This document shows positions 1-64,000 of a DNA stretch of 64,000 bases, in pieces. The DNA is from Eledone cirrhosa (taxonomy: Eukaryota): NCBI GenBank assembly GCA_964016885.1, contig OZ024743.1, positions 102,548,001-102,612,000 on the forward strand. Direction: 5' to 3'. The translations under genes and the position numbers were made by a program. Numbering within the stretch: position 1 is the first letter of the stretch; every line of letters starts with the position of its first letter. Below the pieces are notes generated by a model. It worked only from the letters and a program-made list of their open reading frames with translations. It ran no database searches and was not told the origin of the DNA.

Positions 1-544
1 CTATCGTCAGCAACGTATATCTTCCTGCCAGATAGTTGAACGTCCGAAAGTATATACTTTCCTTATGCATATTAACGGGTGAGTAGCCCAATTTGCATAT
101 CGAGTGGGTTAATCGGCCGGGTGCACCGAAAACGATAAACGGAAAAAATGAAACGAAATTTCATTTCCCACTCTTAGTACGGCTGTTACTTAAATATAAG
201 TATGTATACGTACATACGTACATACATATATGTATACAGACGTACAGTAGTATGTATATATACATACATGCACACATATATATATATATATGTACGTATG
301 GAATCACCAAACATTTATTATAATACTCGGTGTGTTTGTAAACAAACATCCCGTATTAAGCCGTACAGTGTCTAGCAACCACCGTTGCTCGTTTGTTCAA
401 CACTGACAAAGGAACGCTGTACTAGTTTCAAGCTTGTTAGCTATCGTCAGCAACGTATACCTTCCTGTCAGATAGTTGAACGTCCGAAAGTATATACATT
501 CTTTATGCATATTAACGGCTGAGTAGCCAATTTGCATATCGAGA
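1..544 (-). repeat. ~440-bp tandem unit (retrozyme-like family B), 1.2 units visible
   Basis: 1-104 recurs at 441-544 (period 440). Homologous to 28637-29240, 55996-56632 and 57670-57945. Confidence 0.85.
414..456 (-). ncRNA. Minimal type I hammerhead ribozyme (family B)
   Basis: Minus strand acgttg-CTGACGA-tagc taacaa gctt-GAAA-ctag-TA-cagcgt. 6-bp helix I and palindromic helix III (ctag). Confidence 0.85.
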
Positions 545-1270
545 CAAGTTCTCTTTAAACTCCCGTTGATAAAATCTTTCATGTGAGGGACCTGTCGGAA
601 TTCTATAATTTCTCTGTTTCATATTGCTAGTTAGTTCAGTTGGAGGCACTACTGCTTTACTATTTCCTTATCGCAGAATGTATGCTTTTGAAGAATTCAT
701 TACTTTTTTTCTGTGCAGTAGAATACAAAATATACGGTCACAAGAATAGCTGAGACTATATTAGGGCGGAAGATTTCTAATATCTATGACTAAGTCGATT
801 AATTTTTAGAAAGGTAATTGAGTGAGTGAATGTTGTTAGATATCGCAGATTAATAGAGTACACGACGGCAAGCACTGTTGGCAAAACTGAAAATCTTTGT
901 CAGTGTATGTATATCTGAATGATATAGTATTGAATGTCTATGGACCATTAACCCCTGATAAAGTCGTAGAGGTGCCGTCGTGACATATGACATTTTGAAC
1001 ATTGCTGAACTCATCCTCACCAGGTCTAACCATAACCGATGTCTACCAGAGAAGGAGAGATAGAGAGAGTGAGATATAGAGAAAGTGAGAAAAGGGAAGT
1101 AAGAAATAGATATAGAGAAAGAATCGATCCAAATACTAGACTGTTTGTTTTTTTATAACGATCTCGGGAGGATAAAAACCGAAGTGAACTCTGAACGCAG
1201 AAATCAGAAACGAATAACATAAAGCAATGTACCCGAGGCTCAAATGTCTATTCGCTGCCATTGTACATAT

Positions 1271-1337
<67 letters not shown>

Positions 1338-1507
1338 TACACACACGCACGGACACACAAATACACACACACATACACATAACAAACAACACACATACAC
1401 ACACGCACGCAAACACACACACACATATATATAATATCAATTTCGATGAGGATGATCAGATGTACGTGTAACTTCTAAATTAATATGTAGGGGGATGATT
1501 ATTCCAT

Positions 1508-1539
<32 letters not shown>

Positions 1540-1542
<3 letters not shown>

Positions 1543-1719
1543 AAGGAAATGTGGTAAGGAACCAGATGGACCATAACGCACCAAAGTACTCAATACTTAG
1601 GGTAGTAGAGTGGGTAATAGGAACGAGTAGGACCCCGACGGCTGAGCTCAAGCCGTTTCGACGGCTAATTCTGGACTAAAATGTTTTAGTCCAGAATTAG
1701 CCGTCGGGGTCCTACTCGG

Positions 1720-1720
<1 letters not shown>
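1540..1720. repeat. Hairpin-rich ~170-bp dispersed repeat with terminal fold-back; other copies ~5720-5912, 7398-7527, 8290-8400, 34665-34852, 51379-51500
   Basis: Shared gtggtaaggaaccagatggaccataacgcacc...gacggc(t/a)gagctcaagccgtttcgacggct. Most copies abut (TA)n tracts. Confidence 0.75.
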
Positions 1721-1765
<45 letters not shown>

Positions 1766-1796
1766 GTATATATATATATATATGTATATATATACA

Positions 1797-1899
<103 letters not shown>

Positions 1900-1915
1900 T
1901 TATATATATATATAT

Positions 1916-2273
1916 TGTTATACTTTGGGAGGGTCATGTTGCCAATAAGAAACACACGCACCAGTTGCTTTCACTTCAATTTATTATAATAAATTTATAA
2001 ATTTAGGTATTTATAAATTTCTGGTTGGTTGGTTGGTTCCACAACCAGGTAGTTGTTTATATATTGTCAAAGTTCTTTCGTCACACATTCTGTGACCTCT
2101 TCAGTGACTGGGATTCTTTTCTTTGTTTTTGTGCTTCTCCTTTGTTCTGTCCTACGCAATTTTGTTTCTGTGTGTGTGTTGTGTGCTCAGTCTGCGCATG
2201 CGCCACATCCGGGTGTATGTGTGTGTTTATATTCGTTTATTCGTTTATAACATGACCCTGCCAAAGTATAACA
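1916..2273. mobile_element. Probable solo LTR (Gypsy-like), TG...CA
   Basis: Ends tgttatactttgggagggtcatgtt / aacatgaccctgccaaagtataaca (25-bp inverted ends, 1 mismatch). Flanked by a 4-bp ATAT duplication. AATAAA on the minus strand. A MITE cannot be excluded. Confidence 0.6.
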
Positions 2274-2331
2274 ATATCGGTTTCAACACACGATTTCAGA
2301 TAAAGAATCTTGCTAAACAAATTCAGAAACG

Positions 2332-2373
<42 letters not shown>

Positions 2374-2499
2374 CTGAGCTGAGTCATGGACGCTAGAGAG
2401 GATGATCGCGGAGCACCGGTGCCGCCTAACTGGCCAGCATGGCCTCAGCCGGATGGTTGAAGCAGGTAAAAGTGTAAAAGAGTAATATATTCATATGTA

Positions 2500-2607
<108 letters not shown>

Positions 2608-3764
2608 TAAACTTAACCGTGGGCACATTTCCCCATAATATATGTATGTATGCATAAGTATATATATGTGTGTCTCTGCATCTATCTATGTTTGTATATG
2701 TATGTATCAATGCATATATGTATTTTCGTTAATGTGTCGATAATGTAAATTTACTTCGATATTATTTTCGTTCTGTTTTCACTCTAGAAGCATCGATATA
2801 CATTCTACTTTCTTTCAATATTCTTTAGAAATTAGAGCCAATAATTTGCCGACATTATGTATGGCCATTTCTATGGCTCTATCACTTTTTTTTTTTCTTG
2901 AGCGATGGCAAGTTTTGACACATTATTCAGAATTTCATCAATTGCCTCTAACATGTAATTTATTTAGAAACCGACAAAAAACAAAACAATACAAACTAAC
3001 ACAAAAACAAAAAAAATAAAATATCTCATGCATATTTAATCTTCCATTCAATTTTCCCCAATATCTAAGACAGGCTACATGGCAATGTAAGAAATAGAAA
3101 TTAACACATTTTTTTTACATAGCATGATTTCAGTATTTATTTTACGCAACAATCACTAACACGTAGAACAGAATGATTTGCTGCATGTATTATAGCTGTT
3201 TACGTTTTAAGTTCAAATCTCGCCGAGGTCAAGTTTGCCTTTCGACCATGCGAGATCTATGAAATATAGTTTAAATAAGTACTGGGTTTTGTATAATTGA
3301 CTCTCTCTTCCTCCAAAATTTCTGCCAAAAATTAGTAATCATTTTATTTACAACAATCGCTATTACGTTACAGATAAAATATTTCATATTTATGATGGCG
3401 CATTACGTTATGAGTTGAAATGTCACCGAGGTTGACTTTGGCTTTCATAAATCTGGGCTTGATAAAATAACGTATGAGTGGTAAAATTATAAAGCATTAT
3501 TTATTTTACAACTGGAATTTACGAAGTGATATAAAAATAGATATACTTCCAAATTTCTAGTGCAATACTCCTTTCTATAATTATGCTTTCATTATTCTTA
3601 ATCAGAATTTGTGACCGAAATTCATAACATTTAGATAGCTGGTTGTGTCAATATTTCCTTATACTGATATATATATAAATATGCAGAAAGTTCAGTAAGT
3701 CCGAAGAAAATTGGTGATAGAACCAAGGTCAGCACTAGATGCAGGGCATAGTGTTTATAATAAT

Positions 3765-4061
3765 AACAAAGTGGAGGTGTTACATAGGAGATTTATTGCT
3801 CAATCCTGGTTATAAATGTACTCAAGCTCCTGATATGGGTTGGCATCCCAGACCAAATCCCAAATCTGCCTGATCCTCGGGCCAGTGTTAACACAACAAA
3901 AGAGATATGATGTGATTTTTGTTGTGTTAACACTGGTCTGAGGATCAGGCTGTTTTGGAGTCTGGTTTGGGGTGGAAACCCAGATCATGAGCCGGCTGCT
4001 TGAGGAATATTTATAAACAGGATTGAGTAATAAATCTCGTGTGTAACACCTCCAATTTGTT
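3765..4061. repeat. ~300-bp imperfect palindrome (fold-back element)
   Basis: aacaaagtggaggtgttaca...ccagtgttaacacaacaaaa pairs with ttttgttgtgttaacactgg...tgtaacacctccaatttgtt. Confidence 0.85.
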
Positions 4062-4323
4062 CTTATATATATATTGTTAATAAATGAAACAAAACAAAAC
4101 ACAGGAGGCAGAATTACAAAATTATATTAAGTTCACGCTTGGAGGAAGTGGAAGAAGTTTATATATGTATACTCGGGGACTCTGCGTCATCGATATAACA
4201 CCGAACTTGCAAGCTGTCCCCGATTTGAATCGGTCTTCTACTTTCCATTTTTGAATTTTCTATTTTTCTATTTTCTATTCTCTGTTTGGGTTCAACGTAA
4301 ACCTGTTATATAATCCCGCAAAT

Positions 4324-4398
4324 GACATCTGACGAAATCGTCTAGTTTTGCATCATAATCGTTTGATGGGGCCGGGACAACGAAATATGTATAGTGTT
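4324..4398 (+). ncRNA. Degenerate type I hammerhead ribozyme, long helix II
   Basis: gacat-CTGACGA-(long imperfect hairpin)-GAAA-tatgta-TA-gtgtt. Helix I needs two G-U pairs. Confidence 0.5.
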
Positions 4399-4605
4399 TT
4401 CACGGAATTAAAATTATAAAGTAAATTTTCCATTCTGACATTCTGTTGTTGTTTTAATGAATACTTTCCTCCGTTCCTGCACCAGCCACGGAATACCACA
4501 TCTACGATGGATGATTTGCATAACATTGACTGCTTTAATTCAATTACATCGTTTACCAACCCGAAAACGACCAGGCCTACCCATTGTTAAACAACCTATC
4601 AAAAC

Positions 4606-4641
<36 letters not shown>

Positions 4642-5035
4642 GAGGTATACTCAAGGCGTTTCGAGATTTTCTTCTTTACAGGTACTTTTAATTGACTTAG
4701 GTAATTGTCACTCTAATGCATTCTTAATATTAGACGATGTGAAGGAGATGAAGTAGGCTGTGACATGCGCCTTGGTCACCATCACTTTGGAGGGGGACAA
4801 AAGGCCCTTCCAGGAGTGGCTGGGGCGCTACAGCAGGTACATTGACGATGGAGGATCCTACTTTTAGTGAGACTAGAGTTTTCTGTTGATCTGAGTTATA
4901 GATCTTTGTGTGTATGTAAAACTATTTTGCTTTTAATATAAAATGAATTTGTAGTTGAGCGAAAGAAATGTCTCTCTGAAAACCGCTTAATATTTATAAT
5001 GTATCTATCTCTCTCTCTATATAAATATACATATG

Positions 5036-5092
5036 TTATCTGATGAAAGCGTACCAATCTTGATTTGGTTGCCCTTGAAATATATATAATAA
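5036..5092 (+). ncRNA. Type I hammerhead ribozyme (Penelope pLTR family A)
   Basis: ttat-CTGATGA-aagcgtaccaa tcttgat ttggttgccctt-GAAA-tatata-TA-ataa. Confidence 0.75.
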
Positions 5093-5141
5093 AATAAATA
5101 TGGTTTTTATAAATATAGTTTCCATTAATTTAATATCATTG

Positions 5142-5172
<31 letters not shown>

Positions 5173-5174
5173 GC

Positions 5175-5265
<91 letters not shown>

Positions 5266-5442
5266 ATGTGTATATATGTATATAACGTATATATACATGT
5301 GTGTGTGTGTGTATAGCCAGAGGCGCGCCACACACACATGATTACGTGTGTGTGGGGGCATGTATAGAACAAAAAGATGACACTAAAGACACTAAATTAT
5401 ATTTAATGTAAACCCCCTAACCAATGCTATCATGATTTTTAC

Positions 5443-5556
5443 GTTCAAATCCCGCCGAGGTTGACTTTGCCTTTCATCCTTACGGGGTCGATAAAATAAA
5501 GTACCAGTAATGAACTGGATATTGCTGGCCTTGTGCCTAAAGTAGAAACAATTATT
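5443..5556 (+). mobile_element. tRNA-derived SINE, 5'-truncated (older copies ~3205-3345, 3410-3470, 9090-9305, 10932-11070, 28005-28075)
   Basis: B-box gttcaaatccc, core ctttgcctttcatccttacggggtcgataaaataaagtacc, tail ggccttgtgcctaaagtagaaacaattatt. Confidence 0.85.
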
Positions 5557-6553
5557 TTTACGCTATTAATTCAAAACGTCAGCATAGAAGAATTGTTACT
5601 AAGATTTGAAATGCTTAACAAAGTATATAACCAAAAATTGAGAGAAGTCATTACTTCTAATCATATTTCTATGTAAGTGTGAATGCATGCATATATGCAT
5701 TTATGTATGTATATTTATAGGAAAACAGTTAGGAGTTCCCGACGGCTGAGCTGCGACCGTTTTGTCAGCTACATCCGAGCGTTCGGTTCTAGCTGTCGAA
5801 ACGGCCGGAGCTCAGCCGTCTGTGTTCTGACTCTTTTCCTATTACCCACTTTTCTACCTTAAGTATCGAGTATTCTGGTGCATTATGGTCTACCTGGTTT
5901 CTTACCACACCTTCTTTGTATGTATATTTATATATACACACATGGTTGAACTTATATGGCAATTGAGTTTAAGTTAGACCATGTGTTGAAACTAAAACAT
6001 TAACAGTGCCTAAGTGACATTTTTATACAATCTAAAAACATACAAAATCTGTTAACTGCATTGTACAATTACTATTAATTTCTTGGCGTCAATATTTTTT
6101 GTTACACTCTTTGTGATTTAATCACTGGCACATTTCCACTTGAATGTCTAAGACTACATCTAATATTGTTGGCGTTGTTTTACTTCATCACTAAGTCCGC
6201 CTGGATTGAAAATATTTATAATGAACGATATAATATATATGCGTATAATATATTTTTGTGGTGGTGGGACCATATTACATAATGTACTTATTATCTAACT
6301 AATTCACTGTGTAATGTGTCCATTCGTGCAATGTGTCCATTGTGTATAGTGTCCGCTATCTAACGTGTCTATTAGCTAAAGTAGCCAATATCTCTAAAAT
6401 ATATATTATATATAAATGAATATTTCACATCTACTTTTTATAACATCGAAAACTATTTTAAGTTGGTAAGTATTGCATTACTATTAACCTTTGGAAATGT
6501 CTGAATATAGTCTTGATTATTTACTTAAACCAGTATTGTATCTATTTCAACAG

Positions 6554-6822
6554 GTATATTCAATTGGATTAAAAGATCGGGATTATGCCTGGCTACTGAC
6601 TGAACACGATTATATACGTTCAACAGAACGATATTCTTTCCCGATTGGATCACTTTCTTTTTCATTGAGTGTCACTATAAATCAAGAACATATAGTCAGT
6701 GACGTTGTTAATCTTATAAGCGAGGCGATGTCTCATATAAAGCATCTACCGTTTGGAAGTAAACGGGAATGTTCAAAAATTGCTAACTCTAATCAAATAG
6801 CTCGGGGCAAAGCACTATACAA
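6554..6822 (+). CDS. GRIN3A: NMDA receptor GluN3-like subunit, internal exon (end of amino-terminal domain)
   Basis: Acceptor tttcaacag|GTA at 6553/6554 and donor AA|gtaagt at 6822/6823. Open frame [17 protein letters not shown]...RGKALYK. Its phase-2 end joins the exon at 36566 in frame (AA+A = Lys). The gene symbol means GRIN3A/3B co-orthologue. Confidence 0.8.
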
Positions 6823-6975
6823 GTAAGTATCATTTCATTTAGCGTTTGTTATATAATGCTACACTATGTTGTAATAACCTTATGTAATAACAGGACAGTT
6901 TATATTAATGTGTGCATGGGTAAATATCTGTGCACATTAACGTATATTTATACACACAGTAATACGTCTCCTATT

Positions 6976-7055
<80 letters not shown>

Positions 7056-7162
7056 GTACATATATATATATATATATACATATGTACATATATATATACA
7101 TATACATATATATGTATATATATATATATACGTATATATATATACATATATATATATATATT

Positions 7163-7232
<70 letters not shown>

Positions 7233-7527
7233 ATCGTTAAACTAATATCATAATTGTATTGTATTGTTTTCCGTTTTGGTTTTCCTTCATGAATTCCCTC
7301 TTTCTCTCTCTTTCTCTATATCTTTCTCTATCTCTCTATCTCTCTTTCTCTCTCTCTGTCTCTCTTTCTCTCTCTGTACACTCACATATATATATATAGG
7401 AAAATGTTCAAGACCCCAACGGCAGAGCTCGAGCCGTTTCGACGGCTATTTCTGGACTCTAGTACCCTAAGTATTGAGTACTCTGGTGCGTTATGGTCCA
7501 CCTGGTTCCTTACTCCACTTCCTAACG

Positions 7528-7579
<52 letters not shown>

Positions 7580-7583
<4 letters not shown>

Positions 7584-8168
7584 AGAGTATGACTGTCTAT
7601 GTAAATCCCTAAAACTCGGGAAGTACCCGACCGATTTTTTTCCAACTTTACACATGCGTTACTTATATTTCTTGAAGTACAATGGGCTAATAGTAACTCC
7701 GAAGCGTTCGGCATCCGATATAACAATTCGGTCTATATCAGATTGGGTAGATTTACGAAGAGGCTATGGTCTCCTGTGGGGAAGGCCCAACATGCTGAGC
7801 GGTTGCATTGCAGGCTTTACTTTGTACAGTATGCATGCAGGTGCAATAGACATGATGTCTGTCCGGATGACTGGGTGCCAATCTATAGAACTCAAAAAGT
7901 ACCTAACCGATTTTCTCCAAATGGAAGAAAAATCATACTTTAAGATTTAGTACGCTTAAAGAGTATCCAGTTGATTTTCTTCAGATTTTGCACATGCATG
8001 CAGAAGTTTCACGATTCTGGCCTGCTGGTGTTCTACGTTTCCAGTAGATGAACAATCATTCCCTGAGAATAAGGGAATTCAAAAGGTACAGAGCTACATT
8101 CCTCAATCTTTGCATAGGCGTGTTGCTATTTCACGTTTCCTACCCCGTTCAGCGCCGGGTGCTGCTGC

Positions 8169-8172
<4 letters not shown>
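7580..8172 (+). mobile_element. Diverged non-autonomous Helitron
   Basis: Shares aatccctaaaactcg..aagtaccc with 9986-10907. 3' hairpin cccgttcagcgccggg followed by gcta(c). Confidence 0.6.
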
Positions 8173-8218
<46 letters not shown>

Positions 8219-9985
8219 GCAGCAGCACCCGGCATATATATATATATATATATATATATGTCAGGATGGATTCAGTTTGAAACTGGTTATATCTTTACTC
8301 AACAGAGTACTCAATCATTGGGGTAGTAGAGTATGGTTATATTTTAAAGAGTCGGTACCCGACGGCTGAGCTCTTGCCGTTTCAAGACCTAATTCCAAAC
8401 TGATTGCCGAACAGCTTGGCGCTTTTACTGGCTGTATCATCGGGGAAGTAGTTTGTTCAATGTAAATTCTTAAATTTTCTTCATATAAGTGTTGATTTTT
8501 TTTACATGTTTAGAGAATGGTTTTGTGTGTAGATATCTAGCTTAGTGAGTGCTAATATGCATGTGTGCGTCTATCTGCGCAAGCGAGTGTTTCTGCCTAG
8601 TCATGAGAGGGGGTGGACTTATATTTATAACAGGGTGTTTCTGTGTGTATATGTGTGTGTGTATGTGTTTGTGTTTGTTTGTGTATGTGTACCCCCAGGC
8701 ATGGTTATCACGCTTTTCAGACAGCTGCTCTATAGAATTGACGTCAAACCTAGCAGCAAGCCCCACAAGTCAAAGAATTGTTGAAATTCCCCGATTCATA
8801 AATTAAATATATCTGTCCACGCAGTGACGACATATTGATTAGTTATCTGAAAAATCAAGGAACGACCAGCCAGTGCTATTAAAGTAAAACCCAGTGGATT
8901 TTTTTGTTTTTGATCAAGTGTATTTACTAGTAACTAGGATGGCACCTAAATAAATAAAGGTTCAATTCTGTGAAGTAGTTTATTTACGTGTTCTAGATTT
9001 GTTTATAGACCTGGGTTTCTTACTGAGAATACTACAGCAACCTCCGAGACTCAATAAGTGTTGTCACACATTTTAATACAGTCTCCAGTGAAAGGTAGGT
9101 AGACTGACAAAATTGATATAGCATCGGATAAAATATTGCTACGTTATTTGTTCTGCCTCTTTACATTCTGTGTTCAAAACCCAGGTCAACGTTGCCTTTC
9201 ATCTTTCCGGGGTCGATAAAATAAAGTAACAATCAAATATTGCCATTGATTTATTCACATTTGCGCTTCCCAAACCTTTGCTGGCCTTACGCCTGAATTA
9301 GAAAAGAGAATGGTCTCAAGTAATATAATCATTATAACAGGAGAGGCATTGATTTTCCCTACTTACGTAAGAAATGATATTTCATATAACAATAGTGTGT
9401 ATATTTTTTTGTATGTAAAACTATTTTGCTTTTAATATAAAATGAATTTGTACATGAGCCAAACCCAACATATCTACACATGCAATACATATTGTTCAGA
9501 TGCAACTTGATAAAATTATGTATTGCTGAATTAAACACTGAAAAATATAGAAAAAGAATATAATGTTTCAGAATTTTTAATTTGAACTCAAATTCCTTTG
9601 GGAGACAAATATAATGATTTGTTGATATGAATAAAAGTTAAACTATTCTTAACACAATTTTCGTATTTTCCCTTACAACAAGAAGAAAAAAACGGAAAGT
9701 AGAATTCTATTAAATTGAGACATTTATTTATTCAAGATTGGGATTAATATCCTGTGAATGTAACTGTGTCTTTAAGCATAAAGTAATTGTTTTCTTTTCA
9801 TCATCAGTGTTTCGCTTATGTGCTTTTCTCTTCTCCCTGATAGCTTATGACACTATTAAATTTCTCGCTGCAAATCATTCTCTAACACACCATTCTTCTC
9901 CCCTTCTCCCTCTCTCTAAATAAGATATTTTAAATTGTAATGTTTAAATGGGTGTAACAAAATTCTTTTAAGACGCTTTAAATGA

Positions 9986-10907
9986 TCTATATATATAAAA
10001 CTGAGGATGTATGTCTGTGTGTGTGTGAGTTCGAATCCTAAATCTCGAGAACCACCCAACTGACTGTTTTCAAACTTTACACATGTAATACTTATGTTTC
10101 AGGAAGTGTTCTAAGCAAAAAAAACATTTCAAATGTTCAATGCTCTAGGGATCGCATTAGGCGATTTAGCGATCTCGCTCTACAATTCTTAGTCTTTCTC
10201 TTTTTAGTTAGATACATACATATAACGTCGCGCCATTATAATATCTGTCTGTATGTCTGCTGTCTGCATTAAGTCACTTCCCTGAGGATGTGTGTGTGTG
10301 TGTGTGAGTTTGAATCCCTAAAACTCGAGAAGTACCCAACCAATTTTTTTCAAACTTTACATGCGTATTATCTATGTTTCGGGGAGTGTTATGCACATAA
10401 AAAGAATTCAACTTTTTTTTATCTCCTAGGGCCCGCATTAGGTGAAAAACTGCCTTTTTTAAAGATTTTTAGGTTTTTTTGGAGGCGTTACGTCAAACCG
10501 ATTCCCTTGAAATTGTAACTATGTATTAGTCAGTCTCTTCTTCATACCGTAGGGAAAGAAAATCCAACTTTCTTATGGCCTATGGCCCGTATTAGGGGAA
10601 AAACTTCATTTGTTTAGCTTCTTAGGGCTTTTTGGAGGCGTTACGTCTAGCCGATTTCCCCGAAATTTAAAGGCATATTATGCACATAAGAAAATTCATT
10701 TTCTTGATCCCCTAGGCCCCGCATTTGGTGAAAACCTGCATTCTTCCTGCATCATCGACGAAAATGTTAAAGATTATCCAGCCATCAGTGTATTCGGTTT
10801 ATTTTCTTTACATATTGTCCAGGCATGGAGTTTTTCCACGATTAGGTCTGTTGGCGGCTCGCGTTCCAAAATACCTTATCCCGTGCAACGCCGGGTACCA
10901 CTGCTAG
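9986..10907 (+). mobile_element. Non-autonomous Helitron
   Basis: A|TC start (tctatatatataaaa), subterminal hairpin cccgtgcaacgccggg, CTAG|T end, no TSD. Second copy at 41538-42350. Confidence 0.85.
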
Positions 10908-11938
10908 TATACAATAAAATATATCAATAAAGACAGTAAATTGGCAGAATCATTAGAACGCCAGATAGAATACTTTGCGTTGTCTACGCTCTGAGTTTAC
11001 ATCCCGCCAAAGTCAACTTTGCCTTTTATCCTTTCGAGGTTGATAAAAGGTATAAGCTAATACTGGGTCGTTCTTCCTCTATAGCTTCTTAACACCCCTC
11101 TCTTTTACAAAACCATCTGTGTTCAGACCATCAGGTTTAAATTTCCCAAGACAGACCGCATATCTCTACACTACACATACGACAGCAACAAGAGCTGTGA
11201 GACCATATATGGTTAAACTCTGTCTCGAGTACGGTGGGTTATCTGACCGATGCTTATTCCGGTTTCCGTGGCGTGAAGCGACCGAGAGTGCAAAAATCCC
11301 CTACTACACATCGAATCCCCGTGTTGGACTTATGATCATAATTTTCTAGGTTTGATTCCTGGTCTGGGTTGTGTGTTGCGTTCTTGAGCAAAACACTTCT
11401 TAATTTCACGTTGCTCCAGAATATCTAGCTGAAAATGTGTACCAGCAATAACTGCAGGTTAACCCTGCGAAGGACTGGTCCATATATGCATACATAATAC
11501 ATAGTCTGATAAGATAAGCAAAAGAAGAACTATTTTCAGAATAATTTACTCTTGAATAAATCAAATCCACTGCGGCTCGGTTCGTGTAATGGGGGACTTC
11601 TATGTCGCTAAAGACCTAATGCTGTCTTACTATGCATAGTATTCCACGGCTGTGATTGACACGAGATAATTGGCGAATAGTTTGCAAAACGGAATAAATT
11701 CATGTATGCATGTATATATATATATATATATGTCAAATGTAGAAAAGTAACACACGAGTAAATATATATAAAAACAAATAGTAGAAAGGAAAAAGAGTTT
11801 TTCAGTAGAAAATGTTGAAGAATATTTTTCAATGAAATATCAAAACATTAATTTATTTACCGGTTTCAGCATTAGATCAATTGTCAATTGCGAATATGCA
11901 GAATATTATTAAGTTGCATATTTGAACAAATAGTGATG

Positions 11939-11989
<51 letters not shown>

Positions 11990-11991
<2 letters not shown>

Positions 11992-12172
11992 CTCAAAAAG
12001 TTTCCAGGGTTGGTTAAACAAATTCGCCCCGCCACGCTTTTTGGAAGGCTTCAAAAGGCATGCTTGCTGGCAACAGCAAGAACCCTCCGATACGTCCGGG
12101 ATATCTGAGGCTGCAGGTCATTTCAACAAACTTTCCAGTTAACTAACATTAATGACTGAGACTCAAAGAACA
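11990..12172 (+). mobile_element. 3' fragment of R4/Dong-like LINE
   Basis: Near-identical to 18735-18932. Lies between (AAT)n tracts. Confidence 0.85.
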
Positions 12173-12516
12173 ATAATAATAATGATAATAATAATAATAA
12201 TTATTATTATTATTTCTTTATTAACCACAAGGGTTTACATAAAGTAGACATTAAGTACAGTGCAGGACAATACAGGACCGTACAAATGGGCATTTCTGCG
12301 TGTAAAAAACAAAAACAGAGGATGTAACAAAAAATAACAATGAAAAATTCTCCAATAGGGGGTAGACTTCGGAGGGACATTTATGGAGTAAGCCCAGTAA
12401 AAGGCCACAGTGACCCTGACCACCAAGGCAAGTGCCCTCTCCCAGTTTTCCACTTTAATTTACAGATACATACTCAGAGTAGGCCCATTGACTCGGGCCA
12501 TTCTTGCTTCTCTCAC

Positions 12517-15500
12517 TCATCTTTCAACAAAATGCTGGGAAGGGAGCACTTCCCTCTCTACTCTGATTTTCCTTTTCAAATGAAATTTGAAAAAGTCAAT
12601 CAGGGCATCACCGAAGAGGTAAGTGCTCGTCTTCAGCCCTTTCAAACGTGTCCACCATACTATCTCTTTCGCCATGGCCACCAGACAGATAAAAACTGCC
12701 TGCCCTTCTCGGCTAAAGGAAGAGGGCGGGGAAATCCTCACGATGGACTCAGATGATAGCCGGATCCGTCCTACACGCGACAGCAGGTGTTCGACATAAA
12801 CCCACAAGTCAGCAATGCTCGGACACTGGACGAGTGCGTGCAGGACGGTTTCGTCGCCCTGCGCGCATCTCGGACATGCCCGGCTGACGGCACCTCCATG
12901 CCTGTAGAGTTTATGCCGAACTGGCTAGGCTCCTCGGTAGCACTGCCAGGCCAGAGATTTCTGGAAGTTGTCCATAGGTCCCGTCCCGAAAGTTCTTCCG
13001 AAGAGATTGGCTAGTTGATTTTCGTCGACGCCTAGAGTTTCCCCAAGTACGTCGTCGCTCTTCCCCTCCACTAATCCTCTATAGAACGCCGAGGTGGAGT
13101 TTCCACCGATCACATTGCCCGATTGGTCGAGGGCTGTGAGCGCCTGAAGACATTCCAGTCTCCAGGCACTCCCTCTCGGTCTTCGCTTGACCCAGGACTG
13201 CAGCTCCGTCAAGAAAACGAGCTGGGGAAATACGTGTCTAGCAAACGGCGACCACACCTTATCACCGTCGAGGAAGAGGTGGAGATGTCGTAGCCTGAGC
13301 GCGTGTCTGCGCATCATCAGCCACGGCATTCCCAGCCCACCACGTAGCGGGTGTTGACAGCAGATGGACCGCTTGACCATCGGAGCGCGTCCCTTCCACA
13401 AAAAGCGAAAGAGCAAACGCTCCAGCGCAGTCAGGCAGGGCTTAGGACAAGGTACGACGGTCAGGCAGTAGCAGATGACAGACGCGATGTCCACGTTAGC
13501 CACCTCCGCTCGACCTTTCACGGATAGCTTCCTCTCCGCCCATATCTGGGTGAGAGAAGCCACCCTGCTCGTCACCTCGTCCCAGTTTTTGTCCGTCTGG
13601 AGGTCCGGACCGAACCAGACCCCTAGCAATTTAACCGGTCCGTCCGTCCAGTGTCCGACGACGCTGTGGGACGGCATGGACCTGCCTCTCCAGGTGCCGA
13701 GCTGCAGGCCCACCGACTTTTCTTGCTTGATCATTGCTCCTGTCACTGCTTCGTATTCTCTTAGTGTAGTGCCGATCGCCTTGATGTGTTTGGCGTTCGA
13801 CACCACTACGGTGACATCCTCCGCATATGCTGACACGGATCTTCCGCATCCTAGTTCGCGCGGGACGCTCCTCAACGTCTCCAGTTTGTGCAGTAATGGC
13901 TCGAGAGTCAATACGTACAAGGGGGACGAGAGGGGACATCCTTGGCGGACCGTGCGCATGATGTTGAACGGTTCCGAAAGGTGACCGTTCACTCTCACCA
14001 CAGAGCAGATGTCGCTGTGCATGGCAGCGATCCAGCCTCTGAAGACGGGCCCAAAGCCAGCCGCCCTCAGGACTGCCGCTAGGTAACGATGGTCGACCCT
14101 ATCGAAAGTTTTCGACTGATCTAAATTGATCAAGGAGCCACCCGTGCCAGGTTCCCTAGCTACCCTCTCTACGATGTATCGCATGATGTGGAGGTTGTCG
14201 TGGATGGATCTGTCGGGAATGGCGCATGTCTGCGCCTCTCCCACTCCACCAGACCACCAACGACAAGCGCCAACCTCTTTGCTAGCACATTGGCCAAAAT
14301 CTTGAACTCTGTGTTTAGCAGGGTTATGGGCCTGAAATTATCTATGTTATACCCCTTGTTCGGATCCTTTCTCAGCAGTGCCATCGCTCCTCGGCTCACA
14401 GAACTGGGAATACTCCTGTTCTGTTGCCAGTTGCAGTAGACGTCCGCCAAGAGTCCTCCGAACAAGTCTGGCATCTGTACGTAAAGTTTATAGGGCAGAC
14501 CATCCAAACCAGGCGATTTACCCCTTGTGCAGCCAGTCATTGCCTCCCTTACTTCAGCGGCTGTTATCGGCTTTTCGCAACACTCCGCCTCAGTGGCCGA
14601 GAGCCGCGGCAGTCCGACGAGGTAGACACTAAAGTCCATTCTTCGTCCCGGCCCACCACTGCCCCCGAACAGCTGAGCGAAGTGTCGCTGAAAAGCTTCA
14701 CACATTTTCCCGGGATCGAGTAGCATGCGCCCATCGTGGTCCACCAAAGACCGGATCGTGGCTTTGTTGCCACGACGCGCCTCCGCCACTCGGGCCCATT
14801 GAACGGCTTTCGTCCCCTCGTGTCTGAGAGCACGCACCCGAGCTCTGACAACGCAGCCTTCGTGCTTTGCATTGAAGAATTGGTCAAGGGCCAATTTCGC
14901 CGCAAGCACGTCGGTCGCAATGCCTTTGCTAAGCGCCTCGTCTAATTTTCTAACTAGTTCTCCCTCTGCTCTATTTTTCTCTATTGCTAAAGCCTTACTA
15001 AACCTAATGGATTCTATTCTAATCGCTCTTTTCAGAGCAAACCACCACTTGTTGTTGACGATGGCCTATCTAAGTGAAGCACACAGATCACGAATTTGTG
15101 GTCCGTGTAGCTGACTATCTTGAATTGTGGACAGCGTATGCTAGACCTATCTATTTCCCTACAAAATACTCTATCTAGATATGATCTAGATGACCCTATG
15201 CGATTTGTCCAGGTCCACATTGGCACATTCGGGAAATCCAATCGGTACCTGTCAGACAGTTCAAAACGCCTGAGCAGGTTGGTGAGGCTCTTGCACTTAC
15301 CACCCTTATCCGCTAATCCCACACAGTCCCAGCGTGCATCTAAGATCCAGTTCCAGTCACCCACTAACACTAAAGAGCGGAACGTTCCAAGAAAGGTCTC
15401 CAGACACTGGAAGAAATCAGGCCACCCGGCTCCTGTCGGAGCATAGACGGCCACTAGCCTGAAAGCTTGCCCGTCTCCGCTGGTCACGTCAAGCACCACC

Positions 15501-15600
15501 AACTTACCGTCTGGGTCGAGGAAGATGGCCCGTATGGCGAGATCCAAACCTCTCCGAAAAAGCACAGCAACTCATCCCCCCGATCCAGGACGGCTGGGAG
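12517..15600 (-). pseudogene. Tx1 ORF2 (APE endonuclease + reverse transcriptase), disrupted
   Basis: VYAP, GDWN, SYLDR, TDH (APE). KSPGLDGLP, FRPITLLN, LDQSKTFDRV, VRQGCPLS, AYAED (RT). Spread over four reading frames. Confidence 0.9.
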
Positions 15601-16856
15601 ATGCGTACACATCGTAGCCGCCGAAGATCGGTGCGAAGGCCCGTGCTTCGGAGATTCTGGTCTCGTATGGGTGCCACGGACCTATCGTTCTTGGTTGCCG
15701 CTTGTCCTGTTGCTGATAGCCGTGGAGCCGGTTTCGGAAGGAAGGGGGTTTTCTCCTTTCTCATGGTCTTCTCGTTGCAGAAGGCCCTGAGGTGAGTCTT
15801 CGATCCACAGCGAAAGCATTTCGGGCGTTTGCCCTCAACACTTATGGGCAGTTGAGTGCCGTTATCGAAATCTATCACATCCGGGATAGCTTCGATGCAC
15901 TCCTGGTTGGTTTGGATTAACATCCCAATGGAGGTTCCGAACCAATCTTCTCTTACTTTTTCTGTACTTGCAGTAAAGTTGTTTTGTCCTCGATTCCGAC
16001 GAGGACAGACGCGGCCAGCCAAGAAGGGGCCATCCCGGGGGGGGACGTGCGTCAGTTTGACCCTCACAATTGTTTGCCCGCAGTAGGAGGGCACCAACAC
16101 CATTTCCTCGATTCTTAGGGTCACTAAGGATTGAGCCTTTGCCTCCTGGGGTGTGGCAAAAAGCTCGTCTATGGTGGCATATTTTTTGCCTCGGGTGATG
16201 TGCGTTTCCCGCTGCCAGGCTTTTTGTATTTGAGCCTCTGTGGCTCTTTCAACCCTACGGGATTTTGTGCTTAATGTACGGTACGTGACCGTACAGTGCT
16301 GTTGGGTTTCGAAAAATGTTTCGGCTGCCTTGCAGATTGCTCGGTGTCCGGTTTTCGTCACCATCTTCTTCGCTTCCTCTAATTCATCATTTGTTATGAG
16401 GATGGTTTCCAGGTTCTTTGCGATACCTGCAAACGAGATTGGTTTTTCTTTGCTGCTGTTGATGTTGTTGTTGTTGTCGTCAGAGCTGCTGTTACTTTTG
16501 TTGTTGCTGCAGATACTACGACTACTGCCGCCGCCGCTGTTGCTGTGGTTGTTGTTGTTGTTGCTGCTGCTGCTGCTGTTGTTGTTGCTGTTGCTGCTAA
16601 TGTTGTTGTTGTTTGTGCTGCTGCTGGTGATGCTGCGGATGCTACTGTTATTTTCCTTGTCACTGTTGCTGCTGCTGCTGTTATTACGGCTGCTACTGCT
16701 ATTATTCCTGACGTTAGACGAATGAAATGGGTTTTCGTATTTCCCGCACACCTTTTTCGTCGTTGTCGTCGTCGTCGTGGAGAAATCTTGCACGCTTTGC
16801 ACGTGATTTTTCTTTTCTGGCGTCGCTTGCGAAAGAGAAGGCAGGGAGAGAGACAC
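15504..16856 (-). CDS. Tx1 ORF1 gag-like protein (boundaries blurred by frameshifts)
   Basis: PISVEGKRPKCFRCGSKTHLRAFC (CX2CX4HX4C). Poly-Ser/Asn low-complexity N-terminal tract. Confidence 0.75.
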   Translation of the reverse strand: MSLSLPSLSQATPEKKNHVQSVQDFSTTTTTTTKKVCGKYENPFHSSNVRNNSSSSRNNSSSSNSDKENNSSIRSITSSSTNNNNISSNSNNNSSSSSNNNNNHSNSGGGSSRSICSNNKSNSSSDDNNNNINSSKEKPISFAGIAKNLETILITNDELEEAKKMVTKTGHRAICKAAETFFETQQHCTVTYRTLSTKSRRVERATEAQIQKAWQRETHITRGKKYATIDELFATPQEAKAQSLVTLRIEEMVLVPSYCGQTIVRVKLTHVPPRDGPFLAGRVCPRRNRGQNNFTASTEKVREDWFGTSIGMLIQTNQECIEAIPDVIDFDNGTQLPISVEGKRPKCFRCGSKTHLRAFCNEKTMRKEKTPFLPKPAPRLSATGQAATKNDRSVAPIRDQNLRSTGLRTDLRRLRCVRISQPSWIGGMSCCAFSERFGSRHTGHLPRPRR

Positions 16857-17183
16857 ATTTAGAGAAGGGAGAGAGAGAGACTATCTTCTCTCTGCTGTAG
16901 TGACGATTGAGGAAGAAGAATACGGAATGATTGGGAGTGACCTATGAAAATTCTTTTTCGTAGCCATCTTGTTTTTTTTGTTTAAAATAAATATTGGGCA
17001 CAAAACCCCAATAAGCGGTTATTTAACCCCGAAGGGCCAAATAACGGGCAGAAAGACCCCTCTCACGAGGAGGAGGGTGTTTTTGTCTACAAGTTGGTTT
17101 AAGTTTTGAACAATTTACAATTGTTATAGCGGTCAAAATTTACAATACCTGACAGAGCCGAGCCTCCGTCAACCATAGCATTC

Positions 17184-17223
<40 letters not shown>

Positions 17224-18932
17224 GTTGAGCAAAATTATGAAGTCCTGTGAAACAGAGTTAAGATCGGGTGGAAAATCCTTGGGAGGCGTGAAGATCAAGA
17301 GAGGTACCTTCGAGGGAGATAGTTTGTCCCCTCTGCTGTTTGTCCTTGCCCTGATACCACTGACCATTATATTGCGAAAAGTGAGAGCAGGATACAAGTT
17401 GGGAAAAGGAGAGCTTATCATCAACCACCTCCTCTTCATGGATGATCTTAAACTCTTTGGGAAGAAATGAGAAGGATTTGGATGTACTTGTTGACACTGT
17501 CCATATTTTCAGCAATGATATATGTATGGAATTTGGTATTAATAAATGTGGAGTCCTAGTGATGAAGAGGGGTAAATCGAGCAGAAGCAACGGAATCCAG
17601 GTACCAACAGGTGAGATGATAAAGGAAATTGACACCAAAGAAGGATACAAATATTTAGGTGTTCTGGGGGCTGATGACATCAAGAACAAAAGAATGAAGC
17701 AATTGATAAGATCTGAGTACATTAGGAGTGTAAGAAGCGTATTAAGATCACATCTAAATAGTAGGAATCTCATAAGTGCAGTAAATTCCCGAGCTGTGTC
17801 TATTATTAGGTACACTGCGGGAATTCTGAAATGGGATGTTGCTGAACAAAAAGAAATGGATAGGAAGAGTAGGAAGCTATTGACTATCTACAACATGTTC
17901 CACAAGAGAAGTCATGTCGATAGATTCTACTTAAAGAGATCTGAAGGTGGAAGAGGTATTATCAGATGGGGAACAACAACCTACACAAATACGTGACTGA
18001 CAGTAGGGAGCCAGTGCTCAGAATTGTACTGAAGGAGAGGACAATAGACCAGGGGATGTCCAAGGAGGAAATAACAACAAGGAGGAAGAGCAATCTTCAT
18101 GAAAAATCCCTTCGTAGTACCTCCTTTGAGAAAACTGAATTTAGAGATCCACAGACATGGAACTAGTTGAAAAGAGGAGACCTTAAAAAGGCTACAGAAT
18201 GAATGCTAATGGCTGCGCAAGAGCAGGCCCTCGAAACGAAGTGGCTGAAACACCATATTTACAAAGAGGAGGCTAGTCCACTGTGTAGGATCTGTGGAGA
18301 GAGAGAGGAGACTGTGGCTCACATTGTATCCGAGTGTAAAGACCTAGCCCAGACTCACTATAAAGGCTGGAGACATGATGTAATGGGCAGGGTGATCCAC
18401 TGGCACTTATGCAAAGTAAACTATTTACCACATTCTGAGAAGTGGTATGAGCATAAGGCAGAGTCGGTGATAGAAAACGATCTGGTGAAGGTGCTGTGGG
18501 ATTTTAGGATACAGACGGACAAGAAACTGGAACACAATAGACCTGATCTGGTGGTTTTGGACAAGGAAAAAAGATCGTGCCTGATTGTAGATGTAGCCTG
18601 CCCATTCGACACGAGAGTGCAAGAGAAGGGGAGGGAGAACATTAACCGATACCAGGACTTAAATTAGGAGGTAAAACGGATTGGAACTGCCATGAAGTCA
18701 AAGTGGTTCCGATTATCATAGGCGCACTACGAACTATCTCAAAGAGTTTCCAAGGATGGTTAAAGAAAATTAGTCCAGCCCCGCTTTTTGGAACACTTCA
18801 AAAGGCATGCTTGCTGGTAACAGCAAAAACCCTCCGATACGTCCTGAATATCTGAGACTGCAGGTAGTGGCTTGATATTCATTTCAACAAACTTTCCAGT
18901 TAAATAACATCAATGACTGAGACTAAAAGAAC
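17224..18932 (+). mobile_element. 5'-truncated R4/Dong-like LINE (RT + CCHC + restriction-like endonuclease), disrupted
   Basis: GDSLSPLLF, HLLFMDDLKL, YKYLG, CRICGEREETVAHIVSEC, RHD, RPDLVVLD..IVDVACP. (AAT)n on both sides. Confidence 0.9.
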
Positions 18933-18959
18933 AATAATAATAATAATAACAATAATGAT

Positions 18960-19185
18960 GATTTCTTTTTGGACACAAGTGCTGACATCAAGAAAAACAT
19001 TACAGACGGCACAGGATGGTACAGGACCGTAGGATGTGGGTTTTGTGCGTGTAAAGATTTTTATTATTTATATAAGAAACGAAAAAGAAAAAAAAGATAG
19101 AAACATATATATATATATAAACAATAAAAATGAAAATTCAAACAATGAAAAATTCCCAAATAGGGGGAAAACTCCTAGAATAATA
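18960..19185 (-). mobile_element. 3' UTR fragment of a Tx1-type LINE
   Basis: Similar to 12210-12375 (tacaggaccgta, aacaatgaaaaattc..aatagggg). Confidence 0.6.
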
Positions 19186-19470
19186 CTAGGACTTAAAGTG
19201 GGAGTTAAAAAGGATTTGGAACTGCCATGAGATCAAGGTCGTCCTCATTGTCATAGGCACACTAGGTACTATCTCTCAAAGAGTTTCCAAGGATGGTTAA
19301 AGAAGATTAGTCCAGCCCCGCTTTTTGGAACACTTCAAAAGGCATGCTTGCTGGGAACAGCAAGAACCCTCCAATACGTCCTGAATATCTGAGGCTGCAG
19401 GGCGTGGCTTGATATTCATTTCAACAAACTTTCCAGTTAAATAACATCAATGACTGAGCCTCAAAGAACA
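19186..19470 (+). mobile_element. 3' fragment of R4/Dong-like LINE
   Basis: Near-identical to 18652-18932. Ends aaagaac(aat)n. Confidence 0.85.
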
Positions 19471-19487
19471 ATAATAATAATAATAAT

Positions 19488-20482
19488 AATTGTTTCTACT
19501 TTAGGCACAAGGCCAGCAATTACCCAGTGCATTACTGGTACTTTATTTTATCGATCCCGTAAGGATGAAAGGCAAAGTTAACGTCGGCGGGATTTGAACT
19601 CAGAATGGCAAGGGCCATAACTCTATGCGTCAAAGCATGTCGTCTGACCCTCTACTGATAGTGCCAATACACCGCCTTTTCTTCAAATAATTGTTTCTAC
19701 TTTAGGCACAAGGCCAGCAATTACCCAATTGCATTACTGGTACTTTATTTTGTCGACCCTGTAAGGATGAAAGGCAAAGTCAACCTTGGCGGGATTTGAA
19801 CTCAGATCGTAAAGGGACGTAACTAATAATAATTGTTTCTACTTTAGGCACAAGGCCAGCAATTACCCAAATAATTGTTTCTACTTTAGGCACAAGGCCA
19901 GCAATTACCCAGTGCATTACTGGTACTTTATTTTATCGACCTCGTAAGGATGAAAGGCTAAGTCAACCTCGGTGGGATTTGAACTCAGATCGTAAAGGGA
20001 CGTAACTATGCTTCAAATCATGGCGTCCGACTCTCTACCGATACTGCCAATCTACCGCCCTTAATTACCCAAATAATAATAACCCATTACAATCGCTGTT
20101 TACATATTATTATTTGAGTCGGACGCCATGCTTTCCAGCATAGTTACGTCCCTTTACGATCTGAGTTCAAATCCCGCCGAGGTTAACTTTGCCTTTCTTC
20201 CTTACGGGGTCGATAAAATAAAAGTACCAGTAATGCACTGGGTAATTGCTGGCCTTGTGCCTAAAGTAGAAACAATTATTTGAATAAAAGGCGGTGTATT
20301 GGTACTATCAGTAGAGGGTCAGACGACATGCTTTGACGCATAGAGTTATGGCCCTTGCCATTCTGAGTTCAAATCCCGCCGACGTTAACTTTGCCTTTCA
20401 TCCTTACGGGGTCGATAAAATAAAGTACCAGTAATGCACTGGATAATTTTGGCCTTATGCCAAAAGTAGAAACAATTATTTG
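19488..20482. mobile_element. Cluster of six SINE copies: four on minus (19488-20062), two on plus (20118-20482)
   Basis: Repeated SINE core and tail in both orientations, forming a ~1-kb inverted repeat. Confidence 0.9.
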
Positions 20483-20836
20483 AAGAAAAGAAACAGACAT
20501 AGAACAGAAAACACACTGTTTATTTCGGGGGATAAGTTCTGTTTAATAAAATATCCGGTTAATTATTATACAAGCATCTCTGTGGTGAAGATGTGAAAGG
20601 TGCATATATATGTTTAAATATTTCCCCAATACAATTTTCTTTTTATACATTTTGGTCGATTGTGGGTAAATTTCAGATTTTGAAAGGAAAATGGACAGTT
20701 GAAAGATCACTTCTCTCTCCCACCACCACATTCACAACCACTTCCTCACACATTCACACCAGTAAATCCCCAATCTATTTGTAGACTACTGTCACTGACT
20801 GGTACCTACCTCCCTTCTCAGTGTCTAATGTGTGGG

Positions 20837-20871
<35 letters not shown>

Positions 20872-21816
20872 ATAAACATACGCGTGTATAAGTATGCACG
20901 TGTGAATGTATATTTATGTATGTGTATGGGGCCCACATAAAGGACAAAACAAAGAAGAAAAAGGAATACTAGCACCCCATTTACACCTCAAACTCAAAAT
21001 AGAGAGAAAATAACATCAGAGAAGCAACTCCTATAAGCTACAATGTCACCCTACCCACTACCAATCCCAGCACCCCCACCCCCACCATTAATCTCCCTGC
21101 CACCACCACCAACACCACTCACACCACAAGAACAGTTGAGAAAATTCTCGTACACCTCTTACAGCTGCAACCATTACAATATCACCTCAATCAACAAAAG
21201 CAATGACCATAACTATGCTGTTATAGTAATAATGATCTCAGTACTAGCCAGCAAACGCACTACCCAAAGAGACGGGCAACTTTCCGTGTACGTCCAATAC
21301 CATGCGTAACGCAAGCATGTACTGCAAGATGAACAAATAAAAATGAATACACAATACCAAACCGCTTTACCTATGGTTAATCAGGAATCGCGTCCCTCAG
21401 GAATGTGCCACCTGAGATCGAAAAGTCCTCCTCTGGCACAAATTATGGACCTGGATGGTCACTTGATCGGGGATTGACACAGCTCGAGCCCTCCAGATCC
21501 ACCACCCAAACCACCTCATAAAGAAAAATGTAAAAGGATGAAATGGACCCGGAATAGTATAAAGAAGTAATATATGCATATTACTATGCATTAGGCAAGC
21601 CATCACAAGACAAACACACTTTAAACTCCATAATAATAATAATAAAAAGGGGAAGAAAAATTAATTTTCACATACATGTTCATTCAGAGAAGAGAGTTCA
21701 TTTCTCTGTCCATCCATCTCTGTTAATAGCCATTATTATTATTATTAAATAATAATAATAATGAACCGATAAGGTCTGGTTGCTTGGGTATGTCAACATA
21801 TATAAAACAAATTTTG

Positions 21817-21877
21817 TATTTTATCTGATGAGCGCGTACCAAAATGTTGGTACTCTTGAAATGTATATAATAAAATA
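21817..21877 (+). ncRNA. Type I hammerhead ribozyme (family A) inside a Penelope pLTR fragment (~21765-22010)
   Basis: tattttat-CTGATGA-gcgc gtaccaa aatg ttggtac tctt-GAAA-tgtata-TA-ataaaata. 8-bp helix I. A 3'-half-only copy is at ~22272-22345. Confidence 0.8.
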
Positions 21878-22354
21878 AATATGGTTTTATAAATATAGTT
21901 TCTATTTATTAATATCATTGATATTATACACCAGAAAACTGTAGAGTGCTTCGAATCTGTTATAAATAAATTTGTTGAATAACCAACAAATTAAATATCT
22001 CTTTGGTTATATATATATATAAACAAATAGTAGAAAGGAAAAATATTTTTTTAGTAGAAAATGTTGAAGAGATTTTTTTCAGTGAAATATCAAAATATTA
22101 ATTTATTTACAATACCGGTTTCAGCAGCATTATATGCACTATCAGAAAAACCACCCTTCGGGTGGTTTTCTGCTAGCATGTGTAGTGTATATATTGGTAT
22201 TAGCCTCGCCATCACCCAAAAGTAACACTGCCAGTGTGTTGGGTTCTCTCAAAAATCATTGTTTATGAACATTTTGGTACCCTTGAAATATATATAATAA
22301 AATAAATATGGTTTTATAAATATATTTTCCATTTATTAATATCATATATATATA

Positions 22355-27200
<4,846 letters not shown>

Positions 27201-28636
27201 TCTCCCACACCACAATGTTCGACTGATCACGTTGACTGACTATGCATGTATGTATGTATGTACGTGATTTTGGATGGCCATTGACTCTTAAGAGTTCCTT
27301 TGCTCTTTGACAGGTTTTGTTTTTAGTCCTGCAGGATGTCCAAAGTCACCCTCCTCACCAAGAAACCTTGGTGGGGTTGCCAGTTTAGTCGCCAACGACC
27401 CGACCATGAGACAGGTTGTACTGGGATACAGCTTACCAGTAGCACCAGCCGGTGACTTGAGAGATGACCCCTCAGCCTTTGTCAATGCAGAAATCTAAGA
27501 GAAGGAAAACTCTGATATAACACCTGCAACCCTGATGGTATCCAATGATGTTGACTTGTTCTTCTTTTTGGTAAATAGCATTTTGGTTAAAAGAGTGGGC
27601 CTGGCTTTGTGCAGTGCCTTTGCTCACTATAAAAGCTTCACGGCACAGGCATTGCTTTATATCTTGAGATCTCTCTGCACTTGTCGTCACATGGTACCAT
27701 GGGCCCAGCACTATGTGTCAATAATTGTCACAAGTGTAGTGTTTGTACCAGAGTTTTCAAGTCGCTGGCTGGAGTAAAAAGTCACACTCGTTGAGCGCAT
27801 CGGTAAGGGTTCTCCTACATGGATATAAAGTAGTGGCCGTACTCGAAAACGAGTTGGCAGCCACCATGTATGTACGTATGTATGTATGTATGTATGTATG
27901 TATGTATGTATGTATGTATGTATGTATGTATGTTTATGCGTGTGTGTATGCATGTTCGTGCGTACGCTTATTGCAAAGAATATGTCATTATTGGAGGTAC
28001 AGAGGTCGATAAAATAAAGTACCAGTAATGTACTGGTAATTGCTGTCCTTGTGCCAAAAGTAGAAACAATTATTGGAGGTACAGAATTTTAAAAATAAAA
28101 GTAGAGATGCGTTTATTGAACATACTACGACATTTTGCATTATCCCAGTGATAAAAGATATAAAACCTATGAACAACGCTTCTGTTAACATAGAACGCAT
28201 TGCCGAATATATAACTATTCCCTTTTGAATTCATGTAATCAATTTTTTATCATGGATGTTATAAACGCTTCTGGATTAATGTGTCAGCATCTGCGTGAAC
28301 TTTGAATATATATATAGAGAAAGAATCAATATTTCAGGAAGCACTACATGGATACCTTGAAGTCGTATAGTTTCCATTTCATCTCCGTCGGATGAGTGTC
28401 AAATCGAATTTCATTCAATATCCCTGATTTAAATCATAACCAGAGAAGTACTTTCAACTTATATATTTCGTTCTCTGCTCGTTTTCGGTGGGTTTTAACA
28501 AAATATTGTTGTTGTTATTGTTGAAAATGGACGCAGCGTCACAGAATTGTTAAGAGGTTTGCTTATCAATCCCACTCTCTAGCATCTTGGGTAAGTGCCA
28601 TTTATCCTAGACTTGGTTCGAATCAGGCCTTGTGAT

Positions 28637-29232
28637 ACGTACATACACATATGTATACAGACGTACAGTAGTATGTATATATATACATACATGCACACAT
28701 ATATATATGTACGTATGGATTTACCGAACATTTATTACAGTACAGTAATATGTATATATATACATACTACTGTACGTCTGTATACATATGTGTATGTACG
28801 TATACATACTTATATTTAAGTAACAGCTGTACTAAGAGTGAGAAATGAAATTTCGTTTCATTTTTTTCGTTTATCGTTTTCGGTACACCCGGCCGACTAT
28901 ATGCAAATTAGGCTGCTCAGTCGTTAATATGCATAAGGAAAGTATATACTTTCAGACGGTCAATCATCTGGCAGGAAGGTATAGGGTGCTGACGATAGCT
29001 AATAAGCTTGAAACTAGTACATCGTTCCTTTGTCAGTGTTGAACAAAAGGGCAACGATTTCTGCTAAACACTGTACGGCTTAATTCGGGATGTTTGCTTA
29101 CAAACACACCGAGCATTATAATAAATGTTCAATAAATCCATACGTACATATATACATATATGTGTGCATGTATGTATATATATATATATACTACTGTACG
29201 TCTGTATACATATATGTATGTACGTATACATA

Positions 29233-29240
<8 letters not shown>
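28637..29240 (+). repeat. Family B ~440-bp unit with an inverted leading segment (28637-28740)
   Basis: Reverse complement of 1-544. Contains the HHR at 28983-29025. Confidence 0.85.
28983..29025 (+). ncRNA. Type I hammerhead ribozyme (family B)
   Basis: agggtg-CTGACGA-tagc taataa gctt-GAAA-ctag-TA-catcgt. Confidence 0.8.
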
Positions 29241-29287
<47 letters not shown>

Positions 29288-29591
29288 ATCGGTTGTATCG
29301 CGAGGGCGTGGCAGCAAATGTTTTCCGTATTTAATTATGACTTCCTATGTTTTCATTTCAAATACCACCGATGACAACTTTATCTTACCTCCTTCCGGTA
29401 TAGATAGGAAATGGACCTGTTAAGTACTATGGTCGATAAAATCGGGTTCTTCTTCCCCAAAATTGCTGGCCAATGTTAGAAAGAATTGTATAGCCTTGAG
29501 ATGGTGTATGAGTTATTAGAAATCAGGCAACTTTGAAGAAAAATTGGAATCACGCAAGTATTATAAATAGAAATAATTATTTGTATATTAA

Positions 29592-29781
29592 GGGCGGTGA
29601 ATTGTCAGTATCGGTAGAGGGTTGGACGCCATGCTTTCTAGCATAGTTACGTCCCTTTACGGTCTGAGTTCAAATCCCGTCGAGGTTACCTTTGCCTTTC
29701 ATCCTTATGGGGTCGATAAAATAAAGTACCAGTAATGTATTGGGTAATTGCTGGCCTTGTGCCAACAGTAGAAACAATTAT
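29592..29781 (+). mobile_element. Full-length tRNA-derived SINE
   Basis: gggcggtg head, A-box-like tgtcagtatcggtagag, B-box gagttcaaatccc, conserved core and tail. Confidence 0.88.
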
Positions 29782-32700
29782 TTGTATATTAAAGTTTTGG
29801 CAGCGTTTCTTTATCCCATTATCAATACTCTTACCCAGTCATGAATTTCTCATGGGGAAGCCATGTTACAGGCTTCGATGTACTTTTCATTCCGTATTCT
29901 ATTTTCCTGACACATTGCCAGTTGAGTTACTTCCGAGGAAGATCATACTCTTCTGTGATTTAACGTGAATGAAATTCAAATAGAGCAATAGTCCACACAG
30001 TGAAAATAGAGGAACCAACTAAATCTGTCTATTATTTACATATTATTTAATTTTAAATTGTAATTATAGGAGAATAATTAAAAGTAATGCATTGCATTGA
30101 ATATGGTTAGGAGTATATAGGAGAATATTGTCTATGTTCCTTGTTAATTAGGACTGTAGGGCAGGATAAATGGATGCTTTGGCTGGTATATTTATCAGAT
30201 TGCGAACCCTGCCTATTGGCCTTGTTTCTTAGAATATTTCCCATATCATGTAATAGATCAGCTCAGATATTTGCTTCATTGCATGTTTAAAATGTTAACA
30301 TATGATGTAATACATTGCTGATTCTTTTATTTCTCACAATATTTATAAATTTAGAAAAAGAATATAATTATAAAATGTACAAGTTGTTTGTTGAAGATTA
30401 GGACAACCACGTCCTTTTATCCGTATACAAAAATCACAGTTAATGGGGCTTCCCTTTTACATAGTAGATCGAGATTTGAAGGAGAATTAGCTTCTAAATC
30501 TTACATGTTGACTTATAATATTAAGTCGAACCGAGTACAAAGGCTTGAGACATGCTTAAGATTATGGAGATTGTCGGGTTTTCAATATATCTAATTTTTT
30601 GTTTAGTTGATTAATTAAAAACTCATATTAAGAACATGGCAAAGATGTACATGTTGTAGTTGGTGGATAAAATGTGGATATAATTAATTAAATTATATTA
30701 ACTGATTTTCTGTTTTTAGCATTCATAATGCTTCTTATAGCATTCCAGATGTTTTTCTAAATAATTATTGCAGTGAATTAACTTTTTTAAACACTCATTG
30801 TCATAGTTAATTTAAGAATGCCGCAGATAGACGTAGACGGAGAGCAGCTAGCTAAATAAGAGTAGCTAGCTAAATAAATTAACTCTTGCAACAACTTTGC
30901 TAGGAGAGAAAATATCATTAAGCGTGTATTTTCTTGTCCTACTTTAATGATAGATAATTTTCAAACCTAGAACATACACGTACCGTTCAAACATTTCTAA
31001 TCAATTTAAGCAGTAATGTCTTCAGCTTGAAATAGGAGCTTATGCTCGCTGAAGTCACAACCTAGCATTTTATTTATAATAATGAAAAATAACCGAATGG
31101 TCATAACTTGCACACCTTTCATTATAAACATTCTCAGTCGGAGTTTACATGTGGATATGCAACAAGAATAATAAAAATAACAACTCAAACAACTAAACAA
31201 ATTATCTTCGCTAAGTGACCACTTACCTTGGTACATAAATTAATATTACACTACAGGTAACATGGAAACACAATGGAAAGTCACAGACACTTCCTTTTTC
31301 AATTAGCTTACTTCTGGTGATCACGATGTGGGTAAAATGTTGACAATAGCACTCGCTCCAGCCAGTGCAACAGGGATTACAACAAAACTAGACAACACGA
31401 AAACACCACAAAATAGGGTAAAATAAGATAGACCTTCGACCAAATTCACTTTAAGATGTGAAAGGTGTATGTAAAACCCAGGGTGCTTCGAATGAAAACA
31501 AAAACATTGAAAACGCAGTAGAGTCCTATAGATTTATCGAATATCACTTTTACTTTTGTTGGCTTACAAGACGTTTAAACACTTCATTTTAAAATTGCAA
31601 CATCATGATTTATTACTCAATATTCAATTGTATCTATTTTCCATATGCTTGTAAATAAGTTTTCTCCGCATTACTACTATGTATTGCTTTTGATTGTAAT
31701 GTTAACTAATCAAATTTAATAATACTCATTGCAGAATGTATTCTCTTTCCAAAGACGTTCTCATCATTTATTGGTTTTCATTTACTGACTAAATTTCACT
31801 TTTCCACAGAGAAATAAATTACATTAAATAATACGTTGGTATATATTTTATAGAACCCTAAGAACCCAGCAAATAGATTAACTATGAATAGATTCGCTTA
31901 TACATTCGTATGTTATAGTGAGAGGGAATTAGTTTCTTGTGATAGTAAAATATGTTGTTTTCTGTGGCTGTGGTTCATATGATATTTGAAAAGTTACAGT
32001 ACAGGCCACCAATCTTTGAATTGGTAATCACGTGGAATGAATCAGCACATATACCATGTAGTAGAATATATTATCTATTATTTAGCTTACACTAAGTCTA
32101 ATTATGTATACAACCCTGATAGACTGTTATTGTTTGAAATGTATATTGATACACTTTCATGATCATAAAGAAAGAAGAGATGTTTCAGAGCAGTTAGAAC
32201 GTTGGATAGCATGATTTGCGGAATTTGGTCTAGTTTTCTGGGATAATTTCAAATCTCACGGACGTCACATTTGCTTTCCATTTTTTCGAGGAAGATAAGA
32301 AAGCACCTCTCTAATACTGATGTCAATTGTTCCTGTAGGACTCCTTTTAGCTTCCTCTCTCTCTTAATCTTCACTAGAAGAAATCGGCTGTATTCCGATT
32401 TGGAGACGGAATGGGCTCCGCCAGGCTTAAAATAAGATATGCCGTATATCACAACGGTGCCTCTACCACTCTACCAGTAATTGCAGGTCCACACATACAA
32501 TTACAGAAGACTGATGCACTCTTTCTGTTACACATCATTCATTAATATTTACAACGAGATTGACCCTCATATAGTTCATTTAAAACGCTTTGAACATTCT
32601 GTATTTATAGCTTCATTTCCTATTTTATTTTATGAGAAACAATTATTTCTATTATTTTCAAGTGTGCTATTTGCATTATAAACATGATTAAGTATTTATG

Positions 32701-34850
32701 ACATTCCATTGATGAAGAAATTATAATCAATTCATTGAATTTGAAACTGTGTATAGCGTGTATTACAAACACTTTTATATGAATTTTTTATTGGGCAAGC
32801 ATTCGATCAATGTGCTTAGATATCAATGTGATTTGATTCAATAAGACGCATTTGAAGCTGAATTGGCCTTATATTAGAAAGACGTTTACGGAATCACAGG
32901 CAGCTGATAGCTTTCATTATTAGGTTATTTTATATATGGAAATTATTGATATTTTCGCACGAAACTAGAGAAATCACTACAAAAAAAGATCTTTTATTCA
33001 GCTATCTTGGAAATATATCGAAATGGTTACAGTCATCCCATAACACATCTGCCGATTAAAACATACCTACTTCCCGTAATGTTAGTGAAACGATATCAAA
33101 TATTGTGTTTCTTAAACATTTGACTCCATCATACCCTAAACATTCAAATGAAATTTAGTAATAAAATGTATTTCCTTCACATCGATTTGCTTTCTACGCT
33201 ACTAAGTTTGTTCTGCAGACCTTAAAAATAGATCCCCTCTCCCAGAATTCTTATTCATTAGATTTGAATATAATTTATATTATACTTTATACTCTTTTAA
33301 TCATCTGATGTATTTGTTTAGTTCTGGTCTAACCAAGGACTTAGGAAATGAATTACTAACGGCTTTCCAGCCATCATGATCTCATCTACCAGAATAACTT
33401 ATCATCTGATTCCTTCCCTTTTCATGACGGTAGGATGTAATTAGAGGGAGCTTGGCAGCTCTTTCTAATATTTCAAGTGACCACATAGTTTCACCAGGAG
33501 TCTCTCTTATGACAACCACAGAAATAACTATCCTATATCTAATACAACATCGATAGAATTTAAATAACTTACTATTTCCACGATGATCCCTGATTACTGC
33601 TTTGAAATGACAGGAAGTAGAAAGGTTTCATGTTTACCCAAATATGTAGTTTATCGTTTCTTTGTCAATCGTTTTAAATTATTTTAAGGCGGCTGATTGA
33701 AACAGAATAGGAGCAGCAAATATACTGATAAGAGTGTCCGGAGTACTATGGATCAAGATGTGTTTGCATTTCGTACTATATGTAAAACAAGTGGGGTTTT
33801 CTAATTCGATCAGAAAAATACTCAAGGCGTTGATATATTTAAGCAGAAACTAAGATTCATTTTTCCAAAGATAGAACGCAATATGATCCTTCATTTTATC
33901 GTTTCTAAAGAATAGCGGTGACAATAGTTCGTTCATTCATTCTCACAGTATTTATAAATATTATTGAGTGTGATGAATTCAATCAATACAACATTCTAAT
34001 TATAAAATATTCGAAATGATGAAGTAAATATTGATAGAATGGGAATTACGAATTCATGTTGCGAATCCGTTGATGAACACGCTCTCCATTGTCTCTGTGG
34101 AGACCATGTGTTTTTATTATTATATCGTAATTTAGCAATATAACTCAATTTCACAGTAGGAAAATCTAATACATTATTTCATCTACCATTTAGGTTTTCA
34201 CAGATGTTATCAATATATAGAATTTACGTTCTAATGGGAATTTCTATAATAGTTGACTTTAAGTTACGTTTTTAGAAATCTCATATTTTCTGATATCATT
34301 TCATTAATAATGCACTTCTTTATCTCCTCCGATTTTCACCATATTACCCATTAATTTTCCAGTTAGGTTTCCCGATTTGGTGGTTTACATAGCTTCATGT
34401 TCGACTAACAATTCAACATTATTGCCACTATTACATTCATGGCAACATTAACTTATTAATCTATTAATATATGGGAATGATTGATAAATCCAAAACGAGT
34501 GTCAGGAGAAATATTATACGGGGTTAGGACACACGACAAACATAGCTGACGATAAACACATGTGTACCAGCACAAATACGCACACATGCACACACACACA
34601 CATACATACATATTTACATTCATACATACATTCATACATATTTACATATATATATATATAACAAAGGAATTGTGGTAAGGAAGCAGATGGACCATAACGC
34701 GCCAGAGTACTCAATACTTAGGGTAGTAGAGTGGGAAATAGGAAAAAGTATGACCCCGACGGCAGAGCTCAAGCCGTTTCGACGGCTATTTCTGGACAGA
34801 AATAGCCGTCGAAACGGCTTGAGATCTGCCGTCGGGGTCATGCTTTTTCC

Positions 34851-34882
<32 letters not shown>

Positions 34883-35124
34883 TGTGTGTGTGTGTGCATG
34901 AGTGTGGGGAAACTAGAAAATAATGAGAGAAAGTTTAGAAATCTCAAAGCCAGAGAATATATGTAGCCACTGTCGATTGCTCTAAATAATAGGTTAGAGA
35001 ATCAGAGAAAATTTCCCTATGAACGGAAAGTGGTCAGCAGCTGATACCAAGTGTCAAACTTAGTACCTCGCACATTCCTACTATATATCTGTATGTGCGT
35101 GTGTAGGGGTTAGATGCATAGCCT

Positions 35125-36330
35125 TATTGGCAGTATCAGTAGAGGGTCGGGCGCCATGCTTTGACGCATAGGGTTACGGCCCTTTCCATTCTGAGTCCAA
35201 ATCCCGCCTAGGTTACATTTGCCTTTCATCCTTACGGGGTCAATAAAATAAAGTACCAGTAATGCACTGGTTAATTGCTGGTCTTGTGCCAAAAGTAGAA
35301 ACAATTATTACCTATCATCAAGTCTGGAAGAAAGACAAATTTGATATATGTGTAGAGTATGTTTATCTAACCAGTTGAGAATTTTATACATAGAGAATGG
35401 ACTTCATCTGGCGAAAGGAGTCCTCGATATGTAAACATACAGGTAAATATACATGTATGCTTACATTTATTTCTTCAAGAGAAATGCCAAGGTTTGTTAT
35501 AGTCAATTCCCTTGAGAATATCATTCACTTGTTATTATGTTATATTAATTCATTTCTTCACTATCGTTATCACCTGATATCAATCAATTTGTCCGTTTAT
35601 TATTATCATGTGGTATTAAGGGTGGTGGATTGGCAGTACGGTAGAGCGTCGGACAACATGCTTCGCGGCATAGAGTTACGAGCCTTCCCACTCTGTGTTC
35701 AAATCCCACCGAGGTTAACTTTGCCTTTCATCCTTACGGGGTCGATAAAATAATGTACCAGTCACGCAGTGGGGCCGATTTAATTGACTTTGCTTTCCCC
35801 CAAAATTGCTGGCCTTGTGCCTATATAAGAGACCATTATTATTATGACTAATCTAGCTATTTCTCCATTTATGGTTATGTGGTATTCCTGTGACATTAAT
35901 CTATTTTTCCGGTTATTTTATGTGATAATTATTCATTTCTCCGATCATTATTATAAGGGCGGTGGATTGGCAGTATCGGTAGAGGGTCGGACGCCATGCT
36001 TTCCAGCATAGTTACGTCCCTTTATGGTCTGAATTCAAATCCTGCCGAGTTGACTTTGCCTTTCATCCTTACGGGGTCGATAAAATAAAGTACCAGTAAT
36101 GCACTGGGTATTTGCTGGCCTTGTGCCTAAAGTAGAAACAATTACTATAAGGGCGGTGGATGGGCAGTATCGGTAGAGGGCTGGACGCCATGCTGTCTAG
36201 CATAGTTACGTCCCTTTACAGTCTGAGTTCAAATCCCGCCGAGGTTAACTTTGCCTTTCATCCTTACGGAGTCGATAAAATAATACACTGGGACAATTGC
36301 TGGCCTTGTGCCAAAAGTAGAAGCAATTAT
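35125..36330 (+). mobile_element. Four SINE copies (35125-35309, 35619-35840, 35957-36145, 36150-36330)
   Basis: Same head, core and tail as 29592-29781. Confidence 0.88.
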
Positions 36331-36565
36331 TATATGATAATTATCCATTTCTTCGGTTATTGTTATCACGTTATATTAATTAATTTCTTTGGTTATTGTT
36401 ATCACGTGATATTAATTTATTTCTCGGCTTATTGTTATCATACGATATCCATTTCTTTCTCTTCTTATGAAATATTCCTCCGCTTATTGTTATCGTAGAT
36501 TATTCATCTATTTCTTTGTTACTTCATTTTTTCTGGTTGTAATTTATTTTATTATATTTTTTCAG

Positions 36566-37607
36566 ATCAATTCTAAAAGCTTCCGGTGCCAGCCCATTTC
36601 TTGGACCATTATTTTTTGACAGTGATGGCCATATACAGATATCGAATTTTATAATCAAAAACCTAATACACGATGGAGAAAAAGTGACATGGAGAGAGAT
36701 AGGCTATATTCGCAATGGTGATGTCAGGATTCGTGAGCCAATATGGCCCATTGACCATATACTCCCAACATCTGTTAATGGACGAACGCGTTATCGGATT
36801 GTTACGAACCCAGTCAAACCTTTTGTAATGGAAGAGGCTCCACATAAGGATTACAACGAATGTATGTCAGATACACCTTGCTTGAAACTTTCTTCTAAGG
36901 ATAAAGAACGGACTATAGCAGCTCTTCGAGATTTCGAAGCCGGTGTATTAAACCAGAGTAACCCTTGGGAAATACGGTGCTGTCGTGGATTATCAATCGA
37001 CTTGTTAAATAAGTTGTCTATTGATTTAGATTTCGAGTTTACATTATTTCTCGTTTTTGATAAATCCTATGGAGCCTACAGTAACGGTTCGTGGAATGGT
37101 ATGATTGAAGATCTCCTCGAGAGCACAGCACACATTGCCATGGCAGCCTTTAGTATCACCAAGTCACGTGTCAAAGCTATTGATTTTACGGATCCCTATT
37201 TTTTCTCAGGGTTTTCTATCCTAGTTGCTGATCGCGTTAGGGATCCACACATGCAAGCATTTTTGGAACCTTTTTCCATAGGTGTATGGTTTGCGATTTT
37301 TATCAGCGCCACAGTCACTGCCGTTGCTATGGCCTTGTTTGAGTGGAACAGTCCTTTTGGACTAAATCCATGGGGACGAAAACGAAAGTCTAACTATACA
37401 ATGGCTTCCGGGCTAAACATGGTATATTCTGTATTATTTGGTCACACAGTTAGCACCAAATCCCCGAAAGCATGGCCAAGTAAAGTCATGCAAAATTTCT
37501 GGGCTTTTGCTGCAATATTTATAATAGCAAGCTACACTGCCAATCTTGCTGCCTTCATAGCCGGGAAAAACAATGGTGTTGGATACAATGGAATCTATGA
37601 CAGCAGA
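36566..37607 (+). CDS. GRIN3A: NMDA receptor GluN3-like subunit, 1042-bp exon encoding ATD-S1 linker, S1, M1, M2 and M3
   Basis: Acceptor ttttttcag|A and donor AGA|gtaagt. Motifs CCRGLSIDLL, WNGMIEDL, FSITKSR, IDFTDPYF, FLEPFS, EWNSPFGLNP, LFGHTV, SYTANLAAF. EWxSPFGL and Gly at the pore N-site are GluN3 hallmarks. Confidence 0.92.
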
Positions 37608-38429
37608 GTAAGTTATTTTCCTCTTATTTGAATAACAAATATTGAAAACAATGTCTATGCTGAAATATTCTCTTGAAAGTATTTTAAATGTATTTTAATT
37701 TTGTTCACAAAAGCAAAATGAATGTCAATCTGAGTCAATTGTGATGTTACTCAAAAGAATAGGTACAATTACTCCTAAAGCTATATTAGAAGGATTTCAA
37801 AGACATATATGATTTCAAAGACATATATAATTTATTGCATTTGCATATATATTTTTAAACTGTTTTAATTATCATTAATTTGCTTTGTAACATTGACCAT
37901 TTAACAAAGTTTATATAATCTCGCATGATTTACTTACTCTAAGTTAGTTTCTATACTTCGTAAAGAATTATTTCAGGACAATATTCTCTTCATTTTTACT
38001 GATGATTATCATTAGCTATATAATGAAGGCATCAACATAGATATCTGTAAGAAACATGCGGTCTATTATTAGTGAATGGAAAGAAGAAAATCTTTAATTT
38101 ATTCTTGACAATATAATTTAAGAAAATAACTTTGTATATTCATTTATAACGAATAAGTTTGTTATTGGAAAACGAAAGGTTTCCTTGCATTAACTCAATG
38201 TTTGTGACTGGATTTCATCATTCTAAATCAATTCTCACGATTGTTTGTAGTATCCTTAAAGTTCTATTTTGGAAGAATGTCGTTATATATTGTTGGGGTT
38301 GTTATTGTCAATGTTTAGGGCAAGATCACACCCCACTGAACATAACAATGGTCAATCAAATACCCATCGTAACATGTCTTTTATTCCGGCAGTGCATCTA
38401 AGACGACATTATTAAATGTAACTCTTGAA

Positions 38430-38648
38430 AGGGTAGTGGATTAGCAGTATCATTAGAAGGGCGGACGCTATGCTTTGCAGCATAGAGTTCCGGCGCTTTA
38501 CTATCTAAGTTCAATTCCCACCGAGGTTAACTTTGCCTTTCATCCTTACGGGGTCGATAAAATAAAGTACCAGTCACTCACTGGGGTCGATTTAATCGAC
38601 TTCCCTTCCCTCAAAATTGCTGTCCTTGTGCCTATATAAAAAACAATT
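38430..38648 (+). mobile_element. tRNA-derived SINE (further copies 40259-40450 and 52733-52878)
   Basis: Same core; longer subfamily with ctggggtcgatttaatcgact. Confidence 0.85.
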
Positions 38649-39534
38649 AAATCTAACACTACTGATTTTAATATTTTAATGTGCATTTCGAAAGAGGTTG
38701 GAGTCGCCAATTGTAGCAAATTGCGTGACCTCTTAGAAGCAAATTCGTTGGCTTGAACAGAGATGTTTGTAATTATTGATCTATTTTTTACTGAAGTATC
38801 TGCTTAGCTATAAAGATTCTGCGACATCCATGCTTTTCTGAAGAGGAGCAGCCAACGGTTGATACGAAGTAAATCTGTTTCTAAATGAAATCCACACCAG
38901 CTTGAGAATGTCCCTGACTGCGAAAGTGTTGGGTGGGTTAACCTGTCAAGTTTCTCTCAAAACAGTTCTGTTCTTTTCCTGTCACATTACGGCTAAATGT
39001 CCGCAAATATGCGGGAAAAAGATATGACATATATGTGTGGATGATTGTGTTCATGTATATCATATTATTTCATCGACATATGTTTCATACAGAGAGCCTC
39101 GATAGCAAACCATTATAACAAATGCTTTCCCATGTCTCACCACGTGGAGGTGAAGTTGGGTTGGTTCCCAATCTTTTCTTACAATCTACCACAGAGTTTC
39201 TCAACCTTTTGGGACCACCCCGCTGCTTAGGGCTACGTAATGCACTCAGCCCCCCCCCCCCACACACACACAAACACCTCTATTTTCAGAGAGACTTACC
39301 TACACGCAATTTGTAAATAATACAAAATAAATAAAATCGTTAATTTATATATAATCTCCTAATAATATATAACCAGCAATTTCTCTGTCTGTCTGTCCGA
39401 CAGTGGAAACACGTGGGCGCGTGCGAATGTTTTTTGCGCATGCGACGCGTAGAGAGAGAGTGAGAGTGAAAGAAAGAGACAGACTACAAGATGGGGATAG
39501 CGGGAGGGAGAGAGGGTGGAATTGAGGAGTGCGA

Positions 39535-39692
39535 CAGAAACATATTTACATTTCTGGGTGTGTGTAATAAATATATATATACACACACAGAAATATATAT
39601 ATATACACACAGAAATACATATACATTTCTGTGTGTGTAATATATATATATATATATACACACAGAAATATATATACATTTCTGTGTGTGTA

Positions 39693-39723
<31 letters not shown>

Positions 39724-39749
39724 GAAATATATATACATTTCTGTGTGTG

Positions 39750-39806
<57 letters not shown>

Positions 39807-39834
39807 GAAATATATATACATTTCTGTGTGTGTA

Positions 39835-39865
<31 letters not shown>

Positions 39866-40010
39866 GAAATATATATACATTTCTGTGTGTGTAATATATA
39901 TATATATATATATATATATTACACACACAGAAATGTATATATATTTCTGTGTGTATATATATATATACATATATATTACACACACAGAAATGTATATATA
40001 TATAGACACA
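39535..40010. repeat. Palindromic minisatellite (acacacagaaatatatatacatttctgtgtgtgt + (TA)n); second block 40569-40760
   Basis: Tandem ~40-75 bp units, each self-complementary. Confidence 0.85.
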
Positions 40011-40719
40011 GACATATATATACTTCCCTTAGCTACTGTACTGTATCTGTTGCTATCTCTCTCTCTCTCCAGCTATCCCTCTCTTTTAGTCTGTCTGTTT
40101 CTCTCACTCTCACTATTTCTCTTTGTAACACACTAACATTCCTCCCCTCTATCGCTGTGACGAATGGGGAGATGGAGGAGGAGGAGAGAGTCACTTCGTC
40201 ACTTCACCTCTGCCTTTCTTTCTCTCCCCTCTCATTCCCTCATTACGTACAGACATTAGGGCGGTAGATTGGCAGAATCTGTAGAGAGTGGGACACCATG
40301 CTTCATAGCACGGAGTTACGTCCCTTTACGGTCTGAGTTCAAATACCGCCGAGGTTAACTTTGCCTTTCATCCTCACGGGGTCGATAAAATAAAGTACCA
40401 GTAATGTACTGGGTAATTGCTGGCCTTGTGCCAAAAGTAGAACAATTATTAGAAACATTGCTTCATTTTTGCAAATCTAAGCATTAGTAAAATAACTAAT
40501 AATTTCAAAAGTAATTTTTCAATTCCAATTGTTATGAACAGCAAAACATTAATAATAATTTTGTTCTAAGAAATATATATACATTTCTGTGTGTGTAATA
40601 TATATATATATACACACACAGAAATATATATATATACACACAGAAATGTATATACATTTCTGTGTGTGTAATATATATATATATACACACAGAAATATAT
40701 ATACATTTCTGTGTGTGTA

Positions 40720-40754
<35 letters not shown>

Positions 40755-41023
40755 GAGAAATATATGGGCATTTCTCTGTTTGTCTGTCTGTCTGTCTGTC
40801 CTACCCTAAAACTCAAATGTAGGTGCTACAGAAATATTACCTTCCCCTTCCTTTCTCCACTTTGGTACTACCAAGATAAACACTGTCACTATAGAAACAT
40901 TACCTTCCCCTCTCCACTGACTTTGGTCACTGAGGCCGAGGGAATCGCTGGTTGCTATAGAGACACCTTGCAAAAGCCAGAAGTAACCAGTTCGAGGCGG
41001 TTCTGACTTGACACCATGCCAAG

Positions 41024-41537
41024 TCTACTTATAATATATAATGGGCATTTCTCTGTTTGTTTGTCTGTCTGTCCGTCTGTAAAAAATGCCAAGGAAACAA
41101 ATAGACGCGGTTTCAAATCTCTATGCTTCTCAAATTCATTACATTAATCTTTATTTATACGTTTCGCTTTACGAGTGTTTCGACTTACGAGTGTTTCGGC
41201 TTACGAGTGTTTCGGCTTATCATTATATATAAACGTTTCTATTTCCATCGTTTTATCGTAAACGTTTATATATTTCCATCGTTATATCATAACGTTTATG
41301 TATTATAACGTTTATATTTCCGTCACTAATCTCTTTTTCTCCTTTTTCGTTTTAACATATATGTATTTCAAAGATTTCACCGTATTGATAACATATATAT
41401 TTATACATGCATAAAAGACACACCGAGAGACGGTGAACATGTGGTGCCGAAAACATTTCTCATTCAAATCTCAACAATATCAGTACATAGACTAGATTTG
41501 TTAGCAGAAAACGGCCCACCGGCTGGTTTTCTGCTAG
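41024..41537 (+). mobile_element. Non-autonomous Helitron (second family)
   Basis: TC start tctacttataatatata, (tctg)n tract, 3' hairpin tagcagaaaac..gttttctgCTAG. Contains 16-bp tandem ttacgagtgtttcggc. Confidence 0.65.
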
Positions 41538-42350
41538 TCTATATATATAAAACTGAGGATGTCTGTCTGTGATCTAAGCAAAAAAACATTTCAAATGTTC
41601 AATGCCCTAGGGACCGCATTACGCGATTTAGCGATCTCTCTCTATAATTCTTAGTCTTTCTCTTTTTAGATAGATACATACATATAACGTCGCGCCATTA
41701 TAATATATGTCTGCATTACGTCACTTCCCTGGGGTTGTCTGTCTGTGTGTGTGTCTGTGAGTTTGAATCCCTAAAACTTGAGAAGTACCCAACCGATGTT
41801 TTACAAACTTTACATGTGTATTACTTATGTTTCAGGGAGTGATATGCACATACAAGAATTCAACATTTTGATCTCCATGGGCCCGCATTAGGTGAAAAAC
41901 TGTGTTTTCAAAGATTTTTAGGTTTTTTTTAGGCGTTACGTGAGACCGATTTCCCTGAAATTGTAACTATGTATTAGCCAGTCTCTTCTTCATACCGTGG
42001 GCAAAGAAAGTCCAACTTTATTATGGCCTTGGGCCCGCATTATGTGAAAAACTTCATTTTTTCAGCCTTTTAGGGGCTTTTTGGAGGCGTTACGTCTAGC
42101 CGATTTTCCCGAAATTTCAAAGCATATTATGCACATTAAAGAAATTCATTTTCTTGATCCCCTAGGGCCCGCATTAGGTGAACACCTGCATTTTTCCTGC
42201 TTCATCGAGGAAAATCTTAAAGATTATCCAGCCATCAGAGTATTCGGTTTATTTTCTTTACACAGACATACAGTTTTTCCACGATTAGGTCTGTTAGCGG
42301 CCCGCGTTCCAAAATACCTTATCCCGTGCAACACCGGGTACCACTGCTAG
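41538..42350 (+). mobile_element. Non-autonomous Helitron, paralogue of 9986-10907
   Basis: TC start, cccgtgcaacaccggg hairpin, CTAG|T end. Confidence 0.85.
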
Positions 42351-43581
42351 TAAATAATATAATGTATACTATTTATAAATAATTATGTGATTTCTTATTT
42401 TACTATATTTATATATATGTATCATTTGATATTTAATATACCATTAAATTATCTTTAATGCCCCTTTAGGCAGCAGCACCCCTTGACCTTCTGAACGCCC
42501 CCCGGGGACAGTAGCGCCCGCTTTGAGAACCTCTGATCTAACGTAATGAAAAAACATGTTTGCTAAAATTGATCTACATACCTCTAAAAGCCAGGGTGGT
42601 CATGGTTGGAATACAATTGATTATATATCTGCTTTTATATCCCAATTAAAAACAACATTTGTCATTGTAATATTATATAGGGTAAAAGTAACAAGAAACC
42701 TATAATTAGGAGATACACAACACAATATAATTCTGAATACGTTATTTTGAATATAAAAGTTATTAAAAGGCGCCTTTGGCAATCAATTTTGTGAGCGACG
42801 CAATTCTTTTCAACAACTGACACATTTCCCACGAACGACTTCAATATTCTTTGCCATAATCTTTTCATATTTCAATATCAGGACTAACATTAGGCAGAAA
42901 AAAATTGAATGTTTTATCATCTAAAATTACTTCTCTTAGAAAAAACATCTTATATTCTGTTTGTATTTCAATGTTTAAAGTTAGTTAAACTGTCGTTTAT
43001 TTTTTTATACGGTAAATGATAACTTGCAAACGTATAAATCAGACCCCAGGCGAAACAAGGTTACTCTATTAGGATGACATAAAAATGTTCTTCCATCTTC
43101 CGTTATCTATCACAGAAGTTAATTATGCCTAATGAGGCCTCACTAAGCTAAATAAATATATACGTGGTAATATTTACTATTTGAGGTCTGAAGATAAACC
43201 TGTGTACAGAGGATTCTGGCAGATAATCCTTTTCTAATGATTAAATATAATAGTAATAGACAAAAACATGAGTTTTGCAAAAGCACAGCTCATTTATAAG
43301 AAATAAAACAGGATATGACTGCTCACTCGAAAATTTCGTGGGCAGTGAAATAATGAGATTGATCTAACTACATCGAGATTTATCAGGAAATATTTACCAT
43401 CACATTCTGACCACGAAACACGTCGGCTGCGAGCGTACCATTAATATTTATTTTAATTAATTACCAACACAAGAATTAATTATATGCAAATTAGTATGTT
43501 CATTTCAGAATAATACTAAGAGCAAATGGGCATATATACCCACCAAATAAATGTTTCTTTGTGGTTGATTGGATGATACAC

Positions 43582-43630
43582 ATGTCTTCTGATGATGGTC
43601 CAATTAGATCGAAAATTCCAGTAAAGATGT
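43582..43630 (+). ncRNA. Type I hammerhead ribozyme (family C)
   Basis: atgtctt-CTGATGA-t ggtc caatta gatc-GAAA-attccag-TA-aagatgt. 7-bp helix I with two G-U pairs. Confidence 0.7.
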
Positions 43631-43860
43631 TTATCATTCTTTCAATTTACAGGCTAATTCGTAATTTCTGGCATGTTAGATATGTGTATACATATTGGTG
43701 CAGCCTAAATTACACACTGTATTTATACAGATGTAACTTTATTATACACATCGGCAACTAGCACACTTCTTGATATATATATATACATATATATATATTA
43801 GAAAGTGAGGTTATTTTTACAAAATGAAAAATAACCGAGGTGTCCTAGACGAGTGAAAGT

Positions 43861-44962
43861 ATAAAGAAAAAAAGATGAAATCGAAAATGCAACTGGAGTC
43901 TTATTTTTTTTAAAATATATATATTTATTTGGTTCCTTTACCAGTTTCGCAGTTCTTCTGCTTTTCAAAAGTAGAGTTGAGATGGAGGGTCTGTGGTTTT
44001 TCTCACATCTGGTTAGACTTTGAATGTTACTTGCTTTATATGGAAAAAAGTGGCCCGAAACGTCAGGTCTATAGAGAAGTAATTTGATTGGTTGGTCAAT
44101 AATTATAATAAATTTCGTGCCAGTTCGCGTTACAAAGTTCTTCAAACAAGGGGGCGGGCTCAGGTTGTATTTTTCATATATGAGTGTTTGAATTTCTTTT
44201 TACTTAAAAAAAGTGGCTCACGAAGGCTTTTTTTTTAATAAACGTAATTTGATTGGTTATAAATGAAATTATGGCTGTCACGTGAACAAGTTTTCATTAA
44301 ATATCGCGCCCTTATTTGGAAATCTATTCTGTAGCCTTTTTAGAGAATTTTATGACAAGCAAAAGATAATGGTCAAGAGAAATGGGATGGGAGAATTGTT
44401 CTGGTTCAGTGAATATGGTTAGTTCGCTGGGATGTCAGAATTCAGATTTTCTATTGAAATAAAGAAAGTAAAGATATGTATGTTTATTTGTGTGCTTGTG
44501 TGTGTGTATTGGAAGATGATTCTATTAGTAGAAATGGGGGAAGGAGTTATGTGTGTATATATATGGGTGTTATGGGTGTGTGTGTGTCTGTGTGTGTGGG
44601 AGTATGTTAAGATGGAGAGAATATATATATTGTGTGTGTGTGTATATATGAAAAAACAACCTGATCCCCCACCCCTTGTTTGAAGATCTTTGTAACGCGA
44701 ACTGGCGCGACATTTATTATAATTATTGACCAACCAATCAAATTACTTCTCTAAAAACCTGCGTTTCCAGCGACTTTTTTCCATATAAAACAAGTAACAT
44801 TCAAAGACCAACCAGATGTGAGAAAAACCACAGATCCTCCATCTCAACTCTACTTTTGAAAAGCAGAAGAACTGCGAAACCGGTAAAGGAACCAAATAAA
44901 TATATCTTTTTTTTTTTAACTACGACTCCAGTTGCATTTTCGATTTCATCTTTTTTTCTTTA
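43861..44962. repeat. Inverted repeat, ~320-bp arms (43861-44181 / 44645-44962)
   Basis: Arms align as reverse complements. Each has a decayed HHR-like motif ctt-TTGAAAA-gcag aagaa ctgc-GAAA-c(c/t)gg-TA-aag. Confidence 0.85.
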
Positions 44963-45157
44963 TATATATATATATATATATAATGGAGTTTTGTAGCTTG
45001 CTTGAAGCAATGTTAAATAGGAAACAGAGATTTAAGTAATTTTGAAAACTAAAACAATGCGTTAGGAAGAACAGAAAATCGCCAAGATAATAAAATAATC
45101 TTAGCTTAGCAAATTTAACGATCCTAACGCAAATGTTTGGTTTTCAAAATTACTTTG

Positions 45158-45211
<54 letters not shown>

Positions 45212-45217
<6 letters not shown>

Positions 45218-45637
45218 CGTAGTTTAGAAAGCCACAACAATGCAGATGGGAAATCTCGAGGTAGGAAGTGAATGATAGATAGGAGAAATAGGAGAAAGTG
45301 AAAATTGAGAGAGACAAAGATGAAAACAAAACAAAGGTAGAAGGGTTACCGTAGTGGAGATTTAAAACAGGAATGCCGTTTTAACGGCATTCCTGTTTTA
45401 ACGACATCACAACTTTCTCCGGCTTAGCATGTTTCCCCCCCTTTTTGGAACTTTCCCCCGTTGATGGGCGTGAGCCCGAAATATTGGGATTAAATCTCCA
45501 CTACGGTAACCCTTCTACCTTTGTTTTGTTTTCATCTTTGTCTCTCTCAATTTTCACTTTCTCCTATTTCTCCTATCTATCATTCACTTCCTACCTCGAG
45601 ATTTCCCATCTGCATTGTTGTGGCTTTCTAAACTACG

Positions 45638-45643
<6 letters not shown>
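45212..45643. repeat. Near-perfect inverted repeat, ~152-bp arms, in (TA)n
   Basis: 45212-45364 is the reverse complement of 45491-45643. The spacer holds a further hairpin (aaaacaggaatgccgtt..aacggcattcctgtttt). Confidence 0.9.
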
Positions 45644-45695
<52 letters not shown>

Positions 45696-45779
45696 CAATA
45701 TATATATATACTGAAGTAAAAGTTAAGTGGAAATATCCAAGAGTAAGAGCACGCAGCCCATAGGACGAGTTTAGTATAA

Positions 45780-45929
45780 ATAATTACAACAGTGACATAA
45801 GCAGGTACTCAAGTTTCGTTGGGTTCTCGGGTCCAATTCATTCAGCCTGTCATGAGGAACATGACAGGCTGAATGAATTGGCGCCAACGAAAGTTGAGTA
45901 CCTGTTTATGACACTGTTGTAATTATATA
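45780..45929. ncRNA. Mirror-image pair of variant type I hammerheads (45802-45850 minus, 45864-45905 plus)
   Basis: acagg-CTGAATGA-attgg..ccaac-GAAA-(c/g)ttgag-TA-cctg in both arms. Confidence 0.7.
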
Positions 45930-45955
45930 AATATATAGGTTATAGATAACGAGGC

Positions 45956-46202
45956 ATCTGTAATGCATCAAACCACAATTTATTAACATATTACATATGT
46001 TTCTCCGTCGTACAGCTCGAGGCAGGATCTGTTACAGATCGAAACTGACTCTCCTTTCGAAGATTCCTCAGATATATCTGACGTATCTGAGGAACCATCG
46101 AATGCGGAGTCAGTTTCGATCTGTAACAGATCCTGCCTCGAGCTGTTCGACGGAGAAACATATGTAATATGTTAATAAATTGTGGTTTGATGCATTACTG
46201 AT
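45956..46202. ncRNA. Mirror-image pair of type I hammerheads with long helix II (45986-46077 minus, 46081-46172 plus)
   Basis: acgtat (or atatat)-CTGAGGA-(~61 nt)-GAAA-catatg-TA-atatgt. Palindromic helix III. Confidence 0.75.
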
Positions 46203-46315
46203 TCTCCGTTGTCTGTAAATAACATACTCTTCTCGGTGCGGGCACCAAATGCTCAACCGTCATACAGTCTACGGACGCATTTACCTGCAATCCTACAACA
46301 TATATTTATATATAC

Positions 46316-46535
<220 letters not shown>

Positions 46536-46960
46536 TATATATATGTATATATGTATATGAACATAATCACCCGAGGATATCGAAGCAGGCCTCCACCGCA
46601 TGCCAGGCGACCGTGTTATACATACACCAAAAGGAGTCCTGTCACTTTTTACCTTAATTTAATATCATTCGGCTAGGATGTTAGAATGCAAGCAATGAGA
46701 TGTTTAAGGAGAATTTAGTAAGATTGAAATGTAAGCGTATGTATTGCTTTAGCAAAGGATACTACAACGCAAGTAAGCATAAGTTAGTGGAATAAATTCG
46801 GGGATATAAACCACTGCGAAAGAAAATATTTCACATAATTATCTGTAGGAATCGAGAAATGTTGGAAATGTATGAGGATTTGAATGTTTGGATTAGGGAC
46901 CGTTATTGGGTGTCTTGATAAGTTTGTTAATGTATTTATATACATATGTGTGCATGTATG

Positions 46961-47052
<92 letters not shown>

Positions 47053-47960
47053 AAACCCCGCTTTTACACAACTAACTCATATTAACCTAGAATACTATAT
47101 CTTATCGCCATCTTCTTTTTGTTATGCTGATCCCAATATTTTCGTGTATGGGATTAAAACCACTGTTCTAGCAGATTGAATGACAATTGAGAAACACCCT
47201 CTATTTTTCATAATTTTCCGTTGTTTACTGCTGGTTAAATAAATTGGATCTATGCATTAGTACAATATCTCAGGTATTGTATAATTTGAGGACAGCGATT
47301 TTTGAGCGCGCATTCATGTGAATGGGAATTGTTACAGTTGGGAATGTGTATTGGTTATACAGACAGCTAATAAGAACTTTTTTGCTGAGTATGTGTCAGT
47401 TGACACTATTCGCTATATATAGAACATCTAGCTTTCATGACAGAAAATACATTTCGACATCACATGTACAACATATACTATCAAGGTCTTGTCAAATTGT
47501 ATACCATGTTCATTTTGTCAAAGTAACATGAGATAAAGGTGTGTAAGCATCGATTATTGTACCGAAGTTGACACAGCCAATTTTTAACATATAAGACAAC
47601 CGCTGTCATCCGAACATCTCTCTGTATCTCTGACTCCAATAGTTTGTTTGTTCTAGAATTCTAGAATGCAAAGAAAAAATCGAAAACATTCTAATCAATT
47701 GAACCTCGTTGCATTATAGAAGTAACGTGCTTGTTCATCTCTCTTTATTTGAAATGTTGTTAGGTATACGACTAGTAATTCAGTAGACTTATGCTTCACG
47801 TTGTTCCAGTCGTGACGATCCCGACTTATTTATTGACATTTATTATCTTGACTGCCTTATTTTACGTTTCATTCATTAAAAGAAGTGTGAGGGTTATAGG
47901 CTAAGGAACTAGTATTGCAGCAAGTTGGGTAACCATGGTAAAGCATGTTTGATAGCTGAT

Positions 47961-47992
<32 letters not shown>

Positions 47993-47993
47993 G

Positions 47994-48071
<78 letters not shown>

Positions 48072-48100
48072 CGTGTGTTCGTGTGTGTGCGCGGGGATGT

Positions 48101-48132
<32 letters not shown>

Positions 48133-48154
48133 TGTTGTAGTAGTAGTAGAAGCT

Positions 48155-48208
<54 letters not shown>

Positions 48209-48229
48209 GTAGTAGTAGTAGTAGTAGTA

Positions 48230-50080
48230 GGCAGAAACTTGCAGCGGGGCGAGCGGACAGCAGCAGGATCATCAGAGGAAGAACTTCCATCATTTAAGTG
48301 TTTCGGCTGTTGATACTTACTGACACTTTAAGGCAGGTGGGTCCACCTATATCGTGACTTCTAGGTGCCATCCTGATGTTTTCTTCTCAGGCAGGATATG
48401 AGCCTGCTCAATTTTGACCATTCCTGGTTTACACAACTCGAGCAGGAAGATTATCAATAGAAAACATCACATCTATTTTAACTCCAGTCTTCCTATCTTA
48501 TTTCCAGTTCTCATTCCTCGTAAACCATAACCACATTGAAATTTGTCTCAGCTGACTCTGAGATGCATTTGATTGTTGGCCTTCTTTTCGAGATTTGATT
48601 GGCAGCTGACCTTGTAGTTTGGACATGGAGGACATTGTGACTAATCCTCGTGCACTATCTTCCACTGGTTTATTGTGCATTGATACTGCTCTCTTTTCAA
48701 CTCTCTAGCAATGTATTCGTACTTACTCATCGTGTAATCATGTTGTACATCTACCTGGCTCTCATAGGTGACTGTCAGTTCAATCACGATGACTCTGTCG
48801 GTTGCTTCTGATCATAAGATAGTATCTGGTTTTGTCCATTCTTGCTGGTAAATTCGGGATAATTCTTACGCCAGTCTGAGAGATCGGCAGATATTACCCA
48901 ATCCCCTCTTAGTACAAGAGGTTCTGTCCGAGCACCACTTTATGTTGTGGTATGTTTTCGGATCCACCCTATGTATTCCCATTCCCTTCTATAACGAATG
49001 TTAGGACTGAATCAGCGGTTTCAAGTTCCATCAAGTTCCAAAATGACTGAATCAACACTCCTAGCGCTCTGTTGTGCCTCCATGTGATTCTACCATTGAC
49101 AAGAGCTACTTTACATGAACTTAGTACGTACTCCATTGTTTGTGGATTATTCTTGCACAAAGAGTAACAAGGATCCTCTCCTCTTTGCCCCATTTCACGA
49201 GATTGGTCTACGATGGGAGCAGGTTGTGTGTGACTCGTCTAATGATGCTCACCTTGAGTGGTTCCAGTTGCCATACGTCTTTACATGGAAGCGATCTTTG
49301 CCTCATCCAAATTCGTCCACGGACCGTTTTTGAATTGCTGAATTGTTTTTGTGTACCTCTTTTTGTTCTCTTCATTCCTCACTTCCTGAATAACCAGATC
49401 ACGTCAGTCTTTAACTGTTGCTTTTGACCACTATTCCACATGGCCCGTGCCTAAGCCCTATCTTCTTGTCTTAGTATATCCAGTGACTTCTTTGCAGACA
49501 AATCTTTCTTAAGCATCAGCTGTGGCGTGCTGGACCTTCCACTTACTTCCTGTCTTTAGAGTGTGTGGTGATTCTCTGCCAACTTCGTCTTGGGAGTCTT
49601 CGAGTATCATCACTAGTTTTATTCTTCCAACATTGTACTCTTCTACACTGGATTTGAATGTCAACTTTAATTTAGCCTGTTGGCAACACAGGACAATATC
49701 CGTTAGCCCAGCGGGTACACCGAGCCATTTTGCAGTAAATTTAATAATTTTCCTCCCCATTGCCTCGACTGTATGAGACAAGCAGAGTTGAAAGCAACAT
49801 TGGCTTAAGCATGCGCTGGGGGCAACACAACTTTTCTTTCCCAGGCAATGGGTACAGTCAATCTTCAGACCTTCGATTGCTGTGTTAGCCGTCATATTGG
49901 TATCTTTCATTGAGTTATCGTATCATCTCCCCAGACGCTTCACTGTCTCTTCAGATACTGTTGGGATTCTTTGGTTACCCACATCAAAGCTGGTTCCTAG
50001 TAACACTTTCCCTTTCTTCAGAGAGACTTCTGGACTTCTGTTAAAAGGTCATTCAATACATGTCATTTTGTAATGAAAGA
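48230..50080 (-). mobile_element. 5'-truncated HERO/NeSL-like RLE LINE, disrupted
   Basis: KWLGVP, GSKWKVQHA, CSLCK..TMEYVLSSCKVAL.NGRITWRHN, KPDTIL..RVIVIELTV. Ends in a (TAC)n tail. Confidence 0.8.
48261..48329 (-). ncRNA. Candidate rearranged (non-circularly permuted) hammerhead in LINE 3' UTR
   Basis: aagtgTC-agtaag..cagcc-GAAA-cactt...cttcct-CTGATGA-tcct gctg. All three core strands and their helix partners are present, in non-canonical order. Confidence 0.6.
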
Positions 50081-50726
50081 GTCTCATATAGAATTTATTC
50101 GTCTCCTATATATATATATATTATGTCGAGTCACACTTGAGTGCAACTGGTAACATGTAACCCAGTACAAACTGTCGCATGGGTCATCAACGACTAAACT
50201 AGCAACCCCACCAAGTTTACTTCGTGAGGAGGGTGATTTTCCACACCCTGCAGGACTAAAAACAAAACCTGACAAAGGGCAGAAAAACTCAAAAGAGTCA
50301 ACAGCCATCCAAAGTGTGTAAATATGTATATGCACATGTACATATGTATGTATATGTGTATATACATGGGTGCATGTGTATGCATATGCGCGGGGACATA
50401 GAAAAAGTCGGGCTGAACACCCGGTTAAACCACTGAGAGTGAAGTACCCCTAGCCTTTGTCAGGACATTCTTCTAGGACAAGGCAACTCAGGAAACTGGA
50501 TTAACTCCGATATAAAACCTGCAGCTCAGTAGTTACCGATGATGTTGATCTTTTCTTCTTTTCGGGTTATAGATACTGTCGCTCAGAGAGTAGGATTGGC
50601 TCAGTGCACCGTCTTTCCTCACTTTAAAAACTATATTCACGCACAGGCATTGCACGATAGAATTTATTAATAAGTATTAATAATGGTATAACGTGCAATG
50701 GCCATACTCGATGACGATGGGGCAGT

Positions 50727-50775
<49 letters not shown>

Positions 50776-50858
50776 AAAGGTAAACAGAAATAACAACACA
50801 ATCGGTACAGTGTATGGAAGGTATATATTAGTTTAACGCTTGATATAGCTGGAAGAGG

Positions 50859-50895
50859 GTCTTACCGTTTCAGACGCTAGTCCTTCATCAGAAGA
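50859..50895 (-). ncRNA. Degenerate type I hammerhead
   Basis: tctt-CTGATGA-a ggac tagc gtct-GAAA-cgg-TA-agac. Helix I is out of register by 1 nt. Confidence 0.5.
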
Positions 50896-51102
50896 AAGAA
50901 TGAGAAATAAAATAGATTAAGAGGACGGGCGTGCTGGAATTGGAAAAAATGTTGTTAGATAAAAATAATAGGTCCATTCATGTTGGCATCTCTTGCATAA
51001 CTATTGGTGCTGGCGTTTTGTTTTTTAGAAAAGTGTATGATGGCGCGCGTCCACCGCGTAAACCGTTTTGTAAAAAGAGCTATACTTGAGCACGTGCGTA
51101 AG

Positions 51103-51200
<98 letters not shown>

Positions 51201-51502
51201 TGTGTGTGTGTGTGTTTGTGTGTGTGAATATATATATTTAATGTATGAAGCAAAGAAAATATCACTGATACAAAAAGATTGCCTATTTGAAGTTTAGGTA
51301 AACTTCAGATGTAGATCCAGTTTCAGAGTGAAAGTCCAATTTGAAAATCCAACGAAATATATATATATATATCTATATGTCGAAACGGCTTGAGCTCTGC
51401 CGTCGGGGTCATACTTTTTCCTATTACCCACTCTACTACCGTAAGTATTGAATACTTACTGGTGCGTTATGGTCCATCTGGTTCCTTACCACAATTATTT
51501 CG

Positions 51503-51559
<57 letters not shown>

Positions 51560-52338
51560 AAGAAGATCTTTTTAAATATCATGCAAATTCACACACACAC
51601 GTGTGTATGCACTCACATATACAACGGTGTATACTCACGCACACACAAACAATACAATACTCACAGTCATGAGCAGAATGTTATGGGTTCATGGAGTTTC
51701 TTAATTCCGAAAAAGGTAATACAAGAATCCCTATGAATCACTGTTACTGTGACAATTTAAATAGTCTGACTGTTATTGTTCGTTCCATGCATTCCTTCAA
51801 CGTGGCCTTATTAATCCGTTCATCCATGCTGTCACCCGGGGGAATTATTTTCGCAGTGAGCCAGAGATTTCTATTCATAGTTGTAACCCAATGTTTACGT
51901 AAGGACACTGGGGCTAAAGTACACAACAATGCATTGACACCACTTAAGCATACAACAGCACTGAGTAAATTTCCAAAGAAACCACCTTGGAGAATTGACG
52001 ATTGGCGTGGACGGGCCATGGGGAATAAGTAACGGGACGTGAGGCAAAGTGAGATATTGACTGACATGTTATAAAGAAATAGGAAAAGCTATTCTGTGGG
52101 GGAAAATTGGCATGTATATATATATATATATATAAATAACAGATTAAAGTTTAAGCAAAGAATCGGTGCTTTCACCTTTAACTGGATCTTCTGAAACTAA
52201 AAAAGTCAATCGCGGTTTTTCATTTATTTATCGCAGTTTGTTCTGGAACGTATCACCCGCGATAAACAGGACATTACTGTATATGTATGTATATACACAT
52301 AAATACATACATGCACACACACACACACACACACACAT

Positions 52339-52419
<81 letters not shown>

Positions 52420-53859
52420 ATAAAAAAAAGATTAAGTTCCGTTTACAATCTGCCTGTGCAGGGAGTACTCATATTGGTACTACCACCAGTCACTCAGCGA
52501 ATCACCTTCACTACTCTGGTGTACATTGTGACAGTGTGTGTATTGATCCACCGTCGGTGATGTCGATTAATGTTCCAGTTATTCAAACAACAGAATCATC
52601 TGCTCAGAAAAATTAACGTGAATGCAGCTGAACATTCGACCAACACCCGAGCCCATCACAGAGCTCTCACAGCGATTATGTTAGACACAATGTGAGAATG
52701 CTTGCCATTTGAATTATATATACAACTCATTGAGTTACGGTCCTTTACATTCTGAGTTCAAATCCCGCCTAGATTAGCTTTGCCTTTCATCCTTACGGGG
52801 TCAATAATATAAAGTACCAATAAGCACTTGGGTCGATTCAATCGACTTTCCTCTTCCCCTCAAATTGCAGGCCTTGTCAATTGAATGGATTGAAGCACAT
52901 GAACTATAGTCTCTTGCTTAAAAACACAAAGCACCAACGGGAATCGAAATCGCTACCATACGTTCATAAATTAAACATCTTAAACACTATGTCACACGGC
53001 TTCACAACTATTAGCACTACTATAACGAGCTAGATACAAACAGCACAATTAGACTTCTTATTGTGAAAAGTATTCGATCTTCTACGATGTCTTCTTTTTA
53101 ACTATCATTAATAGGCTGAGAGACATGGCTGTTATTTCAAGTGAATTTAGCGACCCTGTAGAAGGACCCTAACTCTAGCTCGTGACAGGATGGTGTTGTG
53201 GATGGTAAGAAGTGATATTTAGGTTATTATTGTAGAACTTTGGATGTAATAAGGATTCAATCGATAATATTGAAGCTTTTCTATTGTCTCTACGTTTGCC
53301 TCACGGCTATTTTTCAGTTGATATCATTCAGATAGAAGTTGTTAATGGTTGCCTATTATCTCAATTTATCTCACTTCAAGGTTTTCTTCCAAATTAAATA
53401 AACATTTCGAATTGGCAGCAATAATTTCTTTTCAGAACAACATTAACAGTGGTTTCTGCAATTTGTATTTATTTTCAAAACTATTATTTCAAGCAGATAA
53501 AATAAATATTTCGACAACTTTCATAAACATGTATGTTGAATATGCATTGATGATACGAATTTGTTCTTCTTGTAAAGTAAACAATAAGGATGATAGTTTT
53601 TTTTTAATTTGAAATTAAAAAAAAGAAGCTAAATTTAAACCTAGATTGTTCAAAACAAACGTATTGTTATTTCCTATATTCTTTTGATAATAGATATCCT
53701 TAATTAAGGTTGACCTGATTTTCATCAACAAGCTATTAGCATCGTACTTCGGTGAGTGACAGCTAGTTGTGATAAGAAAGATGATGCTCAGATATAATAA
53801 ACAAGAAATACAATGTAATTATTTGTAGAGTACTAAAGCAAACGACGCAGTATCTATAT

Positions 53860-54760
53860 AACATTACACGTTATCTCCTTCAAAATACCACGGTTGGGGA
53901 GACAAATAGTGGTGCGCACGGTTTTTTTATTGATCGTAGCAGTACCATAAGTCATTTTCTGTCAGTGGGCTTAGCTCTTCGCTTACAGTTTTTTGTATGA
54001 TTTTCACAGTCCCAAAATGATGACTCTTCAACTTTGATTTGAACTTAGGGAAGCGGTAGAATTAGACTTTGCTAGATCTGGGCTGTTGGGAAGATGTGGA
54101 AAAGTGGGAGTGTTCTGCATCGCCAGAAATTCTGTAATTAAAAGTGATGTAGGACCAGTCGCGTTATCATGGCAGAGTACCCAATCTCTTCTAATGAGCT
54201 TTCAAACTCACTCCGTTTTCGAAAGCGCTCCAAAACATTTTGTAGAAGGTGCAATTAACTCTCTTTTGTCCTGGAGGTAAACATTCTTTATGAACAATAC
54301 CACGTTTGTCGAAAAAAATGGTAATCATAATTTTCACTCTAGATTTGCATGTTTTTTTCGGACGAGGAGAATATTTCGTGTTTCACTCCTCATTTTACCT
54401 TTTAGTCACTAAGTCATACTTGAACACCCATGATTCATTTCCTGTTATCACTTTACCCGAGAAATTTGGTTCAATTACGACTCTTTCTAGCAAATCCTGT
54501 TGAATTTCCAACTGGTTCGCGTTTTGATCTACAGACAAATATTTGGGCACTAGTTTTGCACAAAGTTTGCGCAAGCGGAAATGGTCAGAAAAAATTATGT
54601 TAACTGCATTTTCATCGAAGCCCGATTCTTCTGCAAGCATTCCAGCGCTTAATCGGTGATATTTCGCCAACAGCGCTCGCACCACTGCTACATTTTGTTC
54701 ATTTGTTGATGAGATCAGCCTTCCAGAACTAGGTTCATCTTCAAGTAAACACAAACTATT
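53860..54760 (-). pseudogene. Mariner-family transposase remnant
   Basis: EDEPSSGR, CAKLVPK (WVPHEL-like), VITGNESWV, and HLPNSPDLAKSNFYRFPK (YSPDLAP-like). Confidence 0.85.
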
Positions 54761-55995
54761 ACTCTACAATCAATCCCAGTCACTTCACATACACACACAC
54801 CACACTATTCCTGAATTAAACTCAAACACATCTTTCAAAACCATATTGCAGCCCTCCCAATAAAACAAAAATCAACTTGATCCAATCTTTTTCTATGCGG
54901 GAATAGAAGAATATGTACATCATTCAGCAATGCGAACTCGTACGCTCAAAGCCGACCGTTGCATCCTTTCATCAAAATAACGCTCACTTTAATTCTGCTG
55001 TTACGATTAACTATTTTTATGTTTTCATGAATTTGAGTTTTTGTACTATCCTTATCATCATCCCCATCAAAATCACAATCATTTTTTATCAACATCAGTA
55101 TCAACATTATCACCATGATCTGTATCATCAGCAGCACAGACATTTACGTCACCAATATCATTTTCATCATCATCATCATCGACTGTCGATTACATTTTGC
55201 ACTTGAGACGTAGAGATGACTTGTTATCCCTCGACTTTATTCAATTACGCTTTCTTCATTTCTTCCTGTTGAACCATCCTCTATGTAACGAAATTAAATC
55301 ATTTACTTTATATTTTTTTCCTTCTTTGCCAATTTTTGTAGTGATGAAATAATTATTCTTATTGCGATATTCATATCTCTCATCATCTGTCCCCAATCAA
55401 CTATTGCACGTGAATCAACATGAATTTAAAGGGATGAAATACACACACGTACACAAGTGCACAGTTGTTGCTGTATGTATACGTGTATGTTTCCTTTCAT
55501 TGCTGCATACAACACATTCATAATTTAGTCACAGTTGTTTCGAAATTCCGAATTTAATTTTAGTTTGGATAATTGGTCTATAATTAGGAACGCTGCATAG
55601 GAAAGCTGGTTAATATAACCTAAATGACACGCAATAGTAATATCAAAATTTGAATAAACTGAACTAAAATATTATACAAAATGTGTTGCCTTGATCAAAT
55701 TTACTTCAATATGAAGGTCTGAGGAATAAAATAAATTCTCAGTAGATATCTAAAAGTAATATCAAATTGTCTTTCCTGCCATGACACTTATATCAAATTT
55801 CAGTGATATGTAAGATCTTAAATTATTGTAGAGAAGTCATTGATTTCATTGAATTTAGTCCACTATTAAAACTTGAGTAGTACACAGTAGATATGCAAAT
55901 CTAATATCAAATGAAATTATCTTTAAAGATCTGAATAAGTTTAGCTCAGTTTTCTATGATACGTAAGAACGAGCTCAATTTATATCATTGATAAC

Positions 55996-56632
55996 TAAAC
56001 GAGCATTATAATAAATGTTCGGTAAACCGATACGTGCATATATATATGTGTGCATGTATGTATATATATACATACTACTGTACGTATGTATACATATATG
56101 TATGTACGTATACATACATACATACTTACATTTAAGTAACTGCCGTACTATGAGTGAGAAATGAAATTTCGTTTCATTCTATTCCATTTATCGTTTTCGG
56201 TGCGCCCGGCCGACTAAATTCACTCGATATGCACATTAGGCTGCTCAGCCGTTAATATGCATAAGGAAAGTATATACTTTCAGACGTTCAACCATATGGC
56301 AGGAAGGTATACGATGCTGACGATAGCTAATAAGCTTGAAACTAGTACATCGTTCCTGTGTCAGTGTTGAACAAAAGGTTGACGTGGTAGCATAAACACT
56401 GTACGGCGTAATTCAGGCTGTTGTTTGTTTACAAACAAACCGAGCATTATAATAAATGTTCGGTAAACCGATACGTGCATATATATATATGTGTGCATGT
56501 ATGTATATATATACATACTACTGTACGTCTGTATACATATATGTATGTACGTATACACACATACATACTTACATTTAAGTAACTGCCGTACTAAGAGCGA
56601 GAAATGAAATTTCGTTTCATTCTATTCCATTT
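55996..56632 (+). repeat. Family B tandem, ~1.45 units (period ~441)
   Basis: 55997-56190 recurs at 56437-56632. HHR at 56311-56353. Confidence 0.88.
56311..56353 (+). ncRNA. Type I hammerhead ribozyme (family B), best-paired copy
   Basis: acgatg-CTGACGA-tagc taataa gctt-GAAA-ctag-TA-catcgt. Perfect 6-bp helix I. Confidence 0.88.
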
Positions 56633-56639
56633 ATATATA

Positions 56640-56681
<42 letters not shown>

Positions 56682-57190
56682 AATCTATACTGATTAATTT
56701 TGATATAATATATAAGTATAATTAGCTAAAGCATAATCAAATACAAGAGATATTCAATTGTTTATGTGAATTGAGTTGATGTCTTATTTGATGTAGCATT
56801 TGAAAACAACGGTTTTTTTATCCCCCTCTATTCGATGTTCCCTTATTTTTCTTTATTTTTCTTTACCCCCCCCCCTGTTCCCTTTTACTTTCCCCAACGC
56901 TTCCCTCTCTTCTGTCGTTATTCCTCTTTTCTTTTTTTATATATTTCTTTTAATTATCATGCATTTACTTGTTTATTCCTTTACCTATTCATGTATTTAT
57001 TTATTTATTTATTTATTGCCTTTCCTCTTCTTTATACCCCCTCTTATATCTCTAATTTGCTCTACGTCCTTTTCTTCTTTAAGTTTATCATATTATTTGT
57101 GGTATAAAAACGTTGAGATTTGATGAAATAAATCACTGCCAATACTGGAATTGACAAGACCGTAGCGGTATGTCATATATCAAATCATAT

Positions 57191-57252
57191 ATTGTGTCTG
57201 ATGAGGTGGTACTGAAAAAACAACACAGTACCTTTGAAATATATATAATAAA

Positions 57253-57254
<2 letters not shown>
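57191..57254 (+). ncRNA. Type I hammerhead (family A), weakened helix I
   Basis: tgtgt-CTGATGA-ggt ggtactg..cagtacc ttt-GAAA-tatata-TA-ataaag. Confidence 0.65.
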
Positions 57255-57329
<75 letters not shown>

Positions 57330-57628
57330 ATAATATAAGATTAAAAGATGGTTAAAAGAGTTCCAAGTATTTTATTATGCGCATTTCAAAAACAAATATC
57401 ATCATGGGATGATATCTGCGTTCTCTACAGATAAAATAGGGATATATGATATGAAGCTTAAAAAACACTTGTGAATAGTGAAGTTTTAAATCAACATATG
57501 TTGAGAACGCAGATATCATCCCATGATCTTATATTATTTATACTTCAGTCCTACAAACTGTAGAGTGCTACTTATCCGATATTTGCATTGCTTTATTGTG
57601 CTACAATAAAACTCACCTCCTGTCTACT

Positions 57629-57669
<41 letters not shown>

Positions 57670-57673
<4 letters not shown>

Positions 57674-57945
57674 GTAAGTATGTATGTATACGTACATACA
57701 TATATGTATACAGACGTACAGTAGCATGCATATATATATATATATATATAGGTACACATACATATATGTACGTATCAGTTTAGCGAACGTTTATTGTAAC
57801 GCCCGCTTTGTCCGTTTGTAAACAAACTGACAGCCTGAATTTATGCCGTACGGTGTTAAGGCAACCACGTCACCTTTTTGTTCAACACTGACACAGGAAC
57901 GATGTGCCGTACTAAGAGTGAGAAATGAAATTTCGTTTTCATTTT
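57670..57945 (-). repeat. Family B partial unit with 5' inversion
   Basis: 57670-57904 is in minus orientation; 57905-57945 is a plus-orientation piece of the same unit. Confidence 0.8.
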
Positions 57946-57951
57946 TTACAA

Positions 57952-58015
<64 letters not shown>

Positions 58016-58067
58016 CGTATATATATATATATATATATCCATATATATATATGTCTATATCTCACTC

Positions 58068-58185
<118 letters not shown>

Positions 58186-58552
58186 TATATATCCTTAGGT
58201 TGTTTTTCGCTTTACAGTTAATTGTTAATATTTATATTCTACATCATATTCTCTATGTATTTTGAACAATAGTTAGTTTTCCTCAGGCGAAAGCGTACTT
58301 CTGCCCTACCATACATTATTTATTTCAGAGCGACAAGTAAACGTATAAAAATCGAGATAAATAGCCAGATATCTCAACGTTTACCGCAAGGCTAAACAAG
58401 TTGTGAGCAGTTTTGTATGTTGTAAACATTAAATATGATACTACATATGGAAATATATACCGATCCAGTGTGTATATATGCACATTCGCATACTCACTCA
58501 GACACGATAATCCATATATATATATACATACATAATATATATATATATATAT

Positions 58553-61348
58553 ACAATATATTAATAAATGGAAACTATATTTATAAAACCATATTTACTT
58601 TATTATATATATTTCAAGGGCATCAAAGGAAAATTATGCTGCGCTTCCATCAGATAAAATACAGATTTGTTTTATAAATAAATAAATATTGACATACCCG
58701 GAGAAAAAGAACAACCTTAACCGTTGGAGCTTCCTGCATAGTGGAGATAATATTTTATTGAGGGTAATACAAAGTTATGAGTGAGTACGCAAATGAGTGT
58801 CCGAAAAGTTGAAAATATAACGGTTTATTTAAATTAAACTGTTGGAAGAAGATGATATGTAAGGGAGAGAGAAAAAAGAAGAGGAAGGAGAAAGAGAGAA
58901 GATGAAAGAAAGAACGATTATACATAGTGATAGTGAAGAAAGTCAGAGTGAATGAAGAAATGAGTTTTAATGGAAAAATATACATTGCGTAAATATATCT
59001 AAATGAAAGAAGAAGTGAAAGAAGAAATAAGATTAACGTGGAAGAATAATATTTAGAATGTAGGGTTCATTACGTTGTGATTATAATATTGATAATGATA
59101 GGTTGAAAAATTAAATAAAAATAAAAAATTAAAAATAAAAATTATAGTTTAAAATGTGCCTTAATTTTAAAGATTTAATTTAATATTAATATTAAAAATT
59201 AAAAATTAAAATTATTACGGAAGTATTTATATTATATTAAGATGTATTAGTAATAATATATTGGTTTAGATGTGTATGTTATGGATTATACATTATTTAA
59301 ATAAATATATAGTATTATACATTAGAGAAAATCTAGCATAATTTATTTTATTAAAGTAAGTTTGGCAAAATTATATTTATCAATAGTATGTCAAAACTTA
59401 AACATCCAAAAATTCTAAATTTATGAAAATTTACGAGAGTTTGCAAAGGAATAACTACTTAATTATATTATAAAAATAGTAAGGAAGTATATAGGAAGTT
59501 AGAAGTGACTTTTTAAGAACTCAAATGACTCCAAAGATACATAAAAAAAACCTTTAAAAACATTTTTTAAAAAATTTTTTATGAGAAGTCATGAATGTTA
59601 TAAAGTTAAAAAATGTTATGTTAAGAATATAATTAAAACATAAACCATATGTTAATTCATAAGAAGTTATAAATTTATCTTAAGAATATAATTAAAACAT
59701 AAACCATAGGTTATTTTATAAGAAGTCATACTTATAAAGTTATAAAGTTTTAAAAAATTTATCTTAAGAATATAGTTAAAACATAAACCATAGGTTATTC
59801 CACATATATATAAAAAACCTATATATAAAAATCAAATGTTATTCCACATATATATAAATATTTGGATACATATATTAAAAATGTTTGAAGATATAAAATA
59901 TTGGAAGATAAGAAAATAATGGTTTTTCTATATCTTTCAAAGAATTTTCTAAAACCTCCAGAAAGCTTTCCAAGGAAAATTTTCCTTTAAAGAAATTCAA
60001 GTAGTCATATAAAAAAAAAGGTTATAATCTATTGATAAGTGTAATAATATAAAATATATTTATGAGGTAGAGATAATAGAAAGTAAATTAAATATATATG
60101 AATCATGGTGGTTGGATATAGAAAACATTATGTAAAGGAGATTAACCATATATTACATTTTATATATATATCTAAAAGTTGAGTTTAAACAATGTCTACA
60201 GGAACTAAATAAATTATTTCGCAAATAAATAGAGTTCTTACTTTTTAGTATAAAGAATATTTCTTCAACGCAAAGGGAGCAATTTTTGGATAGAGCCGGG
60301 TATGAAGGAGCTTTGGAGATAATTTTCGAAGATAAAGAATAGTTAATATTCTTGGATTTTAAGTTCCATAATAAGTTGGATAGAGAAGTTGAAGATTTTT
60401 TTACCAATATTCGTAAAGGAACATATATGGTTATTGAAACGAGATTTGAAGTCTGTGGAAGTAGAGCCGACATAGTTAAAGGAATTTTCATTGGTTTTGA
60501 AATTACAATTGTATACTATATTTTTAACTAAACAGTTATTATTTAGAGGACAGTTAGATTTATTTCTACAATTACATTTATCTGAATTTATGTTATTGGG
60601 AGCCGTAACATTATATTGGATATTGCTAGAGGTATTAATGCTATTCTGGTTAGGTTTTAAGTTTCTATTATTAATTCTATTAATATTCTGCGCTAAATTC
60701 ATAGTGGTGGAATATGAGAGTTTAATACTATGTCTATTAACGATTGAGTAATATATGTGTGTCTTAGGAAAGCACTTATCTAGAGCTTTAAAAATTAATT
60801 TAGCTATTGGAGTTTTAATACTTAATGAGAAAGCGGGAGCGAACCATAATATATTTCTAGTTCTATTTCTTCTTTTGATTTTCGAGTTAGTGCAAGCTTT
60901 CTTATTATAATTCTATTTATAGTTATGGTTAATTGGCACATCCTTATTATCAATGTATTTAATTTCATTACTATAGCCTGCTCTACTTAACGCTTCGTTA
61001 TAATATTGCGCCTTATCTTCAAATATATTTGTATTCGCTGAAATTCTAGAAATATGTTGGTACACAGAATTTACAATAGTGTTTTTAACGGATCTGGAAT
61101 TAAACATAGTTTAAATTCTCATTGATTTTATGAACTGGATAATAAAGACCAGTATTAAGGTTTAAAGTTACATCTAAAAAAATTAACTATTTTATAATTA
61201 TTCTCTACTTCTACTTTAAGATTAACGGTATAAAAAATTATATAATTTCTTTTCTTTTCATATTTATTTCACAATTATTATTATTTTCAATAGGCAATAG
61301 TATAACATTTTTAAGCGTGTTGAATCCCAACAAATTAAATATAACCTC

Positions 61349-61350
<2 letters not shown>
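58553..61350 (-). mobile_element. Penelope-like element remnant (RT C-terminus, GIY-YIG endonuclease, AT-rich 3' region, pLTR)
   Basis: FLDVTLNL, RTRNILWFAPAFS, KCNCRNKSNCPLNNNCLVKNIVY..YVGSTSTDFKSRFNNH, CSLCVEE..SCRH. pLTR 58553-58730 is homologous to 21765-21920. An inverted pLTR end is at 61319-61350. Confidence 0.85.
58596..58661 (-). ncRNA. Type I hammerhead (family A) in the PLE pLTR, core mutated to CUGAUGG
   Basis: tattttat-CTGATGG-aagcg..ccctt-GAAA-tatata-TA-ataaagta. Confidence 0.65.
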
Positions 61351-61402
<52 letters not shown>

Positions 61403-61406
<4 letters not shown>

Positions 61407-62341
61407 AGTACAGCATAGACGAAGCTCTAGTATACGGCCAAGCTAGCGTGTATGCTTATTCCGTTTGTAGCTTTAGCACTCATATGAGGTAAGACCCCAG
61501 AGTATAACATTATGTTCAGACAGCTTAGCAAATTAGATATAGCAGTCGGCAGTCCGACTGCATCACTAGAGCAACGAAAATAGAGGACCCAAGTAAAGAT
61601 TTTTTACTGACCTGGACATAACGCTGAGGCTGGGTGTAAAATATACAATCCACATGGTATTTCCACAATATTGATCGCAAAATCGCACGCAGTGACAGCG
61701 CTAAGTTTCTGCAAATCCATGATCGACAAATTCCTATTGCAGGAGTCTGCAATATAATGGTTTTTGACGACAGAACATAGGATTTACTTCTTCAGCAAGT
61801 CTTTCGTTCTTAGCCAAAGCGGGTATGCTGTGACTTTAAAGGTCGCCACAGACACATGGTTTTGTCCGAAGGGTGGTAACCCCCACTTAGGCGGTGTATT
61901 CTAATTTGAGATAAAGGAATGAATCCCCTTATTCAAACCGAATAAAGCACTCGACTAGAAGTTATCAAACAAACTTAAACAATTAATTAATCAATAGAAT
62001 CATCAAATAAAATTAATCAGTTAATCGTTAATTCTAGGAGTAAATATAAATTTTAGTACAGCATAGACGAAGCTCTAGTATACGGCCAAGCTAGCTTGTA
62101 TGCTTATTCGGTTTGTAGCTTTAGCACTCATATGAGGTAAGACCCCAGAGTATAACATTATGTTCAGACAGCTTAGCAAATTAGATATAGCAGTCGGCAG
62201 TCCGACCGCATCACTAGAGCAACGAAAATACAGGACCCAGGTAAAGATTTTTTACTGACCTGGACATAACGCTGAGGCTGGGTGTAAAATATACAATCCA
62301 CATGGTGTTTCCACAATATTGATCGCAAAATCGCACGCAGC
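61403..62341. repeat. Partial tandem duplication, ~650-bp unit, 1.45 copies, flanked by (TA)n
   Basis: 61403-61692 recurs with few mismatches at 62051-62341. Confidence 0.88.
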
Positions 62342-62353
62342 GTATATATATAT

Positions 62354-63862
<1,509 letters not shown>

Positions 63863-64000
63863 GAATATGAAAATGTGAAGTAGTTACAGATGTTAAAGTG
63901 CTTTATTGATAAGGTTGTGATACACATTTCAATGACGACAGTGGCCACGCGATTTCGTGTACCCAGAGCCATGAGCTCATCTGACAGCTTTTTACATAAT

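Follow-up and report, generated by a model that had tools for sequence, protein, structure and literature searches.

A tandem hammerhead repeat of Eledone cirrhosa, probably a non-LTR retrozyme, carries the insertion footprint of Penelope-like elements

Introduction

Non-LTR retrozymes of animals have been described from coral, mussel and axolotl, with units of 170-400 nt (Cervera & de la Pena 2020, PMC7229834). They are recognized as tandem units of 150-450 bp (up to about 970 bp in the preprint 10.64898/2026.07.22.740005) with a low GC content and neither an ORF nor LTRs. Expression and circular RNA have been demonstrated for the retrozymes of PMC7229834, where both axolotl ribozymes reportedly cleave efficiently in dimeric form only, and Penelope enzymes acting on a circular template have already been proposed for them. 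Li, Clavereau & Pollet (2026, 10.64898/2026.07.22.740005) described retrozymes as non-autonomous derivatives of Penelope-like elements, based on their co-occurrence in vertebrates and on pLTR homology. This homology is not universal, as it was found in 24 of 57 Xenopus retrozyme families, and eight of nine Xenopus retrozyme dimers in the same preprint did not cleave. In Penelope elements themselves, the tails lie between two internal start sites of the reverse transcriptase (RT). The nicking and extension affect both strands of the target, and the enzyme is predicted to form a dimer (Frangieh et al. 2024, PMC11167929).

Here we describe a repeat from a window of the Eledone cirrhosa genome, the window being the whole stretch of 64,000 nucleotides that was analyzed. 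Like the retrozymes of PMC7229834, the repeat is an ORF-less tandem unit with a GC content of 36-38%, one type I hammerhead per unit and a highly paired predicted circle, and autonomous Penelope-like elements are present in the same genome. Unlike them, it comprises subfamilies with units of 419-516 nt, combines two weakening features in one ribozyme and is known from DNA alone; its twin fixed 3' ends, TA targeting and twin-armed inversions are not among the features given in the available text of PMC7229834. No mollusc is among the classes named in the available text of 10.64898/2026.07.22.740005, and the link of the repeat to Penelope elements consists of its insertion footprint and of chimeras rather than pLTR homology, of which none was found in a sample of 50 GIY-YIG loci. 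With the EN+ Penelope elements of the Neptune and Hydra clades (Craig et al. 2021, PMC8557442; PMC11167929), the repeat shares an optional tail between two RT starts, head-to-head inverted arms truncated at their 5' ends, (TA)n targets and a palindromic loop 3. It differs from them in having no ORF, a canonical ribozyme, arms of many units and a tail of about 56 nt instead of 30-40 nt.

The first-pass annotation of the window had proposed an undescribed family of retrozyme type. Apart from pLTR homology, which is not universal, every feature of non-LTR retrozymes that could be checked in the DNA was found; self-cleavage and circular RNA are predicted. The repeat is not a new kind of element (PMC7229834; 10.64898/2026.07.22.740005) but probably joins the known non-LTR retrozymes, with unusually clear mechanistic footprints. 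As to the family itself, no report of it or of twin fixed retrozyme ends was found in searches of the literature on retrozymes and hammerhead ribozymes, including that on octopus and cephalopods, and an unclassified Repbase or Dfam entry may exist. The main text of an octopus repeat annotation (PMC13282606) does not contain the word "ribozyme".

Results

Copies in the window

Copies of the unit were found at all four loci at which a unit of about 440 bp without ORF had been annotated (Table 1). The longest ATG-to-stop frame in two units is 68 aa. The copies had been described mostly as 1.1-1.5 tandem units starting at different phases. Copy 1 is longer, and each of copies 2 and 4 consists of two inverted arms arranged head-to-head instead of a plain tandem; the phase changes at the 5' ends alone, and the 3' ends are fixed. 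Beyond the left edge of the window, copy 1 continues for about 240 bp and stops at site A, the upstream one of two fixed 3' ends; of its two complete hammerheads, one is split by the window edge. The two arms of copy 4 share no content, and therefore neither arm is a fold-back copy of the other.

The hammerhead motif reads as annotated in copies 1 and 3. Copy 2 also carries the motif, but its helix I strand does not fit acg(t/a)tg, and with a mismatch in helix I it is likely a damaged copy. The covariation at helix I pair 3 (U-G in copy 1, A-U in copy 3), the U·U closing helix II in all three window hammerheads and the predicted cleavage site at 56347/56348 were each confirmed in the sequence.

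Table 1. Positions of the repeat copies and their hammerheads in the window
Feature	Position	Strand	Description
Copy 1	1..543	-	5' part of a 784-bp insertion, 1.8 units
Copy 1 hammerhead, type I	414..456	-	predicted cleavage 420/419; U-G at the third pair of helix I
Copy 2 short inverted arm	28635..28737	-	unit phase 98-205; TA absent at outer end
Copy 2 main arm	28753..29242	+	1.15 units; site A end joined to (TA)n
Copy 2 hammerhead	28983..29025	+	helix I strand AGGGTG, G-G mismatch
Copy 3	56000..56634	+	1.44 units, period 441 (measured); ends at site B, the fixed 3' end farther downstream, next to (TA)n
Copy 3 hammerhead, type I	56311..56353	+	core CUGACGA/GAAA; predicted cleavage after GUA at 56347
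Copy 3 helix I extension	about 56295-56372	+	fold prediction
Copy 4 first arm	57670..57905	-	spans cleavage site to site A, followed by (TA)n; hammerhead absent
Copy 4 second arm	57906..57954	+	only the tail from site A to site B, joined to (TA)n; head-to-head with first arm

A gene for an NMDA 3A-like glutamate receptor has a large exon in the window (36543-37628, + strand). Its best named relatives are bivalve and gastropod proteins (60-65%), which shows the host to be a mollusc, and the repeat copies may sit in introns of this gene. Endonuclease, RT and zf-RVT pieces of a disrupted LINE-type element were found at 12520-17887 (- strand), 18203-18664 and 24733-25080.

Ribozyme architecture and conservation

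The hammerhead consists of a 6-bp helix I, which continues past an internal loop into a long extension, a core of CUGAC/UGA and GAAA, a helix II of a U·U and 3 bp with a 6-nt loop, and a helix III of a single A-U pair with a palindromic CUAG loop, which together form the palindrome ACUAGU. All residues of the canonical type I core are present (C3, U4, G5, A6, G8, A9, G12, A13, A14, A15.1, U16.1 and H17). In 2 of 30 loci, the third pair of helix I is instead a U·U. The ribozyme had been taken for a minimal type I hammerhead. However, minimal hammerheads of the Penelope type have a helix II of 7-8 bp, a helix I of 4-5 bp and a poorly defined loop 1 (PMC4209133), whereas the ribozyme of the repeat, with helices I and II of 6 and 4 bp, a loop 1 and a long extension of helix I, matches the canonical architecture. 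An Rfam search with window positions 56200-56430 returned no hammerhead family, and another Rfam search returned none among the best 150 of 265 matches.

The U·U at helix II is as in HHR_Amex2 and the 1-bp helix III with a palindromic tetraloop as in HHR_Amex1 (PMC7229834), and it is these two weakening features that occur together here. The predicted energy of the dimer helix III duplex is -4.8 kcal/mol, compared to +6.0 kcal/mol for the monomer hairpin. The internal loop after helix I pair 6 and the 6-nt loop 2 are both present and mostly invariant; a loop 1-loop 2 tertiary contact is putative. As a tandem type I hammerhead repeat with a looped helix I extension, the repeat resembles newt satellite 2 and Schistosoma Sm-alpha as they are described, both of which cleave as dimers (PMC6155905; PMC7229834); for the repeat, dimer cleavage is predicted.

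Conservation was measured in 48 loci which were picked via a downstream anchor, independent of the core. Non-majority letters made up 5 of 528 at the 11 core positions (0.95%) and 256 of 4150 at 97 flanking positions (6.2%). The core is thus better conserved than the flanking positions, contrary to what had been named in advance as evidence against a ribozyme. Changes at the subfamily level hit 15 of the 97 flanking positions; within the ribozyme they are confined to N7, a single base of loop 2 and the third pair of helix I. Their absence from the 11 core positions is by itself not significant.

Outside the ribozyme, the octamer ATGCAAAT is nearly invariant at unit phase ~311-318 (e.g., window 28901-28908, + strand). 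Newt satellite 2 has an snRNA-type promoter that contains an octamer, and by analogy the octamer of the unit is a possible promoter element.

Abundance and fold of the unit

Of the analyses that had been proposed for the whole genome, the copy count was made genome-wide and the 5'-phase mapping and covariation test on samples of copies; they revealed an abundant family, spread 5' ends and covariation above shuffles. The 23-mer just 3' of the cleavage site has 29,011 exact matches in the 3.0-Gb genome, a 35-nt ribozyme pattern with the exact hammerhead core has 12,015 matches, and tandem ribozyme pairs spaced 416-446 nt occur 2,826 times, with 0 matches of the reversed pattern for each of the three counts. 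Of four sequencing runs compared with the repeat, one yielded no match and two a few contigs, and the fourth covered it deeply, as a shallow DNA run would. The first 100 anchors correspond to 58 loci over 20.9 Mb, and at least two tandem intact cores are present in 13 of the 58. Scaled up from this stretch, the family would comprise approximately 17,000 loci, an extrapolation that hints at a possibly abundant class of small structured RNAs. Arrays of 20-49 units also exist, with 16-31 substitutions between unit pairs; distances between units of one locus were used for full arrays alone, since incomplete rows inflate the others. Contig C1 has satellite-like arrays, each tens of units long and with a higher-order repeat structure, at 51.77-51.79, 53.36-53.37 and 70.05-70.08 Mb, and they represent a mobile unit becoming satellite DNA.

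When folded as circles, units of three subfamilies gave z scores of -9.5 to -10.6 (40 shuffles each). Covariation was analyzed in 20 of 23 non-redundant complete units; of the other three, one was a near-duplicate and two were internally expanded over a long stretch. Across the 86 pairs outside the microsatellite, 97.8% of the cells were paired, and double changes were found at six pairs. The covariation score was reached by none of 500 shuffles, while the number of pairs with a double change was matched by 37 of 500; the covarying pairs stem from a few evolutionary events at the subfamily level. With the microsatellite removed, the ribozyme strand was not consistently the better folder, and the asymmetry between the strands was inconsistent.

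Ends of the insertions

The ends were surveyed in 162 segments from 90 locus files and the window, the loci being the 29 best matches of copy 3 and the first ribozyme matches on contig C1; two low-complexity matches and segments shorter than 40 nt were left out. Among 160 visible 3' ends, 62 were located at unit phase 205-225 (site A), 75 at phase 262-277 (site B) and 23 elsewhere, so that two fixed sites about 56 nt apart hold 137 ends, compared to about 14 expected. (TA)3 follows directly after 49 of the 62 site A ends and 69 of the 75 site B ends (118 of the 137 fixed ends) and after 7 of the 23 others. The 5' ends are scattered across all unit phases, and the 63 unpaired segments have neither a fixed transcription start nor a common 5' flank. 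The copies had been regarded as circularly permuted. Random permutation was rejected, since the 3' ends are fixed and ordinary truncation accounts for the 5' ends.

Both ends could be assigned to site A or B in 35 of 49 head-to-head pairs, and 34 of these combined one site A end with one site B end (one of them a duplicate), with a single A+A pair and no B+B pair. A fold-back origin has been proposed for Penelope inversions (PMC3846280). Fold-back cannot produce window copy 4 and locus L087, because their two arms have no shared content, whereas several other head-to-head pairs, inverted at palindromes, could be fold-backs.

Penelope elements of the same genome

The genome contains 10,596 GIY-YIG candidates. 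The long Penelope frames belong to Neptune-type families (C-x4-C-x2-C linker), one Hydra-type family (CxC-x5-C) and one linker-less family, the clades being assigned via the linker motif of PMC8557442 and not via a tree. In the Neptune-type family A, a frame of 938 aa (locus L163) encodes RT together with a GIY-YIG domain that bears the CxxxxCxxC linker. Terminal-motif matches number 11,632 for family A and 11,204 for family D. Each of these two families has two 3' ends, 66 nt (A) and 39 nt (D) apart, at (TA)n, and their inversions combine one of each end in 6 of 6 classifiable pairs (A) and in 2 of 2 close pairs (D). The similarity of the end motifs of the repeat to those of families A and D was weak in a partial comparison, and the naming of a partner by this similarity was dropped. 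The sampled autonomous Penelope families carry ribozymes different from that of the repeat.

Chimeras were surveyed in 206 segments from 129 locus files, some of which were chosen through Penelope searches. An arm of the repeat is joined directly head-to-head to a Penelope arm at L064 (family D), at L205 and L020 (family A) and, with a Hydra-type arm, at L071, which is duplicated. For L205, the repeat could instead have inserted into a TA run within a family A element. Beside the ribozymes of families D and A (60 loci), one D chimera and one A chimera were found. The chimeras are few and involve three families, and they implicate the Penelope machinery rather than one family. A Penelope-like RT had been suggested before, and the twin fixed ends, the tail, the one-of-each inversions, the TA target and the chimeras support it beyond the earlier argument.

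A decayed Hydra-type Penelope fragment with a CNC-x5-C linker and its 5' end at a TA run was observed in the window at 59300-61400 (- strand).

Template of the copies

When copies were anchored just 3' of the cleavage site, 2 of 100 ended there, compared to about 1.3 expected from the truncation rate (13 rows were judged by eye). Since there is no excess of ends at the cleavage site, self-cleaved linear monomers were rejected as the main template. At locus L263, the A arm has four ribozymes and the B arm five. The seven complete units of this locus are all 422 nt long and at most one substitution apart, with private variants common to both arms and at least four differences from the other sampled loci; L259 and L260 are homogeneous like L263 (means of 1.8 and 2.0). 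Judging from these sequences, a circular template is likely, and the homogeneity of L263 across both arms would be explained most simply by a monomeric circle.

ABAB and four-unit periodicities were found at L074, L277 and L153, which indicates that local duplication builds multi-unit arrays, and locally duplicated homogeneous arrays could act as linear templates. An origin of the L074 array from a dimeric circle was unsupported, as its 5' unit breaks the periodicity and the A and B units of L277 differ.

Discussion

We consider it probable that the ORF-less hammerhead repeat is a non-LTR retrozyme with a predicted circle of about 430 nt, which is recopied by a Penelope-like, most likely Neptune-type, RT/endonuclease. 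By extension from PMC7229834 and PMC4209133, the loci with at least two ribozymes (13 of 58) would be transcribed as multimers, cleaved as dimers via the ACUAGU palindrome and closed by a host ligase into the circle. The enzyme would then nick both strands of a TA run, as described in PMC11167929 and as the same signature in the co-resident elements suggests. The cDNA would start at two internal RNA sites, at phases ~220 and ~276, and the two arms would be joined where their 5' ends are truncated. If the template is a circle, either arm might also go round it several times, a step that we propose with less confidence. Older arrays have grown through local duplication as well. The full version of this scheme, in which a dimeric Neptune-type RT copies the ribozyme-made circle from two fixed sites, each primed by one TA strand, with up to nine turns in total, is plausible but tentative. 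If true, it would provide direct evidence for the hypothetical life cycle of retrozymes, with the template, starts, target and candidate enzyme named.

The same machinery could have copied an uncleaved linear multimer transcribed from homogeneous arrays, with no circle involved and with unequal crossing-over keeping the arrays long. We regard this as unlikely, although uncleaved RNA was the main substrate of a Penelope enzyme in vitro and the ribozyme was dispensable (PMC11167929). The arrays of 20-49 units and the higher-order repeats are in its favor, and the lack of 5' ends at the cleavage site fits it equally. However, the long arrays are heterogeneous while the young two-armed insertions are homogeneous, the unpaired segments lack the fixed start or common flank of such a transcript, and a core kept across subfamilies requires a function for cleavage.

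It is improbable that the copies derive, as truncated pseudo-LTRs, from an autonomous Penelope element and are no independent non-autonomous family. Every end feature of the repeat is a pLTR feature, and the search for a pLTR homologous to the unit covered 50 of the 10,596 GIY-YIG candidates, where none was found apart from nested insertions. But long copies always run into another unit (up to nine per insertion and tens in arrays), none of the 129 loci has an arm running in sense into a Penelope RT/EN frame, and the ribozymes of the sampled autonomous families differ. The repeat itself lacks the ORF with RT and GIY-YIG domain that defines autonomous Penelope elements. An origin at the DNA level, as a Helentron/HINE-like rolling-circle repeat, a TA-inserting MITE or a satellite with a hammerhead look-alike, is equally improbable. 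The microsatellite, hairpins, tandem arrays and TA outer termini of the repeat do recall what we take to be traits of such elements, and the weak fold asymmetry between the strands would suit them; nevertheless, there is no fixed 5' terminus, the unlike 3' ends are paired one-of-each exactly as in RT-encoding families, and the full hammerhead consensus is kept, with changes confined to N7, loop 2 and the wobble pair.

For a probable retrozyme copied by a Penelope-like enzyme, it matters that the insertions themselves bear the Penelope footprint, and hence the reintegration of a retrozyme becomes testable by a published in vitro assay. What this assay requires is defined: the RNA, both of its predicted start sites, TA as the target and, as a candidate for the enzyme, an intact frame of 938 aa from the genome that carries the repeat.

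Other hammerhead-bearing elements

Several further elements were observed in the course of the analysis. The 3' regions of Neptune-type families (L163, L170, L178, L179 and L181) carry a U3-A8 core variant with a CCGG loop. The core of family D has GCAA in place of GAAA, and with 11,204 copies its spread was not stopped by this change. Ribozymes of family D also occur as inverted pairs with a constant spacing of 127 nt (contig C1:21363528/21363655, 25261287, 26825268, 36625819 and 40328986), which seem to be a short palindromic derivative spreading on its own.

Other hammerhead-like motifs were found in the window at 21817-21870 (+), 22255-22300 (+, partial), 57190-57250 (+) and 57345-57420 (-, degenerate), as well as at L168:33, L178:7462 and L193. 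Their helix II is long, their loop 3 is a palindrome, either TA-rich or TGCGCA, and they lie in short inverted elements; by their sequence they are likely minimal ribozymes of further Penelope-type families. A different repeat at L173:6020-6241 and L092:2280-2436 resembles the unit at about 69% over the latter's TA-rich stretch and its hairpin at the 3' side and also ends at (TA)n, and it is possibly a sister non-autonomous family.

Follow-up and report, generated by a model that had tools for sequence, protein, structure and literature searches.

A hammerhead-like RNA fold with a divided core in the 3′ UTR of an R2-group LINE: covariation, copy structure and a possible role in retrotransposition

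Results

The LINE and its copies in the genome

The window, a stretch of 64,000 nucleotides from Eledone cirrhosa (assembly GCA_964016885.1, contig OZ024743.1, positions 102,548,001 to 102,612,000), contains at 48504-50039 on the minus strand the broken ORF of a 5′-truncated, R2-group (HERO-like) LINE. In tblastn, its fragments (50039-48504) match residues 409-929 of the intact relative P0001 with 39-48% identity and comprise the end of the RT region, the zinc knuckle and the restriction-like endonuclease (RLE), interrupted by multiple stops and frame changes. The RNA motif described below thus lies in the 3′ UTR of a LINE, as the initial annotation had stated. P0001 contains the domains RVT_1 and zf-RVT, and its closest PDB matches are R2 proteins (E 1e-31). 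The columns C..C, H, C and D, ELTV, K are conserved among the protein relatives, the named ones including Mytilus, Branchiostoma, Dreissena and Astyanax; we take these columns to be the zinc knuckle and the RLE motifs. A single ORF with RT, zinc knuckle and C-terminal RLE is the layout of RLE-type (R2-group) non-LTR elements. We presume that the element belongs to the HERO clade, and this label is plausible in view of the domain layout; named HERO sequences were sought in 10 supplements and none was found there. Two distant relatives, P0028 and P0030 (also P0025), appear by eye to carry a cysteine-protease (ubiquitin-hydrolase-like) tail past the endonuclease. Three more stretches of the window (14244-14564, 18284-18697 and 24736-25635) match P0001 weakly, in its RT or C-terminal region, and are fragments of other retroelements.

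The search of the genome with the window UTR as a query gave 41 matches from 40 scored candidates. This family (family A) is old, since its copies diverge from their consensus by a median of 15% and the window copy departs from it at 30 of 154 positions. A second, younger family (38 matches, 38 candidates) differs from its consensus by 2-6%; its UTR sequence is very unlike that of family A, yet the order of the core is identical. The (TAC)n tail noticed initially is present in the window copy but is not a property of the family: the remaining copies finish close to the same CTAC and diverge beyond it. A third family (L034, L048, L062, L066, L086-L089; G000) has a 3′ UTR longer by 250-300 nt which ends in a motif much like that of family A; the resemblance suggests UTR exchange or a common ancestor.

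The RNA fold of the window copy

The minus-strand letters quoted in the initial annotation were confirmed at their place. The whole fold spans 48379-48257 of the minus strand and is larger than the segment 48261-48329 first proposed, since four further helices, with strands upstream and downstream, are conserved; in all, six helices make up the fold. In 5′ to 3′ direction it begins with strand a (48368-48379), the partner of the strand directly after CUGAnGA; this helix has 12 bp in the family consensus, and 9 of the 12 were counted by hand in the window copy. Hairpin H1 (48344-48367; 78.6% of cells paired) joins strand a to G10.1 without a linker. Strand b (48339-48343), whose first base is G10.1, is the true 5′ strand of stem II; it lies about 20 nt upstream of the predicted cut and restores the G10.1-C11.1 pair. 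By hand count, two of its five consensus pairs are kept in the window copy. Strand c follows at 48332-48336.

Block S (48314-48328), delimited by the letters and the alignment, comprises the stem III strand (48328-48323), which ends in U16.1, then C17 (48322) and the stem I strand (48321-48314). By analogy with hammerheads, the cut is predicted at 48322|48321; the initial annotation had placed it at the same position, and the family data indicate it as well. Block G (48296-48309), delimited likewise, contains the 3′ strand of stem II ending with C11.1, GAAA (48304-48301) and the stem III partner (48301-48296). Strand c′ (48284-48288), the partner of c placed by covariation, lies just 5′ of the stem I partner (48283-48276), which runs into the core CUGAUGA (48275-48269). 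Immediately after A9 comes strand a′ (48257-48268), which according to covariation pairs with strand a and not with the strand preceding GAAA. The last approximately 30 nt of the element and the copy-specific (TAC)n run occupy 48101-48256, as judged from the letters and the comparison of copies, and the positions where copies end would put an internal RT start near 48229.

The family-A consensus has 6 bp in stem III, 9 in stem I, 5 in stem II (G-C first), 12 in helix a and, according to the alignment column table, 8 in H1; a linker pairing of UCAAG with CUUGA is also present in this family. The same arrangement was found in the young family, in which no pairing is possible between the strand preceding GAAA and the one after CUGAnGA, and the latter forms 12 bp with the far-upstream strand a; H1 follows downstream of a, then a G-initial strand pairing with the five bases before GAAA, and then c. 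Minimum free energy folding, in which pseudoknots are not possible, recovered helix a, H1 and stem I in one young copy. The window copy fails the strict S-G-C descriptor; it is a decayed, 5′-truncated product and is unlikely to be active.

Relatives and covariation

A scan of metagenome contigs provided the relatives: the best 79 of 427 confirmed loci, among 600 stretches, were used. The ORF end was present in 72 of these 79 loci, and 37 of the 72 passed the strict S-G-C descriptor. Core letters alone served to choose 48 of the 72, which gave 34 clusters; L196, L197 and L221 were removed for misplaced anchors and five rows were re-centred by eye. The final alignment, built without reference to structure, has 32 rows (31 distinct relatives and the window copy).

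Stems I, II (with the upstream strand), III and c are paired in 90.6% of 593 cells, and with their registers slid only 37-50% are paired. Double changes number 135 in these stems versus 36.6 in shuffles, and 136 versus 51.7 in helix a and H1 (79.6% of 426 cells paired); none of 500 shuffles reached the former value, a count that is not a probability because the rows are related and the structure was derived from the same rows. The case for the fold is carried by the effect size and the slid-register controls. Stem III, annotated initially as perfect, has all six pairs in the window copy, and stem I has five of its six inner pairs as described; both covary across the 32 rows, with 98.1% and 95.8% of cells paired, respectively, and double changes in eight of nine pairs. 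Pairing of strand c with c′ (76.3% of cells) includes double changes in four of five pairs.

Stem II is the point at which the first drawing of the motif fails. With the upstream strand, 93.6% of its cells are paired and G10.1-C11.1 is G-C in 26 of 32 rows. Helix II as initially drawn, between the strand preceding GAAA and the one following CUGAUGA, is paired in 49% of cells directly and in 46% with a 2-nt offset, compared with 45% and 53% in shuffles, and no direct-register pair was found in 38 of the 40 sequences passing the strict core descriptor. We have therefore rejected this helix, which is paired at the shuffle level. In a control in which the 3′ strands were exchanged between sequences and an identical register search was run, the five pairs of stem II were all formed in 15% of cases versus 27 of 32 rows, and at least seven of eight pairs of helix a in 20% versus 25 of 32. 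At least four of five H1 pairs were found in 22 of 32 rows (8% in shifted registers), and perfect or near-perfect fits of the direct helix II in only 2 of 32, with 13% in the strand-swap control. The covariation check proposed for three helices was accordingly passed by stems I and III and not by helix II as drawn. The helices and their covariation are direct observations, and there is hardly any doubt that the conserved six-helix fold is real.

From the best 79 of 427 loci, 66 had enough downstream DNA and the motif was found in 58 of them (37 by the strict descriptor, 15 by core letters, five by eye and one 745 nt downstream); it was not found in the other eight, three of which offered at most 334 nt for the search. 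The motif-bearing loci cover the main branches of a quick, unfinished tree used for spread only. Among the viral contigs, 36 pattern matches were obtained and none was confirmed.

Core and junction

The core motifs are kept across the 32-row alignment: GAnGA of the core, AAA and U16.1 are invariant, and C3 and G12 occur in at least 90% of the rows. The cleavage triplets are GUU (13), GUC (9), GUA (7), AUA (2) and GUG (1), so that N17 is U, C or A in 31 of 32 rows; N7 is free. The element thus has the hammerhead letters CUGAnGA, GAAA and NUH, covarying stems I and III on either side of the predicted cut, and a 10.1-11.1 pair which closes stem II beside G12 by means of the upstream strand. What departs from a hammerhead is the connection of A9, which is not covalently joined to 10.1 and is separated from it by helix a and H1. 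The blocks follow each other in the order S-G-C; the non-circularly permuted order recognized initially was thus correct and equals the published type SGC.

In 39 of 40 descriptor fits, with gaps penalised, the transitions from A9 to a′, from a to H1, from H1 to G10.1 and from C11.1 to G12 are free of linkers, which means that a perfect four-way junction replaces the A9-G10.1 bond. Stem II could stay stacked on the core while a stacks on H1 in the geometry of a stacked four-way junction. The RNA segments on the two sides of the cut are tied together by helices a, II, c and III, four of the six (about 28-30 bp), and the cleavage products would therefore be expected to stay clamped together. We consider it quite probable, judging from the letters and the pairing, that the fold cleaves itself at the predicted site.

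Rfam returned no ribozyme match at the window motif or in five related loci. Every catalytic letter of the hammerhead is present in a wiring of which we found no description: the open-access articles searched contained no tested hammerhead interrupted between A9 and G10.1, no ribozyme of this type in HERO elements and no insertion of a helix at A9-G10.1.

Some copies vary around the motif. L172 and L204 have an additional GAAA-bearing segment between strand c and stem III, possibly an internal duplication of block G, and L141 (G000:C3:196960000-196961000) has two partial motifs in tandem inside the UTR. By eye, a tRNA-like sequence is visible in the 3′ UTR just upstream in L198 (upstream of the motif) and L210.

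Copy structure and the predicted cut

Five copies of the young family hold the 5′ region. Four of them extend upstream across the cut, by about 24, 42, 521 and 809 nt, and the fifth, near-complete copy begins near +93; none of the five begins at +1. One repeat unit measures 3,599 nt. The copies stop in an AC-rich stretch at about +90 to +100, and since this stretch leads on into the 5′ region in complete copies, the apparent 3′ end looks like an internal RT start. A role in shaping the RNA's 3′ end or in limiting retrotransposition, as first proposed, fits poorly: of the 35 young-family rows that span the cut, 34 keep the site intact (no indel within 2 nt) and the rows extend past it by about 90-100 nt, and complete copies have this sequence again at their 5′ side.

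Head-to-tail copies with an intact site are seen directly. The motif is present at both ends in L091 and L143 (G000) and in L148, L149 and L153 (metagenome), with an incomplete 5′ copy in three of the five. Same-strand ORF sequence lies downstream of the motif in 12 of the 37 metagenome loci with at least 300 nt downstream (from the best 79 of 427), a proportion that collapsed repeats in contigs assembled from short reads may inflate.

Indels of at least 5 nt were counted over 611 nt, and 2 of 12 break at the cut, for which the chance was estimated by hand at about 0.01-0.03; one is an 8-nt deletion ending there and the other a duplication rejoining at +1. For family A, 5′ ends were counted in 54 of 72 copies after 18 had been set aside (10 that overran the 348-nt reference, six interrupted by insertions and two duplicates). 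Six of the 54 ends lie in the 7-nt interval that closes at the cut, versus 1.0 expected (P 7e-4; five and P 0.005 if one by-eye boundary is reversed), a modest pile-up given that other 7-nt intervals reach five and that this interval was picked after a first look. Three of the six lie at -1 or 0 and three at 5-6 nt before the cut. No clear pile-up was seen in the young family, in which ends lie at -42, -42, -36, -24 and -4 and a switch occurs at +5 to +7.

The two repeats of L091 have six variants in common versus 0.47 expected. A single ring does not easily account for L091: past the cut, 2 nt are deleted in its 5′ repeat but not in its 3′ repeat, two other copies have this deletion at their 3′ ends, and a third copy, 3.3 Mb away, has six variants in common with the L091 3′ repeat, five of which are absent from the 5′ repeat. 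Given the conflicting deletion and this mosaic sharing, the variants in common can be the result of gene conversion or recombination, and we do not regard them as diagnostic of a ring.

Several rearranged copies were also observed. In the short copy L135:196-500 (G000:C4:349016100-349016900), microhomology joins the tail after the cut, from +5 to +7 on, to an internal part of the ORF located 1.6 kb upstream; this is either a template switch or a later deletion. At the loci L116 and L124/L137 (G000), the 5′ part of one young copy is inverted, as in twin priming, and another has a short second copy in inverted orientation beside it.

Discussion

The closest relative of the motif in architecture is the type SGC hammerhead, represented by HRIMA-1 and a variant, for which cleavage was shown and which was found only in metatranscriptomes; according to the accessible part of that report, no type SGC RNA occurs in the genomes of known organisms (Eckert et al. 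2023, PMC10085705). Both RNAs have S-G-C blocks, a short linker between stems I and II, the full core, and an extra helix (c/c′ in the LINE) connecting stems I and II at their far sides. The differences concern block C, that is, CUGAnGA with its two neighbouring strands, which the same source assumes to be indivisible. In type SGC, CUGAnGA runs directly into stem II (PMC10085705), whereas in the LINE motif block C is split: stem II takes its 5′ strand from upstream of the cut, and a and H1 are inserted at A9-G10.1. Natural hammerhead cores tolerate insertions of one or two nucleotides (Perreault et al. 2011, PMC3088659); the variants in the part of that paper available to us are small (A6a, U13a, near C3), and none lies at A9-G10.1 or is helical. 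Type SGC is a cleaving RNA from metatranscriptomes (PMC10085705), while the LINE motif sits in an animal retrotransposon and its cleavage is predicted. Although the two would work alike, we do not file the LINE motif as type SGC because its block C is not intact.

The 5′ ribozymes of R2 elements have an HDV-like fold. The LINE motif resembles them in being an RNA of self-cleaving type (predicted here) in an RLE-type non-LTR element; they differ in fold, in the single 5′ copy and in a cut that forms the 5′ end (PMC13580325), whereas complete copies of the LINE cross the site. HERO is mentioned in the accessible portions of PMC4640811 and PMC13580325, which contain no ribozyme for it. With Penelope-like elements, exemplified by PAc (Frangieh et al. 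2024, PMC11167929), the LINE has in common partial tandems, a hammerhead within the repeat and an internal AC-rich end past the cut. Penelope-like elements have a telomerase-like RT, a GIY-YIG nuclease and a hammerhead of canonical order in pseudo-LTRs (PMC11167929); the LINE has an R2-group RT and a restriction-like nuclease. In retrozymes, a unit excised by hammerheads at its two ends is closed into a circle, which is then reverse-transcribed around its length (de la Pena et al. 2020, PMC7761336). Retrozymes are the model borrowed for the ring mechanism considered below and, as that source describes them, are small, non-coding and non-autonomous, with type I or III hammerheads and demonstrated circles, in contrast to a coding LINE of 3.6 kb with a predicted circle.

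We give about an even chance to a mechanism in which the ribozyme would cut out a unit-length RNA whose clamped ends would be rejoined, as a ring or a bridged nick, and copied from a start within the RNA. A source copy carrying a motif at each end would be transcribed and both sites would cleave; the 3′ end, supplied by the downstream repeat, and the 5′ end, supplied by the upstream repeat, would rebuild the fold and ligate to the unit-length ring or bridged nick. Target-primed reverse transcription would then begin inside the ring, about 90-100 nt past the cut, and cross the junction, and a processive RT passing its own start would generate the partial tandems. The RNA ring would be the weakest step. 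The broader proposition, that a protein-coding autonomous LINE clade across animals may retrotranspose via a self-cleaved, self-ligated 3.6-kb RNA circle, with a hammerhead core split by an end-clamping four-way junction, a fourth-strand arrangement beyond the six permutations thought possible, is tentative, and we would put it somewhat short of an even chance.

Copying that is independent of cleavage is the main rival and would account for much of the same evidence, although we consider it rather unlikely. The hammerhead would be active, perhaps slow or protein-gated, and the template would be an uncut read-through RNA from partial-tandem sources with an internal AC-rich start; cleavage would be separate from copying and would free the RNA from host transcripts, help translation or remove surplus. 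This parallels PAc, for which Frangieh et al. describe, in vitro, an internal AC-rich RT start and a dispensable hammerhead, mutants of which insert, with no reads ending at the cut (PMC11167929). Uncut read-through RNA with an internal start predicts partial tandems and an intact site equally well, and it accounts for the varying 5′ extensions, the unlike repeats of L091 and the AC-rich stretch in which young-family copies finish. Under this scheme the 5′ extensions would only shrink from generation to generation unless they were regenerated, yet they occur in distant lineages. The indels and 5′ ends at the cut also speak against it, since they suggest that RT meets a break there.

We regard as improbable that the fold is a non-catalytic, hammerhead-shaped site for the protein of the element, which would position the RT start while the junction at A9 blocks catalysis. 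Its location just upstream of where copies end and the intact site in nearly all copies would suit such a function, and the activity of a split core is a prediction only. A binding site would not be expected to keep all the catalytic letters while every helix varies in sequence, nor to avoid G at N17 in nearly every row and leave N7 free, as active hammerheads do.

The possibility that only the upstream copy matters and is cut to form the 5′ end, the 3′ copy being carried uncut, has a precedent in the R2 5′ ribozyme (PMC13580325), and three short family-A copies that begin at -1 or 0 and one metagenome contig that begins at +2 (maybe an assembly end) are in line with it. It is hardly probable, as the near-complete young copies do not start at +1 and four of the five cross the site; a start at +1 would lose strands a, H1, b and c and hence the 5′ ribozyme itself, and the identical 3′ copy remaining uncut would have no explanation. 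A compact hammerhead of three helices, serving to trim the 3′ end or to limit retrotransposition, as in the initial annotation, is very improbable in spite of its correct core order and cut site, since its helix II is at the shuffle level and trimming would lose the 90-100 nt which all copies keep and which contain the RT start.

The accepted view of non-LTR elements is that copying begins at the 3′ end of a linear RNA. If the mechanism with rejoined ends is correct, an internal start on rejoined or ring RNA would connect Penelope elements and retrozymes with the R2-group LINEs. The hammerhead core would, if the fold is active, tolerate a strand crossover at A9-G10.1, which the published six-permutation scheme rules out. 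The split core accounts for the failure of Rfam and standard descriptors to find the motif, and the present data place a predicted ribozyme resembling type SGC in animal genomes. A LINE copied in this way would also offer a clean system for studying the function of hammerheads in partial-tandem retroelements.

Two further sequence motifs recur near the ends of copies. In many families (L146-L220), a conserved TGTAT lies 10-15 nt before the copy ends, and a CCAGTGAC motif, 40-90 nt further on, opens the 5′ region of head-to-tail copies. These motifs are candidates for RT-start and promoter or binding signals.
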